Shown: positions 1 through 64,000 of the stretch, piece after piece | Numbering within the stretch: position 1 is the stretch's first letter | Layout: every line of letters begins with the position of its first letter | Source: Candidatus Tectimicrobiota bacterium | GTDB taxonomy: Bacteria > JACPUC01 | Direction of reading: 5' to 3' | Length of the DNA: 64,000 bases | Assembly: GCA_016192455.1 (NCBI GenBank) | Contig: JACPUC010000029.1 | Location: 124,001 to 188,000 of the forward strand | Notes under the pieces: model-generated | Databases searched by the model: none | What the model was told of the DNA's origin: nothing | What the model saw: the letters and a program-made list of their open reading frames with translations, nothing else | Program-made: the position numbers and the translations under genes

Positions 1-94
1 ACGACCGCGTGCTGGTCTCCTCACCTGTCGGGGCCACGCCAGGGAGACCCCCGCGGGCCTGCCCGGTCCGCGCGCCGGCGCCGCGCCGCCGCGC

Positions 95-745
95 TCAGGC
101 TGCGGCGGGGCTGGCCAGGGCCTCGAGCGCCGCGGCATGCCCGCGGCGGAAGGCCGCAAGGTTGCGCTCCGCCGAGCCCTTCGGCGCCCGCTGCGCCACG
201 ATGGTCTCGATCTCCTCCGCCGCCACCTCGAGCCCGCCGCAGGCGGCCAGCGCTCCCAGCATGACGACGTTCATCGACATGTGGTGCCCCACCTCCTCGG
301 CGCGCGCCGTGGCATCGAAGGCCACCACCCCGGCGCCGAGCTGCCGCAGGTAGTCGATGATCCAGGGTGTCTCGGGGTAGCCCAGGGGGCGCGGCTCGGG
401 CGAGAAGATGTCGCGGCCCAGCGTCTCGAAGGTGGGCATGACGCGCCGCGTGTTCATGATCACCCTGCCGCCGCGCTTGGCGTAGAGCGCCCCCAGGCGC
501 AGCGTCTCCAGCGGCTCGAAGCCGACGAGGAGGTCCGCGCCGCCGTAAGGGATGAAGTTCGTGAACTCCTCCTGGTCGGCGGAGTAGCGGATTTCGGTGA
601 TCACCAGGGTGGCGCGATGGGCGGTCCCCAGGCAGTCCTTGGTGGAGATGGCGTATCCCTTGGAGGCCAACAGATCGGCCAAGATGCGGCTGAAGAGCAG
701 GATGCCGGAGCCGGAGAGGCCGGTGACGAGCACGTTGGTGATCAT
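95..745 (-). CDS. iorB: Indolepyruvate:ferredoxin oxidoreductase beta subunit-like (divergent)
   Basis: C-terminal part of ORF 95..2524 from ATG 745: MITNVLVTGLSGSG...ADLLVGFEPLE...NVVMLGAL...NLAAFRRG; directly downstream of iorA. Confidence 0.8.
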   Translation of the reverse strand: MITNVLVTGLSGSGILLFSRILADLLASKGYAISTKDCLGTAHRATLVITEIRYSADQEEFTNFIPYGGADLLVGFEPLETLRLGALYAKRGGRVIMNTRRVMPTFETLGRDIFSPEPRPLGYPETPWIIDYLRQLGAGVVAFDATARAEEVGHHMSMNVVMLGALAACGGLEVAAEEIETIVAQRAPKGSAERNLAAFRRGHAAALEALASPAAA

Positions 746-759
746 GCTGGGTCTCCCTC

Positions 760-2769
760 TCAGGCGTCCGCGGGGTGGATGGCGTGCGGCCCGCACACTT
801 GCTCGCAGAGGCCGCAGCCGTTGCAGAAGGTCGGGTCGATGGAAAGGAGGTGATCGTCGCGCATGATGGCCAGGCAGCCGAGGGTGTCGAAGCACTCGCG
901 GCACTTGCCGTTGCGCATGTAGGTGCAGAGCTGCGGGTCGATCTCGTAGGTGCTGAAGTTGACCTTGCCGCGTCCCCCCAGGGCGCGCTCGGCGAGGATC
1001 GAGCAGGCCCGCCGGGTGATGACCATGGAGACGCCCTCGGCCGCCAGGGCGCGTTCGAGGGCCTTGCGCGTCGCCTTCAGGTCGAAGGGATCGACGACCT
1101 CGATGGGCTCGATGCCGATGGCCGCCGCGATCTTCTCGATGCTCAGGATGCCGGTCGTGTCTCGCTTGGCGGTGAGGCCGAAGGCGCCCGGATGCGGCTG
1201 CTGCCCGGTGGCGCCGATGCACTGGTTGTCGTAGAGGACGACGGTGAAGGAGGAGCCGTTGTAGACGGCATTGATCAGCTCGGGCAGGGCGGCGTGGAAG
1301 AAGGTGCCGTCGCCCATCTGCACCACCTGCTTGTCGCCCAGCTTCACGCGGTACATGCCGTGCGCCAGGCCGGGGCCGGCGCCCATGCAGATGATCGTGT
1401 GCATGGCGTCCCAGGGCGGGTAGATGGCGCGCTCGTAGCAGCCGATGTCGCCGTGCGACACGAAGTCCTCCTTGCAGACCCGGCGCAGGGCGCGCGTCAA
1501 GGCGTACATCGTCCCCATCTCCGGGCAGCCGGGGCAGAGCGCCCCTTGGGGACGCTTGGTGATCTGCTCGGCAACGAACGTCATCGCCTGCCGGCTGCGC
1601 TCCGGGGCAAGGAGCGGCGCGAAGGTCCGGCCGGTGAGCTGGGCCAACGGCTCGGCGACGTGCTCGGCGCTCAGCTCGTCGGTGGCCGGCAGGTGGCCGG
1701 TCTTCTTGCCGAGGATGCGGGCGTGCCGGTCGAGGTCCGCCGACAGGTCGCGCACGAAGGTCTCGATCACCGGCTCGATCTCTTCCACCACCAGCACCGT
1801 TTCGAGGCTCTTCAGCATGGCCTCGACCTTGCCGCGCGGCAGGGGGTTGGCGGCGCAGAGCTTCAGGGTGGCGACCTCGTCCGCCACGCCGAGCTGGGCG
1901 ATGGCCTCGGCGGCCGCCTGGTAGGCCATGCCGGAGCCGATGATCCCCAGCCGCTCGTGTCAGTTGAGCTTCAGGCGGTGGTGCGGCATGGCGTCGATGG
2001 CCGTCTGCAGCTTCGGCAAGGTCTCGGCGTGGTACTTCTGGTGCCGCATCAAAACGGTGTTCTCCCAGCGCGGCCCCATCTCGGCGGACCACAGGAGGGG
2101 GTTCTTCTCGAAGCGCGGCTGGCGTTTCCAGGGGGCGGAATCGATCGGCCCCAGCGTCACGAGGCCGCGGCCATAGAGGAGCTGCCGCACCAGGCGCAGC
2201 ATCACCGGCGCCTGCACCTCTTCGGAGAGGGCGAAGGCGTAGCAGGCGAGGTCCTTGGCGTCCTGGTAGCTCGCCGGTTCGAGGACGGCCATCTCGGCGG
2301 CCACGCCGAGCCAGCGCGCATCCCCTTCGCTCGACGAGGTGTTGGCGCCCGGGTCGTCCCCCACCGCCAGCACCAGACCTCCGGGCGTGCGCATGGTGTA
2401 GGAGCAGAGGAGGGGGTCCATGACCCAGTTCATGCCGTTGTTCTTGAAGATCGCCATGGCGCGCACGCCGCACATGGCCGCCCCCAGGGCCGCCTCGAAG
2501 GCGACCTTCTCGTTGCTGGACCATTCGGCGTGGAAGTCGTAGGCGCGGGCCGCCTGGGCGAGGTTCTCGAGGATGTAGGTGGCGGGCGAGCCGGGGTAGG
2601 AGGTAGCGAGGCCGATGCCCGCTTCAAGAGCGCCGCGGGCCACCGCTTCGCAGCCGCTGAGGAGGACCGTGTCGCCGGGCTGGCCGCCGATGACCGCGTG
2701 GCTCTCCCACTTCTTGTTGGTCTTCTCGGCGTACTGTCCCTGCCCGGCGCGAATGGAACTCTTGCTCAC
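760..2769 (-). pseudogene. iorA: Indolepyruvate:ferredoxin oxidoreductase alpha subunit interrupted by an in-frame TGA at 1960-1962
   Basis: ORFs 1960..2793 and 760..1929 are in the same frame (...KLN*HERLGIIGSGMAY...). Motifs: YPGSP, NEKVAFE, GDDPG, CPGCP, GDIGCY, TPP-binding GDGTF..N, C-terminal ferredoxin CNGCGLCEQVC. GTG start 2769 follows AAGGAG. Confidence 0.75.
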
Positions 2770-2939
2770 GACCCCTCTCCTTGCTCTATCCAAACTGCGC
2801 GCACGGCGCCCGCCTGCATCGCAAAGCCTCCTGCGACCGGCAACGCCGTTCCCCTCCCCGCCACACTCCGAGCTTCTTCAGATCGAGCCGCGCGCGGCGC
2901 GCGACCATGTGGGTCCGGGCCGGGGCGGCGCCTCGCCGC

Positions 2940-3473
2940 TCAGTGACCCGACGCGGCGGCGGGCGCGGGCTGCGGCGCGCCGCTGTTCGCGGCCAGCAGA
3001 ATGGCCTCGATGATCTTCATGTAGCCGGTGCAGCGGCAGAGCGTGCCGGAGATGGCCTCGCGCACCTGGACCTCGCTCGGCCGCGGTACGCGCTCGAGGA
3101 AGGCCTTGGCGGTAAGGATCATGCCGGGGGTGCAGATGCCGCACTGGGTGGCGCCGGCTTGAATCCAGGCCTCCTGGAGAGGATGCAGCACGGCTCCCCT
3201 GGCCAAGCCCTCGATGGTGGTGATGTCGCGCCCGCCGCAGCGCGCCGCGAACATCAGGCAGGCGTACATCGCCTCGCCGTCGACAAGCACGGTGCAGAGG
3301 CCGCAGTCGCCGTTCGTGCAGCCCGCCTTGGTGCCGGTGAGCAGGAGCCGCTCGCGGATGACGGTGAGCAAGGTGTCGTGGCCGCGCACCGCCAGGGTGT
3401 GCTCCTCCCCATTCACCCGCAGGGTGAGGGGCGCCTCGGGGGCGCGCTCGATACCGTCGCCGGCTGGCGTCAT
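2940..3473 (-). CDS. (2Fe-2S) small subunit of a xanthine-dehydrogenase-family enzyme (HcrC/CoxS-like)
   Basis: GTKAGCTNGDCGLCTVL, QCGICTPG and LCRCTGY motifs in the C-terminal part of ORF 2940..5441; ATG 3473 with GGAG upstream. Confidence 0.9.
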   Translation of the reverse strand: MTPAGDGIERAPEAPLTLRVNGEEHTLAVRGHDTLLTVIRERLLLTGTKAGCTNGDCGLCTVLVDGEAMYACLMFAARCGGRDITTIEGLARGAVLHPLQEAWIQAGATQCGICTPGMILTAKAFLERVPRPSEVQVREAISGTLCRCTGYMKIIEAILLAANSGAPQPAPAAASGH

Positions 3474-3580
3474 GCTCTCCCTCCCGTCGCCTGGTCGTTC
3501 ATCGTGATCCGCTCTCCCGCGGCCCCTCCCGGAGAAGAAGAGGAGAGACCCTGGAATGGAAAAGTTTAGGCCGAGGAGGC

Positions 3581-4582
3581 TCAGCCTGAAGAAGCCCGCC
3601 GCCGCGCCAGCAGGTCGCCCAGGAGGCGACGCGCCAGCACCTTGGCGATGTGCCGGCGGTAGGCGGGCGCGCCGAAACTCACGTTGCGCACCGGCTTGGC
3701 GTGCTTGGCCACCAGGGCGGCGGCTTCGGCAACGCTCCTCTCCCCCGCCCCGGCGGCTTCCAGCAGGGCTTCCGCCTCGGGCACGCGGATGGGCATGCCG
3801 CTCACCGCTCCCAGGACGATGCGCAGGCGCCCCGCGGCGCCGTTCGTCCATCCCCGCGCCGCCACGGCGAGGGAGACGAGGGGGTAATCGATGGACCGGC
3901 GGTGCGCATGCTTGGCGAAGGCGGCAACGTCGCCCTCGCCGAGTGGCCGCACAAGCACGGCGCTGATCAGCTCCCCCGCGGCGAGGGTGAAGGGGAAGGC
4001 CGCATCGCCGGAGTAGAGCTCGTCGATTCCCATGCGGCGCTCGCCCTGCCTCCCCTGCACGATGAGCTCCGCCTCCAAGCTCATCAGGATGGGGGCGAGA
4101 TCGCTGCGGTAGGCGGCGTAGCAGACGGCCTCCTGATCCACCACGTGGCAGAGGCTGCCGCCGGCCTTGTAGCAGGGCTCCTTGGCCTGGCGCCAGAGCG
4201 CCGTGCGGTTGTACCACCAGCACATCGTCTCCTGGCAGAGGTTGCCGCCCAGGCTGCCCATGTTGCGGATTTGCGGCGCCCCGACGCGCTGCGCCGCCTC
4301 GGCCAGCACCGGCGCCGCCTCCGCCACCAGCGGCGAGCGCTCGAGGGCGCTGATCGTCACCGCCGCGCCGAGGCGCAGCGTGCCATCGGCCAGGCGCTCG
4401 ATCTGGCGCATGCCCGGCAGGTCGGTGAGGTCGACGAGGGAGCGCGGCGTCGCCACGCCCTGCTTCATGCGCAGGTAGAGCTCCGTGCCGCCGGCGATGG
4501 GGGCCGCCTGCCGCTCGTGCAGCAGGGCGCAGGCCTCCTGGTACTCCCGCGGGCGCACGTGCCGCACACCTGGTGAGATCAT
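3581..4582 (-). CDS. FAD-binding subunit with Cys-rich [4Fe-4S] insert (4-hydroxybenzoyl-CoA reductase beta-like)
   Basis: AGGTEL, QIRNMGSLGGNLCQ, and insert CWWYN...CYKAGGSLCH...CYA..SDLAP typical of the HcrB/YagS subgroup. Confidence 0.85.
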   Translation of the reverse strand: MISPGVRHVRPREYQEACALLHERQAAPIAGGTELYLRMKQGVATPRSLVDLTDLPGMRQIERLADGTLRLGAAVTISALERSPLVAEAAPVLAEAAQRVGAPQIRNMGSLGGNLCQETMCWWYNRTALWRQAKEPCYKAGGSLCHVVDQEAVCYAAYRSDLAPILMSLEAELIVQGRQGERRMGIDELYSGDAAFPFTLAAGELISAVLVRPLGEGDVAAFAKHAHRRSIDYPLVSLAVAARGWTNGAAGRLRIVLGAVSGMPIRVPEAEALLEAAGAGERSVAEAAALVAKHAKPVRNVSFGAPAYRRHIAKVLARRLLGDLLARRRASSG

Positions 4583-6990
4583 GCGCGCTCCTCCCGCCGC
4601 GAGCGGCCGTTGCCGCGCCCGTCCGCCCCTCCGGACCGCCGACGCGCCGCGGGGTCGTTGAAGAAGGGATGGTCGAGGTAGTTCGCGCCGTACGTCTCTT
4701 GCAGCGCCTTGACGACCTTGTCGGGCGTAATCGGCAGGTGACGGAACCAGATGCCCGTGGCGTCGTAAATGGCGTTGACGATGGAGGGGAGGGTGGAAAT
4801 CTGCGTCCCCTCGCCGGACTCCTTGGCGCCGTACGGGCCGAACTGGTCATCCGTCTCGATGTGGAAGTGCTCCGAGCGCTGCGGCGACTCCATGGAGGTG
4901 GGGAGGCCGTAGTCGGTGAAGTTGGGCGTGAGGAGCAGGCCGTCCACGGTCTCCAGGTTCTCGAATAACGCCTGCCCCAGGCCGCCGGCCACCGAGCCGT
5001 CAAGCTGCCCCTCGACAAGGGTGGGGTTGATCGGGTAGCCGCAGTCGTGCGCCGAGGCGAAGTGCAGCACGCTGATCTCGCCGGTCTCCAGATCGACCTC
5101 GACTTCCGATCCCTGGGTGGTGAAGGAGTAGGAGCCGGAGAGGTTGCCATAGCCGGAGGTGAGCTGCTTCGGGTCGCCGAAGTGGGCGGTGAACTCGGCC
5201 GGCGTGGCGGAGCCGTGGGCCATGAGGGGTTTCGTCTCCTTGTAGTAGCAGAGGCGCACGCCGTGCAGGAACGACACGCCGCGGTCCTCGTTCCCCCGCA
5301 CCACGATGCGGCCCTCCTTGCAGATGAGGTCGCCGGGGGCGCATTCGATCTCCTTCGAGACGGCCTCGAAGAGCTGGCGGCGGATTTCGGCGGCGGCGGT
5401 GCGCACCGCTGCTCCCGTGGTGAAGGTGACGCGGCTGCCATAGGTGCCGGGGTCGAAGATAAGGAAATCGCTGTCCTGCAGGGTGGTCTGGATGTCGTCC
5501 ATGGTGAGGCCGAGCTCCTCGGCGAGAATCTGGGCCAGCACGGTGTTCGACCCCTGCCCCACGTCGGGGGAGCCGTGCAGCAGGTGCACCTTGCCGTCCT
5601 CGTGCACGCGGATGACGGCGGTGGAGGCGTCGTGACCGCCCATGCGGCTGCCGGAGCTGAGCGAGCCGCAGCCGAGGCCGATGCCGCGCACCTTCGCGCC
5701 CCGGCGCCGCAGGGTGCCGTGGGTATGCGTCCAGTCCACCGCCTCGGCGGCGAGCTCGAGGCTCTCGGTCAGGCCGCAGCTCGTCACCACGAAGCCGTTG
5801 GCAAGCTTGTCGCCCTGCCGCACCCTGTTGCGCATGCGGATGTCCAGCGGGTCGAGGCCCAGGTCGCGGCCCAGGGCATCAAGCTGGCTCTCGGCGGCGA
5901 AGCGCATCTGCGGGATGCCATGACCGCGCAGGGCGCCGGAGAACGGCTTGTTGGTGTACACCCGGTCGGCGTCGTAGCGCAGGTTGGGCACCTTGAAGGG
6001 GAGGCTGAGGAAGGCGCCGGCTAGGTAGATGCTCATGTGGCCGACGCCCGCGTAGGCGCCGCCATCGGCGATCAGACGGCAGCGGTAGCCGAGGAGCGTG
6101 CCGTCCCGGCGGGCGGCGACGGCGAGGCGGATGCGCATGGGGTGGCGCCGGTAGGCCGACAGGAAGACCTCCTCCATGTCGCAGGTGATCTTCACCGGCT
6201 TGCCCGTCATCTTGGACAGCATGACCGCCGAGAAGTCGAGGTCGAAGGGCTCGTGCTTGCCGCCGAAGCCGCCGCCCACGTGCGGCTGGATGATGCGGAG
6301 CTGACTCGGCTTCATGCCGAGGCCGCGCGCCAGGTTGCGATAGATGATGTAGGGGCTCTGCTTGGCGGCCCACAGCGTCGCCCGATCGGTCACCACCTCG
6401 TAGCGCGCCACGATGGCGAACGGCTCGAGGTAGCCGTGCATGATGGCCTGGGTGCTGAAGGAATCCTCGCGCACGTGGTCGGCGACGCGAAAGGCCTCCT
6501 CGATGTCGCCGAAGTTGAAGCGGCAGATGGCGCTGACGTTGTTCTCGGCATGCTCGTGCAGGCGGGGCGCGCCGGGTTTCATCGCCTCCTCGGGGTCGAA
6601 GACCGCCGGCAGCTCCTCATAGTCGATCCGCACGAGGTCCGCCGCCTCGGCCGCCAGGTCCTTGTCGGTTGCGGCAACCGCCGCCACCCCCTCGCCGATG
6701 TAGCGCACCTTGTCGATCGGCAGGGCGCGCCGATCCTGGGTGGGCTTCGTGAAGCCGAACTTCACATCGGGGAAATCGCGGCCCGTCACCACGGCCTTCA
6801 CCCCGCGCCGCCGCAGGGCCGCGCCGGCGTCGATGTGGACGATGCGCGCGTGGGCGTGGGGGCTGCGAATGACCTTGCCGTAGAGCATGCCCGGCAGGAT
6901 CACGTCATCGGCGTAGAGGGCGTGCCCCGTCACCTTCTCGCGCGCATCAATGCGCGCCACGCGCTGGCCAACGACACGGTACGCTCTCAT
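4579..6990 (-). CDS. Molybdopterin-binding large subunit (4-hydroxybenzoyl-CoA reductase alpha-like)
   Basis: 803 aa; RSPHAHA, GGGFGGK, ALRGHG, GQGSNT, GTYGSR, VEGQLDG, GPYGAKESGEG; overlaps the start of the FAD subunit. Confidence 0.85.
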   Translation of the reverse strand: MRAYRVVGQRVARIDAREKVTGHALYADDVILPGMLYGKVIRSPHAHARIVHIDAGAALRRRGVKAVVTGRDFPDVKFGFTKPTQDRRALPIDKVRYIGEGVAAVAATDKDLAAEAADLVRIDYEELPAVFDPEEAMKPGAPRLHEHAENNVSAICRFNFGDIEEAFRVADHVREDSFSTQAIMHGYLEPFAIVARYEVVTDRATLWAAKQSPYIIYRNLARGLGMKPSQLRIIQPHVGGGFGGKHEPFDLDFSAVMLSKMTGKPVKITCDMEEVFLSAYRRHPMRIRLAVAARRDGTLLGYRCRLIADGGAYAGVGHMSIYLAGAFLSLPFKVPNLRYDADRVYTNKPFSGALRGHGIPQMRFAAESQLDALGRDLGLDPLDIRMRNRVRQGDKLANGFVVTSCGLTESLELAAEAVDWTHTHGTLRRRGAKVRGIGLGCGSLSSGSRMGGHDASTAVIRVHEDGKVHLLHGSPDVGQGSNTVLAQILAEELGLTMDDIQTTLQDSDFLIFDPGTYGSRVTFTTGAAVRTAAAEIRRQLFEAVSKEIECAPGDLICKEGRIVVRGNEDRGVSFLHGVRLCYYKETKPLMAHGSATPAEFTAHFGDPKQLTSGYGNLSGSYSFTTQGSEVEVDLETGEISVLHFASAHDCGYPINPTLVEGQLDGSVAGGLGQALFENLETVDGLLLTPNFTDYGLPTSMESPQRSEHFHIETDDQFGPYGAKESGEGTQISTLPSIVNAIYDATGIWFRHLPITPDKVVKALQETYGANYLDHPFFNDPAARRRSGGADGRGNGRSRREERA

Positions 6991-7390
6991 CGTCTGCCCT
7001 CTCCCGCCTCAGCCGGCGCCGCGGGGACCCGCCAGGTCCGGGCAGCCGCCGGTGGTCTCTGGAGTGCCGCGATCCGTCGGGCAACCGCCGCCCCGGTCCC
7101 ACCTCGGGGTCCGCGCGCCGCCCGGCGCTGCGCCGCTTGCCAGGCGGCCCCGATCTCTCTCCGTCTCCGTGGTCCAACCGGCCCGCTGCGGCCAATTGCC
7201 GGCGCGCGGTCAGCTCACCGCGGGCGCGGCATCCTCCCCCTCGGCGCGCAGCAGGTGCGGCGTATCTGAAGACTCAACGCCTTCCGTCGCATGAGAGCAT
7301 GCTCGAGAGCGCCGCGCGGTCAGAGTAGCATGGAGAGGCGGGACCGGAAGTCTGTAAGGTGTAGGATCAGGGATGAGCCAGGATTGTTCA

Positions 7391-7404
7391 TTGATGGAGA
7401 TCAA
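7391..7404. promoter_or_regulatory. FNR/CRP-FNR family binding site
   Basis: Exact TTGAT-GGAG-ATCAA in the AT-richer intergenic region upstream of the Mo-enzyme operon. Confidence 0.65.
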
Positions 7405-7610
7405 GGCTTGGAAAGAATTTTTACAGGGCTTAGCGGTTTATGGCCTGAAGAAGACCCACAGTTGTCAGGTAACTTGTTGTAAAGAAAGGGTTTGCGACAC
7501 CACGGGGCGGCGGTGCCGGAAGCGCAGGCGAGCGCCCTTGAAGCCCAGCTCCGGCAGCGGCGCGGCGACGCCATGCGCACGGGGGCGCGGATGCGGCGAC
7601 GCTGCGTTGT

Positions 7611-9656
7611 TCAACACGCAGCCCGCTGCCATTCCTGATCGACGAGCCGCACGAGCACCTCTTTCGTGAATGGTTTCTGCAAGACGACGCAGCCGGCCTC
7701 CTGAAGAAACGCCTGGGTGGCTTCGTTGATGATCTCGCCGGTGGAGAAGATGATGCGGTTGCAGAGGTGCGGCTTTTCGGCCTTCAGGGTCTCATACAAC
7801 TGCCGGCCCGGCACAGCGGTGGCCCAGAGGTCGAAGATCACCAAGTCGTAGTCCCCCTCCCGGAGTTTCTTCAGGCCATGATCCCCAGCGTAGACGGCAT
7901 CAACGCGATACCCCTCCCTCTTGAGGATGACGGAGATGAGCTCGTTGATGTTCTCCTCTTCCTCAACGACCAGAATCCTCGCTGCGCCGCTTTTCTCCGC
8001 GGGAGCGGCCGGTTGCTCCCCTTCGCTGAGCTGTGGCTGTCCGGTCAGCAACGGCAGTTCAACAAAGAAGGAGGCTCCTCCCTCCCCGTTGTTCCTGGCG
8101 TAGATCGTCCCCCCATGAGCCTGCACGATGCCGTACGAGATGCTCAAGCCCAAGCCGGTTCCCTTGCCCTTCTCTTTCGTGGTGAAGAAGGGATTGAAGA
8201 TGCGCTCCATGTTCTCGGCCGAGATGCCGCCTCCGGTGTCGGCGATCTCCACTTGCAGCCGGTCTTCCTCCAGCCGCGACCTCACCGTGATCCGGTGCAG
8301 CCCATCTTTCTCCGCCAGCTCCTGGAGTGAGTTGTTCATCACGTTCAGCAGCACCTGCTGGATCTGGTGCGCGTCGACCAAGATGGCCGGTGCCGCCTCG
8401 GAGAGGTCCATGACCAGCTCGGTGTGGCTGACCCGCGCCTCGGCGGCGCAGAGATCGGCCACCTTGCGCAGGATCTCGTTGACGTCACAGAGGCGTTTCT
8501 CAGGTGGTTGCTGACGGGAGAAGGAGAGCAGATTCTGCACAATCTTCGCGGCCCGCTGCGCCTCGGTGAAGATCTTCTCAATATCGCGTTGCAAGTCATC
8601 AGGGACCTTGCTGGCGAGAAGCTGCGAGTACCCCATGACGGTGGTCAGCGGGTTGTTCAGCTCATGCGCCACCCCGGCCACGAGCTGCCCGATGGCGGAG
8701 AGTTTTGCCGCCTGCAGCACCTGCTGCTGGGTCTGGTCGAGCTGCAGGGTCTTCTCCTCGACAATGTGCTGGAGCTGCCGGGCCGCTTCGCGCGCTTCCT
8801 TGAGGAGGCGGGCGTTTTCCACCGCAAAGCCGATATGACTGAGCAGGGTGTTGATGAACTTCAGGTCCGACTCGCTGAAGGACGTCTGATTCCCCTTTTT
8901 CGCCAGGTTCAACACCCCGATGATCCGATCCTGAACCCGCAGCGGCATGCAGATGAAGGAGGAGGTCTCGTACTTCGGATCGTTGGATTTCGAGGTGCGA
9001 TCATCATGCTCCACATCCGCCACCAGCATCGGCTCGCCGGTCTGCGCGACTTTCCCCGCAATACCCTCGCCGAGACGCAGGGTCGTGGCCCTGACAACCT
9101 CCTCCGTGAGGCCCTGGGCGGCCGCGATTTGCAGCGTCTGCGAGCGCGCATCAAGCAACATGATCGAGCCGATGCGCGCTTGCACCGTGGTCATGGCGCG
9201 GCCCAGCACAACCTGCAACACGTCCTGGATGTTCGGAATGCGCGCCACCAGCTCCGTCAACTCACTCAAGGTGCCTAACTTGAAGATCAGGTTCTCAAGT
9301 TCCTTGGTGTTCGCCTTCAGTTCCTCCAGGATATGCCTGAAGGACTCCGCAATGCGCGCCATTTCGCTCAGTTCCTGGGGCGCATCGACCAGATTCAGCT
9401 CGGTGATCTCGCCGCTCTCCAGCTTCAGAAACTCTTCAGTGAGGTCGCTGATTTGCTTCACCATCTGGCGGAAAAAGACAAACCCGAGGAGGGCGATGAT
9501 GACGCTGATCCCAAAGATCATCCTGACGTCGCTGCTCTCCAGGAGGTTGTAGCCGTTCAGCACATAGATGAAGAGCAGGATGGGGATGACGGAGGTCAGC
9601 GCGAAGATGAGCGATGCTTTGTATCCCAGGCTTTCGTGTTTGGTTTTACTGCTCAC
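7611..9656 (-). CDS. Hybrid sensor histidine kinase (2 TM, HAMP-like, GAF, HisKA, HATPase, receiver)
   Basis: H-box GVAHELNNPL, N/G boxes (DTGGGI, FNPFFTTK, GTGLGLS), GAF, C-terminal receiver ending in KPF. Confidence 0.93.
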   Translation of the reverse strand: MSSKTKHESLGYKASLIFALTSVIPILLFIYVLNGYNLLESSDVRMIFGISVIIALLGFVFFRQMVKQISDLTEEFLKLESGEITELNLVDAPQELSEMARIAESFRHILEELKANTKELENLIFKLGTLSELTELVARIPNIQDVLQVVLGRAMTTVQARIGSIMLLDARSQTLQIAAAQGLTEEVVRATTLRLGEGIAGKVAQTGEPMLVADVEHDDRTSKSNDPKYETSSFICMPLRVQDRIIGVLNLAKKGNQTSFSESDLKFINTLLSHIGFAVENARLLKEAREAARQLQHIVEEKTLQLDQTQQQVLQAAKLSAIGQLVAGVAHELNNPLTTVMGYSQLLASKVPDDLQRDIEKIFTEAQRAAKIVQNLLSFSRQQPPEKRLCDVNEILRKVADLCAAEARVSHTELVMDLSEAAPAILVDAHQIQQVLLNVMNNSLQELAEKDGLHRITVRSRLEEDRLQVEIADTGGGISAENMERIFNPFFTTKEKGKGTGLGLSISYGIVQAHGGTIYARNNGEGGASFFVELPLLTGQPQLSEGEQPAAPAEKSGAARILVVEEEENINELISVILKREGYRVDAVYAGDHGLKKLREGDYDLVIFDLWATAVPGRQLYETLKAEKPHLCNRIIFSTGEIINEATQAFLQEAGCVVLQKPFTKEVLVRLVDQEWQRAAC

Positions 9657-10012
9657 GATGACCCCTTTCTCGCCACGCTCGCCTCCTCACTCGACCGCAC
9701 CGGCATCAAGAGGCAATCTCATACTCATGGCGCGCAGCGGAGCAGCGCGCCCAGCCGCTCAGTTCCAGCTCCTAGCGGGGACCAGCCGCCGCCGGCGGCG
9801 ATGGTAAGCCGCCTCGCACCCTCGTACCGTTGCGACGACAAGAACCGCCGCGCACGCACCCCCGGAAAACAACGGAGATTTCGCGCATAGCTCGTTATTG
9901 AAACATAATAACCGCTTCAGTTGGAAAAGTCAAACCTTGACCTGCCGCCGCAAACCGGGAGCCAAGCGATTGCGAGGCGCTTACCCGGGGGTGGTGACAT
10001 CCCATGTCATTC

Positions 10013-10040
10013 CTATCGACGGCTGCAATGGGAGTCTTGA
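10013..10040 (-). promoter_or_regulatory. Possible sigma28/FliA-like promoter
   Basis: Minus strand TCAAG-N15-GTCGATAG resembles TAAA-N15-GCCGATAA and points toward the kinase. Confidence 0.3.
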
Positions 10041-10445
10041 GATCCCACCCTGGAGGCCGCCGCTGCACCGCTCACTCTTCAGGACCTGTCGCCTGTCCCA
10101 CCCGACGGGGGAAGGAGTGACCTTCGAAGAGCGTGACGGGAGGAGGTGCAGAATACTGTACCTCGCCGCGGGCGATCTTGACTAAAGCTGAGAAAGGCGG
10201 CGCTGTCAAGAGTTTTGTGTCGAAGCGCGTTTGAGAGGGCGTTTCGCCCGCCGGCGTTGAGGTGGCGCGCGCCGCTTGTCAGGCGCGCATTTGGCGGCTA
10301 GACTTGACTTCCAGGTCAGACCTGTTCTGGCCTCCTGGGTGCACGACCATGGTCCCTCGCCGGCAGGACTTGCCGCGCCTTCAGCAGCATCGCGCCGCCG
10401 CAGGCGCTCGCACGCGCCCCTGTCAGGGGGAGTGAAAGGTTCCTC

Positions 10446-12164
10446 ATGTTGCCAAGCTTTTCATCACTCGCCAGCCGCCTGAAGGGAGGCCTGGAACGCC
10501 GCGCCGCCGTTCCGCCCGCGCCGCCCCCCATTGCCGCGCCGCCGCGCCACCTGCGGACCAAGCATCGGAACCTGGAGACGGCCAAGGTCGCTTGCGGGAT
10601 CAAGGAAGTGGCGCTGACGCATCGCCCGCTCGAAGCCTACCTGGAGACGACGAACTACTGCAACCTACGCTGCCGCATGTGCGCCATCGTCTGGGACCCC
10701 AAGTTCAACCCGAAGGCGCCAACGACGGGGTTGCTCACCCTGGAGACCGTGCGGCGTCTCGAGCCGATCCTCCCCGCCGTGGCGCGCTGCTACCTCATGG
10801 GCACCGGCGAGCCGATGGTCAGCAAGTACTTCTTTGACATCGTCGCCTATTTGAAGCAGTTCGGCCCCGAGGTGCACTTCAACAGCAACGCCACGCTGAT
10901 GACGCGTGAAAAGGCCGAACGCCTGCTGGACCTCAGGGTGGACTCGATCACTTACTCCATCGACGGCGCCACGCCCGCCACCTACGAGGCGATCCGCGTC
11001 AACGCGCACTTCGACCGCGTCATGGCCAACATCGCCGAGATGAGCCGCTTGCAGCGCCAGCGCGGCCTGCTGCGCCCCTACACCACGATGGCGATGGTGG
11101 TGATGGCGAACAACGTGCACGAGGTGGGCGCCATGGTTGAACTGGCGGCGGAGCTGGGGGTGCCGCACGTCCACTACGAGCCGCTCATCTACCAGGAGTA
11201 CGACGCCTACCGGGAGTTTTACAACAGGCACTCGCTGGGCGTCCTGCCGCGCCAGCAGGTGGCGGAGTACTTCGCCGCGGCCCGGGAAGCGGCGCAGCGC
11301 CTCGGCGTCGCCATCACCTCGCAGTTCTTCGGCAAGGAGGGGAGCTTCGACTACCCCGAGCTGCTGCGGCAGGAGCAGGAGCGCGCGGCGCGGCTGCCGG
11401 GGCTGGTGGCGCTTGAGGTTCGGCCGCCAGGCTCGCCCAGCGAGCAACCGAGGAGCGCCGCCGCCGGCCCCGCCACGCAGCAGGCCGAGGCTCCCGCGGC
11501 GTCGGGAAAGGCGACAGGAGACGCCGACGAGGCGGCCGCCGCGGCGGGCGGGCATGACCGCGAGATCACGCTTGCCGTCTCGCCCCTGCGCGTCACCACG
11601 CCCTACGCCTTCAACCTGGAGCTGCAGGCGCGCCTGCCCGGCGGGCGCGGCAACGTCGCCAGCGAAGAGCTTACCCTCAACGGCCAGGCCCTCCCCCTCT
11701 CGCTCCTTGACCTGCTCAGCTTCGCGGGGGATGGCGTCGGGCGCGGGGTCTTCGTGAACCACCGCTTCACGCCAGAGCACAACGGCACCTTCGTCTGGAC
11801 GATCACCAGCCGCGATGGGCGCCGCGCCAGCGCCAGCCTGGAGATCGCCATCCCCGCCGATTTCGTGCGCTTGGTGGCGCGTGGGGAAGCCCTCCTCTGC
11901 ACCGAGCCCTGGACCACCATCTTCATGACCTGGGACGGCGACATCCAGACCTGCTGCGCCAGCCCCTTCGTGTTCGGCAACGTGCGCGCCGCGCCAATCG
12001 AGGAAATCTGGAACTCCCCGGCCTACCACGAGGTGCGTGCCCACTTCAGCAGCGACTCGATCCCCGCCATGTGCGCGACCTGCGTGAAGAACGGACGCAT
12101 GCGCCACATCATCCCGGAGATTGAACATATTCTCAGCCAGCCCGGCGAGGGGGAGCGCGCCTGA
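10446..12164 (+). CDS. Radical SAM protein with C-terminal SPASM/twitch domain and internal inserted domain
   Basis: CNLRCRMC, GTGEP, SIDG, and C-terminal CTEPW...DGDIQTCC...GNV...CATC. Confidence 0.9.
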   Translation: MLPSFSSLASRLKGGLERRAAVPPAPPPIAAPPRHLRTKHRNLETAKVACGIKEVALTHRPLEAYLETTNYCNLRCRMCAIVWDPKFNPKAPTTGLLTLETVRRLEPILPAVARCYLMGTGEPMVSKYFFDIVAYLKQFGPEVHFNSNATLMTREKAERLLDLRVDSITYSIDGATPATYEAIRVNAHFDRVMANIAEMSRLQRQRGLLRPYTTMAMVVMANNVHEVGAMVELAAELGVPHVHYEPLIYQEYDAYREFYNRHSLGVLPRQQVAEYFAAAREAAQRLGVAITSQFFGKEGSFDYPELLRQEQERAARLPGLVALEVRPPGSPSEQPRSAAAGPATQQAEAPAASGKATGDADEAAAAAGGHDREITLAVSPLRVTTPYAFNLELQARLPGGRGNVASEELTLNGQALPLSLLDLLSFAGDGVGRGVFVNHRFTPEHNGTFVWTITSRDGRRASASLEIAIPADFVRLVARGEALLCTEPWTTIFMTWDGDIQTCCASPFVFGNVRAAPIEEIWNSPAYHEVRAHFSSDSIPAMCATCVKNGRMRHIIPEIEHILSQPGEGERA

Positions 12165-12278
12165 GGAGCGGACGCGGCTGGGGAGCAGGCGGGCGCGGGT
12201 CGGCATGGCGGCGGGATGCCGCGCGCACCGTGGGCGGGTGCGCTGTCGAGGACCTGAGGGCGGCGTGCGCTTCGCGGT

Positions 12279-13175
12279 TCACTTCTTCAGGAGGTCGCGC
12301 AGGGCCTCCTCGAGATCGGGGTGGCGGAAGGCGTAGCCGGTGGCCAGGAGCCGCGCGGGTTCGACGCGGGTGCTCGCCAGCAAGAGCGCATCGGCCATCT
12401 CACCGAACATGAGCCGCACCGCAAACGCCGGCAGAGGAAAGAACGTGGGGCGCGACAAGACCCGCCCGAGCGTCTTCGTGAACTCCGCGTTGGTCACCGG
12501 TTGGGGCGCCACGGCATTCACGGGGCCGCGCAGGGCATGCGTCGTCAGCGCATGCTGGATGACCCTCACCGCATCGTCAATCGAAATCCAACTCACGTAC
12601 TGCTTGCCCGGGCCGATGACTCCCCCAACGCCCATCTTGAAGGGCAGGAGCATTCTCGGGAAGGCGCCGCCCGCCGCGCTCAAGACGAAGCCGAAGCGCA
12701 GGTGCACGACTCGCAGCCCTGCCTGCAGCGCCGCCTGGGCCGCCGCCTCCCAGGCCTGGCTCACCTCGGCGAGGAATCCCCTCCCCGCCGGGCTTGCTTC
12801 CGTCATCGTCTCCTCGCCGCGGTCGCCGTAGTAGCCGATGGCGGAGGCGCACACCAGGACCCGCGGCCGCGGCTCCAAGCGCGCCAGGGCTTCGCTGAGG
12901 AGGCGCGTGCCCTGCACGCGGCTTGCCTTGATGCGCTCCTTCTTCTGCGGCGTCCATTTGCCCTCGCCGATACTCTCACCCGCCAGGTGCACGACTCCCT
13001 CCACCCCTGCCAGCCCCGCCGTATCGACGCTGCCGGCGCCAGGGTCCCAGGCAACCTCGGCGGGCGCCTTCGCCTGCCCGCGCACCAGCCGCACGACCTC
13101 ATCCCCGGCGCGCGCCAGCAGTGGCACGAGAGCCGATCCAATGAGTCCTGTTGAACCGGAAACCGCTACCTTCAT
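12279..13175 (-). CDS. TIGR01777/YfcH-family NAD-dependent epimerase
   Basis: GSTGLIG, HLAGESI, ASAIGYYG, GPVNAVAP motifs. Confidence 0.92.
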   Translation of the reverse strand: MKVAVSGSTGLIGSALVPLLARAGDEVVRLVRGQAKAPAEVAWDPGAGSVDTAGLAGVEGVVHLAGESIGEGKWTPQKKERIKASRVQGTRLLSEALARLEPRPRVLVCASAIGYYGDRGEETMTEASPAGRGFLAEVSQAWEAAAQAALQAGLRVVHLRFGFVLSAAGGAFPRMLLPFKMGVGGVIGPGKQYVSWISIDDAVRVIQHALTTHALRGPVNAVAPQPVTNAEFTKTLGRVLSRPTFFPLPAFAVRLMFGEMADALLLASTRVEPARLLATGYAFRHPDLEEALRDLLKK

Positions 13176-13234
13176 GGCTTTTCGTTCCCCTCCCCTGCCC
13201 GCCGGCCGCGCACTGCTTTTTCACCACAAAGAAC

Positions 13235-13570
13235 CTGCTTAGAACAGAGAACCTCGAAGTGGTTGATTTGACGTGATGGGGCGGCTGACGTTCGCGCGGC
13301 CGGTGTCCTTCACCTCTGCGCCCTCTGCGCCTCCGCGGTTCAATGGAGTGCACCGCGGAGACGCAGATGACGCGGAGAAGGTGGGGGAAGGAATCACCGC
13401 TCGACACAGATGCCCACGGATATCCGCCTCCCTGCACGGTTTCTTGCATGCCGATGGTAGGGGCGGTTCGCGAACCGCCCCGACGGTCGATGGCATGGAC
13501 GCCTGCTGAGAAAGAAGTGTCCGCTTATTTTCATGACCTTGCGCGTGGGCCGCAGGCCCATGGGAACTGC
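13235..13570 (+). repeat. CTGC-bounded non-coding element, module A copy 1
   Basis: Head CTGCTTAGAA...GTGGTTGATTT; tail TTTTCAT...GTGGGCCGCAGGCCCATGGGAACTGC; internal inverted repeats; homologous to 19956-20215. Confidence 0.8.
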
Positions 13571-13832
13571 CTCGAAAAGAGAACCCCTAAGTGGTTGATT
13601 TCCCGACATAGCAGGTGTGCCGCCGTGCGTCTTACAGCGGACGGGATGTGCAGAGCCGCAGGGGCGGGGCTTGCCCCGCCCTCCGAGCCGCACTCTCCCA
13701 GCCGCCACGCTGGGGCGCGGCAAGCGGCGCCCCTACACGGAATGCCGAACCCTTCGACATGAAAGACGATCGCTCCCTGTAGCCCCCATTTTCATCCCCT
13801 CGCGGGTGGACCGCAGGCCCATGGGGAACTGC
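13567..13832 (+). repeat. CTGC-bounded non-coding element, module B copy 1
   Basis: Same head and tail as module A and shares the CTGC junction; homologous to 20212-20493. Confidence 0.8.
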
Positions 13833-14045
13833 TTCCTCTCTCATGTTTAGTATGTGTCCATGCTGCCTTAATGCACCACGCGCTTGAGTGAACACCGGGA
13901 ACCGCAGCGTGCCGCGGCGCGGCTGCGCAGGCTGGCGGAGCGCTGCGGGCGCGGCCGGCATTGACCGCCGCCACGGCACGCGCCCGCGGGACGAAGCCAC
14001 GGCCGCCCTCCCCGGCCTGCGCGCGAACCGTTTGCGGCGTTTCGT

Positions 14046-14074
14046 TTGACGCTGCACTAGACACTCCGTATAAT
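14046..14074 (+). promoter_or_regulatory. sigma70-type promoter
   Basis: TTGACG-N17-TATAAT upstream of the ParA/MinD-like gene. Confidence 0.7.
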
Positions 14075-14215
14075 GAATCCATTGCCTCGCTCGCGCTCAG
14101 CACGTTCGTCGCTGCTCGTAGTCCCCCCTCGGAAGAGGTACGCCGAGGAAGAGGGGTGGCGTGGGCCCCGCAGGCGGCGCGGGGCTGCTGAACGTTGAGG
14201 GTGGAGTGCAGCGCC

Positions 14216-15292
14216 ATGGCCAGCGGAATTGTCATCTCCGCGAAGGGCGGAACGGGGAAAACGACCTTTGCCATCAATCTCGCGAAGGCCCTCGCCGATG
14301 CCACGGAGCAGCGTGGCCTGCGGCAGAAGCAGGGGGTCCTCTACCTCGACCTCGATATCTGTGATCCGAACGGCGCCCTACGCCTTGATCAGGTCGGCGC
14401 CGCGAGCTTCTATGAGCTCTTCAAGAGCTACGAAACAGGCGCCCGGAGGGGCGATCTCAAATCCCTCTGTCAGGTGCTGAAGAACGATAACTTCTCGATT
14501 CTGGGATGCGAGGTGCTGGGAGCCCGGCAGCGCGAGGAGCTCAGTCAGCTCTTCACGTTGCAAACGTACGCCTCTCTCTTCTTCCGCGACCTTGAACGTC
14601 TCATCAGCCAGTACGACCACTGCATTATCGACACGCCGGGCGGCGGCCTCGTCAGCTTCCTGCCCCTCCTCCTCGGCAGCGACTTCGTTTACAACGTCTT
14701 CGATCTGCGGGACGAAACCTCGATCCGCTCGAGTGAAAAGGTGCTCATCGACTTCTTCTATTTCTGTCACAAATACCGGTCCATCAAGAACACTGGGACA
14801 AAGATGATCCAAGTCCTCTTCAGCTTTTACGACGACGGCAAGCTGAAGAAGTACCGCAATGCCATCACGCAGCGCCTCGAGGATTGGCTGGTCTGGAACC
14901 TCGAGGAAGGCGATCGATCCCCCATCGATCCCTGGATCCCCGAGAACTTTGAGTGGTGGCGCGCGCAGCACCATAAGAGACGGCGGCACTCGGTGCGCAC
15001 CTTCATCGAGACCTACTTGTCGGAGCGGCTCCGCTTCCTGGAGGGGTTACCGAAGAGCGATAAGATCGAACGGGCCAACGATCGGGGACGCCTCTACATC
15101 GGCAGCCGTTTCGAGAACCTCTTCCGCGACGGGGTGCGCAACATCATGAATGCCTCCGAGCTCTTTTTGCGCGAGGCGGAGTTCCTCGAGGGTTGGCGCC
15201 AGCGCGGGGCGCTTGCGGAAATCAGCGATTTCCTCACCGCGCGGGTTTCCCCGTCGCCCAGGCCACGCAAGGGCGCGGCGGTCACCACCTGA
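14216..15292 (+). CDS. ParA/MinD-superfamily P-loop ATPase with atypical C-terminal region
   Basis: Deviant Walker A KGGTGKTT, LYLDLD, IIDTPGG; ATG 14216 after GGAG. Confidence 0.8.
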   Translation: MASGIVISAKGGTGKTTFAINLAKALADATEQRGLRQKQGVLYLDLDICDPNGALRLDQVGAASFYELFKSYETGARRGDLKSLCQVLKNDNFSILGCEVLGARQREELSQLFTLQTYASLFFRDLERLISQYDHCIIDTPGGGLVSFLPLLLGSDFVYNVFDLRDETSIRSSEKVLIDFFYFCHKYRSIKNTGTKMIQVLFSFYDDGKLKKYRNAITQRLEDWLVWNLEEGDRSPIDPWIPENFEWWRAQHHKRRRHSVRTFIETYLSERLRFLEGLPKSDKIERANDRGRLYIGSRFENLFRDGVRNIMNASELFLREAEFLEGWRQRGALAEISDFLTARVSPSPRPRKGAAVTT

Positions 15293-15393
15293 TCCGCGGT
15301 CGCGCCCTAGGCTTCCGCCGCGATCCTCGAAGTCCCGGCAGGCGCAACGCTCCGGCGTGCGCCGCACGGTTCCCGCCGCGAATCGTTTCGTCG

Positions 15394-15422
15394 TTGACCG
15401 GCGGCGTGAATCCTTGTAGGTT
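15394..15422 (+). promoter_or_regulatory. Putative sigma70 promoter for the MarR gene
   Basis: TTGACC-N17-TAGGTT. Confidence 0.4.
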
Positions 15423-15455
15423 TACTCCTGGCGCAGGAACCCCAGGTAACCATGT

Positions 15456-15890
15456 ATGACGTTTCACCTTGCTGCAGACACTGGATTTCTCATCCACCGC
15501 GCCAGCCGGCTGCTGCAGGTGGAACTGCAGAAGGTGCTCGAGCCCTACGACCTGACCCGTGAACAATGGCCGGTCTTGGCGATGCTCTGGGACGAGGAAG
15601 GTGTCTCGCAGAATAAGATCGGCGGCTACTTGTGCAAAGATCAGCCCACCGTCACGCGCATCATCGACCGCCTGGAGAAGAAACGGCTGGTGAAGCGCGT
15701 GACGAACACCCGCGATCGCCGCGCCTATCGCATCGTTCTCACCGAAGAGGGAAGAGAGCTCAAGGAGGTTCTCCCGAAGCTGGTCGACGATCTGCTGCAA
15801 CGAGCCCAGGCGGGGCTCACCGAGGAGCAGGTGGCGGCTCTCAGGCAAGATTTGCTGACGATCGCCGGGAACCTGGAAGGCGACGGCTGA
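15456..15890 (+). CDS. MarR family transcriptional regulator
   Basis: LTREQW.VL, DQPTVTRIIDRLEKK, DRRAYRIVLTEEG. Confidence 0.93.
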   Translation: MTFHLAADTGFLIHRASRLLQVELQKVLEPYDLTREQWPVLAMLWDEEGVSQNKIGGYLCKDQPTVTRIIDRLEKKRLVKRVTNTRDRRAYRIVLTEEGRELKEVLPKLVDDLLQRAQAGLTEEQVAALRQDLLTIAGNLEGDG

Positions 15891-16021
15891 AGCGTGCCGA
15901 TGCGGCGCCGCCTCTCGCGGCATCAACCCCCGGCGGCAAGGCGGCGCCGGACGAACCGGGATGACGGAGCGCGGTTCTCCTCGCCGAGGCTGCCCGCCGT
16001 GTTCAGCTCCTAGGCGGTTCC

Positions 16022-16504
16022 ATGATGCCCATCTCAACAGAACGTGTTCAGCGCCTTTCTCACCTTGCGCTTCTCCTCACCGCCCTCCTCTTCGCCGGCG
16101 CGTGCCTCTCCACCTCGCCGGCGCTCGCCGCCAGGCGGGTGATGGTGAAGGACAAAGCCAACATCCGCAGCGGTCCAGGGCTGAAGAACGACGTCCTCTG
16201 GACCGCTTTCAAGTACTACCCCCTGGAGGTCATCGGCGAGCAAGACCAGTGGCTGAAGGTGCGCGACTTCGAAGGCGACGAAGGCTGGGTGGCGCTGAGC
16301 TTGGTGGAGGAACAGCAAGCGGTGGTCGTGAAGGTGGCGCTGGCGAATATCCGCTCCAGCCCCGCGGCCACCTCCAAGGTTGCCTTCCAGGCAAAGAAGG
16401 GCGTGGCGTTCAAGGTGCTCGGCGCGCAGGGAGACTGGCTCAACGTGGAGCACGCCGATGGCGAGAAGGGCTGGGTTCACAGCTCCATCGTTTGGGGACG
16501 GTAG
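16022..16504 (+). CDS. Secreted tandem bacterial SH3 domain protein
   Basis: Signal peptide and two ANIRS.P...W..V....G..GWV repeats. Confidence 0.88.
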   Translation: MMPISTERVQRLSHLALLLTALLFAGACLSTSPALAARRVMVKDKANIRSGPGLKNDVLWTAFKYYPLEVIGEQDQWLKVRDFEGDEGWVALSLVEEQQAVVVKVALANIRSSPAATSKVAFQAKKGVAFKVLGAQGDWLNVEHADGEKGWVHSSIVWGR

Positions 16505-16813
16505 GCTAGCGCGCCGCGGTGACGCCGGCCGTGTCGGGGAGTGATGCGGCGTTTGGGGTCCGCGTGCGAGAAGGCTCCCTCCTTCTCCTCCTCAGGGTGT
16601 GCGCCCCGCCGCCGGCTCACAGGTAAGCGCTGCCGCCTCCTTCTGGGTTTGACCACCATCCGTCCCGGCGCCGCGGCCCTGCGGCCGGCCGGCGTTGCGC
16701 CGCGTCGTCATCCCGCCCGGGTGCGTTCACCCCCCCCGCCGAGAGTTGGTCTCAGCTCCGCCTGGAACGCGGCGGCGTCCGCCCGCCCACCTCCCGGCGC
16801 TTCACCAGCGCTG

Positions 16814-17167
16814 TCAGGAGGCAGGCTTGAGGTGCACAACCTCTTTCAGCCTTCCCAGCCGACTGTTCCCCAGCTCGAAGTCGCTGAGGCTATCGAGGAG
16901 CGTGGTGAGCTGCTGCCGGCGCTCCTCCTGCAAGGGGATGTCGGTATGCCCGAAGCCGCACTCCTGCTTAAACTTCTCGGCGCAGGCGGGGCAGAGCATC
17001 TCGAACCTGCGGGTGACGCCCGGCTCCTGGTAGAGCTTCTCGATGAGCTCGACGCCGCGCTCCTCGCCGCACCAGCCGCAGCTCGCCAGGCTCTTCGGCA
17101 GATCCTGGCGCGGCTTGTCGGGTTCCTGCCGTTTCTTGCGCTTGCCGAAAATCCACATCTCGGTCAT
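16814..17167 (-). CDS. Small hypothetical protein with two CxxC motifs (possible Zn finger)
   Basis: CGWC...CPAC; ordinary amino-acid composition unlike the overlapping shadow ORFs; start may be 17158. Confidence 0.6.
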   Translation of the reverse strand: MTEMWIFGKRKKRQEPDKPRQDLPKSLASCGWCGEERGVELIEKLYQEPGVTRRFEMLCPACAEKFKQECGFGHTDIPLQEERRQQLTTLLDSLSDFELGNSRLGRLKEVVHLKPAS

Positions 17168-17613
17168 CCTTCCAGGGGGGAAGATGGATGCGGTGGCCGG
17201 CGGGGCCGCGGCGGTGGCGCGGCGCAGAGCCGGTAAGCCCTGTCGCGGCGATGAGCACCACGCACCTCATGGCAGGCGCCCGCGCTCTCTGCGCGACCGG
17301 CAGGGGTGACGCCCTCGCCGTCGGGTCCCCCCCGGAGCTGAGCTGGCCTCCTGGGGCACGGCGCGCGAAGATGCCGCGAACTCGCGGCAGGCGGCGGCGA
17401 ACCTCTCCCCGCGCCACGATTCGGGGCGCGCCACGAGCGCAGGTATTGTACACCAAGCGGCGCGCCGCGCGCAGCCGCCCGGCGCGGATCGTTCGGCACC
17501 GGCGCCCGGCCGCCGAGTGGCAGGCCTGGCTGACGAGGCAGGCTTTTCCGGTCCCACCCGGTCAGGGCGGAGCGTGTGATGCGCGCACCGGAACAGGGAG
17601 AGAATGGCACACC

Positions 17614-18081
17614 ATGGAATGGCGACGTGATGGCTACCTCATCAGCACCGACCCCGCACTCCTGGATATCAATGTGATCCATGCCTTTCTCACCACCTCG
17701 TACTGGGCCACCGGCATCTCGCACGCCAAGGTGGCGCAGTCGATCGCCTACACCCCTATCGTGTTCGGGCTCTATGAGCATGATTCCGCCGCGGCGAGGC
17801 TCGGTCGCCAGGTCGGCTTTGCGCGCGCCATCACCGATAAGACGACCTTCGCTTACCTGGCCGATGTCTTCGTCCTAGCGGAGCACCGTGGCAAGGGGTT
17901 AGGGAAGTGGCTCGTGGAGTGTTTCCTCACCCACCCCGACCTGCAGTGGGTGCGGTTCTGGACCCTCGTCACGGATGACGCGCACGGCCTTTACGAGCGT
18001 TATGGGTTCCAGCACACTCCTCATCCGGAGTGGTGGATGGAGATCATCGGCAAGCCGCCCAAAGGCCCCTTCCCCCCTTAG
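17614..18081 (+). CDS. GNAT family N-acetyltransferase
   Basis: ISTDP..LD...IHAFL.TSYWA, QVGFAR, DVFVL.EHRGKGLGK, DAHGLYERYGF. Confidence 0.92.
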   Translation: MEWRRDGYLISTDPALLDINVIHAFLTTSYWATGISHAKVAQSIAYTPIVFGLYEHDSAAARLGRQVGFARAITDKTTFAYLADVFVLAEHRGKGLGKWLVECFLTHPDLQWVRFWTLVTDDAHGLYERYGFQHTPHPEWWMEIIGKPPKGPFPP

Positions 18082-18226
18082 GATGCGCGGCAAGCGCGCT
18101 CTCGAGGCAAACGGAGCGGCGAGGCGGCCCGCCGCGCCAGACTCCCCCGCAACCAGCAAGGAGGGAGGAACGCCAGCGGCATGGCGGAGGCTTGAGCCGC
18201 CGCGGCCGCGGGCGGCGCATTGCCAG

Positions 18227-18521
18227 GCAGTTCCCCATGGGCCTTCGGCCCATCCGCGAAGCGATGAAAATGGGGGAGGCTTGGCGGTACTGTTGGCGGA
18301 ATGACGTCGACCGTCCCTTTGTACGTGCCGGTCTGGCGAAGTGGCAGAACCGTGGATGATGATCGTTGGTAGGGGCGGTTCGCGAACCGCCCCTACGGGA
18401 TGACCGCGTGCTTTCGTAGTTCCCATCGCTATCACGCCTTCCGGCGGCCTAGATTCAACGCTAGGAGTCCAGATCCATTCTCCTGGAAGATCAACCACAT
18501 ACGGGTCTTTTTTCTAAGCAG
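18227..18521 (-). repeat. CTGC-bounded non-coding element, module C (inverted, different interior)
   Basis: Begins and ends with GCAG; carries the same tail (18227-18276) and head (about 18488-18521) reverse-complemented; perfect palindrome GTAGGGGCGGTTCGCGAACCGCCCCTAC at 18369-18396. Confidence 0.78.
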
Positions 18522-18681
18522 AGGCCGCGGCGAGAACCTGCGCGCCGCGGGGATTCTTCCTTGACATAGCATCGACTTTGGCAATATCAAGATCAGTATC
18601 CTACGGGAGCGAAGCAATCACGTCAGGGGAGGGCGCGCAACGCCCGCGCTCCTGGTCAGCTTTCTGGGAGGAGGAGAGGCA

Positions 18682-19845
18682 ATGCGGAGGATTCTTCTCG
18701 GTTTGGTTGTTGCCGCCGCGTGCGCCGCGCTGCTGCCCGGCATCGGCGCGGCGGCTCAGCTCGCCGGCTCGGAGGTGAAGATCGGCTACCTCACACCCCT
18801 GTCGGGTTACGGCGCCGGCGTGGGCAGCGATGAGCAGCACGGGGTGTTCATCGCGCGGGATGAAATCAACGCCGCGGGCGGCATCGGCGGGCTGCCCGTG
18901 AAGATCATCCAGTACGACGATGCCAGCAAGGGGGAGGAGGCCATCAACCTGATCAAGAAGCTGGCATTGCGGGACAAGGCGTTGGTCATCATGGGGCCTT
19001 TCCTGAGCAACAGCGTCCAGGTGGCCTTTCCCGCCGCCAACATCGTCAAGACCGCCGTCATCTCCTCAGCCTCGGTGGCGCCTGGGATCGCGGCGCGCAA
19101 CCGCCCCTGGACGTTCCGCAACATCACCACCAGCGAGCACCTTCTGGAACCGGCGCTGATCAAGTACCTCGAGATCCATCCCCAGGTGAAGAAGGTGGCG
19201 ATCATTTACGACAACAAGGACTTCGTCTCCAAGATCGAGGCCGCGAACGTCTTCCCGCCGCTGCTGAAAAAGCACGGGGTCGAGATCATTGACAGCGTCA
19301 CCTTCGTCACCGGCGACATCGACTTCAGCCCGCAGGTCACCCGCATCAAGCAGCAGAAGCCGGATGGCATCGTGATGGCTGCGGTCTACCAGGAGGGCTC
19401 GAACCTGGTGCGCGAGCTGCGGCGCCAGGGCATGAATCAGCCCATCCTCTCCGGCATCGGCATCTCCTCGAACGACTTCATGCGGCTGGCGGGCGCGGCC
19501 GCCGAGGGCGCCATCAATGCCCAGCCGTTCTGGGCCGGCAACCCCGAGCCGCGGGTGCAGAAGTTCGTCGCGGAGTACCGCAAGCGCACCGGCAAGCAAG
19601 CGCCGAACTACGCCGCCTCGAGCTACGACACCCTCTACATCCTGAAGCAGATCATCGAAACCACCGGCGTCACGAATAAGCCGGAGAACCTTGACGAGGA
19701 TCGTGTGAAGATCCGGGATGGGCTGGCAACCATCAAAGATTTCAAGGGCATCACCGGCAACACCTCGATGGGGCCGGACGGCGATGCGATCAAGGAAAAG
19801 TACGTGCTGATCGTCAAGAATGGCGAGTTCACGCGCCTAAAGTGA
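18682..19845 (+). CDS. ABC transporter substrate-binding protein (LivJ/branched-chain family)
   Basis: Signal peptide, KIGYLTPLSG, INAAGGIGG, DFSPQVTRIK. Confidence 0.92.
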   Translation: MRRILLGLVVAAACAALLPGIGAAAQLAGSEVKIGYLTPLSGYGAGVGSDEQHGVFIARDEINAAGGIGGLPVKIIQYDDASKGEEAINLIKKLALRDKALVIMGPFLSNSVQVAFPAANIVKTAVISSASVAPGIAARNRPWTFRNITTSEHLLEPALIKYLEIHPQVKKVAIIYDNKDFVSKIEAANVFPPLLKKHGVEIIDSVTFVTGDIDFSPQVTRIKQQKPDGIVMAAVYQEGSNLVRELRRQGMNQPILSGIGISSNDFMRLAGAAAEGAINAQPFWAGNPEPRVQKFVAEYRKRTGKQAPNYAASSYDTLYILKQIIETTGVTNKPENLDEDRVKIRDGLATIKDFKGITGNTSMGPDGDAIKEKYVLIVKNGEFTRLK

Positions 19846-19955
19846 GGCTGCGGCGCAGGGGGATGGCTCCGTAGGGAATTCGGGCGTGCCGCACCTGCTT
19901 GTGCGGGCAACGCGCCGGCAGGCACGGGGGCACGGCTCCCTGGCGCCTCAACCCC

Positions 19956-20493
19956 CTGCCGCGAAATAGGCGTCTACGTGGTTGATTTTACGCGATGGTG
20001 AGGCTGATGGTGGTGCGGCAGCGTCCTTCACCTCTGCGCTCTCTGCGCCTCCGCGGTTCAATGGAGTGCACCGCCGAGACGCAGAGGGCGCGGAGAAGGT
20101 AGGGGAAGGAACCAGAGATGGACGCGGAGGCGCACCGAGGTCCGCCTACCTCCACGGTTCCTTGCATGCCGATGGCAGGGGCGGTTCGCGAACCGCCCCT
20201 ACGAGTGCCTGCTGCCTCCAGAAAAAGCGTCTACGTGGTCGATTTCACGATATTGCAGGGTTGCCATCGTGCGTCTTACAGCGGACGGGATGTTAAGAGC
20301 CGTAGGGGCGGGGCTTGCCCCGCCCTTCGAGCCGTCCCCCGCTGAACCGCCCCCTCCCAGCCGCCACGCCGGGGCGCGGCAAGCGGCGCCCCTACACCCA
20401 GAATGCCGAACCCTTCGACATGAGAGACGGTCGCTCCCTATAAACCCCATCTTCACCCCTTCGCGCGTGGGCCGAAGGCCCATGGGGAACTGC
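19956..20493 (+). repeat. Second tandem A+B copy of the CTGC-bounded element
   Basis: Colinear similarity to 13235-13832 (e.g. CTCCGCGGTTCAATGGAGTGCACCGC, GTGCGTCTTACAGCGGACGGGATGT, GAATGCCGAACCCTTCGACATGA); module A tail missing. Confidence 0.82.
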
Positions 20494-20539
20494 TCGGTAA
20501 CGAGGTTAGCGAAGGTTCACGAATTCCGGGGAGGCGAGT

Positions 20540-22837
20540 CTAGTTGTTGCTCCCCGGCGTTTCGCCACCTTGTTCGGCCGGCGTAAGCGTGCTTGAGTCC
20601 GGCGCGCTGCGCGCCGTGGGCTCCGGGAGGCGGCGGAAGAGGCGCAGGTTCGGCCACTCCGCCGTCTCCCCGGCTTCATCCGTCGCTATGATGCGCAGCC
20701 CTGGCAGGTGGAACAGCCCCTCCGTGAAGCTCTGCGCCGCCAGGTTCGGCACTCGAAACTCGTAGAGGAACCCCTCCCCCGAGGCCGTCAGCTCTATCTC
20801 CTCAAAGCCGAGAATATCGGTGTGCCCTGTCACTCGCAGCGACCCCTGCCCCCCCGCCGCCAGCGCCCAGAGTGAAAGCTCCCCACCTTCATCCGCCGAA
20901 AGCTGCGCCGTCGTGCCGCCAAATCCCGCCATCAGGATGAGGGGCACAGGACTGCTCTCCGCCGACACCGGCACGGCAGGCTGGCGACGCCCGGGTACGG
21001 CATAGCCCGCATTGCTGCGCGGAATCGCCGGGTCGGGCCAAAGGGAGACATTGCCGTCGGCGTCGACGCCCCGGATGAGAAGACCGCGCATCGAGTTGAC
21101 CCCGGCGACGAGATTCTGCGTCGAGCGCACGGGGAACCGCAGGCGATAGACGCCGCTGTCATCAGGACCGAGCATGGTCCCCAGGATAGCCTCGATCGGC
21201 CGACCGAAGGGGTTCAAACTGACGAAGGCAGCCGTCACGCGCAGAGGGGCGACTCCCCCCAGGACCTGCGCCTGCAGGGTCAGTTCGCCGCCGCCGCCGA
21301 CCTCGAACGTCAGGGGACTGGTGCTGAACCCCGCCATGGTGATAAGGGGTCGCGTCGGTTGAGGCAGCTCGACCTCCGGCGCCGAGGCCGTTGCGGCGCG
21401 AGCAGCCGGCTGGCTGCCCGGCACGTCGAGCGCCGGGAAGTGCGCCTCATTTCCCACCGCGTCCGTGGCGGTGATGGCAAGCCCGGGAATCGTCAGGGGA
21501 CCCGGCGGCAGCGCGCCTTCGGGGAAGACCTCGATGCTCAGGAGGTAACTCCCATCCCCATCCGCGTCGGTGAGTTGGCCCAAGGGAGTCGGCACCGTGA
21601 GGCCGAGGGGGGTCGCCACCTCGTAGGTGGCCTCCACGGCGAGGGGAGGGACGCCGCCCCGCACCTCCGCAACCAGGGTCACCGTGCCGCTGCCATCGTC
21701 GTTCAGCAGCACCGGCGAAAATCCAAAACCGGCCGAAAGGATGATGAGGCGATCGATCTGTGGATCGAGGGCGAAGTTAAGGGTCCCTTGATTCGAGGTG
21801 AACTGGATGCCGCTGGTCTTGGGGAGGAAGCCATCGGCCTCGGCCGTCGCCAGGGCCAGGGTGGTCTTGATCTCGTTCACCGTGTAGGCGCCGGAGGAGT
21901 TCGTGAGCGCCACCACGTCGCCCACGCGGACCCGCGCGCCCTCCACCGGCAATCCCGTGCTGCGGGCCGTCACCCGGCCCTGCAGGGTGCGATTCTCCGC
22001 CACGGGCCGCAGGGAGATGAAGAGCTGCGAGGTGCTCCCCGCCTCCAGAGTCAATTCGACGCGCTCGGTGATAAAGTTGTCTTTGCTGAAAATGATGCTC
22101 AGCGGGCCGGGAGCGATCTCCTCCACCCTGAACTCGCCGGTGCCGAGGCTGCGCTCGCGCACCGTTCCCGCCTGAATGAGCACCTCCGGCAGCGGCTCGC
22201 CGGTTTGGGCATGCCGGACCACGCCGGTAACCAGCGCCGTCGTCCGCACCGCCTGCAGCGCCACGTCCAGCCGCGAGACCTGGCCCAGGCGCACATCAAC
22301 CGACAGGGTGCGGGTGGTGAACCCCTCGGCTAAGAAGGTGATGGCGAGATTCGTGGCCGGTTCCACGTCGGTGAACGTGTAGAGCCCCTCGGCATCGGTC
22401 GTGGCCCGCCGCTCTCCCAGGGTGACCAGCACGCCACCGATCGGCGCGTTGCTCGCGGCGTTGCTGACGATGCCGGTGATATCCCCCGTGGAGAGGGGAT
22501 TCAGGGTGAAGTCGATACTGGGCGGGATATCTCCAGGGTTGATGGTTCTGACCGCTTCGCCGCGGTTGAAGCCTGACACCTGCACCACAACGGTGAAGGT
22601 GCCGGTCGGGACGTTCTCAATCCTGTACAGCCCGCTTTCATCGGTGGTGGCGCTGAGGTCGCCGATGGTGACCGTCGCCCCGGCAAGGGGCCTGCCGCTC
22701 CCCTCCCCGGCAACGTCCCGTCCCAGCACGAAGCCGCTGATGGTGACGGGCGATTGGGCCTGCGCGAGCCGCGCCGCTCCAAGGCTGGCCACGAGAACCA
22801 ACAGCACGAGCCCGCGACGTAGGGCGCGCTGGCGCAT
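20540..22837 (-). CDS. Secreted protein with four carboxypeptidase-regulatory-like beta-sandwich repeats and three C-terminal repeats of an unknown domain
   Basis: Signal peptide; four G.V....G.P..GA.V......T...G.Y repeats; three LI..AGF...GG.L.L...A.D..G....(W/F)P repeats. Confidence 0.8.
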   Translation of the reverse strand: MRQRALRRGLVLLVLVASLGAARLAQAQSPVTISGFVLGRDVAGEGSGRPLAGATVTIGDLSATTDESGLYRIENVPTGTFTVVVQVSGFNRGEAVRTINPGDIPPSIDFTLNPLSTGDITGIVSNAASNAPIGGVLVTLGERRATTDAEGLYTFTDVEPATNLAITFLAEGFTTRTLSVDVRLGQVSRLDVALQAVRTTALVTGVVRHAQTGEPLPEVLIQAGTVRERSLGTGEFRVEEIAPGPLSIIFSKDNFITERVELTLEAGSTSQLFISLRPVAENRTLQGRVTARSTGLPVEGARVRVGDVVALTNSSGAYTVNEIKTTLALATAEADGFLPKTSGIQFTSNQGTLNFALDPQIDRLIILSAGFGFSPVLLNDDGSGTVTLVAEVRGGVPPLAVEATYEVATPLGLTVPTPLGQLTDADGDGSYLLSIEVFPEGALPPGPLTIPGLAITATDAVGNEAHFPALDVPGSQPAARAATASAPEVELPQPTRPLITMAGFSTSPLTFEVGGGGELTLQAQVLGGVAPLRVTAAFVSLNPFGRPIEAILGTMLGPDDSGVYRLRFPVRSTQNLVAGVNSMRGLLIRGVDADGNVSLWPDPAIPRSNAGYAVPGRRQPAVPVSAESSPVPLILMAGFGGTTAQLSADEGGELSLWALAAGGQGSLRVTGHTDILGFEEIELTASGEGFLYEFRVPNLAAQSFTEGLFHLPGLRIIATDEAGETAEWPNLRLFRRLPEPTARSAPDSSTLTPAEQGGETPGSNN

Positions 22838-23167
22838 CGCTGAACCTCTCCCCTGCTTGGAGTCCGTCGGGCGAATCTTCCCGTCAGCGCCGACAATCAG
22901 CCGCGCGAGCCGTACGCGCACCCCTCACGAGCGCCTGACAAGCACCTGAACCGAAGCGCTCCCGACGCAGGACGCCTCGAGCCGCCGGGAAAGTTTGCGA
23001 CCATGACGCACCACGGTGAGGCAGGACAGGAGCGCCGCCTGCGTGACGCGGCTAGCTTACACACCATGCCGGGAAGAGTGCAACAGCCGAGACGGGAGCG
23101 GTCCGACGCGAGAGGCGCAGTGTTGCCTCGTGGCGGGCCATGACCAGGGCCGCGCGGCCCGACGCGG

Positions 23168-24277
23168 CTACGTCGGCCCCGCCGTGCCGGCGCGTTGCGC
23201 CAGCTCGGCAACCACCGCGGCGGCGCCGCTGGCGGCGATGGCTTGCCGCAGCCGCGCCGCCGGCGGCGCAACCTGATCAAACAGGAACGTTTCCTTCAAC
23301 CGCAGAAGCCGCCGCCAGGACTCCTCGACCCGCGTTTCCCGCAGCGCGCCGGAGCGCACCCCCTCCGTCACCTGCGCCAGCATCGCGGCAGCCGCCGCAA
23401 CCCCGGCGCAGACGAGGAGCACGTCGGCGCCCGCCCGCAGGGAGAGCAGCGGCGCCTCGGCGGCGAAATGCCGGGCAATCGCCTGCATCTGGAGATCATC
23501 GGTGATCACGAGGCCATCGTAGCCCCAGGCGCCGCGCAGCAGGTCGCCGAGGATGGCCGGGGAGAGCGTGGCGGGGAGGGCCGCATCAAGGGCCGGGAAG
23601 AGGACGTGCGCGGTCATCAGCGCCGGCAGGCCGGCAGCGCAGGCGGCGCGGAAGGGCGCCAGCTCGAGGCGCTCGAGGTCGGCGCGGGGTCGCTCCACGA
23701 TGGGAAGCTCGAAGTGCGAGTCGGTGGCGGTGTCTCCATGGCCGGGAAAGTGCTTGCCCACCGGCGCCACGCCGGCGCTCATCGTCCCCTCGATGAAGGC
23801 GCCGCCGAGCCGCGCCACGACCTCCGGGTCGCGGGAGAAGGAGCGGTCGCCGATGACGGGGTTGGCGGGGTTGCTATCGACATCGAGCACCGGCGCGAAA
23901 TTCATCGAGATGCCGGCCGCGCGCAGCTCGGCGGCCATGCCTGCCGCCAGCCGCCGCGTCAGGTCGGCGTCGCCAAGCTCGCCGAGGCGTCGCATCGGCG
24001 GCACCTGCGTGAAGGGAGGGCCGAGCCGGGCGACACGCCCGCCTTCCTGATCGATGGCGATGAACGGCGGCACGCCGACCTGCTCCAGGCAGACGGCGCG
24101 CAGCTCCGCGCAGAGATCGGCGAGCTGTTCAGGGGCGCCGATGTTCTCCTTGAAGAGGACGAACCCGCCCGGCACCCACCCAGCCAGGGCGCGCCGCAGC
24201 TCGGCGCTGACGCCCTGGCCGGCGATCCCCACGAACAGGAGCTGGCCAAGCTGCTGCTGGAGGGTGAGGCGCGGCAT
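23168..24277 (-). CDS. nagZ: Beta-N-acetylhexosaminidase (GH3)
   Basis: IDQEGGRVAR, FAPVLD, KHFPGHG..ATDSH, MTAH, TDDL.M. Confidence 0.92.
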   Translation of the reverse strand: MPRLTLQQQLGQLLFVGIAGQGVSAELRRALAGWVPGGFVLFKENIGAPEQLADLCAELRAVCLEQVGVPPFIAIDQEGGRVARLGPPFTQVPPMRRLGELGDADLTRRLAAGMAAELRAAGISMNFAPVLDVDSNPANPVIGDRSFSRDPEVVARLGGAFIEGTMSAGVAPVGKHFPGHGDTATDSHFELPIVERPRADLERLELAPFRAACAAGLPALMTAHVLFPALDAALPATLSPAILGDLLRGAWGYDGLVITDDLQMQAIARHFAAEAPLLSLRAGADVLLVCAGVAAAAAMLAQVTEGVRSGALRETRVEESWRRLLRLKETFLFDQVAPPAARLRQAIAASGAAAVVAELAQRAGTAGPT

Positions 24278-24426
24278 GCGGCTGGCTCCCTTCCTGCCTG
24301 AACGGCGGCTCTCCTCCCACCCGACGCCATCGCCGCGGGGCCGGCGAGAGGACCTGCGTTGACTTGCTCGAGGCAGTATGATAGCACTCGCACATCTGCG
24401 AATCACCCTCGGCGGGAGAGCTCCTC

Positions 24427-25386
24427 ATGGTGCTGCGGCGCGCCCGCATGGTTCTGGAGATCGAGAGCAACGCCATCGCCGCGCTCATCTCCAGGCTCGA
24501 CAGCTCCTTCGAGCGCGCGGTGACGATGCTCCTGGAGCTGCGCGGTCGCCTGATCCTCACCGGCATCGGCAAGTCCGGCATCATCGCCCAGAAGATCGCC
24601 GCCACCTTCACCAGCGTCGGCACGCCGGCGCACTTCCTGCATCCAGTCGAGGGGCTGCACGGAGATGTGGGCATCCTGAGCCGCACGGACCTCGCCATGG
24701 CGGTGTCGCGCAGCGGCGAGACCGATGAGCTGCTGCGCCTGCTGCCGATCTTCAAGCGCTTCGGCGTACCCATCATCGCCCTGAACGGCAACCCCAGCTC
24801 CTCCCTGGCGCGGCACAGCGATGTGGTGCTCGACGTGGCCGTCGCGGCGGAGGCCTGTCCCCTCGGGCTGGTGCCGACGGCAAGCACCACCGCGGCCCTG
24901 GCCATGGGAGACGCCCTGGCCATGGCCGTGCTGGAGCAGCGCCACTTCAGCAGGGAGGACTTCGCGCTCCTGCACCCGGGCGGTTCGCTGGGAAACCGCC
25001 TCACCCTCACCGTGCGCGACCTCATGCACACCGGCGACGCCATCCCACGGGTGGCGGACGACGCCTCCTTCAAGGAGATCATCCTGGAAATCTCGTCGAA
25101 GAAGCTCGGCCATGCCTGTGTGCTGGATCGAAGCGGACGCCTCCTCGGCATCATCACCGACGGCGATCTGCGCCGCCTCTTCGAGAAGACCGAGAACGTT
25201 TTCAGCATGCGGGCGCGCGACTTCATGACCGTCGATCCGAAGGTGATCGGCGCCGACGAGCTGGCCGCCAAGGCGGTGCAGATCATGGAAGCGCACTCCA
25301 TCACCGCGCTCGTCGTCATCGACGAGGCGAAGAGCGTGCAGGGGTTCCTCCACCTTCACAGCGTCCTCGCCGCCGGGGTGGTGTAA
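24427..25386 (+). CDS. kdsD: Arabinose-5-phosphate isomerase (SIS + 2 CBS)
   Basis: GIGKSG, HGDVG, S.SGET, EACPLGLVPTASTT, HPGGSLG, ITDGDLRR. Confidence 0.92.
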   Translation: MVLRRARMVLEIESNAIAALISRLDSSFERAVTMLLELRGRLILTGIGKSGIIAQKIAATFTSVGTPAHFLHPVEGLHGDVGILSRTDLAMAVSRSGETDELLRLLPIFKRFGVPIIALNGNPSSSLARHSDVVLDVAVAAEACPLGLVPTASTTAALAMGDALAMAVLEQRHFSREDFALLHPGGSLGNRLTLTVRDLMHTGDAIPRVADDASFKEIILEISSKKLGHACVLDRSGRLLGIITDGDLRRLFEKTENVFSMRARDFMTVDPKVIGADELAAKAVQIMEAHSITALVVIDEAKSVQGFLHLHSVLAAGVV

Positions 25387-25443
25387 CCCCCCTCGCCGCG
25401 CCCCACCCCGCCGATTCCCCCACCTCCGCCGCGCCGCCCGCAA

Positions 25444-25480
25444 CGCGGAAAGCCCCTGGCAGGCTCAGGGGCTTTCCGCG
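25444..25480. terminator. Hairpin between the convergent kdsD and cyclophilin genes
   Basis: 15-bp perfect inverted repeat CGCGGAAAGCCCCTG / CAGGGGCTTTCCGCG. Confidence 0.6.
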
Positions 25481-25532
25481 GCAGAGTGCCGCCAAGCTGC
25501 TCGTACGAGAGGGGGCGTCGGCCGCCGCGGGC

Positions 25533-26156
25533 TTACTTCTCTCCCTTCTCCTCCTTCGGCTTCTTGCCTTCCGAGACGATGGTGATCTCGTTCATCACGT
25601 CACCCGCCCGCAACTTCTTCACCACGTCCATGCCCTGGGTGACGCGCCCAAAGACGGTGTACTGGTTATCAAGCTGGTGCGCCGGCGCGAGGGTGAGGTA
25701 GAACTGGCTGCCGGCGCTGTTGGGGCGGTTTGAGCGGGCCATCGCCAGGGCCCCTTCGATGTGCGTCAGGCCGTTGTCGTGCTCATCCTTGATGGTCCAG
25801 CCGGGACCGCCAGTGCCGTCCCCTTTCGGATCCCCCCCTTGGATGACAAAGTTCGGCACGTAGCGATGGAAGGTGAGGCCCTTGTAGAAGGCACTCTTCA
25901 CCAGCTTAAGGAAGTTCGCGACAGTGATGGGGGCCATGTCGGGGTAGAGCGCGATGCGGATGTCGCCCTTGTTCGTCTTGATGATGCCTACCACGATAGT
26001 CGTCCCTTCCGGCGCCTCTGCCTGTACCGGCGGCGTCTCCCAGCCGGCCCAGGTGATGGCAAGCGCCACCAGCAGCCCGAGAAGGGTCACCCCAAGTCTA
26101 GCTGCGCTCCCTGTCGTCAGCTTGATCCCCTGTTGAAGCGTGTCGTGCATGTCCAC
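25533..26156 (-). CDS. Cyclophilin-type peptidyl-prolyl isomerase with N-terminal signal/anchor
   Basis: APITVANF, FHRYVPNFVIQGGDP, LAMAR, SAGSQFY, YTVFG. Confidence 0.93.
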   Translation of the reverse strand: MDMHDTLQQGIKLTTGSAARLGVTLLGLLVALAITWAGWETPPVQAEAPEGTTIVVGIIKTNKGDIRIALYPDMAPITVANFLKLVKSAFYKGLTFHRYVPNFVIQGGDPKGDGTGGPGWTIKDEHDNGLTHIEGALAMARSNRPNSAGSQFYLTLAPAHQLDNQYTVFGRVTQGMDVVKKLRAGDVMNEITIVSEGKKPKEEKGEK

Positions 26157-26231
26157 GATTCCCGCCTAGCAGCTCTGCGTTCCACCCACGCGTCCGCCTC
26201 CCCGCTGAACCGTCGCGAGGCTGGGCTTTCG

Positions 26232-27635
26232 TCAGCCGACGCGATCGTACTCCCGGACGCGAAACTCAACCCCCAGTTCCACCTCGGCGAGCCGCCGGCA
26301 CGCTTCAATATCGACGGGGGCGCCGGGGATGCCGCGCACCGCCGTGGCAATCACCCGCGGCAGAGCGTCGCGGCAGCGCCGGATGAACTCCAGCACGGCG
26401 TCGTACGCCCGCGGGCCGAACCGCGGCCGGCAGACGGCGACGTAGCCCTGCGGCGTCTCGGCATTCAAGCTCACACTCACGGCATCAATGAGCCCCACCA
26501 GCTCCGGCACGATGTCCCGCTTGTGGATAAGGTTGCCGTGGCCGTTGGTGTTGAGCCGCACCGGCAGACCATGCGCCTTGCAGTAGCGTGCCACGTCAAG
26601 CAAGACAGTCAAGCGAAGTGTTGGTTCCCCATAACCGCAAAAGACGATTTCCTCGATGCCCTCGCTGCCGGCCGCTAGATGCTCCGCCACGGCGCCGCAC
26701 AGCGCCTCCGTCGTCGGCTCTTCCCGCAAGCCAAGGAAGTGGCCCTTCACGCTGGGGTCGAGCTCGCGGGCGCAGAAGCTGCAATCGCTGGTGCAGCGGT
26801 TGGTGATGTTCAGGTAGAGACTGCGGCGGATGCGGTAGGCAATGGCGCCCTGCCGCTCTGGGCCGCCGCCGTCGAGCCGGAAAAGACGGCGGGCGTTGAA
26901 GCTCGTGATGCGCGCCAGGTCGGCGACGGTGAGCCCATGCAGCTCGGCCAGCCTGGCGGCCGTGTGCAGCACGAAGCTCGGCTCGTTGCGCTTGCCGCGC
27001 CGCGGCGCGGGGGCAAGGTACGGGCAGTCGGTCTCCACCATGAGGCGGTCCACGGGCAGGGCCTTGGCGACGCCGCGCAGGGACTCGGCATTGGCGAAGG
27101 TGAGCTGGCCGGCGAAGGAGATGAAGAAGCCGAGTTCCAGGCAGGTCTCGGCAAGGGCCTGGCTGCCGCTGAAGCAGTGCATGACGCCGCCGCGCTCCTC
27201 GGCATGCTCCTCGCGCAGGATGGCGAGGAGGTCGTCCCCGGCATCGCGGCAGTGGATGACCACGGGCTTGCGCACCTGCCGCGCCAAGCGGAGCTGCCGG
27301 CGGAAGACTCGCCGCTGCGCCTCGATGGGCGCGTAGGCCTTGAAGTAGTCGAGGCCCGTCTCCCCCACCGCCACCACCTCGGGCCGGCGCGCGAGCTCCT
27401 CGAGCCGCGCCCAGCTTTCCTCATCCACCCCTTCGGCGTCGTGCGGGTGGATGCCGGCGGTGGGGTGGAGCCGCGGGTGCCGCGCCGCCAGCTCAATGGC
27501 GGCGAGGCTCGAGGCCACGTCCGTCCCCACCACGATGATCGCCTCGATCCCCGCGCCGAGGGCGCGCTCGATGACGGCCTCGCGGTCGGCGTCGAAGTGC
27601 TCCATGGTGAGATGGGCGTGGGAGTCGATGTACAT
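26232..27635 (-). CDS. tatD: TatD DNase fused to a radical SAM domain
   Basis: IDSHAHL, GIHPH, GETGLD, HCR, HCFSG, ETDCPYL followed by LYLNITNRCTSDCSFC and FCGYGEP. Confidence 0.92.
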   Translation of the reverse strand: MYIDSHAHLTMEHFDADREAVIERALGAGIEAIIVVGTDVASSLAAIELAARHPRLHPTAGIHPHDAEGVDEESWARLEELARRPEVVAVGETGLDYFKAYAPIEAQRRVFRRQLRLARQVRKPVVIHCRDAGDDLLAILREEHAEERGGVMHCFSGSQALAETCLELGFFISFAGQLTFANAESLRGVAKALPVDRLMVETDCPYLAPAPRRGKRNEPSFVLHTAARLAELHGLTVADLARITSFNARRLFRLDGGGPERQGAIAYRIRRSLYLNITNRCTSDCSFCARELDPSVKGHFLGLREEPTTEALCGAVAEHLAAGSEGIEEIVFCGYGEPTLRLTVLLDVARYCKAHGLPVRLNTNGHGNLIHKRDIVPELVGLIDAVSVSLNAETPQGYVAVCRPRFGPRAYDAVLEFIRRCRDALPRVIATAVRGIPGAPVDIEACRRLAEVELGVEFRVREYDRVG

Positions 27636-27643
27636 GCCGGGCC

Positions 27644-29620
27644 TCAGCGCACCTTGCTGCCGGGGGGAATCTCGCCATCGAGGCCGACAAGGACCAGCCG
27701 GGAGCCCCCCTCGGCGGCCAGGACCATGCCGTTCGACTCGACTCCCATGAGCTTGGCCGGCCGCAGGTTCGCCACCAGGATGATCTGCTTGCCGAGCAGC
27801 TCCTGCGGAGTGTAGTGCTCGGCGATGCCGGCGACAACCTGACGCACTTCGTCCCCAAGATCAACCTGGAGCTTCAGGAGCTTCTTCGAGCTCCTGATCG
27901 GTTCGGCGGCCCGAATCCGGCCCACCCGCAGATCGAGGCGCTGGAACTCGTCGATGCTGATCGTCGCGGCGCTCCCCGCGGCCGGTGGTCCCGCCTGGGC
28001 TGCTTCTTGTCGCCCCGCTTCCTTCGCGGGGCCGGCGGTGGACGACGCTGCGCCGGCCGCCGTCGCGGGCGTCTCCTCGAGGCGCGGGAAGAGCTGCTCG
28101 CCGCGCGCGATGCGGCTGCCGGGGCGCAGCCCGCCCCAGCGCCGCCAGTCCCCGCCGGCGGGCGCCTCGAGACCCTCCTCCATACCGAGCTGCCGCGCCA
28201 GCTCGCGCGCTTTCCCCGGCATGAAGGGACTGATCAGGAACGCCACCAGGCGCAGCGCTTCGAGGCAGGTCGCAAGCACGCCATCGAGCCGCGGCGCCTG
28301 TTCCTTGGCGAGCTTCCACGGCGCGGCCGCATCGACGTAACGGTTCAGATGCGCCAGGAACTCCCACACCCGCGCCAGCGCCCGGTGGAACGCCAGGGTC
28401 TCCATCGCTTCCGTGAAGCCCCGCACGGCCGCCGCCGCCGCTCCCCGCACCTGCTCCTCCTCGGCGGTGGGCGCCGTGCAGGGAGGGATGACGCCGCCGC
28501 GATAGCGCTCCACCATGGTGAGGACGCGGCTCACCAGGTTGCCGAGGTCATTCGCCAGGTCGGCGTTGAGGCGCTGCACGAGGGCGGCTTCGGAGAAATC
28601 GCCGTCGAGGCCGAAGCTCACCTCGCGCAGCAGGAAGAAGCGCAGCGGATCAGGGCCGTAGCGCTCCACGAGCAGGTTCGGATCGACGACGTTGCCGAGC
28701 GACTTCGACATCTTGCGCCCCTCGTGCGTCCACCAGCCATGGGCGAAAACCTGGGTCGGCAACGCCTCGCCGCCGGCCATGAGGAAGGCCGGCCAGTAGA
28801 CGGCGTGGAAGCGCAGGATGTCCTTGCCGATGAGGTGGATGACGCGGCCGTCCTGGGGGCGCTCGCTCCAGTACGCCCGGTAGGCCGCCTCGTCGGGGCT
28901 GAGGAAGCCGAGGACGGAGAGGTAGTTGAGGAGCGCATCGAGCCAGACGTAGACCACGTGAGGCGGCGCGGGGACCACCGGCACGCCCCAGGAGAAGCTG
29001 GTGCGGCTGACGCTCAGGTCGCGCAGGCCGCCGCGCACAAAGGAGATGATCTCGTTGCGCCGCGACTCGGGCTGGATGAACCGCGGGTTCTCCTGGTAGT
29101 GCCGCAGCAGCCGCTCCTGGTACGCCGAGAGGCGGAAGAAGAAGCTCGCCTCCTTGAGCTTCTCCGTGGGCCGCCCGCAGTCGGGACAGGCGCCGCTGAC
29201 CAGTTGCAGCTCGGTCCAGTAGGTCTCGCAGGGGGTGCAGTACCAGTCCTCGTACTCGCCGAGGTAGATGTCGCCGGAGTCGAGGAGGCGTTGGAAGTAC
29301 TGCTGCACCGCCGTGATATGGCGCGGCTCGGTGGTGCGGATGAAGTCGGTGTTGGAAATCTGCAGCTTCTGCCACAGGCTCTGGAAGCGCGTGACGACGC
29401 GGTCGGCGAGCTGCTGCGGTGTCTCCCCGCTTGCCGTCGCCGCCTTCGCCACCTTCTGGCCGTGCTCGTCCGTGCCGGTGAGGAAGAAGACGTCCGCGCC
29501 GCAGAGGCGCTGGTAGCGTGCCAGAACGTCGGCGGCGATGGTCGAGTAGGCGTGCCCGAGGTGGGGGACGTCGTTCACGTAGTAGATCGGGGTGGTGACG
29601 TAGAAGGTGGGACGACTCAT
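27644..29620 (-). CDS. metG: Methionine--tRNA ligase with C-terminal tRNA-binding domain
   Basis: TTPIYYVN, HLGH, GTDEHG, YVWLDAL, KMSKS. Confidence 0.97.
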   Translation of the reverse strand: MSRPTFYVTTPIYYVNDVPHLGHAYSTIAADVLARYQRLCGADVFFLTGTDEHGQKVAKAATASGETPQQLADRVVTRFQSLWQKLQISNTDFIRTTEPRHITAVQQYFQRLLDSGDIYLGEYEDWYCTPCETYWTELQLVSGACPDCGRPTEKLKEASFFFRLSAYQERLLRHYQENPRFIQPESRRNEIISFVRGGLRDLSVSRTSFSWGVPVVPAPPHVVYVWLDALLNYLSVLGFLSPDEAAYRAYWSERPQDGRVIHLIGKDILRFHAVYWPAFLMAGGEALPTQVFAHGWWTHEGRKMSKSLGNVVDPNLLVERYGPDPLRFFLLREVSFGLDGDFSEAALVQRLNADLANDLGNLVSRVLTMVERYRGGVIPPCTAPTAEEEQVRGAAAAAVRGFTEAMETLAFHRALARVWEFLAHLNRYVDAAAPWKLAKEQAPRLDGVLATCLEALRLVAFLISPFMPGKARELARQLGMEEGLEAPAGGDWRRWGGLRPGSRIARGEQLFPRLEETPATAAGAASSTAGPAKEAGRQEAAQAGPPAAGSAATISIDEFQRLDLRVGRIRAAEPIRSSKKLLKLQVDLGDEVRQVVAGIAEHYTPQELLGKQIILVANLRPAKLMGVESNGMVLAAEGGSRLVLVGLDGEIPPGSKVR

Positions 29621-29816
29621 GGGAGCTGCGTGATCCTAACGGGGTGCGCCGGAGAACGCGGCGGAGGGAGAGCCGGAGACGACCGCATGAGAAGATCGCG
29701 CCGACGCAGCCTCCGGCGGCATCATGCCGCGCGCGGCCGCCCTGACGCCTGGCCAGGCGGGAACGCCCTGGCCTTGCTCCAGATCGGCCACGCTGCCTCG
29801 CCTTGACGGATTGAGC

Positions 29817-30536
29817 CTACTCGGCGGGGATCTCAAGCTCGGCGACGGTCTCGGCGGCGTCCGGCGTCTTCTCCTCCTCCTGGTCGGAGTGCTTCTGAGC
29901 GGCAGGGTTGAACTCGAAGGCGACGCAGCACTTCAGGCGACCGCACATGCCGGTGAGCTTGTTGACATTCATCGACAGGTTCTGCTTCTTCGCCATCTTG
30001 ATCGAGACCGGCTTGAAGGAGGTGAGGAACGTCGTGCAGCAGAGGGAGCGGCCGCACGGTCCGAAGCCTCCGAGCAGACGCGACTTGTCTCGTACGCCGA
30101 TCTGCTTCATCTCGATGCGGGTGCGGTAGCGGCGCGCCAGATCGCGCACCAGGGCGCGAAAATCGACCCGAGCATCGGCGGTGAAGTAGAAGTACGCTTT
30201 CCGGCCGTCGTAGAGGAACTCCGTCATCACCAGCTTCATCGGCAGCTCGTGCTTGCGGATGCGCTCGAGGCAGAAGGCGAACGCCTCCCGCTCGCGCCGC
30301 TCGAGGTACGCCAGGTGATCGAGGTCCTCCTTGGAGATCCGGCGCGCGACGCGCGGCAAGGTGCGGTGCAGAAGCTGTTCGCCCATGGCGCGCGAGCCAA
30401 GGGTGACCATGCCCACGTCCGGGCCTTCGGGCAACTCGACGATGCATTGCTCCCCGGCTTCGAGAGCGAGGTCGCCGGCATCGCACTGCCTGATGCTATT
30501 GCGGTTGCGCAACACGAGATCAACGACGACACGCAT
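29817..30536 (-). CDS. PSP1/RicT (YaaT) domain protein
   Basis: FYFTADARVDFR.LV, GPCGRSLCC, KLTGMCGRLKCC; conserved holB-PSP1-metG order. Confidence 0.92.
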   Translation of the reverse strand: MRVVVDLVLRNRNSIRQCDAGDLALEAGEQCIVELPEGPDVGMVTLGSRAMGEQLLHRTLPRVARRISKEDLDHLAYLERREREAFAFCLERIRKHELPMKLVMTEFLYDGRKAYFYFTADARVDFRALVRDLARRYRTRIEMKQIGVRDKSRLLGGFGPCGRSLCCTTFLTSFKPVSIKMAKKQNLSMNVNKLTGMCGRLKCCVAFEFNPAAQKHSDQEEEKTPDAAETVAELEIPAE

Positions 30537-31569
30537 GACAATACTCTGCGAGGGCCTGGAGATCTGCCCCAGCCGTGAGCAGGAGGTCGAGGGTGAGCTG
30601 GGCGTGGACGTTCCGGCGAATTGCATGCGACGCTGCCAGAATCCCCGCTAATATAGCCTCCACCTGCTCATTTCTCAAGCGTGCCGCGATCTCTCCCAGC
30701 TCCGCGGCGGCGTCGGCGTTGAGCAGGAAGCGGCGGAGCGCGCTCTCCGGCTCCCCAGCGCTCCTCTCCCGGCTGCCGCAGAGGAGGAGCAGGTCGCGCG
30801 CCACCAGGGCGAGGAGGTCAACGAACTCCAGGACCTCCTCGCGGGCGCGCCCCCGCGTGAGCTGCTCGCTGAACTCGAAGCAGGGCAGGGCCCCCCCATC
30901 GAGCCCAAGCCGCAGGAAAGCCACGGCAAGGCGCCGCAGATCGCGCAGCCGCTCGATGTCCACCGCCAGCGCCTGGCCGGGACACCCTGCCGACAGGCCA
31001 GCGACGAGGCGCGCCGTGGCGGCGTCAAACTGCCGGCGCTGCCGCAGGAGCTGCGCCACGTGCTCCGCCGCCAGGGTGCCGAAGCGCACGACCTGGCAGC
31101 GGGAGACCACCGTCAGCGGCAGCGCCGCCAGGTTCTGGCAGACAAGGATGAAATGCGTCGCCTCGGGGGGCTCCTCAAGGGTCTTCAGGAATGCCGCGGC
31201 CGCCTCGGTGCCGAGGCGGTCCGCCTCGTCGAGCACGGCCACCTTGGCGCCGCCGCAGAAGGCCCGCAGCCCTAGGCGATCCTGGAGGATGCGGATCTGC
31301 TCGATCTTGATCTGCTGCCCGTCGGGGGCGACGACGTGGAAATCGGGGTGAGCGCCGCGCGCGCAGCGGCGGCAGGCGTCGCACCTGCCGCAGCCGAGGC
31401 TGCCGCGTTCTTCGCAGAGGAGGGCCTGCCCCATGGCCAGGGCGGTGGCGTGCTTGCCGACGCCGCGCGCGCCGACGAAGAGATAGGCATGCGGCACCCG
31501 GCGGGTGCGCAGCGCCGCTTCCAGGAGCTGCTTGACGTGTTCGTGCCCAAGAATCGTCTCGAACGCCAC
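30520..31569 (-). CDS. holB: DNA polymerase III delta' subunit
   Basis: HAYLF.G..GVGK, CGRCDAC, HPDF, LKTLEEPP, SRC. Confidence 0.93.
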   Translation of the reverse strand: MAFETILGHEHVKQLLEAALRTRRVPHAYLFVGARGVGKHATALAMGQALLCEERGSLGCGRCDACRRCARGAHPDFHVVAPDGQQIKIEQIRILQDRLGLRAFCGGAKVAVLDEADRLGTEAAAAFLKTLEEPPEATHFILVCQNLAALPLTVVSRCQVVRFGTLAAEHVAQLLRQRRQFDAATARLVAGLSAGCPGQALAVDIERLRDLRRLAVAFLRLGLDGGALPCFEFSEQLTRGRAREEVLEFVDLLALVARDLLLLCGSRERSAGEPESALRRFLLNADAAAELGEIAARLRNEQVEAILAGILAASHAIRRNVHAQLTLDLLLTAGADLQALAEYCHACRR

Positions 31570-31713
31570 GCGTCCCTTTTCTCCTCACCGGTCGGGCCGG
31601 GCCGCGCGGCACGGCACACCGCCGTGTTCCGGCGGCCGCAGGCCAAGAGGGAGCCGATCGCCCCGCCGGCTGGCTTGCGCTCCGTCACCGCATGGATGGC
31701 CGCCGGGCGCGCC

Positions 31714-32370
31714 TCAGGCTGACGCTCCGGCCGCGGGGGGAAGTCGAGCCCGGACGACGCCCAGCACCGCCGCCCGCACCTCTTCGACACCGCCATCTGC
31801 CAGGATCACCGCGATGCGCCGCGGCTCCGCCGCCGCGATGGCCAAGTAGCCGCGCCGCACGCGCTGGTGAAAGGCAAGGTTCTCCCGCTCCAGGCGATCG
31901 GCCCCTGCGCTCGCAACCGCGCCGCGCTCAGCCAGCCGCCGCAGGCCGACCTCCACGGGCAGGTCGAGGAGGAGCGTCAGGTCAGGCACCAGCCCCCCTC
32001 CCGCCACGCTGTTGAGTTGGCGGAGAAGCTCGCGATCATGCCCGCGTCCGTCCCCCTGGTAGGCGAGGGTGGAGTCGGTGAAGCGGTCGCAGAGGACCAC
32101 CCTGCCGGCCGCGAGGGCCGGGCGCAGCACCTCCTCGACATGCTGCGCGCGGTCCGCCAGGTAGAGTAGCAGCTCGGCGAGCGAGGTGATCGCAGCCCCG
32201 GGAGCGTGCAGGAGCAGCTCGCGGATGCGTTCTCCGAGAGGGGTGCCGCCTGGCTCGCGGCTGACGACGCAGGCATGGCCGGCCTGGCGCAACGCCTCGG
32301 CCAAAAGCCGACACTGCGTCGACTTGCCGCTCCCTTCAACCCCCTCGAAGGTGATGAAGTAACCAGGCAT
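31714..32370 (-). CDS. tmk: Thymidylate kinase
   Basis: FITFEGVEGSGKST, REPGGT, CDRFTDSTLAYQG. Confidence 0.96.
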   Translation of the reverse strand: MPGYFITFEGVEGSGKSTQCRLLAEALRQAGHACVVSREPGGTPLGERIRELLLHAPGAAITSLAELLLYLADRAQHVEEVLRPALAAGRVVLCDRFTDSTLAYQGDGRGHDRELLRQLNSVAGGGLVPDLTLLLDLPVEVGLRRLAERGAVASAGADRLERENLAFHQRVRRGYLAIAAAEPRRIAVILADGGVEEVRAAVLGVVRARLPPAAGASA

Positions 32371-32647
32371 GGCGCCACTCGGTTAGGCGTCCGGCGCGCG
32401 GCTCGCCACGTTCGCCCGCGCCGGCTCGGGCGCGCCCGCTCTCCCACCTCGTGTCGCTCCGCGGAGGCAGGGCGCCTGCAGACTTCCGCCCCCTCTTCCC
32501 GGCAAGCGCGCCATGTCGATGAAGAGTTGCGGTGCGACCGAACCCGGCGCGGCGCTCCCCACGTCGGCGGCTGGGGCGGCTGCTCGACCTCGGCTCCCGC
32601 CGCGCGCCTGGACGAAGGCGACGGTCGCCATCCCGGTCGCCGCCACC

Positions 32648-33799
32648 TCAATGTCCGGCATCGTGATGCCACTCCGGCAGCAGGACAATGCTGTTGGGAT
32701 TGTACCCCTGCTTCTTCAGCGTATCCATGCTCGCCACTACTTTCTCCTGCTGAAGGTCGATCACGGTGACCGACCCGTCGTTCATCCCGGGCAGGTTCAA
32801 GAGGCTGTTCTGCACGAAGGCGTAACGCTCATCCGGCGTGAAGGCCACGTGGTGCGCACCCGGCGCGGCCGGAATCGTCTTCACGAGCTTCGGGCTGCCG
32901 GGCTCCTTGCCGAGGTCGAAGATGTGCAGGGCGCCGGGCTTCGCCGTGGTGACGTAGAGGCGATCCCTTTTCCTGTTCACGTACATCTCCAGCGGCACAC
33001 CGGCGTTCTGAGGGGCGAAGTTAAAGGCCTCCCTGGCCTCGAACGCCTTCTTGGCTCCATCCCAGCGGGCGGTCCACAAGGTGTTGCCGTACATATTGGT
33101 GATGAAAGAGAGGGGCGGATTCGAACCCGGCAGCGGCAGGACCTCAACCGGCGCCACGCCGGAGGGCGACGCCTTCGCGGAGACTTTCAGCGGCGCGAGG
33201 AGCTCGCCCGTGCTGGTTTTGACGACGCTCAGCGTCTCGCCGGCGTCCCCCAGGTCGGAGGGGCGCACCGTGTTCGTGACCAGCATGCGATCAATGCCCG
33301 CCAGCACGGCGATCCCATGCGGGTAGGTGCCGGGGACCGAAATGGCCTTCATCGGTTTATCCGTCCGCGCGTCGCCCATGATCACGTTGGCGGATCCGAG
33401 GCAGGTCAGGTACCACGTCGCGTTGTCCTCGGAGAAGACAATATCCTCGCCCCCCTTGCAGTCTGGCACCGGCACCCGTTTGATGCGGTAGGGAAAGCGC
33501 TTCATGTCCAGAACGAGCACCTCGCTCTTGCCAAGCGCCGTCACGTACGCTTTGCTGACATCCTTGTTGTAAAAGATGTGGTGCGCCACCAGGTCCGGCG
33601 GCAAGGGGATGTCCAGGAGAATCTTGCCGAAGCTGTCGGACGTGGGGTCCACGTCGATGATCGCGATGCCTTCGCGCCGGGCGGTTTGCTCTGGCTTGCT
33701 CTCGTAGTTGAACATCGCCAGGATCTCCGCGCGCACGCCGAGCGGCAAAGCCGCGAGCACGAGCACGCTGACGAGCAGGAGTACGCTTACCCTCTTCAT
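32648..33799 (-). CDS. Secreted YncE/YVTN-like beta-propeller protein
   Basis: Signal peptide; repeated PHGIAV / AHHVAFTPD blades. Confidence 0.8.
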   Translation of the reverse strand: MKRVSVLLLVSVLVLAALPLGVRAEILAMFNYESKPEQTARREGIAIIDVDPTSDSFGKILLDIPLPPDLVAHHIFYNKDVSKAYVTALGKSEVLVLDMKRFPYRIKRVPVPDCKGGEDIVFSEDNATWYLTCLGSANVIMGDARTDKPMKAISVPGTYPHGIAVLAGIDRMLVTNTVRPSDLGDAGETLSVVKTSTGELLAPLKVSAKASPSGVAPVEVLPLPGSNPPLSFITNMYGNTLWTARWDGAKKAFEAREAFNFAPQNAGVPLEMYVNRKRDRLYVTTAKPGALHIFDLGKEPGSPKLVKTIPAAPGAHHVAFTPDERYAFVQNSLLNLPGMNDGSVTVIDLQQEKVVASMDTLKKQGYNPNSIVLLPEWHHDAGH

Positions 33800-34132
33800 T
33801 GGTATCCCCCCTCTGCGCCGCCGGAGCGACGCTGGAACTCTTGCGCAAACTGGGATGCACCCGCCGCCGGCGCACCCGTGGGCCCGGCGGCGGGCCGCCG
33901 GTTGAAACCAGGCGCCTGGCAGGCGCGCGGAGCGCCACCCCGTGGGCCCATCATCGTTGCCGCGTAGATAGACGCGCGAGAGCTCGGGTTGCGTGCGGCG
34001 CGGGAGCGCTCAACCGTCGAGTGAGAAACACGGAATTGTGATGCGGAGGAAGGTAGCAAAGGCAAAAAAGCAAGTCAACGCGAGGCAAAGGCGGCGCGAG
34101 CCGGCTTATCATCTGCTGCAGGGACCGGCCCT

Positions 34133-35494
34133 TTAGCCGCCACCCACCGCGAGCCCGCTCACCAGGAGGCTGGGGGAGCCGACGGAGGTGGCGCCGCCGG
34201 GAGGACCGAACTCGAGGTCGTCGCCGAGCGCCACCACCTCACGCAACAGCCGCAGGAAGTTTCCCGCGATGGTGAACTGCTGAAGGGGGTAGCAAATCTC
34301 GCCCTTCTCGAAGTAGTAACCGTGAGCCGCCAGGGAGAAATCACCCGACACCGGGTTGGCGCCGCTGTGCAAACCGTCGAGCTGCACCACCAGGATGCCC
34401 TTCGCCGCCTGCCCCAGAAGCTGTTCGCGCCGCTGGTGCCCGCGCTCGAGGTAGAGGTTCGAGGGGGCCACCTCCACCGCGGACTTGACAGAGGGGCGCG
34501 CTGCGTTCCCGGTCGACTGGGTGCCGTCCTTGTCGGCCGTGTAGGCGTTGTGGAGGACGTTCTGCAGCACCCCGTCCTTGATGAGCACGGTGTTGCGCGA
34601 GGGGACCCCCTCGGCATCGAAGGGCCGGGTCGCGAAGCCGCCCGGCAACAGCGCATTATCCCGCAGCACGAGGCCGGACGCCGCAATAGTCTCCCCGAGA
34701 CGGCCTTTCAGCAGCGACAGCCCCTCCTGGATGCGCTTGGCCGAGAAGATGCCGGCGAAGGTGGCGAGCAGGCTGCGCGCGGTGCGCGGATCGAAGAGGA
34801 GAGGGTAGGCCCCTGATTTCACCGCCTTGGCGTCCAGGCGGCGGACGCTCTCCTCGGCGGCAAGACGAGCCACCTCGCGGGCCGAGAGGCGGTCGGCACT
34901 CTTCGCGTAACGCACCTCGAAGGCGCTCTCCACCCGCTTGCCGCGCCGTGCCATGACCCCCGCGGTGACGTAGCCGCCATTGGCGCGGTAGTGCAGGTCG
35001 AGGCCTGAGCTGGTGGCGAGCGCAACATCCACCATGCCCTCCCCGTAGCTCGCCTGCGGCACATTGACGACGAGCTTGTGGTACTCCTTGGCGGCCTGCT
35101 CGATCTGCTTCGCCATGGCGATCTTCGCCTCGTGGTCAAGCGCCACGAAGCTGTCATCGTAAAGGGTGAGGCTGGGGTACGGCTGCGCCGGCGCCTCCGG
35201 CAGGCGCTGGTGCGGATCGACGGGCAGGAGCGCACTCACCTCGGCGGCGCGCCGCAGGGTTTTGCGCAGCGCCTCCGGGCTGACCTCCTCCGTGTAGGCG
35301 TAACCGCAGCGGCCATCGCGGAAGAGGCGCACCCCCACGCCCATGGTCTGCGAAAAGCTGAACGAGTCCACCTCGCCTTGGAAGACCTTGATGGAGAGCG
35401 AGGCTTGCTCGGCGCCGACGAGCTCGACATCGCCGAGCTTCAGCCGGCGGGCCTCGTCGATCCCCTCCTGGAGGAGCGTTCGCACGTTCGTCAT
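34133..35494 (-). CDS. pmbA: TldE/PmbA family protein
   Basis: RPFDAEG, STGNA, SGDFS; lacks HExxxH; follows tldD. Confidence 0.88.
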   Translation of the reverse strand: MTNVRTLLQEGIDEARRLKLGDVELVGAEQASLSIKVFQGEVDSFSFSQTMGVGVRLFRDGRCGYAYTEEVSPEALRKTLRRAAEVSALLPVDPHQRLPEAPAQPYPSLTLYDDSFVALDHEAKIAMAKQIEQAAKEYHKLVVNVPQASYGEGMVDVALATSSGLDLHYRANGGYVTAGVMARRGKRVESAFEVRYAKSADRLSAREVARLAAEESVRRLDAKAVKSGAYPLLFDPRTARSLLATFAGIFSAKRIQEGLSLLKGRLGETIAASGLVLRDNALLPGGFATRPFDAEGVPSRNTVLIKDGVLQNVLHNAYTADKDGTQSTGNAARPSVKSAVEVAPSNLYLERGHQRREQLLGQAAKGILVVQLDGLHSGANPVSGDFSLAAHGYYFEKGEICYPLQQFTIAGNFLRLLREVVALGDDLEFGPPGGATSVGSPSLLVSGLAVGGG

Positions 35495-35563
35495 CGGTGG
35501 CTCCTGCTTGGTCGCGCGCGCCGCGCGGCGCCGCTTCGTGCCGGGACGCGCCGCAGCGGCGTC

Positions 35564-36949
35564 CTACTCGCCGCGGCCGCCGACGAGGAGGTCGCGCACG
35601 CGGATGGAGGGCTGGCCGACGTTCACGGGGATGGCGCCGCTGGACGCGCCGCACATGCCGGGGGCGAGCTGCAGATCATTCCCGACCATGTCGATGTTCC
35701 GCAGGATGACCGCCCCGTTGCCGATGAGCGAGGCGCCGCGCACCGGGCGGGTGATCTTCCCCTTCTCGATCAGGTAGCCCTCCTGCACGGCGAAGTTGAA
35801 GTCGCCCGTCGCGGGGTTGACGCTGCCGCCGCCCATCTTCTTGGCGAAGAGACCGTACTCGGTGGCGGCGATCATCTCCTCCTGCGTGCGCTCGCCGGGA
35901 AGAATGTAGGTGTTGCGCATGCGCGAGACGGGGGCATAGCGGTAGGACTCGCGACGACCGCTGCCCGTCTCGGTGAGACCGAGCTTGCGTGCCGAGAGCT
36001 TGTCGACCAGCCACGACTTCAGGATGCCGTTCTCGATGAGGAGGGTGCGCTGCGTGAGGTTGCCCTCGTCGTCGTACGTCTGCGATCCCCACTCGTGCGG
36101 CAGGGTGCCGTCATCGACGGCGCTCACCACCTTCGAGGCGATCGCCTTCCCCATGCGATCACCGAAAATCGAGGCCTTCCTGGCCACCGCATAGGCCTCG
36201 AGGCCGTGGCCGCTGGCTTCATGGAAGATCACCCCGCCGAAGGCGTTGTTGAGCACCACCACCATCTTGCCGGTGGGGGCGTAGGCCGCCCTTACCATGC
36301 GCACCGCCGTCTCGGCGGCCTCGCGGGCATGGGCCTCCACGTCGAGATCGTCGTAGAACTCGAAGCCGCGGCAGGCGCCGGGGCTGGCGGCGCCGACCTG
36401 CTTCTCGCCGGCGAGGCTGGCCACCGCGCTGATCGACAGGCGGGTGCGCACGCGGCGGTCCTCGACGAACGTGCCCTCGCTGTTGGCGACGAGCACCCGC
36501 TGGTCTTCATCGACATACGTGATGTTCACCTGGTCGATGAGGCTGTCGTGGGAACGCGCCGCCTCGTTGGCCCGGCGCAGCAGCTCCGCCTTGCGCGCCA
36601 GCTCGACGGACGAGGGGTCGATGCGGCAGGCGTGGAGCAGCGGCTGCTGCCGGTCCTGCCAGCGCAAGCTCCCCCGGGAGGGCGCCCGCGCCTCGAGCGC
36701 GGCCGCGGAGCGCGCCACGGTCATGAGGCCGTCGCGGCTCACATCGTTGGTGTAGGTGTAGACGGAGTTGGTGCCGTAGAAGAGGCGCAGACCCGCCCCG
36801 AAGTCGGTGCCGACGACGGCGCGCTCCACCTCGTTGCTCGCGAAGTGGAGGGTGGTGCGATCCTTCTCCTCCAGGAAAAGCTCCGCGAAATCAGCGCCGC
36901 GCTCGAGGCAGTACTCAAGCACGGTGTTGGCAAGATTTCTCTCAATCAT
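35564..36949 (-). CDS. tldD: TldD family metalloprotease
   Basis: FHEASGHGLEA, DDEG, RMRNTY, C-terminal CG...PV.VGQP. Confidence 0.92.
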   Translation of the reverse strand: MIERNLANTVLEYCLERGADFAELFLEEKDRTTLHFASNEVERAVVGTDFGAGLRLFYGTNSVYTYTNDVSRDGLMTVARSAAALEARAPSRGSLRWQDRQQPLLHACRIDPSSVELARKAELLRRANEAARSHDSLIDQVNITYVDEDQRVLVANSEGTFVEDRRVRTRLSISAVASLAGEKQVGAASPGACRGFEFYDDLDVEAHAREAAETAVRMVRAAYAPTGKMVVVLNNAFGGVIFHEASGHGLEAYAVARKASIFGDRMGKAIASKVVSAVDDGTLPHEWGSQTYDDEGNLTQRTLLIENGILKSWLVDKLSARKLGLTETGSGRRESYRYAPVSRMRNTYILPGERTQEEMIAATEYGLFAKKMGGGSVNPATGDFNFAVQEGYLIEKGKITRPVRGASLIGNGAVILRNIDMVGNDLQLAPGMCGASSGAIPVNVGQPSIRVRDLLVGGRGE

Positions 36950-37006
36950 CGAGGGTATCCCTCTGCGTCGCCTGGCGTGGTGGTTCCTCGATCCCCCATG
37001 TCCTTA

Positions 37007-37054
37007 CCCTCACCCGTTCCCTCTCCCACTGGGAGAGGGGCCAGAGGCGAGGGG
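37007..37054. repeat. CCCTC-type REP-like palindrome
   Basis: CCCTCACCCG..CCCTCTCCCACTGGGAGAGGGG...GAGGGG. Confidence 0.5.
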
Positions 37055-37125
37055 CACTGCTCCTCGTACTCCTCTCGAACAGAATCAACAACCATGGTCA
37101 TGGATTAAATTCGCAGGAGAAACCT

Positions 37126-37653
37126 CTATGACCGCTCCTCCAGGGCCTTGATGATCTCGCGGCAAAACGCGGGCAGATCATCCGGCACGCGCGAGGTGAT
37201 GAGGTTGCCGTCCACCACCACCTCCTTGTCAACGTACTCCGCGCCGGCGTTCACCACGTCGTCCTTGATCGAGAAGAAGCAGGTGGCCTTCTTGCCGCGC
37301 AGGATGCCGGCGGAGCAGAGCATCCAGGCGGCGTGACAGATGGCCGCCACCACCTTCCCTTGGGCATGCATCCGGCGCACCAGTTCAACCATGGGCTGAT
37401 GGCGGCGCATGAGGTCGGGCGCGTAGCCGCCGGGGATGATCAGCGCATCGAGGTCCTCCGCGTGCACCTTGTCCGCCGTGGTGTCCACGCGCACCGGGTA
37501 GCCGTGCTTGCTCTCGTACTGTTGCTTGCTCCCCGTCCCCACGACGAGCACCTGAGCTCCTTCTTCCCGCAAGCGCAGGAGCGGGTACCACAACTCCTGA
37601 TCCTGATACTGATCCTCGGCCAGGATGGCGACCTGCTTGGTGCTGAGACGCAT
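37126..37653 (-). CDS. PfpI/DJ-1 family protein
   Basis: ELWYP, IPGG, AAICHA, DGNLITSR.P.DL. Confidence 0.93.
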   Translation of the reverse strand: MRLSTKQVAILAEDQYQDQELWYPLLRLREEGAQVLVVGTGSKQQYESKHGYPVRVDTTADKVHAEDLDALIIPGGYAPDLMRRHQPMVELVRRMHAQGKVVAAICHAAWMLCSAGILRGKKATCFFSIKDDVVNAGAEYVDKEVVVDGNLITSRVPDDLPAFCREIIKALEERS

Positions 37654-38023
37654 GGCTCATCTCCTTGGGCAGCTCTCTGCTGGGAGCTCGCTGCCGCGAG
37701 AACCGTGAGTGCTCGGCCGCCCGCCGAGCCGTAACGCCGGCCGGCGCGGCCCGCGGCGAGCTGAGTCCCCGAACCTTGGCAACTCCTCGTCAGGCCAGTG
37801 TTACATACTAGAGCGCGGGACTCTCCGCGCCACCACAATCGGCGCAGGGGCATCCTGCCCAGCGGACGCCCCTCCACCTCGGCACGGCGCGGGCGGTGGA
37901 AGCAGGAAGGGGGAACCCGCTCTGGATTCCCCCCGACATGCCTCGCTTGGCGGTTCCGCACCTCCATCAAGCGCGGGTCTGAAGAGCGCCCCGACGCGGC
38001 CACCGCGGCGCTTCACCGGATCT

Positions 38024-38938
38024 TCACTGGATATAGTCGAGCCAGTGCTTGTAGCGGCTGTCTTCGCCATGCACGACGGCGAAGAAGGTGTCCTGCAGCG
38101 CCGTGGTGACGGGACCGCGCGTGCCGCCGCTGATGGTGCGACCATCCACCTCGCGGATCGGCGTCAGCTCCGCCGCCGTGCCGGTGAGGAAGACCTCGGA
38201 GGCGGTGTAGAGCTCGTCGCGCGAGAAGTTCTGCTCGATGACGGTGTGACCCTGATCGCGGGCGATCTGCATGAGCGAGTCGCGGGTGATGCCTTCGAGG
38301 ATGTTGGTGATCGGCGGGGTCTTGATGACGCCGCGGCGCACCATGAAGAGGTTCTCCCCCGTCCCCTCGACGACGTTCCCCTGCGGGTCGAGCATGAGGG
38401 CCTCATCGAAGCCGTCGCGCACCGCCTCGAGCTTGGCGAGCTGGGAGTTGGCGTAGTTGCCGCAGACCTTCGCCTTCGTCATGCTGATGTTGATGTGGTG
38501 CCGCGTGAAGGAGGAGGTGCGCACGCGGATGCCGTGCTCCATGCCCTCCTCGCCGAGGTAGGCTCCCCACGGCCAGACGGCGATGGAGACGTTGACCGGC
38601 GCGCCGGTCGAGTTCAAGCCCATGACGCCGTAGCCGAAGTAGACGATGGGCCGGATGTAGCAGGCGTCCAGCTCGTTGGCGCGGATGGTCTCCTTGATGG
38701 CGGCCTTGATCTGCTGCGGGGTGAACGGGATTTTCATGCCGACGATGTGGGCCGAGCCGAAGAGACGCTCGATATGCTCATCGTGGCGAAAGACAGCCGA
38801 CCCATCCTTCGTGGCGTAGCAGCGGATGCCTTCGAACACGCCAAGGCCGTAGTGCAAGGTGTGGGTGAGGATGTGCACCTTGGCGTCCGCCCAGTCCACC
38901 AGCTTCCCATCCATCCAGATTTTCTTCACTTCCTGCAT
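38024..38938 (-). CDS. ilvE: Branched-chain amino acid aminotransferase
   Basis: [41 protein letters not shown]. Confidence 0.95.
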
Positions 38939-39120
38939 CGCACCAGTCCCTCTTCCCGTGCCCCCACTGCCCCTTGCAACGCTGACCACCCCGCCGCGAG
39001 CCGCCCGGCACCCCCGCCGCTCGCCTCAGCCATCCTATACCACGCCCGATGCGCCGGGGCAACCGGAAGCGCTGCCAGGCCTGAGGCGCGGGTCGCCTGA
39101 GGAGGGCGCACGCAGCGCCT

Positions 39121-39179
39121 CCTTCATCGCCAGCCGCAGGGTAACCCCGATGAGCTTTTTTTGCGGCTGGCTATGGAGG
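39121..39179. terminator. Long imperfect hairpin at the 3' end of the ATPase/TOPRIM pair
   Basis: GCCAGCCGCA / TGCGGCTGGC core with extendable arms. Confidence 0.4.
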
Positions 39180-39779
39180 ACTTCCCAAAAGTTCGCTGAG
39201 GCGTTGGCGGCAGCGTCTCAAACTGTCGGAGCGCCTGGCGGCCATGCCCGGCCTCCAATGCTGGGCGGCGAACTCGCTGAGGTAGGAGGTATAGAGAGGA
39301 CCCACCTTGCGGCCGCTTCCGAGGCGGGGGGGCAGGTGCTCGCGCACGTCCTTGCGACGCGACTTCCGGGCAAGCTGAACGACGGTTTCCTTGGGATTCT
39401 CAAGTTGCTCCGGCCTTTGGGGGATCGTTGATCCCGCCACGCCGAAAAAAGCAGCGAACTCCTCCATGTCGGCAAGGAGCCACGCCTCCACCGCGCGGAC
39501 GGCAACGCGGAAGCACATGTGCCGCGCCGGATCAGGCAGGTGGCGGACGCGAAACGGCGGGGCGCAGTCTGCATCCCCATTGAGATCAACCAAGACGAGC
39601 CATCTGCCGTGTTGTGCGGCCTGGTTATACCCCCGAAGCTTCTGCAAGAGATGCGGCTTGCCATTCTTGCCATACACGGAACCGGTCTTCGCCCCTGCGC
39701 TTGCAAAAAGGCGGCGCAGCACGACTTCATCCACAATTCCTTCCACCACGCAGTTTACGAGGATGCCAGACTCAGCCAC
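39171..39779 (-). CDS. TOPRIM-like (DUF4276-like) putative nuclease
   Basis: VVEG.VD, VLVDLNGD, AVRAVEAWLLAD, PE.LENPK; starts a few bases downstream of the ATPase. Confidence 0.7.
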   Translation of the reverse strand: MAESGILVNCVVEGIVDEVVLRRLFASAGAKTGSVYGKNGKPHLLQKLRGYNQAAQHGRWLVLVDLNGDADCAPPFRVRHLPDPARHMCFRVAVRAVEAWLLADMEEFAAFFGVAGSTIPQRPEQLENPKETVVQLARKSRRKDVREHLPPRLGSGRKVGPLYTSYLSEFAAQHWRPGMAARRSDSLRRCRQRLSELLGSPP

Positions 39780-39785
39780 AATCGT

Positions 39786-40946
39786 TCAAGCTCCAAACAT
39801 CGAGAGGTTTTCAGCACGCTCGGGTCGGGTGCGGGGCATGACTGCTTCACCAAGGTGGTGTCCGCCATCAAGCAGGTCCATAATTTCGTCGAACGCGCTT
39901 GCCGGCCGAACGGCCGTTCCTTCGTGCTGCGGCATGAAGAGCAGGGCCTCGTCGAGGCCGATTCCCGGATCGGTCAGGAGATCGGCGGAATGGGTGCTGA
40001 GAATGATCTGCCGCCCTGAATCACGCTGGATGCGGGCGAACATCTGGGGGATGTATCTCACCACCTCCGGATGCAGGGAGAGCTCCGGCTCCTCGAGCAG
40101 GAGTGGTCCGGACCCATCGAGCAAAGCCCAGAGCAAGCCCATAAGCCGCAATGTGCCATCGGAAAACTGCTCCTCACTTTGCCAAGCGCCACGGTGGCGC
40201 CAGTGCTCGTACTTTCCACGTAGGTGAGGGGTGCCTCGTACATCCCGATGGAGCTCAAGACCACTCAATTGCGGCACAGCCACACGTAATGCATCCAGGA
40301 TGCGCCGGAGCCGTGAGGCTTGGGTTTTCTCCGGAGCACGGGCAATCTGCTCGATAAAATCTCCACCATAGGGATCGTGCTGCCTACCAATGGAACGATC
40401 TGGTTCGCGTACCAGTTGAGGGACAACGTGCAGGTAGCGGATCGAGCCAAAAAAATCAACCAACTCACGAAACTTTTGATTGGCGTAAACCTGTTCGAGA
40501 TGGGTTTGCGTCAGCCTTTCAGGATCACGTCGGTCATTCCCGTCCGGCCTCTTCAAGATGATGTCGTCATTCTTAATCACCAGTTCTTCTTTAATCATTG
40601 GTCTCTGACGGTTGTCCTGGCTGAAGCGCAGACTGTATTCCCATGTTTCTGCTTCTTCTTCGGGGCCAACTTCCACATTGATGAGAAGATCAGAATACCG
40701 ACGAGCTGCCAAGCAACGGAGACGCGAGACGCCATCCCTTTTCCGAACAGCTTCTTGAAAGCCTCCACCCACAGAAACGATGTCCCGAAGGAAACGGAAC
40801 ACATCGAGAAAGTTCGACTTCCCGGAGGCATTCGGACCGACGAGGAAGACGCGGCGCTGAAGAACTAGATCAACGTCTGCGAAGTTGCGCCAGTTTGCGA
40901 GCTTTAGCGCTGCAACGCGGAGCGCCTTTTTCGCTGCTCGTTTCAC
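39786..40946 (-). CDS. AAA_21-type ABC ATPase
   Basis: GPNASGKS, FSDGT signature, LLLEEPE, STHS; GTG 40946 after GGAGG; AT-richer than flanks. Confidence 0.88.
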   Translation of the reverse strand: MKRAAKKALRVAALKLANWRNFADVDLVLQRRVFLVGPNASGKSNFLDVFRFLRDIVSVGGGFQEAVRKRDGVSRLRCLAARRYSDLLINVEVGPEEEAETWEYSLRFSQDNRQRPMIKEELVIKNDDIILKRPDGNDRRDPERLTQTHLEQVYANQKFRELVDFFGSIRYLHVVPQLVREPDRSIGRQHDPYGGDFIEQIARAPEKTQASRLRRILDALRVAVPQLSGLELHRDVRGTPHLRGKYEHWRHRGAWQSEEQFSDGTLRLMGLLWALLDGSGPLLLEEPELSLHPEVVRYIPQMFARIQRDSGRQIILSTHSADLLTDPGIGLDEALLFMPQHEGTAVRPASAFDEIMDLLDGGHHLGEAVMPRTRPERAENLSMFGA

Positions 40947-41078
40947 TTGCGTACCTCCGCTTGATGCCACAGTTCAGAAAAAACGTCGTTCACGCTCGTA
41001 ACCGCAATATCCAGCTCGCCTTGGAAAGGTTGGCGAAGGTGGCGCGCCTCGGAGCCGTCGTCGTCCACGCGCGCAAGG
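40943..41078 (-). pseudogene. 3' remnant resembling the C-terminus of DUF3883-containing SNF2-type helicases
   Basis: Start-less frame LARVDDDGSEARHLRQPFQGELDIAVTSVNDVFSELWHQAEVRK*, whose TGA overlaps the ATPase GTG; family recognised from memory. Confidence 0.5.
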
Positions 41079-41193
41079 GGAGATGGCGACTACGCACCAC
41101 CTGCCCATCTTCCTACACCACTTTCCCCAGCTCGCAGCAACCGCGAAGCGTCCCGGCGTCGCGGCCCCCCCTCCTCAGCGGATTTCCGCCCCC

Positions 41194-41490
41194 TCAGCCG
41201 CTCGGCATCGAGGGGATGACGGCGGAGCTGTAGTCCCCCTTCTTGGCGGCCGCCTGGCCGTTGCCGCCGCCGGGGGCGAGGCCGTACTTCGCCAGGTTGA
41301 TCTGCTCGTAGCCGGGAACGCGCACGCGCTCGGGGAACTCCCGGCCGAGGGGCTTGGTGGCGTTGCGGATGTTGATGAAGCCCGACTCGACGCGCGGCAC
41401 CATGGCGGTGTGGCAGATGGGGTCGCGCCGCGAGGTAATCGCCTGCGCCTCGAGGCAGGGACACGGGCCGGCCGGAAAGGCGCGACGCGC
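41194..41490 (-). pseudogene. Collapsed UbiD-family decarboxylase remnant
   Basis: One frame joins P.LEAQAITSRRDPICHT (UbiD AIT.R.DPI motif) to NATKPLGREFPERVRVP (C-terminal DATKP motif). Confidence 0.5.
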
Positions 41491-41507
41491 GACGCCGCCT
41501 CACCGCT

Positions 41508-41960
41508 CTATGACGGCTTGGCGACGTCGCCTTCGGCAACGAGACCGGAGACGCGCAGCGGCTCGATCTTGTAAATGACGCGGCGCTCGGGCTTGCGATA
41601 GGGGAACTTGTCGACGCCGAGGTTCTTGAAGGGGTAGACATCGAGGCCGAGGTACTTCTTCGCCAGCTTGTCGATGTGCTCGTCCGCCCCCTCTTCGGTG
41701 ATCTCCACCACGCGGCCGCGTATCTCGAAGCGGGTGTACGGATTGTCCGGATCGATGCAGGAGAGCGCCACCTCCGGGCGGCGGCGGATGTTGCGGTCCT
41801 TCAGGCGGCCGACGGCGGAGTTGACGATCACGTACGCGCCGTCAAAGTCGCACCACACCGGCGACACCTGCGGGCTGCCGTCGGCCATCGCCGTGGCCAG
41901 GTGGACGAAGGCCCGCTTCTTCAAAATCTCCTGGCACCACTCGGGTATCGCAACCGCCAC
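41508..41960 (-). CDS. PPOX-class (putative F420-dependent) oxidoreductase
   Basis: HLAT.MADGSPQVSPVW, GRLK.RNIRR.PEVAL, HIDKLAKKYLG; GTG 41960 after GGAGG; TTGACA-N17-TACAAA at 42111-42139. Confidence 0.88.
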   Translation of the reverse strand: MAVAIPEWCQEILKKRAFVHLATAMADGSPQVSPVWCDFDGAYVIVNSAVGRLKDRNIRRRPEVALSCIDPDNPYTRFEIRGRVVEITEEGADEHIDKLAKKYLGLDVYPFKNLGVDKFPYRKPERRVIYKIEPLRVSGLVAEGDVAKPS

Positions 41961-42262
41961 CTTCGCCTCCCCGTCGCGCCCGCGCGGCGCGTGTCGTGTG
42001 GATTCTCTCCTGCCTTCCATCGCCTCCTCCGCGAGGGAGCAATGCCCCCTCGCTCACCCCGCCACGCGAGCCGCGTCGCGGCGCGCGGGAGTCCGATTGG
42101 GAGCACTTCCTTTGTAACGTAGAGCGTCCGGGGTGTCAAGCTTTCCCCGCCGCAGCCAGCGTCGGGCTTTTCCAAGCGTAGAGGGCGAGGCGAAGGGAAG
42201 GTCGCGGCCCCCGGGAAAAGGACATCAACGAGTCATCAGAAGGTTCTCAGTGCCCACCAGTA

Positions 42263-42483
42263 CCAAAAGAAGCCCCCAACTCTTGAGTTGGGGGCTTCTA
42301 GGCCCCTCAGTGGGACTGCGACCCACTGCCGACTTCTGAACCGGTCGGGGGTAGGCAATTGGCGTGTTACTTCATTCGGCAGTATCGTGCGCTTCTAGGC
42401 CTTGGGTTCCTTTGCCGACTCTAACGGCGCCTACCTAACGGAAATGTGCAATATCGCCTTCAAGGCGGCATCACCTCCCTTCA
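42263..42483 (-). ncRNA. Candidate ~220-nt small transcript (structured RNA with SD and 10-aa mini-ORF)
   Basis: Bounded by a near-consensus promoter and an intrinsic terminator; contains AAGGGAGGTGAT, mini-ORF 42463-42431 and three stems. Confidence 0.55.
42265..42299 (-). terminator. Intrinsic terminator
   Basis: 15-bp inverted repeat AGAAGCCCCCAACTC / GAGTTGGGGGCTTCT followed by T residues on the minus strand. Confidence 0.75.
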
Positions 42484-42489
42484 AAGTGC

Positions 42490-42517
42490 ATTATACGTAG
42501 TTTTTACATTCAGTCAA
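42490..42517 (-). promoter_or_regulatory. sigma70-type promoter
   Basis: Minus strand TTGACT-N16-TATAAT. Confidence 0.7.
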
Positions 42518-42706
42518 GCATCTAAACCAGAAGGGAGATGATAATCCAAAAGCCCAAAGGATATACTTCAAAACGATCAACCAACATGTGCAAATCGAGC
42601 AGGAAGAAGTCTATTCAGGGTCGCACCCGTTCAGGTAGAATGGTCTAAGCATGCCTGCAGGGAGAACTTTCCTCACCGCCCACCTCGCCCCCAAGGAGAT
42701 GCCCCG

Positions 42707-43804
42707 ATGCTCCGACCCTACTCCGCCACCTGCGTGCAGTCGATCATCCGCAAGGTGAAGAGCAAGGCCTCGAAGGAGGCCACCATGCGCGAGAACCTCT
42801 ACCGCAACCTCTCCCTCATCGACAACCTGACGAACCTCGGCTGGGCGCCGCCGAAGCTCTTCGCTTTCCCGGAGTTTTTCCTGCAGGGCTTCCCGTCGGG
42901 CGAGAGCCTGGCGGAGTGGCTCGAGGTCGCCATCCGCATCCCCGGCGCGGAGACCGACGTGCTGGCCGCCTGCGCCAGGGCCAAGGGCATCTACCTCGCG
43001 GCCCACGCCTACGAGGTGGACGAGGAGTGGCCGGGGCGCGTCTTCAACACCGCCTTCATCATCGACCCGCGGGGCGACATCATCCTGCGCTACCGCAAGC
43101 TCAACAGCCCCGTCACCACCACGCCGGGGGACGTCTTCACAGAGTACCTCGAGCGCTACGGCATCGAGGGCGTCTTCCCGGTGGCCGACACACCCATCGG
43201 CAAGCTGGCCTGCATGATCTGCTACGACGTGAACTTCCCCGAGGTGGCGCGCTGCCTGGCGATGCGCGGCGCCGAGGTCATCCTGCACCTCACCGGCGAG
43301 CCCCACGGGAGCTACCGCGACGCCTGGGACTGCGCCAAGCGCGCCCGCGCCTACGAGAACCTCGTTTACATCGTCTCGCCGAACCACGGCATGTACCTGT
43401 CGCCGCTTGACGACGAGCGCTTCGCCGACGCCTCGGGCCTCCTCTTCCAGGACCGCCAGGCGCACCCCATCGCGCCGATGTTCCGCTCCTACGGCCACTC
43501 GAAGATCATCGGCCCGGACGGCAAGATTCTCGCCGAGGTGAACGGCCCCGGCGAGGCGGTCATTTCCGCCCCCATCGACATCGAGGCGCTGCGCTACCGG
43601 CGCGCCCAGCCGGGCATGAACTTCCTCGCCCAGGTACGCACCGGCCTCTTCGCCAAGGTCTACGAGCAGACCGAGCTCTACCCCCTCGACACCTTCGCCA
43701 AGGAACCGATGCAGACCCTCTGGCAGGAGAACAGCGCCATCACGCGGCAGACCATCGCGGGGATGATCGAGCGGGGTATCTACGCGGCGCCAAGCGGGCC
43801 ATAG
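42707..43804 (+). CDS. Nitrilase-family carbon-nitrogen hydrolase
   Basis: Catalytic triad contexts FPE, YRK, ICYD; AAGGAG SD. Confidence 0.9.
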   Translation: MLRPYSATCVQSIIRKVKSKASKEATMRENLYRNLSLIDNLTNLGWAPPKLFAFPEFFLQGFPSGESLAEWLEVAIRIPGAETDVLAACARAKGIYLAAHAYEVDEEWPGRVFNTAFIIDPRGDIILRYRKLNSPVTTTPGDVFTEYLERYGIEGVFPVADTPIGKLACMICYDVNFPEVARCLAMRGAEVILHLTGEPHGSYRDAWDCAKRARAYENLVYIVSPNHGMYLSPLDDERFADASGLLFQDRQAHPIAPMFRSYGHSKIIGPDGKILAEVNGPGEAVISAPIDIEALRYRRAQPGMNFLAQVRTGLFAKVYEQTELYPLDTFAKEPMQTLWQENSAITRQTIAGMIERGIYAAPSGP

Positions 43805-44097
43805 CTCAAAGAAGTCCGAGCATATCTGCAGCATAGCAATCACATCCGTAGACAGACGGCGCAGCCCTCACCTATCTTCACACGCAAAGGAGTTGGCGCC
43901 CCGCCGAGTATCAGCCGCAACTTTCCTTGCATCGCTTCGCGGCAAGAAGCCTCAGCACCTCCCAGATAGAAAGAAGGCTCTTTGGGCGAGCCTCTTGTCA
44001 AGTAAAGTTCCTAAGGCTCGTGTAATTCGAGACGCAGGGGAAGGCGTTTTTCTACGTACAGACAATAGCGTCTCACATATGTTCGAAGTTAACAGAT

Positions 44098-45336
44098 CTA
44101 CTCCCTACGAGCAAACTTATTGGCGAAGATACTAACCATCCCCCCTAGCATTAGATAGCCAATGACCACTTCAAGTGTCACAAAAAGTTGGCCAGATAAA
44201 TTGCAAGGTCGAATATCCCCAAAGCCGAGAGTCGTAAACGTAACAACGCTGAAATACCACGGAGTAAACCACGTCTTGGCACTTTGTATCACTATACAGG
44301 GATCGCCTACTTCCCGCAACCAACTTTGTAAATCCGGCCACCTCTCAAACCAGTGAGTGAAACCGAGGTTAGAATATAAGAACCCGAATATCAATGCAAT
44401 AACGGCTTCTGTCGCACACCATCTTTTAAAGTTTCGGCCGTAATCTGATGTGACACCCCAAAGAAAATGAAGCAATGAACGTATCCCCCACCTCGGTTGA
44501 AAGAATGCATATTTGCTTGCTAGGCACAGTTTTCGTATTCCTTTTCCCGCTTCTAAATTAGTCCGCCGATTTGTGGATAACCAAGAGAGAATTTCGCGTT
44601 CACGCTGTCCTAAGAAGATCTCGTCATACAGATGACGCTTGAAACTTGGATGGTGGTCTAATGTTGGCTGGCCATATAGCCTCAGACCACGCAGTCGAGT
44701 CTTGCCATTGAAGTTAACTTCTGTAATATCGGCAAAAAATGTAGACCCTGAAAGAATTGCTGAGGAAATATTTGCTCTTGTCAAGTTCGTCTGGATAAGC
44801 TCCGCCTGGTGAAGATTAGCGCCCTCGAGATTAGCGTCAGTCAAGTCTGCATTAAAGAGATTAGCCAGTGTAAGGTCGGCACCAAGGAATGAAGCATATG
44901 AGAGCTTAGCTTCTCGTAAATCAGCACATCGCATTTTGGCCTTGCTGAAGTTTACTCCTATAAGTCTTGCTCCAAAGAGATGGGCTAGAAAAAGACTTGC
45001 TCCCTGGAGAGATGACCCAGTAAGATCAGCGCTTCCAAGCTGAACCTCATTAAGCTCAGCACCATCGAACGCCGTGAGATGAAACCTCGTCCGACGAAGA
45101 TCTAATTTGCTTAGAATTGCACTACAGAGATTTGCATGGTCGAATGAGGCATCTTCGAGTTTTGCATCACTTAGGTTGGCCTTTCTAAGATTGGCTCTGT
45201 CAAAATTTGCCCCTCTGAGATCGAGTCCAGTTAGATCGGTCGAACTCAAGTCCGGATTCTGAGAATCCTCTTCCCTCCATTTGTTCCATTTCTTAACGCC
45301 TTGGTTGAGCTTCTCCAGATGCTCTTTGTTTGCCAT
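44098..45336 (-). CDS. Pentapeptide-repeat protein with C-terminal two-TM potassium-channel-like domain
   Basis: A(D/N)LxxA repeats; DYGRN; YFSVVTFTTLGFGDI pore motif; clearly AT-rich. Confidence 0.88.
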   Translation of the reverse strand: MANKEHLEKLNQGVKKWNKWREEDSQNPDLSSTDLTGLDLRGANFDRANLRKANLSDAKLEDASFDHANLCSAILSKLDLRRTRFHLTAFDGAELNEVQLGSADLTGSSLQGASLFLAHLFGARLIGVNFSKAKMRCADLREAKLSYASFLGADLTLANLFNADLTDANLEGANLHQAELIQTNLTRANISSAILSGSTFFADITEVNFNGKTRLRGLRLYGQPTLDHHPSFKRHLYDEIFLGQREREILSWLSTNRRTNLEAGKGIRKLCLASKYAFFQPRWGIRSLLHFLWGVTSDYGRNFKRWCATEAVIALIFGFLYSNLGFTHWFERWPDLQSWLREVGDPCIVIQSAKTWFTPWYFSVVTFTTLGFGDIRPCNLSGQLFVTLEVVIGYLMLGGMVSIFANKFARRE

Positions 45337-45508
45337 ATTCCTTGACTCCGCGAGGCGATAACCGTTGGGGACTGAAGTATTATGCTGTGCTAGTCGCTAT
45401 GCTCTCCCCACCTGGGCGATTCTTGCCTCGAATAGGAGCGATTGGCTCAACCGTTCTTTCACCCCCTCTCGGCGCGAGCTGCGCGGCACCTCGCGTAAAT
45501 GGGGGGTG

Positions 45509-45533
45509 CGCCTGCCTGTCCGGCAGGCAGGCG
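45509..45533. repeat. Short CCTGCCTG-type palindrome
   Basis: CGCCTGCCTGTCCGGCAGGCAGGCG; related copy at 53842-53861. Confidence 0.5.
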
Positions 45534-45586
45534 AGGGGACGAGGGACCCTCGCACGCATCTGCACGCAGCGATCTGAAAGCCGCCC

Positions 45587-47224
45587 TCAGCTCTTCTGTC
45601 CCGCCGCCTCTTGTTCCTTCTTGCGCAGCTCGACGCGGCGCACCTTGCCGGTCTCGGTGCGCGGCAGGGCGGTGACGTACTCGATCTCGCGCGGGTACTT
45701 GTACGGCGCGAGCTGCTGCTTCACGAAGTCCTGCAGCTCCTTCGTCAGCGCCTCGCCGCCGCTGCGGCCGGCCGCCGGCACGACGAACGCCTTGACGATG
45801 GAGCCGCGCTTCTCATCCGGTTTGCCCACCACTGCCACCTCGGCGACGGCGGGGTGCTCGAGCATGACGTTCTCCACCTCCGGTCCGGCGATGTTGTAGC
45901 CGGAGCTGATGATCATGTCGTCGTTGCGGCACTGGTACCAGAAGTAGCCCTCCTCGTCCTGGACATAGATGTCGCCCGGCAGGTTCCAGCCCTGGTGGAT
46001 GTAGCCCGCCTGGCGCTCCGGCTTGCGCCAATAGCGGCAGCCCGTCGGCCCGCGCAGGGCCAGCAGCCCCGGCGTGCCGCGCGGCGCCTCGGCGAAGTTC
46101 TCGTCCACCACCTTCGCCTCGTACCCCGGCACCGGCACGCCGGTGGAGCCGGGCTTCACCTGCCCGGCGCGCTCCGAGATGAAGATGTGCAGAATCTCCG
46201 TGGCGCCGATGCCGTCGAGCAGCTCCACGCCGGTCCCCTCGACCCACTGCTTGTAGGTGATGGCCGGCAGCACCTCGCCGGCGCTCACGCCCAGCCGCAG
46301 GCTGGCGACATCGGCGCGCACGTCGCGGCCCGGCATGTTCACCAGCAGCTTGTAGACCGTCGGCGCGGTGAACAGCAGCGTCATCTTGTAGCGCTTCACC
46401 GCCTCGAGGAGGAGCTCCGGCGTGAAGGCGTCCATGAGCACGGCGGCGGCGCCGACGCGGAACGGAAAGACCATCAGCGCCCCCAGGCCGAAGGTGAAGG
46501 CCATCGTGGGGTTGCCGCCGAAGATGTCCCGCGGTGTGGGCTTCAGGATGTGCCTGGCGTAGCTGTCGGCGATCGCCAGGACGTCGTTGTGGAAGTGGAT
46601 GCACCCCTTGGGCACGCCGGTGCTGCCGGAGGTGTAGGCGATGAGGGCCACGTCATCGGCCGTGGTGGGGTGCGCCGCCAGAGACTCGGGTTGCTCGGCG
46701 GTGAGGTCGCTGATGGCGAGCGCCCCCGCCGGCGCCTCGCCGTGCACCAGGACGTGCCGCACCGTGGACATCTTCGGGCGCGCCTGGCCGATCTCCTGGT
46801 AGAGGCTCCCCTCGACGATGACGATTTTCGCTTCGCTATCGTTGGCGATGTACTCCAGTTCGCGCGCCCGCAGCAGCGGCATGGTGGCGACGACGACGGC
46901 GCCGATCTTCACCGTCGCCAGCCAGCTCTCGATGAAGCTGGGGCGGTTCGGGGTGCGCAGCACGACGCGGTCGCCGGGACCGACGCCGAGCGCCTTCATG
47001 GCGTTGCCGAGGCGGTTGACGCGCCGCGCCAGCGCGCCGTAGGTGATGACCTCATCGCGGAAGTAGATGGCGGGGCGGTCGGCGCGGCGCTCGCCCGCTT
47101 CGCCCTCGACCAGGAGCTGCGCGGCATTGAGCTGCTGGGGGTAGTTCAGCTCGGCAAGCAGGCGGGTGCGTTCCGGCCAGAGATTCGGCGCAGGCAGGTA
47201 TTCAGCAGGGATAGACGTGCTCAT
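45587..47224 (-). CDS. Benzoate/2-aminobenzoate-CoA ligase family protein
   Basis: YTSGSTGVPKG, FTFGLG, SAGE.LP, DGIGATE.LHIF, GPTGCRYW, TGKVRR. Confidence 0.9.
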   Translation of the reverse strand: MSTSIPAEYLPAPNLWPERTRLLAELNYPQQLNAAQLLVEGEAGERRADRPAIYFRDEVITYGALARRVNRLGNAMKALGVGPGDRVVLRTPNRPSFIESWLATVKIGAVVVATMPLLRARELEYIANDSEAKIVIVEGSLYQEIGQARPKMSTVRHVLVHGEAPAGALAISDLTAEQPESLAAHPTTADDVALIAYTSGSTGVPKGCIHFHNDVLAIADSYARHILKPTPRDIFGGNPTMAFTFGLGALMVFPFRVGAAAVLMDAFTPELLLEAVKRYKMTLLFTAPTVYKLLVNMPGRDVRADVASLRLGVSAGEVLPAITYKQWVEGTGVELLDGIGATEILHIFISERAGQVKPGSTGVPVPGYEAKVVDENFAEAPRGTPGLLALRGPTGCRYWRKPERQAGYIHQGWNLPGDIYVQDEEGYFWYQCRNDDMIISSGYNIAGPEVENVMLEHPAVAEVAVVGKPDEKRGSIVKAFVVPAAGRSGGEALTKELQDFVKQQLAPYKYPREIEYVTALPRTETGKVRRVELRKKEQEAAGQKS

Positions 47225-47381
47225 TGGACCTCCGTCATACCTTCCGTTCATGGGATGCAGCCGTGGGCGCCGCAACCACGCGACATTGAACAAGGCGAGG
47301 CGCCGTGCGCTCCGCGCCGCTTGATCGCTTCGTCGGCTCCGTTCGCCGCGGCCGTGGTGCAGCCGCGCCGCCGGAGCCGCA

Positions 47382-48110
47382 TCATACGGGCTGGAGGTAG
47401 CGCGCCAGCAGCTCGTAGATCGGCTCCGGGAAACGGACGAAGCCGCTCCAGGGCCGTTCCCAAAGGTCGAGCATCGACCGAGGAGCAGCCTGCGTTGAGG
47501 AGGCGGAGCCGGAGCGCGACAGCTCTTGGGATGCGGCCGCCGCGCGCTCGGGCCCAGGCGCCTGGCGTTGGGGGGGCGCGGCGCGCCCTGACGCCGGCAG
47601 GGGATTGGCGCCCGACCGCGCCCTGCCGCCAAGCACGGCATGCGGAGAGGAGGACGCTCCACCCCAGCTCACCGCGCAGACCTTGATCTCGCAGCGGGCC
47701 GCGCGCCTTCCCGTGCGGCGCCGCCAGATTTCACCGCGCAGCGTGTAGCTGCGGGAGACGAGCCGCGCCACCCACAGCCGCACCTCGATCTCATCCTCCA
47801 GCGCGAGTGGCGCGTCGTAGTGGTTCACCACCGCCAGCCGCGGCAGCACGATGCCGAAGCGCTTGGTGATCTCCGACTCCTTGATGCCGCCCCGGCGGAA
47901 CATCTCGTTCTCGGCGACGGCGTAGTAGCGCCAGTAGGTCTGCGGCGCCACGCCGCCGGAAAGATCGCAGTCGATCGGCCGCACCCGCAGGTCAACGGAC
48001 AGCACGGGCGGCTGCCCGCCCCCTTCCCGCCCCGCCCCATCGCTGGAGACTTCCGCTCTCGCCGCACCGGGGCGAGCCGAGCCCTCCTCTCTCTTCGCCG
48101 CCCCTTGCAT
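47382..48110 (-). CDS. Hotdog-fold acyl-CoA thioesterase-like protein with long low-complexity insert
   Basis: LRVRPIDCDLSG.V...Y..Y...AE, Y.APL...DEIEV; upstream of the CoA ligase; start uncertain. Confidence 0.7.
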   Translation of the reverse strand: MQGAAKREEGSARPGAARAEVSSDGAGREGGGQPPVLSVDLRVRPIDCDLSGGVAPQTYWRYYAVAENEMFRRGGIKESEITKRFGIVLPRLAVVNHYDAPLALEDEIEVRLWVARLVSRSYTLRGEIWRRRTGRRAARCEIKVCAVSWGGASSSPHAVLGGRARSGANPLPASGRAAPPQRQAPGPERAAAASQELSRSGSASSTQAAPRSMLDLWERPWSGFVRFPEPIYELLARYLQPV

Positions 48111-48219
48111 AGCCGCCCCACGCTCCCTATGCTGATCTCCGCCTCGCGCGGCGAGGCGGCGCCGTTTCCCTTGCGCCGCCGGCCATGCCCCATGGAGACG
48201 CCTCACCCCGGATCGCCCT

Positions 48220-49509
48220 GTGGACGTTCCCCCTCTCGTCGCCTCGGCGCTGCTCAGCGCCGCCGCCCTCGGCGCCATCACCGCCTGGCTCTGCGTCTAC
48301 CTGCGGGTGGCGCGCGACTACCGCGCGCACCGCATCGACGCGCGCGCTCCCGAGCTGCCGGAGCCCCCGGCCTGGCCCGCTGTCTCCATCATCGTGCCGG
48401 CGCGCAACGAAGCGGAAAACATCATCCCCTGCCTCGAGACGCTCCTGGCGCAGGAGTATCCCCCCGCCGCGCCCCAGCCCTCCGCCTCACGTTCACCAAG
48501 GCAGGGCGGAGCCGCTCCGCAGCTTGAAATCATCGTCGTCGATGACGGCTCCACGGACGCCACCGCAGACCGCGCCCGTACCCGCATGGGCGGCCCCCTT
48601 CCCCTCGCGGTAGTGCGCGGCGAGGAGCCGCCCCCCGGCTGGATGGGCAAGCAGGCCGCCTGCATGCGCGGCGCCGCGGGCGCCCGGGGCGCCTGGCTCC
48701 TGTTCGTGGATGCCGATGCCCGCCTCCATCCGCAGGCGCTGCGCCGCGGCCTCGCCCTCTGCGCCGCGCGCCGCCTCAGCCTGCTGAGCTTCTCCCCCCG
48801 GCAGCGCTGCGCCAGCTTCTGGGAGCACCTTGTGCAGTCGCTCGTGTACCGCTTCCTGAATGTACGGTACAGCTACACGAAGGTCAATGATCCGGCCTCG
48901 CGCCAGGCCGCCGCCCACGGCGCGTTCCTCCTCATCGAGCGGCGCGCCTTCGAGGAGGTGGGCGGCTTCGCGCCGGCGCGCCACACGACCATCGATGACG
49001 CGGTGCTGGCGCAAACCGTGAAGGAGGCCGGGTTCGCAATCGGCTTCGCGCCGACTCTTGATCTCGTGGCGGTGCGCATGTACGCCGGCGCCCGCGCCCT
49101 CTGGAAGGGCTGGCCGAAGACCGCCTTCGCCTTCCTCGGCGAGCGCGCCGGCGCCCTCCTGGGCTACTCCCTCCTCATGATCGCCACCCACCTCCTGCCG
49201 AGCCTCCTCCTGGCGGCGTTCATGGCGCAGCTCCTCTCCGGCGGCGCCCGCCTCGTGAGCCTCGGTCCGGCGGCCCTGCCGCCCTTCCTGGCGCTCGCCG
49301 CGTTCCTCTTCTCCCTCGGCTGCGACGTGAGGCTGCGGCGCCGTGAGGGATTTGCGGCGTGGCCGGCGCTCCTCAACCCGCTCGGCGCCCTCTGCTGGCT
49401 GGCGCTCTTCTGGCAGGCCGCGCTGCGCCGCTGGCTCGGTTGCCCCGCCGTCTGGCGCGGTCGCCGCTATCCCGCCGCCAGCCAACCCGACTCTCAATCA
49501 AGAGCCTGA
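48220..49509 (+). CDS. Membrane GT2 glycosyltransferase (HpnB/CrtQ-like)
   Basis: SIIVPARNE, VVDDGSTD, GWMGK, LFVDAD, VRMY; C-terminal TM helices. Confidence 0.88.
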   Translation: MDVPPLVASALLSAAALGAITAWLCVYLRVARDYRAHRIDARAPELPEPPAWPAVSIIVPARNEAENIIPCLETLLAQEYPPAAPQPSASRSPRQGGAAPQLEIIVVDDGSTDATADRARTRMGGPLPLAVVRGEEPPPGWMGKQAACMRGAAGARGAWLLFVDADARLHPQALRRGLALCAARRLSLLSFSPRQRCASFWEHLVQSLVYRFLNVRYSYTKVNDPASRQAAAHGAFLLIERRAFEEVGGFAPARHTTIDDAVLAQTVKEAGFAIGFAPTLDLVAVRMYAGARALWKGWPKTAFAFLGERAGALLGYSLLMIATHLLPSLLLAAFMAQLLSGGARLVSLGPAALPPFLALAAFLFSLGCDVRLRRREGFAAWPALLNPLGALCWLALFWQAALRRWLGCPAVWRGRRYPAASQPDSQSRA

Positions 49510-49654
49510 GGGAACCTCCCGACCTGGTCAGCCCCGCTGCCTGATGGGGATGATCTTCGGCTTGGATAGCGATAGACTCTACATTGTGTTACAATACCAT
49601 GTAATGCTTGTATCCAGGTTTTCATCTCTTGTTCATGGTCTTTGGGAGGTTGCC

Positions 49655-50329
49655 ATGCAAAAAATGCTTGCTGGAGTTTTTGCGCTCATGCTAGCTATAG
49701 GATCAGCCGCCGGGCTTGCTGCCGCCGAGGGGAGCGTTCCTGGCGCGGCAGCCCCGGCGCCCGCCGGCCTGCAAGCCGCGACGGCAACCCGCGTGATCGA
49801 CGGCGACACCGTTGTCCTGGAGAGCGGCGAGCGCGTCCGCCTCCTGGGCATCGACGCGCCGGAACGCGGTGAGGCGGGGGCCGCGGCGGCCACGGCGCAG
49901 CTCTGGGCCTTCTTGCAGGAGGCGGAGCGCCATGCTCGCGGGCGCTTCCCCGATCCGGCTCAGGGCCATCCCGGGGAAGCGGTAGGCGACGGCGCGCCCC
50001 CAGCCGAGGGGCTGCGGGCGCCTCTCTGGCTGCGCTTCGAGGGACGCCGCCGCGACCGCTACCGGCGCCTATTGGCCTACCTCATTCGGGCGGACGGGGC
50101 CTGTCTCAACGCGGCCCTGGTGCGGCGAGGCGTCGTGCGCGTGCTGCGGCGCTATCCCTTCCAGGGGATGGAGGAGTTCCTGCGCCTGGAGGCCGAGGCC
50201 CAGGCAGAGCGCGTGGGGCTGTGGCGCGACGCTGAGCCGTCGCCGCAGCCCCGCCGGAGCGCCGCCGGCAGCCGCCTCCTGGCCCGCGGCCAGCCATCGC
50301 GGCGTAGCGTTCCCGCGGCATTGAAGTAG
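49655..50329 (+). CDS. Secreted thermonuclease (SNase-like)
   Basis: VIDGDT, VRLLGIDAPE, DRYRRLLAY, AQAERVGLW; ATG after GGAGG. Confidence 0.88.
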   Translation: MQKMLAGVFALMLAIGSAAGLAAAEGSVPGAAAPAPAGLQAATATRVIDGDTVVLESGERVRLLGIDAPERGEAGAAAATAQLWAFLQEAERHARGRFPDPAQGHPGEAVGDGAPPAEGLRAPLWLRFEGRRRDRYRRLLAYLIRADGACLNAALVRRGVVRVLRRYPFQGMEEFLRLEAEAQAERVGLWRDAEPSPQPRRSAAGSRLLARGQPSRRSVPAALK

Positions 50330-51019
50330 GTGGCTATGCCCTGCTCACTTCCCAGGCGTCGCCGCGCCGCCCTGCATTGGCTGCTGCTGGTGGTGCTTAC
50401 CGGGCTGGCGGGGTGCGGCGTGGCGCCCCAGCGGCTGCTCCACCCATTTCGGCCCCCGGCCGGGTACTGGGAAGAGGGCGTGGCCTCGTGGTATGGACCC
50501 CCGTTCCATGGCCGGCAGACCGCGAATGGGGAAGTCTACAACATGGACGGTCTTACCGCCGCTCATCGCACCCTGCCGCTCGGCGTTTGGGCCGACGTGA
50601 CGCATCTCGGCAACGGCCGCAGCGTGCGCGTCTGGGTGAATGACCGCGGCCCCTTCGTGCGCGGCCGCCTCATCGATCTCTCCCGCGGCGCGGCCCGCCA
50701 GCTCGGCATTCTCGACGATGGTCTGGCGCCGGTGCGCGTCGTCGTCAGCACCACGCACATGCAGCGCGCGCTGGAGCGGCTCCCCGAGCAACCCGTCTAC
50801 ACCCTCCAGGTCGGCTCCTTCCGCAGCGAGCGCAACGCCCGGCTGCTCCTCGAAAAGCTCCGCCCCCGCTACGACGACGTCTTCGTGCAAAAGCATGACG
50901 AGCGCGACCTGACATTCTACCGCGTGCGCGTCGGCAAGTTCCCCAGCGACACTTCCGCGCGGAGCGTGGAGCGGCGCCTGGAGGGCGACGGCTATGAGCC
51001 GCTGTTGACGGCGCAGTGA
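50330..51019 (+). CDS. rlpA: Septal ring lytic transglycosylase lipoprotein with SPOR domain
   Basis: Lipobox LAGC, ASWYG, TAAHRTLP, NDRGPF, IDLS, QVGSF. Confidence 0.92.
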   Translation: MAMPCSLPRRRRAALHWLLLVVLTGLAGCGVAPQRLLHPFRPPAGYWEEGVASWYGPPFHGRQTANGEVYNMDGLTAAHRTLPLGVWADVTHLGNGRSVRVWVNDRGPFVRGRLIDLSRGAARQLGILDDGLAPVRVVVSTTHMQRALERLPEQPVYTLQVGSFRSERNARLLLEKLRPRYDDVFVQKHDERDLTFYRVRVGKFPSDTSARSVERRLEGDGYEPLLTAQ

Positions 51020-51181
51020 GCGATCCGCCGCGGCATCGTTCCCCTCGACACCGGCGGCGGCGCTGACCATATTCGTTGCAGGAGCAGCTTCCCCGCCCTG
51101 GGAGGGAGTAAGAGTATGGCCGGGCCGTGACCGCACGGCACGGGGAAGAGGCGCGCTTCGAGAGGACCTCCGCGAAACCTT

Positions 51182-52135
51182 ATGGACACCATCACCCACG
51201 GGCTCGTCGGCGTGGTCGGTTCAAGGATGGGGGTGCGCGAGCACTTCGGCACACCCGTGGGGCGACTCTTCGTGCTCAGCACCATCCTGCCGGACATCGA
51301 CAACGTGGCGCGGCTCGCCGGGCCGCTCAGCTCGCTGGCGCATCACCGCGGCATCACCCACTCCATCTTCGGCGCCGCCGCGATCGCCCTGCTGCTTGCC
51401 GCGCTGGCGCGCTGGCGCTGGAGCACGCAGGCCTGGTGGAAACTCTGGGTCGTCTTCTACCTCGGGCTCCTCTCCCACATCCTGCTCGATCTGCTGACCT
51501 CGTTCGGCACCCTGATCTTCACCCCCTTCTCCTCGGCCCGCTACAGCCTTGACGCGCTCTTCATCATCGATCTCAGTTTCACCGGCATCTGCGTCGCCAC
51601 CTTGCTGCTGACGCGCCGGCGCCACGGGCCGCAGCGCAGCCTGCGCCGGGCCCGCCTCGGCGGCCTCGTCCTGGCGGGCTACGTGGCGGTGGCCCTGGTG
51701 AACCACCAGCTTGCCGTGCTGCGCGTGCGGGACGCCCACCCGCTGGGGAAGCAGCTCGAAGTGGCCGCGCAGCCCTTCTACCCCACCTTCCTCAACTGGC
51801 GCGGCTTCGTCAAGACAGCGGATGGCTACGATGTGGCGTCCCTCTTCCTCCTTGATCCCCGGCCGCTCTCCTTCGAGCACGTCACCTCCGAGCAGGACAC
51901 CCCGCACGCGCGCCTGGCGGGCAACCTCAGCCTGGTGAAGCTCTACTACTGGTTCGCTCGCTTCCCCGTGGTGCGGGTGTCGAGCGGCGCGGAGGGGACC
52001 GAGGTGAAGCTCTACGACCTCCGCTTCACGGGCCTGCTGCGGCGCGAGCCGCCGTTCGTGATGCGGGTGCACATCACCCCCAGCGGCCGCGCCAGCGCCA
52101 TTCTCTTCGGGGACCACATCTACCCGGTCGAGTAG
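51182..52135 (+). CDS. Membrane-bound metal-dependent hydrolase (YdjM-like)
   Basis: MDTITH, LPDID, HRGITHS, SHILLD. Confidence 0.88.
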   Translation: MDTITHGLVGVVGSRMGVREHFGTPVGRLFVLSTILPDIDNVARLAGPLSSLAHHRGITHSIFGAAAIALLLAALARWRWSTQAWWKLWVVFYLGLLSHILLDLLTSFGTLIFTPFSSARYSLDALFIIDLSFTGICVATLLLTRRRHGPQRSLRRARLGGLVLAGYVAVALVNHQLAVLRVRDAHPLGKQLEVAAQPFYPTFLNWRGFVKTADGYDVASLFLLDPRPLSFEHVTSEQDTPHARLAGNLSLVKLYYWFARFPVVRVSSGAEGTEVKLYDLRFTGLLRREPPFVMRVHITPSGRASAILFGDHIYPVE

Positions 52136-52407
52136 GGCGGGCGCAGCCGCCGCTCCGCGGCGCCCCCCAGCGTCCGGCTCGGCTTCCCTGCCACGTCGGC
52201 ATCGACCCGGGGGGAGTTGCGTGTCGAGCTGGGCGCGCGACCGTGCTCCTGCTTGAAATCAGCGCCACGATCAGCTATGTTTGTGCCTAGCGCATGGTGT
52301 GGTGGTCCCATACCCCAGGTTCACGGTTTGATTCCAACTGTCGTGCTCTGAGCCTGCAACGCTCTCCACAACGTTCTTTGCAGGGGAGAACCCCCTCCTC
52401 ACGCGGT

Positions 52408-52482
52408 GCCCCCGTAGCTCAGGGGATAGAGCAGTGGACTCCGGATCCATGTGCGCAGGTTCGACTCCTGCCGGGGGTACCA
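52408..52482 (+). tRNA. tRNA-Arg (anticodon CCG)
   Basis: Acceptor GCCCCCG/CGGGGGT, D-arm, anticodon arm GTGGA-CTCCGGA-TCCAT, GGTTCGACTCC, encoded CCA. Confidence 0.95.
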
Positions 52483-52554
52483 TGTTTCCCTTTTGAAGCC
52501 CTGCCTCCAGGCGCCCGGCCTTCGTCATCAGCGGGGCGCGCTGTCGGCGCGGCG

Positions 52555-53637
52555 GTGTTCCCGGCCACGCCGCGGCCGAGGTGTGGCCGCGGCAGTCGCG
52601 CCACCGCCGGGCTGGCGCGCTGGAGTGCGGCGCTGCTGCTGTTTCTTGCCAGCCTCCTGGCCGGGCCCGAGGCAGGGGGCGCAGCGCCGACCTCCCCCTG
52701 GCTCAGCAGGGAAACCGCGCACTTCACGGTCCGCTACACCAAGGTTGATGCGTACATCACGGAGACGCTCGTCGCCATCGCGGAGTCAAGCTATGCCGAG
52801 GTGGCCACGGCCTTGGGCGTGGCCGAGGCGTTCCGCGCGGACCTCTACGTGGCGCCCGACGAGGCCACCTTCGAGCAGCTCCTGCGCGGCGCGGCGCGCC
52901 TTCCCGAGTGGGTCGCCGGAGTGGCCGTGCCGCAGCGGCGGCTCATCCTCCTCAAGTCGCCACGCCTGCTGAAAGGCCTCGAGCCTCACTACCCCTCCCT
53001 CCTGCCGCACGAGCTGAGCCATCTCCTCCTGGCGCAACGTCTGGGCGCGTGCGACGAGGCGCCGAGCTGGCTTGATGAAGGCTTGGCGCAGTACCTGGCG
53101 CAGGAATGGGACATGGGCAAGCGGGCCACCCTGCTGAAGGCATCGCTGACCGGCAGCTTCCTGCCCTTGGGGGAGATCACCGCCGGCTTTCCACGCCAGC
53201 GGGAGCTGGCGGAGCTCGCCTATGCCGAAGGCCTCAGCTTCGTCAGCTACCTCATCCGGGTGCAAGGATGGTCGGGCATTCAGCGACTGCTCACGGCGCT
53301 GCGCGCCAGGTGCGACTTCGAGCCGGCCTTCAGGGAGGCCTACGCGGCCAGCCTGCGCAGCTACGAAGCGGCCTGGCTGGCGCGCCTGAAGGAGCGCTAC
53401 ACCTGGCTGCCCGTCCTCACCGGCGGCGGCTCCCTCTTCTTCCTCGGGGCGCTCCTGGTGGTGACCGGTTACGTGCGCAAGCGGCGCGCCACGAAAGCGA
53501 AGCTGCGGCAGTGGGAGGAGGAGGAGCAGGCGGCGCGGATGTCCGCTGCGGTGCGCGTGCTGCGCCACTCGCGCCCTCGCCCCGCCGCCCGGCAGGGGGA
53601 CGCCGAGCCCGGCCCGGATGACCCGGAACGACACTAG
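52555..53637 (+). CDS. Peptidase MA-like zinc metallopeptidase with C-terminal TM helix
   Basis: HELSH and WLDEGLAQY; start uncertain because the long ORF overlaps the tRNA. Confidence 0.8.
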   Translation: MFPATPRPRCGRGSRATAGLARWSAALLLFLASLLAGPEAGGAAPTSPWLSRETAHFTVRYTKVDAYITETLVAIAESSYAEVATALGVAEAFRADLYVAPDEATFEQLLRGAARLPEWVAGVAVPQRRLILLKSPRLLKGLEPHYPSLLPHELSHLLLAQRLGACDEAPSWLDEGLAQYLAQEWDMGKRATLLKASLTGSFLPLGEITAGFPRQRELAELAYAEGLSFVSYLIRVQGWSGIQRLLTALRARCDFEPAFREAYAASLRSYEAAWLARLKERYTWLPVLTGGGSLFFLGALLVVTGYVRKRRATKAKLRQWEEEEQAARMSAAVRVLRHSRPRPAARQGDAEPGPDDPERH

Positions 53638-53927
53638 CTCGGCGGACGGTCCTGGGCGCCCGCTCCAGGCGGCGCAGGCGCAGTCCCGGCGTGCTCGTGT
53701 CCAAGCGCAGGAGACTTCCCGCGGCCCCCCCTTTGTTTGCGGTCTCCGCTTCTCCTTGAGCCGCACTCCTCGAACCACCGGCAGCCGGCGATGAAGCCCG
53801 CGGCGCCGACCCGTGCCCCGAAGGACGCGCGTCGCCGCCGACCTGCCTGTCGGCGGACAGGGGCGCGGCGGGAGCCAGCGCGCCCGCCGATGTCCTCCTG
53901 TCGGCGGCAGGGAAATGAGGACGGATC

Positions 53928-54542
53928 ATGCCAGACGGCTGGTGGTCGATCATCGTGCTCCCCTTCATCAGTGCGGTCATCGGCTGGATCACCAATCTGC
54001 TGGCCATTACCATGCTCTTCCGGCCGCGCACCCCGCGGCGGATTCTGTGGTGGACCCTCTGGGGGCTGCTGCCGCGGCGGCAGGCGGAGCTGGCGCGCAG
54101 CATCGCCGCGGTGGTCTCCGATGAGCTGCTGTCGCAGCGGGATGTCGCCGAATTCCTGAAACAGAGCGCCGCTCATAAGCACCTGCGCACGGTCCTCCAG
54201 GAGCGCCTCGACGCCGTCCTGGAGGAGAAGCTCGGCGCGCTCCTCCCCATCATCATCAGGTACCTGTCGTCGGACTTTCATAGCAAGATCAAGGAGGCCA
54301 TCGGCGAGGTGGTCGATCCGGTCATCTCTTGGTTCATCACCAAGGCGGCCGAGAACTTCGAGGAGGTGGTCGATTTCCGCGCCATCGTGGAGGAGAAGGT
54401 GAACACCTTCGACCTGGCTGACCTCGAGCGCCTGGTGCGCCAGGTTGCCGGCCGGGAGCTGCGCTCGATCGAATACTTCGGGGGTGTCCTGGGTTTCCTC
54501 ATCGGCTGGGTGCAGGTGCTGGTGCTGGCGCTGTCGCGCTGA
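53928..54542 (+). CDS. DUF445 family membrane protein
   Basis: IGWITN.LAI.MLFRP...ELRSIEYFGGVLGFLIG. Confidence 0.88.
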   Translation: MPDGWWSIIVLPFISAVIGWITNLLAITMLFRPRTPRRILWWTLWGLLPRRQAELARSIAAVVSDELLSQRDVAEFLKQSAAHKHLRTVLQERLDAVLEEKLGALLPIIIRYLSSDFHSKIKEAIGEVVDPVISWFITKAAENFEEVVDFRAIVEEKVNTFDLADLERLVRQVAGRELRSIEYFGGVLGFLIGWVQVLVLALSR

Positions 54543-54838
54543 GCCATTCGCCATGGAGTCGGTGATCGGGACCCTGGGCCGCCGCGCCGCGCCCCGCCGA
54601 GGCTGGCCACGGAGAAGCTCTCGATGGTAGGATGGGAGACCGCGCTGCCGCAGTCCCCCCAGTCTCTCCATGCCGCGCGGAGACCGCGGGACGGTCGGCG
54701 CTGCCGCGCGCTGAGGACGCCCCCTTCGCGCCGCGCCTGCAGCCGAGACCCTCGAAGGCGGCGGCCGCTTGGTTCGGCGAACAACGCCGCGACGCACTTG
54801 GAACCCTCGTTGCCTGCTGGTGCAAGGAGAAACGAACG

Positions 54839-56410
54839 ATGCTCCTCGGTGATATCCTGGCGCGGCACAGCCGCGTCATGCCGGCGAAGGTGGCGCTCAT
54901 CTGCGGCGAAGACCGGGTGACGTGGGGGGAGCTTGAGCAGCGCACGACGAAGCTGGCCCAGGGGCTGCTGCAGGCGGGGTTCCGGCGCGGCGACAAGATT
55001 GCCATCGTGCTGCGCAACCGCATCGAATACCTCGAAACCCTCTACGCGCTTGCCAAGGCCGGCATGGTGGCGGTGATCCCCAACAGCAAGCTGAGCGCCG
55101 CCGAGCTCTGCCACCTGTTGAACGAGGCGGAGGCGCTGGCCGTGGTGACGGAGCCGAGCTTCGACGCGAAGGTCGCCGAGATGCGCCCGGGTTTTCGGAC
55201 CATCGAGACGATCATCGGCGTCGATGGCGCCGGCGGCGCGGAGCGCGAGTTGGGCGAGCTGCGGGCGCGCGCGCCGGAGGGACCGCTGCCCTATCGCCCC
55301 AACGAGAACGACCACCTGCTCCTGCCGTTCACCAGCGGCACCACCGGGCTGCCCAAGGGCGTCATCCTCACCCACAAGAACGCCTGCGCCGGGGCGATGA
55401 CCCAGCTCATCGCCAAGGGGTTCCGGGCCGATGACCTGGGCTTCCTCGTCAGCCCCCTCTTCTTCGTTGGGCCGCTCTGCGGCAGCGTCGGCGCCCTGAT
55501 GCTGCGCGGCTGCACGCTGATCCTCCTCGACTTCGAGGTGCAGCGTCTTCTCGAAACCATCCAGCGGCACGGCGCCACCACGGGGTCCCTCGTGCCGAGC
55601 ATACTGCGGCGCGTGGTGCTGCATCCCGCCGTAGGTCGGTATAACCTCGGCAGCTTGCGCTCCGTCTTCACCTCAGGGTCGCCGGTTCCCCTCGACATGC
55701 TGCGCCACGCCCTGGAGGTGCTGGGGCCGAAGATTCAAACCGGCATGGGGATGACGGAGACGAGCTCGAACGGCGCCCTGCTCACGGAGGAGGAGGTCGT
55801 CGAGGCCACCCGCCAGCGCGGACCCGACGCACCCTCCCTCTGCGCCATCGGCGCGCCGATGTGCGGCATGGAGGCGACCCTCCTGAAGGACTCGGGGGAA
55901 GAGATTCCCTTCGGCAGCGACGAGGTGGGGGAGATCGCCTTGCGCGGCGACAGCGTCATGGTGGGCTACTGGAAGCAGCCGGAGGCGACCGCGGAGGTCC
56001 TCAGCCCCGACGGCTGGCTGCGCAGCGGCGACCTTGCGTTTCGCGATGCGCGCGGCTGGCTGCACATTGTGGACCGCAAGAAAGACATCATCATCAGCGG
56101 CGGCATCAACATCACCCCGAGCGAGATCGAGATGTGCCTCGCCGAGCACGAGGCGGTGGATGAGGCCGTGGTGATCGGCGTGCCGGACGAGCGCTGGGGC
56201 GAGACAATCAAGGCCATTGTGGTGCGCAAACCCGGCGCCCACTGCACCGCCGAGGACCTCATCGACTTCTGCCGCCGGCGCCTGGCCTCCTACAAGAAAC
56301 CGACCTCCGTCGACTTCACCGATGAACTGCCGCGCAGCGCCACCGGCAAGGTGCTGAAGCGCACCCTGCGGGAACGCTACTGGGGCAGCCGCCGCGAGCA
56401 GGTGTCGTAG
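54839..56410 (+). CDS. Acyl-CoA synthetase (AMP-binding)
   Basis: FTSGTTGLPKG, GMTE, SGDL, DRKKDIIISGG, TGKVLK; ATG after AAGGAG. Confidence 0.92.
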   Translation: MLLGDILARHSRVMPAKVALICGEDRVTWGELEQRTTKLAQGLLQAGFRRGDKIAIVLRNRIEYLETLYALAKAGMVAVIPNSKLSAAELCHLLNEAEALAVVTEPSFDAKVAEMRPGFRTIETIIGVDGAGGAERELGELRARAPEGPLPYRPNENDHLLLPFTSGTTGLPKGVILTHKNACAGAMTQLIAKGFRADDLGFLVSPLFFVGPLCGSVGALMLRGCTLILLDFEVQRLLETIQRHGATTGSLVPSILRRVVLHPAVGRYNLGSLRSVFTSGSPVPLDMLRHALEVLGPKIQTGMGMTETSSNGALLTEEEVVEATRQRGPDAPSLCAIGAPMCGMEATLLKDSGEEIPFGSDEVGEIALRGDSVMVGYWKQPEATAEVLSPDGWLRSGDLAFRDARGWLHIVDRKKDIIISGGINITPSEIEMCLAEHEAVDEAVVIGVPDERWGETIKAIVVRKPGAHCTAEDLIDFCRRRLASYKKPTSVDFTDELPRSATGKVLKRTLRERYWGSRREQVS

Positions 56411-56506
56411 CGCTGGGTCACCCGAGGCCCCCGCGCCGCCCCCGCGTCACCGGCGAGCCGCGCGCGAGGTTGGTGCACGGGAGCCGTTTGCCGCCGGGGG
56501 GAATCT

Positions 56507-57490
56507 CTACGCCGCGCTCTCCAGCTTCAGAAGCCTGGCGGCGGTCCCACCCAAGATATTGTGCAGCACGGTGGGCCCCAGGGAGAGCCCGGAGATCGCC
56601 TGGATATAGCCGCGGATGCCCTCGCCGCTGGTGATCTCCTGGGGATAGTCGGAGCCGAAGAGGAGGCGCTCCGGCGGCATGGTGAGGAGAAAACTCAGGA
56701 GCGCATTCATCCAGCCGAAGAAGCCGCCGGCGTCGAAGTAGAGACGGCTGATTCCGTCTCGGAACTGCTCCACCTTGGAGGGCTCATCGAGGCCGAAGAA
56801 GCTCTTCTCCTGGTAGCGCTCGATGCGCCCGGCGAGGGTGGTGAGGCCGCCGCCAAAGTGAGCGATGACGAGGTTCAGGCGCGGGTGGCGCTCCAGGACG
56901 CCACCCAGAATGAGCCGCACGATCGCCACCACCAGGTCGAACTCCCGGCCGATACAGCGCGCCAGATCATAGTCGTTCAAGAGGGCATAGCCTTTCGGCG
57001 CCGCGGGAGGGTGTACGAAAACCGGCACGTCGAGCTCTTCGACAAGGCTGTAGAACTCCTCGAGCTCCGGCGCGTCCAGTGAAGCCAGCCGCTCGCCGAC
57101 CACCACTTGCGAGACGATCGAAACGCCGCGCAGACCGTTGCGAACGCTCCGCTCCAATTCCCGCAGGCCCTCGCTCCCCCCTGCCGGCGGCAGATGCGCC
57201 AACCCCACCATGCGGCGCGGATAGCGCTGCTGCAGCTCAGCCAGCTCTTCATTAACCAGCCGACACATCGCCAGCGACGCATTCCAGCCGAGCGGCGACG
57301 AGAGCACGGCGGTGTCGAGACCGGCGCGCTCCATGTCCTCGAGGCGCAGCTCCATGTTGTACTGCTTCTCGCGCGCAGTGAAGCGCGGCTGGCCATCGCG
57401 GTCGTAGACGACCGCCTGCGTCTGGCCGGGTTTGAGGTGCTCGCGCAGCAGGGCGAGGGGCATGAAGTGGGAGTGGAAATCGATGCGCAT
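56507..57490 (-). CDS. Amidohydrolase_2 family protein (ACMSD/aromatic decarboxylase-like)
   Basis: IDFHSH, FVHP, AHFGG, LYFD, FGSDYP. Confidence 0.88.
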   Translation of the reverse strand: MRIDFHSHFMPLALLREHLKPGQTQAVVYDRDGQPRFTAREKQYNMELRLEDMERAGLDTAVLSSPLGWNASLAMCRLVNEELAELQQRYPRRMVGLAHLPPAGGSEGLRELERSVRNGLRGVSIVSQVVVGERLASLDAPELEEFYSLVEELDVPVFVHPPAAPKGYALLNDYDLARCIGREFDLVVAIVRLILGGVLERHPRLNLVIAHFGGGLTTLAGRIERYQEKSFFGLDEPSKVEQFRDGISRLYFDAGGFFGWMNALLSFLLTMPPERLLFGSDYPQEITSGEGIRGYIQAISGLSLGPTVLHNILGGTAARLLKLESAA

Positions 57491-57598
57491 GAGCCTTGGC
57501 CTTCGTGGCGACGCGGTCGTTGAGCGCCGCGACCGGCGCGGCTCCGCGCCGCCAGCCGCGCGGCGGACTCGGCGGCGACGGCATCCGCCGGGGAATCG

Positions 57599-58291
57599 TC
57601 ACTCGCCCTCGAGGAGCACCCGCAGCGCCCGCGGGTCGAGCAGGCGCACGCGGCCCTGCGCATCTTCGATCAGGCCGCTGTCGCGCAGCACGCTGAAGGT
57701 GCGGGACAACGTCTCGCTGGTGATGGAGAGCTGCGCGGCAAGGAGCTTCTTTTTTGTCGGCAGGCGCACCGTCGCGCCCGCCGCCGCCTCGTCACCCGCG
57801 AGGCTGAGGAGGTAGGCCGCGAGGCGCGCCCGGGCGTCGCGCAGGGTGAGGTTCTCGACCATGGTGGCGAGACGCCGCGCCCATTGGGAGATGGAGGCTA
57901 GGAGGCGCAGGAGAAGTTCGGGCCGGGCTTGCAAGGTCTTGAGGAAGGGAATGCGGCGCATGAAGACGAGCCGCGCATCATCCAGCACGAACGCCGTCGC
58001 GGGGTAGTCGCCGCCGGCGAAGAGCGCCACCTCGGCGAAGGAGTCGCCGGCGCGCACGACGTGGAGTACCTGCTCGCGGCCGGCGGGGGACATCTTGGAA
58101 ATCTTCACGGTGCCGCGATCGACGATGTAGAACCCTTCACACCGGTCGCCCTCCGAAAAGAGAACGGCGCCATGCGGGTGCTCCTGCAGGAGGGCGGCGG
58201 CGGCGAGTTCCCGCAGCTCCTCTTCCCTCAAGCTGCTGAACATGGGGCAGCGGGAGAGGATGCCGACGATCTCCTCAGCCTTGGTTGCCAT
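57599..58291 (-). CDS. Crp/Fnr family regulator (no N-terminal Cys cluster)
   Basis: G.VKISK...GREQ, FAE.ALF, HTH recognition helix ETLSR. Confidence 0.92.
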   Translation of the reverse strand: MATKAEEIVGILSRCPMFSSLREEELRELAAAALLQEHPHGAVLFSEGDRCEGFYIVDRGTVKISKMSPAGREQVLHVVRAGDSFAEVALFAGGDYPATAFVLDDARLVFMRRIPFLKTLQARPELLLRLLASISQWARRLATMVENLTLRDARARLAAYLLSLAGDEAAAGATVRLPTKKKLLAAQLSITSETLSRTFSVLRDSGLIEDAQGRVRLLDPRALRVLLEGE

Positions 58292-58628
58292 GCTGCCAGC
58301 TTATCGGGGCTGGGCAGTCTCCCCCACAGCCCCTTGCTCATCCCACCTCGCATGGGGAAAACGGCTGCCGCTGACTGCCGCTCCTCTTCCATGCTTGCTT
58401 TCCTGATCCCGATCCACGGCCCCCCAGCCTGGCTCGCAGGGGGGAGAGCCTGCCCCTGCCGGCCTCCGGATCACTCTCCCCGGCAGGCGCCACGCATCCC
58501 GCTGCCTTCGCCGGCCGCCCCCCGTGCGCGCACCGGGGCAGCGCACAAGCTGCTGACCTGCGGCCCCCCTCCGCAACCGCAGGTCAGCGCGCTCCACCGC
58601 GGCGCCACGTCGCGCCGCGGGCACGGGT

Positions 58629-59798
58629 CTACTTCTTCAGATTCGTCCACTCGCCGTTCTTCACCTCCATGATGTAGATTTCCTTCGCCATGTCGCCGTT
58701 CGGCTGCATGCTGCTCATGCCGGACACGCCCTTGTAATCCTTCAGGTTCGTCCACCAGTCACGAATCTTGGCGCGATCCTCGGCCAGCTTGGCGGGGTCG
58801 TTCGTCACGCCGTTCTTCTCGATCGCATCCTTCATGATGAAGAGGTTGTCGTAGATGTTGGCCGAGTAGTGCGGCGGCACCTTGCCCGCGGCTCTCTCCT
58901 TGTAACGCTTCACGAAGGACTGGACGCGCGGGTCCGGGTTGTCCGGCCAGAAGGATTGGGCGGCCATGGTCCCCTCCACCGCCGCCTTGCCAAGCCGCGT
59001 ATAGGCCGGGGAGATCGAGCCGATGCCGACGTAGAGCGGCACCTTGACCTCGATGCGGCGCAGCTCCCGCGCCATGTTCGAGGCCTCGTAGTGCAGCGCC
59101 GGCATCACTACTCCCTCGGCGTTTGACGCCTTGATGGCGACTCCTTGAGGGGAGAAATCGAGGTTGCCGGTCTGGAAGGTCTGCTGCGTCACGACCTCGA
59201 CGCCGTACTTCTTGAAGATACCAGGGAAGACCGTTGTCGCCTCGGTCTTGGAGAGGAAATCCGCGCTGTCATAGGCCATCGCCAGCCGCTTGATGTTGTA
59301 GCGCTCGATCCAGGACTTGAAGGCTGGTTCGTGGAGACGCTCGCTGGTCAGGACGTTGCGGAAGGTCCAGGGGCGATTGCGCTCGGTGATGCCCGGCGCG
59401 GCCGAGGCGGAGGAGACGGCCACGATGCCGATGCGGTTGGCCACCGGGAAGGCGACCTCGCAGAGGGCGCTGATGTACGGACCGAGGACGCCCAGCACCT
59501 TGTCGCTGTTGGCCACGCGACGCATGAGGTTGATCGCCTGCTCCTGGCGGCTGGCGTCATCGTACTTGAAGATCTTCAGGGGCAACCCGCCGATGCCGCC
59601 GGCGGCGTTGATATCCTCCATGGCGAGCTCGACGGCGATCTCGTTATCCTTGCCGAGCGGCGAGCCCCAACCGGTGAACGGGTTTATGTAGCCGATCTTG
59701 ACCTCCGTGCCCATCAGCTTGGCGGCGGCGCTGTGAGCGCTCATCATCAGAGCGACGACGGCAAGGATCACCACCATGAAACGGAACTTCTGCTGCAT
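58629..59798 (-). CDS. ABC transporter substrate-binding protein (LivJ family), paralog of 18682..19845
   Basis: EVKIGY, INAAGGIGGLP, RNRPWTFRN; ATG 59798 after AGGAGG. Confidence 0.9.
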   Translation of the reverse strand: MQQKFRFMVVILAVVALMMSAHSAAAKLMGTEVKIGYINPFTGWGSPLGKDNEIAVELAMEDINAAGGIGGLPLKIFKYDDASRQEQAINLMRRVANSDKVLGVLGPYISALCEVAFPVANRIGIVAVSSASAAPGITERNRPWTFRNVLTSERLHEPAFKSWIERYNIKRLAMAYDSADFLSKTEATTVFPGIFKKYGVEVVTQQTFQTGNLDFSPQGVAIKASNAEGVVMPALHYEASNMARELRRIEVKVPLYVGIGSISPAYTRLGKAAVEGTMAAQSFWPDNPDPRVQSFVKRYKERAAGKVPPHYSANIYDNLFIMKDAIEKNGVTNDPAKLAEDRAKIRDWWTNLKDYKGVSGMSSMQPNGDMAKEIYIMEVKNGEWTNLKK

Positions 59799-60274
59799 CT
59801 GGTTTCCTCCTGCTGCAGAGCTCAAGAATGCGACGTCCGCTGCGGCTGCGGAACGTTCTCGCAGACCATCGGACTCGCTGCCGAGGCGCCTTGCAACCGC
59901 TCGCCGCGCGCGTTCTCCGCGAAGGTGGCGCGAACAGAGCACGGCGAGCATACCACGCTTTCAGGCTCTAGACTAGCCGCGGCCCGCCGACCACGCGTCG
60001 GCAGCTCCAGGATGCCATGGTCGAGGTCGCCAGGCGCGCCTCTTGCCACGCCAGCGGCTCTCTCCCAACCGCGCATCCCTTCGTTCGCCGCGCCGGCCGC
60101 TCCCTTCGAGCGCGCGACCCCGGCGCAGGAAACGCTGCGCCTCTTCACTATACAGTATCTTTGTCAACGTGGGAATCGTGGAGGGACGGCAACGCGGCGG
60201 GGAGCGCGCCGCGGAGGCATCTCCACCGGAGACAGACCTGGGCGGCAGTTTCCCGCCGTGGGGAAGTGCTGTCC

Positions 60275-61297
60275 CTACGACGCATCGCGGCGAGAGGGCT
60301 GCGCCTCGTCGATCACGAGCCTGCCTGCATCAAGCACCTGGCAGCCGTCCAGCCAGAGCGAGCAGCGCCGCATCGGCATGTCGAGGTGGCAGGGGGTATG
60401 GCGGCTGCCGCCGGCATCGGTGTTGGGTCCCGTGGAGAACTGGAAGTTGCCGAGGAAGGAGCGGGAGTCCATGCCGCGCGTCGTCGGCTCCAGATTGAGG
60501 GCGTTCCAGACGGCGCGCTCGTCGAGCCCCCAGCCGAGGTGGGAGACGGCGTAGCCTTCCGGGTCGTTCCAGCTTCGCAGGTAGGCGTCGAGGAGCTCGG
60601 CGTCGGGCCCGCCCTCGATGGCGCGGAGGTACCCTTTCTCGATCCGCAGGCTGACGGGGTGCGCGAGGTAGCGCCGCAGCGGCCAGACGAGGTCGCCGGT
60701 GTCGAGGACGACCGTGCCTTCGGCGTCGCCTTCATTCGGCCAGGTGTAGAGGAAGGTGGAGGGCCAGTGATCCCAGCGCCCCGGCTGATCGGTGTAGCCG
60801 TACTGCGTAATGACCGGATACTGGGTGATGGCGGCGCGGAAATCGGTGCCCGCCTCCGAGGCGAGGCGCAGCTCCTTCGCCTGCCGCAAGAGTTCCGCGC
60901 CTTGCTCCACGCGGCGCCGCTGCCGGGGGGTCGGGAAGAGGCGGCTGAGGATTTCGGGCGGCTCAAGGATGAGGAGCATGCGCGCGCCGGCCTGTAAAAT
61001 CTCCACTTGCTCGGGCGAGTGCAGGATGAAGTGGTGATCGATGACCATATCGGCCCGTTTCAGCGTCTCGACGACGAGGGGAAGATGGGCGAGGGGGCGG
61101 CCGGGAAGCGCCCCGCCTCCCTCCGGCAGGACCACCTGGAAGACGCGCGCCCCGAGCGCTTGCGCCGCGGTCAGGGAGGCCTCGACGTAGGCCGGGTTGC
61201 TGCGGGGCCCGGCAACCACCACCACGGACTCCTCCAGCCGCATCCGGCAGAGCTCGAACTCCGCCTGGAACAGGCGATGGAGCTGCTCTTGATTCAT
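60275..61297 (-). CDS. nicX: 2,5-dihydroxypyridine 5,6-dioxygenase-like protein
   Basis: LHSPEQ..IL, EPPE.L.R, QYP, PGRWDHWPS.F..TWPNE, SH.GWGL, STGPNT, TPCHLD closely follow NicX as recalled. Confidence 0.85.
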   Translation of the reverse strand: MNQEQLHRLFQAEFELCRMRLEESVVVVAGPRSNPAYVEASLTAAQALGARVFQVVLPEGGGALPGRPLAHLPLVVETLKRADMVIDHHFILHSPEQVEILQAGARMLLILEPPEILSRLFPTPRQRRRVEQGAELLRQAKELRLASEAGTDFRAAITQYPVITQYGYTDQPGRWDHWPSTFLYTWPNEGDAEGTVVLDTGDLVWPLRRYLAHPVSLRIEKGYLRAIEGGPDAELLDAYLRSWNDPEGYAVSHLGWGLDERAVWNALNLEPTTRGMDSRSFLGNFQFSTGPNTDAGGSRHTPCHLDMPMRRCSLWLDGCQVLDAGRLVIDEAQPSRRDAS

Positions 61298-61324
61298 GCA
61301 CCCTCCGGCGTCGCGGCGGCCCCT

Positions 61325-61987
61325 TCACAAGCGGGTCGCGGGCTCCGCGGCGGCATGCTCCGCGGCGAGGCGGTTGAACGCCTGGCGCGAGCGCTCGTGC
61401 AGATCGAGCACCTTGAACACGGTCCGGCGCACGCGCTGCTGGCTCGCCGCATCGTTCGCAAAGAGCTGGATGGCTGTCCGCCCCAGCCTCACATGGAACT
61501 CCTCGTCAGGATGGAACTCCTCGAAGAGGTCCTTCCACGCGCCGCCGAGGCGATGCCGGTAGTGCTTCTGGTTCTCGATGGCCACGAGCTCGCTGGCGAA
61601 GTTGTGGCCGGACAGCCGATCCAGGAAATCGCCCAGCTCCTCGATGTAGCGGTAGACGTTCCGCCACTCCGCATAGGGCGCGTAGTCCTCCTGGTACTCC
61701 CCTTCCGTCTGCAGGAGGCTGCGGATGCGCAGGAAGTGCTTCGCCTCGTCGGCCACCTGGCGGGCCACCCCCATGCGCAGGTTCGTGTCGGGAATGGTCT
61801 CCAGCCAGGAGCCGAGCACCGGCACCGACCACGCCTCGGTCCAGCAGGAGCGGCGCAGGCGCTCATACTTCTCCCACGCCTGCGGCGCCTGGTCCGGCGT
61901 CAGACGCTGCGCATCACGCTGACGCCATCCTGCCATGCGTTCCAGGCATTCCTCTTCAAGCTGCCGGAGGAACTCGGTGCCGTTCAT
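61325..61987 (-). CDS. Ferritin-like diiron protein (paralog 2)
   Basis: E...DEAKH...E...DEEFH four-helix ligand pattern. Confidence 0.75.
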   Translation of the reverse strand: MNGTEFLRQLEEECLERMAGWRQRDAQRLTPDQAPQAWEKYERLRRSCWTEAWSVPVLGSWLETIPDTNLRMGVARQVADEAKHFLRIRSLLQTEGEYQEDYAPYAEWRNVYRYIEELGDFLDRLSGHNFASELVAIENQKHYRHRLGGAWKDLFEEFHPDEEFHVRLGRTAIQLFANDAASQQRVRRTVFKVLDLHERSRQAFNRLAAEHAAAEPATRL

Positions 61988-62205
61988 ACGAGCCTCTCTT
62001 TCTCATCGCTGCTTCACCGCGCAGGGTGAAGCGAGGGGGAAGAAACCTCAGCGCGCAAGGGAATCCCACAGACCGGCGGCGGCGCTCCTCCCTGCCGCGC
62101 GCGGCCGCGCGCGGCGGTTGATGCCTGCACGCCAGCAGCCTCTGATGCAACCTGACCGGCTCCTCGTCAAATCCCGCCCAGGCTGCCCCCGCCCAGGCTA
62201 CCTGC

Positions 62206-62862
62206 TCAGCTTGTGCGGGGCGCCGGCAAGCCCAGGCGTTCATTCAGCTCGCGCATCGCGTCGACCGAGAGTTTCTGCTGCAAGGCGGAGATGTCCCGCA
62301 AGCGCTGCTGAACCTCCGGTGTGGTGGCGTACTTCTCCAGGATGGCGCGCCCGAACTCGTGGTGCTCCTCTTCGTCTTCAATCTGGGGAGCGGCGATGTC
62401 CCGCAGATGGGGATCGGCGCCGTTCGCCGCCAGCTTGAAGAAGAGCACGGCCTTCGGCTCGCCGCCGTAGTTCTCCGCGGCAATTTTCTCCAGCGCCGTG
62501 GGGGCATTCTCCTGGTTATCGAAGTAGCGCTTCCAGGAGGGGACCGGCGTGTAGGCCGCGGGGTCGAAGTCCACCCCCAACTCCAGGAGCTTGCGCCGCT
62601 CGATCTCGTAGTGGCTCGCCTCCTCATGGCATTGCTCGGCCAGCCCCAGCTTCAGGTCCCACTGCTGCATGGGCGTGTTGAGGAAGTGCTTGGCGTTGTG
62701 CAGGCAGCTCCGCCACTCCGCGTAGGCGTAATGCTTCAGCACCTCGATGAGCTGCTGGCGCGGCCACACCTTGTTGGCCCAGGCTTCGCTCAATGGACGC
62801 GCCGCCTCGAGCAAGGCCGCCACCTTCTCCTCCATCTCCGACGCAAACTCGTTGCCAGTCAT
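62206..62862 (-). CDS. Ferritin-like diiron protein (paralog 1)
   Basis: E...EEASH...E...DEEEH ligand pattern. Confidence 0.75.
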   Translation of the reverse strand: MTGNEFASEMEEKVAALLEAARPLSEAWANKVWPRQQLIEVLKHYAYAEWRSCLHNAKHFLNTPMQQWDLKLGLAEQCHEEASHYEIERRKLLELGVDFDPAAYTPVPSWKRYFDNQENAPTALEKIAAENYGGEPKAVLFFKLAANGADPHLRDIAAPQIEDEEEHHEFGRAILEKYATTPEVQQRLRDISALQQKLSVDAMRELNERLGLPAPRTS

Positions 62863-63026
62863 GCTGGACCCCCCATGAACGTGTCACGAGCAGAGGCGAG
62901 CGCCTGCGGCTGGCGTGCCCGCTCAAGGAGGCTCGGAGTGCCAGCCATTGGCGCCCCCCCGGCTCCTCGCGGCGCCGGCTCGCAGGCATGGCTTAACGCG
63001 AGAAGCAAGGACCGGCCTGCATCTCC

Positions 63027-64000
63027 TCACGCCGCTTCCGCCAGGTTCTCCCTCGCCTCCTTGATTGCCCGCAGGATGCCCTCCGGCGTCAGAGGAGAGG
63101 AGCGCAGGCGGACGCCGAAGGGTGCCAGGGCATCCTCCACGGCCCCGAGGATGGCGCCGCACGCCCCGATCGTGCCTCCCTCCCCCGCCCCCTTCACCCC
63201 AAGCGGGCTGAGCGGCGACGGGGTCTCTTGGTGCAGGATGGCGACCGAGGGCACCTCGCACGCCGAGGGCATGGTGAAGTCCATCAGGCTGGCGGAGAGA
63301 TATTGCCCCTGTTCGTCGTAGACCATGCGCTCGTAGAGCGTCTCGCCGATGCCGTGCGCGATGCCCCCCATGACTTGCCCCTCGACGATCATCGGGTTCA
63401 GCATCACGCCGCAGTCGTGGACGGCGGCGTAGCGCAGCACGCGCACCTCCCCGCTTCCGGCATCAACCTCCACCACCGCCGCCTGCGCGCCGCTCGCCCA
63501 CGCCTCGTCCTGCGGCTCGTAGAAGGCTGTCTCCTCAAGCCCCGCCTGGGCGCGCACCAGACTCTCGATGCTCACCGAGCGCTGCGGGCTGCCGCGCACC
63601 CTGAAGCGCCGCTCGGTGAAGCGCTCCCGGGGGCGCGGATGCCTGGCGACGCCGTCCTCCTGGATCAGCTCCAGGTCCTCCGGGCGCGCCTCGAGCTGCG
63701 CCGCCGCCAGCTCGCCCAGCCGTCGCATAAGCTGCCGGCAGGCGAAGCTCGTGGCCGTGGCGGCGACGGTTGCAATACGGCTGGCGTAGGCGCCGGCCCC
63801 CTTGCTGATCATCGCCGTATCCCCGGCGACCACCGTGACGTCCTCGAACGGCATGTCGAGTTCGGCCGCGCAGACCTGGGCGAGGGTGGTGAGGGAACCC
63901 TGCCCCTGCGTCGCCGCGCCGGTGAAGACCGTGGCCTTGCCGGCGCTGTCGAGGACGAGGCGGGCGCCCTCATACGGGCCCATGCCGGTGGCTTCGACGC
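63027..64000 (-). CDS. Xanthine dehydrogenase/CoxL-like molybdopterin subunit, C-terminal part (runs off the window)
   Basis: QGQG, GAYASR, HDCG.MLNP.IVEGQ, GVKGAGEGG. Confidence 0.9.
   Translation of the reverse strand, partial: VEATGMGPYEGARLVLDSAGKATVFTGAATQGQGSLTTLAQVCAAELDMPFEDVTVVAGDTAMISKGAGAYASRIATVAATATSFACRQLMRRLGELAAAQLEARPEDLELIQEDGVARHPRPRERFTERRFRVRGSPQRSVSIESLVRAQAGLEETAFYEPQDEAWASGAQAAVVEVDAGSGEVRVLRYAAVHDCGVMLNPMIVEGQVMGGIAHGIGETLYERMVYDEQGQYLSASLMDFTMPSACEVPSVAILHQETPSPLSPLGVKGAGEGGTIGACGAILGAVEDALAPFGVRLRSSPLTPEGILRAIKEARENLAEAA

Follow-up and report, generated by a model that had tools for sequence, protein, structure and literature searches.

A candidate orphan small RNA gene with a masked mini-ORF between two enzyme genes of an uncultivated Candidatus Tectimicrobiota bacterium

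Our analysis points to a credible orphan sRNA gene with a putative function, which belongs to a general type already known and carries an unusual, masked mini-ORF. It lies on the minus strand at positions 42263-42517 of the window, a term that stands here for the whole 64,000-nucleotide stretch of DNA analysed. The promoter, the SD sequence, the 5' hairpin, the 11-mer repeat and the terminator are present and beyond chance. We tentatively read the locus as a genuine stand-alone unit whose transcript, about 219 nt long, would most probably act as a riboregulator, either non-coding or dual-function, with its mini-ORF masked by structure. All the elements listed in the original prediction were recovered at their positions on the minus strand, in the sequence and in the MFE fold, and its central proposal, an unannotated sRNA or micropeptide gene, agrees with the finding of a promoter and a terminator 215-220 nt apart on one strand within a non-coding gap of about 750 nt.

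The unit opens with a sigma-70-type promoter, TTGACT-16-TATAAT (42517-42490, minus strand, with TTGACT at 42517-42512 and TATAAT at 42495-42490), which matches the consensus at 11 of 12 positions and predicts a transcription start at about 42483-42481. This promoter, originally described as strong, is one of only 49 promoter-like sites with at least 11/12 matches on both strands of the genome. About 2-3 such sites would be expected by chance according to our own composition estimate, and the excess indicates that the organism uses this consensus. Of the 49 sites, none has a stronger hairpin-plus-U terminator within 450 nt than that of the unit (−24.1 kcal/mol). This intrinsic terminator (42265-42299, minus strand) had been described as a 15-bp structure; the inverted repeat is indeed perfect over 15 nt (42299-42285 with 42282-42268) and is followed by UUUU, although the stem effectively comprises 13-14 bp with a 4-nt loop. 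Its stability clearly exceeded that of shuffled sequences (z −3.65), and only four perfect stems in the genome reach 11 bp and run into TTTT, the unit's own included, one of the other three closing a tRNA operon and two following large enzyme genes. As no minus-strand gene is found for about 1.6 kb upstream, the terminator can serve only the promoter of the unit. The near-consensus promoter would therefore be expected to start the RNA at about 42482, and the very strong terminator to end it at about 42265. The promoter scan detected no antisense promoter directed into the unit, and the sole plus-strand site (42538-42567) points away from it.

The gap that harbours the unit contains no coding-like frame and lies between two enzyme genes of a 4.46-Mb genome (66.8% GC, 31 contigs, 88% complete). 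The source organism is an uncultivated groundwater bacterium represented by a MAG, and its phylum-level lineage is known from metagenomes alone. Upstream of the unit and divergent from it lies a CN hydrolase gene (42707-43804, plus strand; Pfam E = 3e-40), which has its own SD and the promoter-like site at 42538-42567, while the minus-strand frame at 42611-43843 is a shadow of this gene. Downstream and on the same strand as the unit appears a PPOX-class (F420/FMN-type), PNPOx-like gene. We placed its start at a GTG near 41960 because its homologs are mostly 130-134 aa long, because indels of lengths not divisible by three occur in relatives at 41968-42027, and because the extension 42020-41961 shows no codon-position bias. 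The terminator and the PPOX-like gene are separated by a GC-rich non-coding spacer of about 300 nt (41961-42264, minus strand) with no coding periodicity, GC by codon position being flat there as opposed to 0.65/0.40/0.90 in the PPOX gene. The interval 42262-41950 has no significant fold (shuffle z −0.30), and the Rfam search of the same interval returned only a 21-bit dinG match (E = 0.22). The 84-aa ORF at 42175-41921 was rejected as non-coding (GC of 0.62/0.69/0.71 by codon position), and any ORF within the unit that reaches 20 aa extends across the terminator. In another sequencing run of the same study, one contig spans 42038-43181 and shows 0 differences; the sequence is thus not an assembly artefact, although agreement within one study does not amount to independent support.

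The predicted 5' end of the RNA carries an extended SD-like sequence, AAGGGAGGTGAT (AAGGGAGGUGAU; 42481-42470, minus strand), located 1-3 nt from the start predicted by the −10 box. Six nucleotides upstream of a UUG codon, GGAGGUGAU is complementary over 9 nt to the usual 16S 3' tail, which we assume to apply to this organism, whose MAG is without the 16S 3' end. The SD had been called maximal, and as far as complementarity is concerned this holds: GGAGGTGAT occurs 136 times in the genome, which corresponds to 0.0033 expected occurrences in 219 nt. Its exposure is another matter, since the predicted fold encloses the SD completely in a 5' hairpin (42437-42481, minus strand; −18.4 kcal/mol), where GGGAGGUG pairs with CACAUUUCC via two G-U pairs, the UUG lies at the apical loop and the unpaired probability of the SD is approximately 0. 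This hairpin is more stable than expected from its composition (z −3.3, with 3 of 300 shuffles equally stable), and the CGCCU/AGGCG mini-hairpin around the UUG is also present in the MFE fold. The mini-ORF that follows (42463-42431, minus strand) consists of 10 codons plus a stop, UUG AAG GCG AUA UUG CAC AUU UCC GUU AGG UAG, and would encode (L/M)KAILHISVR*. Rare codons make up five of the nine sense codons after the start. The rarity that had been anticipated for ATA and AGG was confirmed by genome usage: ATA was the rarest sense codon checked (0.36 per 1000, 0.8% of Ile codons) and AGG represents 4.3% of Arg codons, with TTG, GTT and ATT contributing 6% of Leu, 5.7% of Val and 10% of Ile codons, respectively.

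Folding of the whole RNA yielded an MFE structure of −86 kcal/mol (z about −3.1); with the terminator removed, the fold was not beyond shuffles (z −1.39). All the stacked hairpins that had been foreseen are found in the MFE fold, but those of the middle region remain within chance. The long interrupted stem (42353-42436, minus strand) joins GGUAGGC to GCCUACC with an inner UCGGCA/UGCCGA helix and holds the first 11-mer copy in its large loop; its z-score was −1.03, and 34 of 300 shuffles were equally stable. The two small hairpins that follow (42348-42329 and 42328-42308, minus strand), the first of which holds copy b of AGUCGGCA, gave a z-score of −1.53.

The 11-mer GGCCTAGAAGC (GGCCUAGAAGC) is directly repeated, at 42401-42391 and at 42304-42294 on the minus strand. 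Both copies of this repeat, as originally reported, are present 86 nt apart, and repeats of at least 11 nt arose in just 28 of 5000 dinucleotide shuffles (P = 0.0056); the alternative pairing proposed for them, on the other hand, reduces to 6 nt (AGAAGC with GCUUCU) and, in constrained folds, never displaces the terminator. The first copy is essentially unpaired locally (−0.6 kcal/mol). Outside the unit, the 11-mer was found nowhere in the genome, in which CTAG itself is scarce (1660 sites). A second direct repeat, AGUCGGCA, occupies 42420-42413 (copy a, which provides the inner stem with its 5' arm) and 42334-42327 (copy b) on the minus strand, and its sole partner, ACUGCCGA (42383-42376, minus strand), has two possible pairings, one of 6 bp with copy a, which is that of the MFE fold, and one of 8 bp with copy b. 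Within the RNA body, one half aligns with the other as GUU.AG.AGUCGGCA...CCCA...GGCCUAGAAGC with a score of 27, compared with 17.6 ± 3.4 for shuffles and reached by 33 of 2000 of them. This arrangement suggests that the body contains a module of about 50 nt twice, in diverged form, which could be the trace of an old internal duplication.

From these features, we infer that the RNA is transcribed, that it acts in trans and that it has a binding partner. It would function as a trans-acting or protein-binding riboregulator, possibly a dual-function one, rather than as the leader of its neighbour. Its first 45 nt would fold into the stable hairpin that shields the 5' end; by locking the extended SD and the UUG, this hairpin would leave the 10-codon rare-codon frame translated little or only conditionally. 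The repeated and mostly exposed GGCCUAGAAGC would then be the best candidate for contact with a partner. As for nucleic acid partners, a full complement of the 11-mer appears nowhere else in the genome, the duplex scan at all CTAG sites in the genome gave nothing above background, and predicted duplexes with the start regions of the CN hydrolase and PPOX genes stayed within background, duplex folding being poor for long RNAs. Bacterial sRNAs ended by rho-independent terminators include dual-function molecules that also carry a small ORF, such as SgrS/SgrT, Spot 42/SpfP and SR1/SR1P. The unit resembles them in having its own promoter, a 5' stem-loop, a length within 100-300 nt, a strong terminator, an intergenic location and the optional short ORF. 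It differs from them in that it shows no family match, no homologs and no recognisable seed or target, in that its ORF spans just 10 codons, and in that its SD is both unusually long and fully masked.

The main rival to a riboregulator of this kind is conditional translation, a position it owes to the improbable 9-nt SD and to the GC3-skewed frame. The RNA would in that case be mainly a translated mini-gene, in which either the peptide MKAILHISVR or the translation of AUA and AGG itself would be functional and the 5' hairpin would serve as a gate resembling a fourU element; variants of this explanation include a micropeptide, a minigene that sequesters tRNAs or ribosomes, and translation that remodels the RNA. 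We regard it as unlikely, though with an appreciable share of probability. GC by codon position in the mini-ORF is 0.27/0.27/0.73, a skew with a probability of about 0.02 for one frame according to our own hypergeometric estimate, and this skew together with the improbability of the 9-nt SD would speak for real ribosome engagement over a purely non-coding RNA. The 11-mer AAGGGAGGTGA, which has only five occurrences in the genome, is found on contig C10 with the ATG of a frame starting MTKAELVEAI, presumably an HU-like gene, 5 nt downstream. The spacing of 10 nt from GGAGG to UUG, the choice of the rarest sense codon checked and the G-U-rich pairing that holds the SD would likewise fit a translated frame. 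This spacing is nevertheless at the long end, UUG initiates weakly, and the SD is predicted to be practically never unpaired. Moreover, the rare-codon mini-frame looks like non-coding, AT-richer sequence, which in a 67% GC genome yields just such a proportion of rare codons, and the rare codons appear singly, none of them adjacent to the start. The peptide is also too short for a membrane toxin: the suggestion of a type I toxin-antitoxin-like unit fails on the comparison of 10 residues with hydrophobic toxins of about 20-60 aa and on the lack of an antisense promoter into the unit.

A particular form of this explanation follows the logic of CreT, to which the mini-ORF had been likened. According to the CreT report (PMC8501985), a strong SD lets a UUG start work in that RNA, a point that favours the translation of the mini-ORF, and CreT depends on two consecutive minor codons close to its start, the minor codons being AUA or AGA. 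In CreTA modules, the RNA is accompanied by creA, which contains a CRISPR-repeat-like sequence, beside a type I cas operon. The unit shares with CreT the small size of the RNA, the strong SD, a mini-ORF with minor codons and a stable stem-loop downstream, and departs from it in that its minor codons are single, AUA at codon 4 and AGG at codon 10. No creA, CRISPR-repeat-like element or cas genes were detected near the unit, and no array in positions 30000-55000 of the window; the only Cas1 match and a CRISPR array with 37-nt repeats lie on contig C9, and 22% of random windows matched the CRISPR repeat at least as well as 41900-42900 did. The minigene idea retains its strong SD, present as GGAGGUGAU, and its rare codons, but these are neither consecutive nor start-adjacent, the SD is locked by full pairing and the CRISPR context is lacking. 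It could be imagined that opening of the hairpin by heat, processing or a partner loads ribosomes onto the RNA, and that the AUA/AGG frame traps ribosomes or rare tRNAs and slows growth, a CreT-like logic repressed by RNA structure in place of Cascade; we would give such a gated minigene a very small chance.

Two further kinds of element share some traits with a gated frame. In thermometers of the fourU type, the SD near the 5' end is sequestered by a U-rich strand and held there by weak A-U and G-U pairs. The unit also has an SD held by G-U-rich pairing near the 5' end; those thermometers, however, control full-length heat-shock or virulence genes, whereas the unit has a 10-codon frame and no Rfam match. 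Toxic minigenes of the lambda bar type have 2-8 codons and an accessible SD, in contrast to the 10 codons and the masked SD found here. What the unit shares with them and with 'hungry codon' effects (PMC2490762) is a short SD-driven ORF with an early rare codon, an arrangement that could cause peptidyl-tRNA drop-off and tRNA sequestration.

The second rival, a role as cis-acting leader, arises because the PPOX gene has no recognisable promoter of its own. Transcription would terminate at the end of the unit unless a factor stabilised a hairpin formed by the second 11-mer copy, GGGGC[CUAGAA]GCCCC, in a protein-mediated antitermination of the ANTAR or RAT type, and the first CUAGAA copy would serve as recruitment site. 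The simple scan between 42263 and 41960 found no PPOX promoter, so that read-through from the promoter of the unit may matter; the best candidate by eye, TTGACA-17-TACAAA, lacks the final T. The copy-2 hairpin (−9.7 kcal/mol) shares AGAAGCCCC (GCCCC) with the 5' arm of the terminator, which makes both structures mutually exclusive, and it forms in the fold of the 205-nt prefix of the RNA, with an identical 11-mer upstream. In the ANTAR system (PMC8934654), the substrate is described as dual hexaloops that have A and G at loop positions 1 and 4, respectively, the second of which overlaps the terminator, and the action of EutV is abolished by a 20-nt extension of the linker. Compared with these leaders and with the EutX/Rli55 sRNA (PMC8934654), the unit likewise has two identical hexaloop elements with G at position 4 and a second hairpin that excludes the 5' arm of the terminator, but position 1 of CUAGAA is C and not A and its copies are separated by 86 nt in place of a short linker. 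The first copy, in addition, hardly forms a hairpin at all, and hairpins with a CUAGAA loop show no enrichment across the genome (5 of 175 CTAGAA sites, versus 2.4% for control loops). No ANTAR domain (PF03861) was detected among 38 candidates, which counts as weak evidence, given that the search was also silent in all 14 control genomes and that the genome is 88% complete.

Two other results also speak against a leader, namely the persistence of the terminator and the roughly 300-nt unstructured spacer that precedes the PPOX start codon. The terminator was kept in the unconstrained fold and in four out of four ribosome-masking scenarios (ribosome on AUA; ribosome on the stop codon; first 66 nt or first 100 nt single-stranded), with no antiterminator fold in any of them. 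The translation-coupled attenuator put forward in the original prediction has to be abandoned as a classical leader-peptide system of the trp/his/ilv type on the same grounds, the next gene being about 300 nt away and not biosynthetic. Both results make a leader role unlikely, and we consider it a weaker candidate than a translated mini-gene.

Searches for relatives of the unit in genome, plasmid, phage and metagenome collections returned no homolog. Within its own genome, blastn-short and nhmmer recovered only the unit itself and SD-like 13-20-mers, with no paralog. None of 60 other genomes, all related at the domain level only, matched the unit, this genome being the sole representative of its phylum in the genome collection searched, and blastn against plasmid and phage collections gave no match either. 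The pattern of two 11-mers separated by a gap of 75-100 nt occurred at four loci in genome contigs and at none in viral contigs; among metagenome contigs, the stricter paired-11-mer pattern had no hits and the looser one 29 loci. These 33 loci were discarded as homologs, all being tandem, coding or local repeats with at most 15 nt of similarity to the unit. For the CN hydrolase, Logan or NCBI records contain relatives with identities of 94% and 70%, and the best JGI relative has 53% identity. In three runs that contain a relative, contigs span the flanking genes and none covers 42053-42684, which is to be read as a gap in the data and does not prove that the unit is absent. There was no RNA run among the sequencing runs listed.

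The lack of any homolog or paralog in the collections searched, the gap in these three runs and an RNA middle that is not structured beyond chance would all be compatible with a locus that has no present function. Its promoter, SD with start, and terminator would then be what remains of a gene that has decayed or been deleted, perhaps one acquired horizontally, or would have come together by chance in a long stretch of AT-richer intergenic DNA. The low-GC islands that flank the area could point in the same direction. We nonetheless hold this to be improbable, since a stretch of about 255 bp brings together several signals that are independent and non-random, and since the unit keeps an SD precisely masked by a significant hairpin as well as an exact 11-nt repeat, features that relics tend to lose.

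The comparison with Rfam bears on whether the unit belongs to an RNA class already described. In the Rfam 15 search of the whole window, only a tRNA at 52408-52479 reached its gathering score, and a permissive scan of 41880-42650 found nothing other than terminator look-alikes. The best match on the unit was ctRNA_p42d (25.2 bits against a gathering score of 50, confined to the terminator hairpin), and no family reached E = 0.001 there; the match to a known family that might have explained the unit away did not appear. High-scoring RNase P and tmRNA genes elsewhere in the genome indicate that Rfam models work in this lineage. The models for 6S RNA and for small and large SRP RNA (RF00013, RF00169 and RF01854) match nothing in the 88%-complete genome, with 150 of 426 first-look candidates scored for RF00169, which leaves room for a diverged member of one of these classes, or of a known riboswitch, to be sought in the unit. 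Given the Rfam results on the unit, the high scores of the RNase P and tmRNA models, its unpaired 5' and 3' ends, unlike the 6S rod, and the lack of an SRP helix-8 motif, such an identity can be practically dismissed.

Individual candidates were discarded for reasons of their own. For both 6S RNA and SRP RNA, Rfam gave no match on the unit up to E 10, and the predicted fold is multi-hairpin with unpaired ends and no 6S-like rod. The SRP RNA helix-8 motif was not seen in the unit by eye, the genome motif scan allowing at most one mismatch lists no site there, and the SRP-like motif sites on contigs C1 and C15 have no Rfam match. A type III toxin-antitoxin system (ToxIN-like), in which near-identical tandem RNA repeats precede a terminator and an endoribonuclease toxin gene, was also set aside: the two modules have no more than 11 + 8 identical nt in common, and downstream there is a PNPOx-like gene with no PADLOC match.

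For now, the unit is one among many orphan sRNA predictions. The combination of a masked maximal SD with a rare-codon mini-frame is unusual, and it could easily be tested in a heterologous host. The locus also indicates that the organism relies on sigma-70 promoters and intrinsic terminators of the textbook form for its stable RNAs. If transcribed, it would give a phylum-level lineage that only metagenomes have revealed an early candidate for a regulatory RNA.

The PPOX-class gene downstream of the predicted sRNA gene, on the same strand, has a longest frame of 170 aa (41508-42020, minus strand), which is probably overlong by about 20 codons, since most of its homologs are 130-134 aa long, indels of lengths not divisible by three occur in relatives at 41968-42027, and the extra N-terminal stretch lacks codon-position bias. 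The true start is likely the GTG near 41960, which is preceded by GGGGAGG.

On the minus strand of the window, the predicted product of a single gene at 44098-45336 combines a pentapeptide-repeat domain with an Ion_trans_2 channel domain in one protein. Its GC content is 0.44-0.46 versus 67% for the whole genome, and the gene was probably acquired horizontally. As judged from sequence matches, the minus-strand genes at 39171-40970 constitute a candidate two-gene defence pair, comprising an AAA_21/AAA_15 ATPase (39786-40970; PADLOC HEC-01A match, E = 5e-156) and a DUF4276-like protein (39171-39779; HEC-01B match, E = 5e-60); some of this locus falls within a stretch of reduced GC content (0.48-0.56). 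Elsewhere in the genome, a CRISPR array with seven copies of a 37-nt repeat (contig C9, 121058-121590) is adjoined by the only Cas1 match in the genome (122278-123111).

In an Acidiferrales MAG contig (L009, about 530-830, minus strand), an sRNA-like unit of ~110 nt is tandemly duplicated; it shares 12 nt with the window's unit and is otherwise unrelated to it. At the end of both copies is a terminator-like hairpin with GGCCUAGAAGC in the loop; a TTGACA-type promoter lies upstream of the duplication and an ORF starting MKRLTLQEAIEE just downstream. Three GC-rich metagenome contigs (L021, L036, L041) carry tandem arrays with a period of ~95 nt, and ...CGTGCGACGGCCTAGAAGCCCC... is present in every unit.

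The source genome was the sole representative of its phylum among the genomes searched. In this 88% complete assembly, Rfam models located RNase P (C31) and tmRNA (C7) and found no 6S RNA and neither the small nor the large SRP RNA (150 of 426 first-look candidates scored for RF00169); two SRP-motif look-alikes (C1:20219 and C15:115786) had no Rfam match. Two tRNA genes on the plus strand of C12 (about 64330-64760) have a TTGACT...TATAGT promoter and a terminator with an 11-bp perfect stem and a T7 run; stable-RNA operons in this genome therefore use textbook signals.
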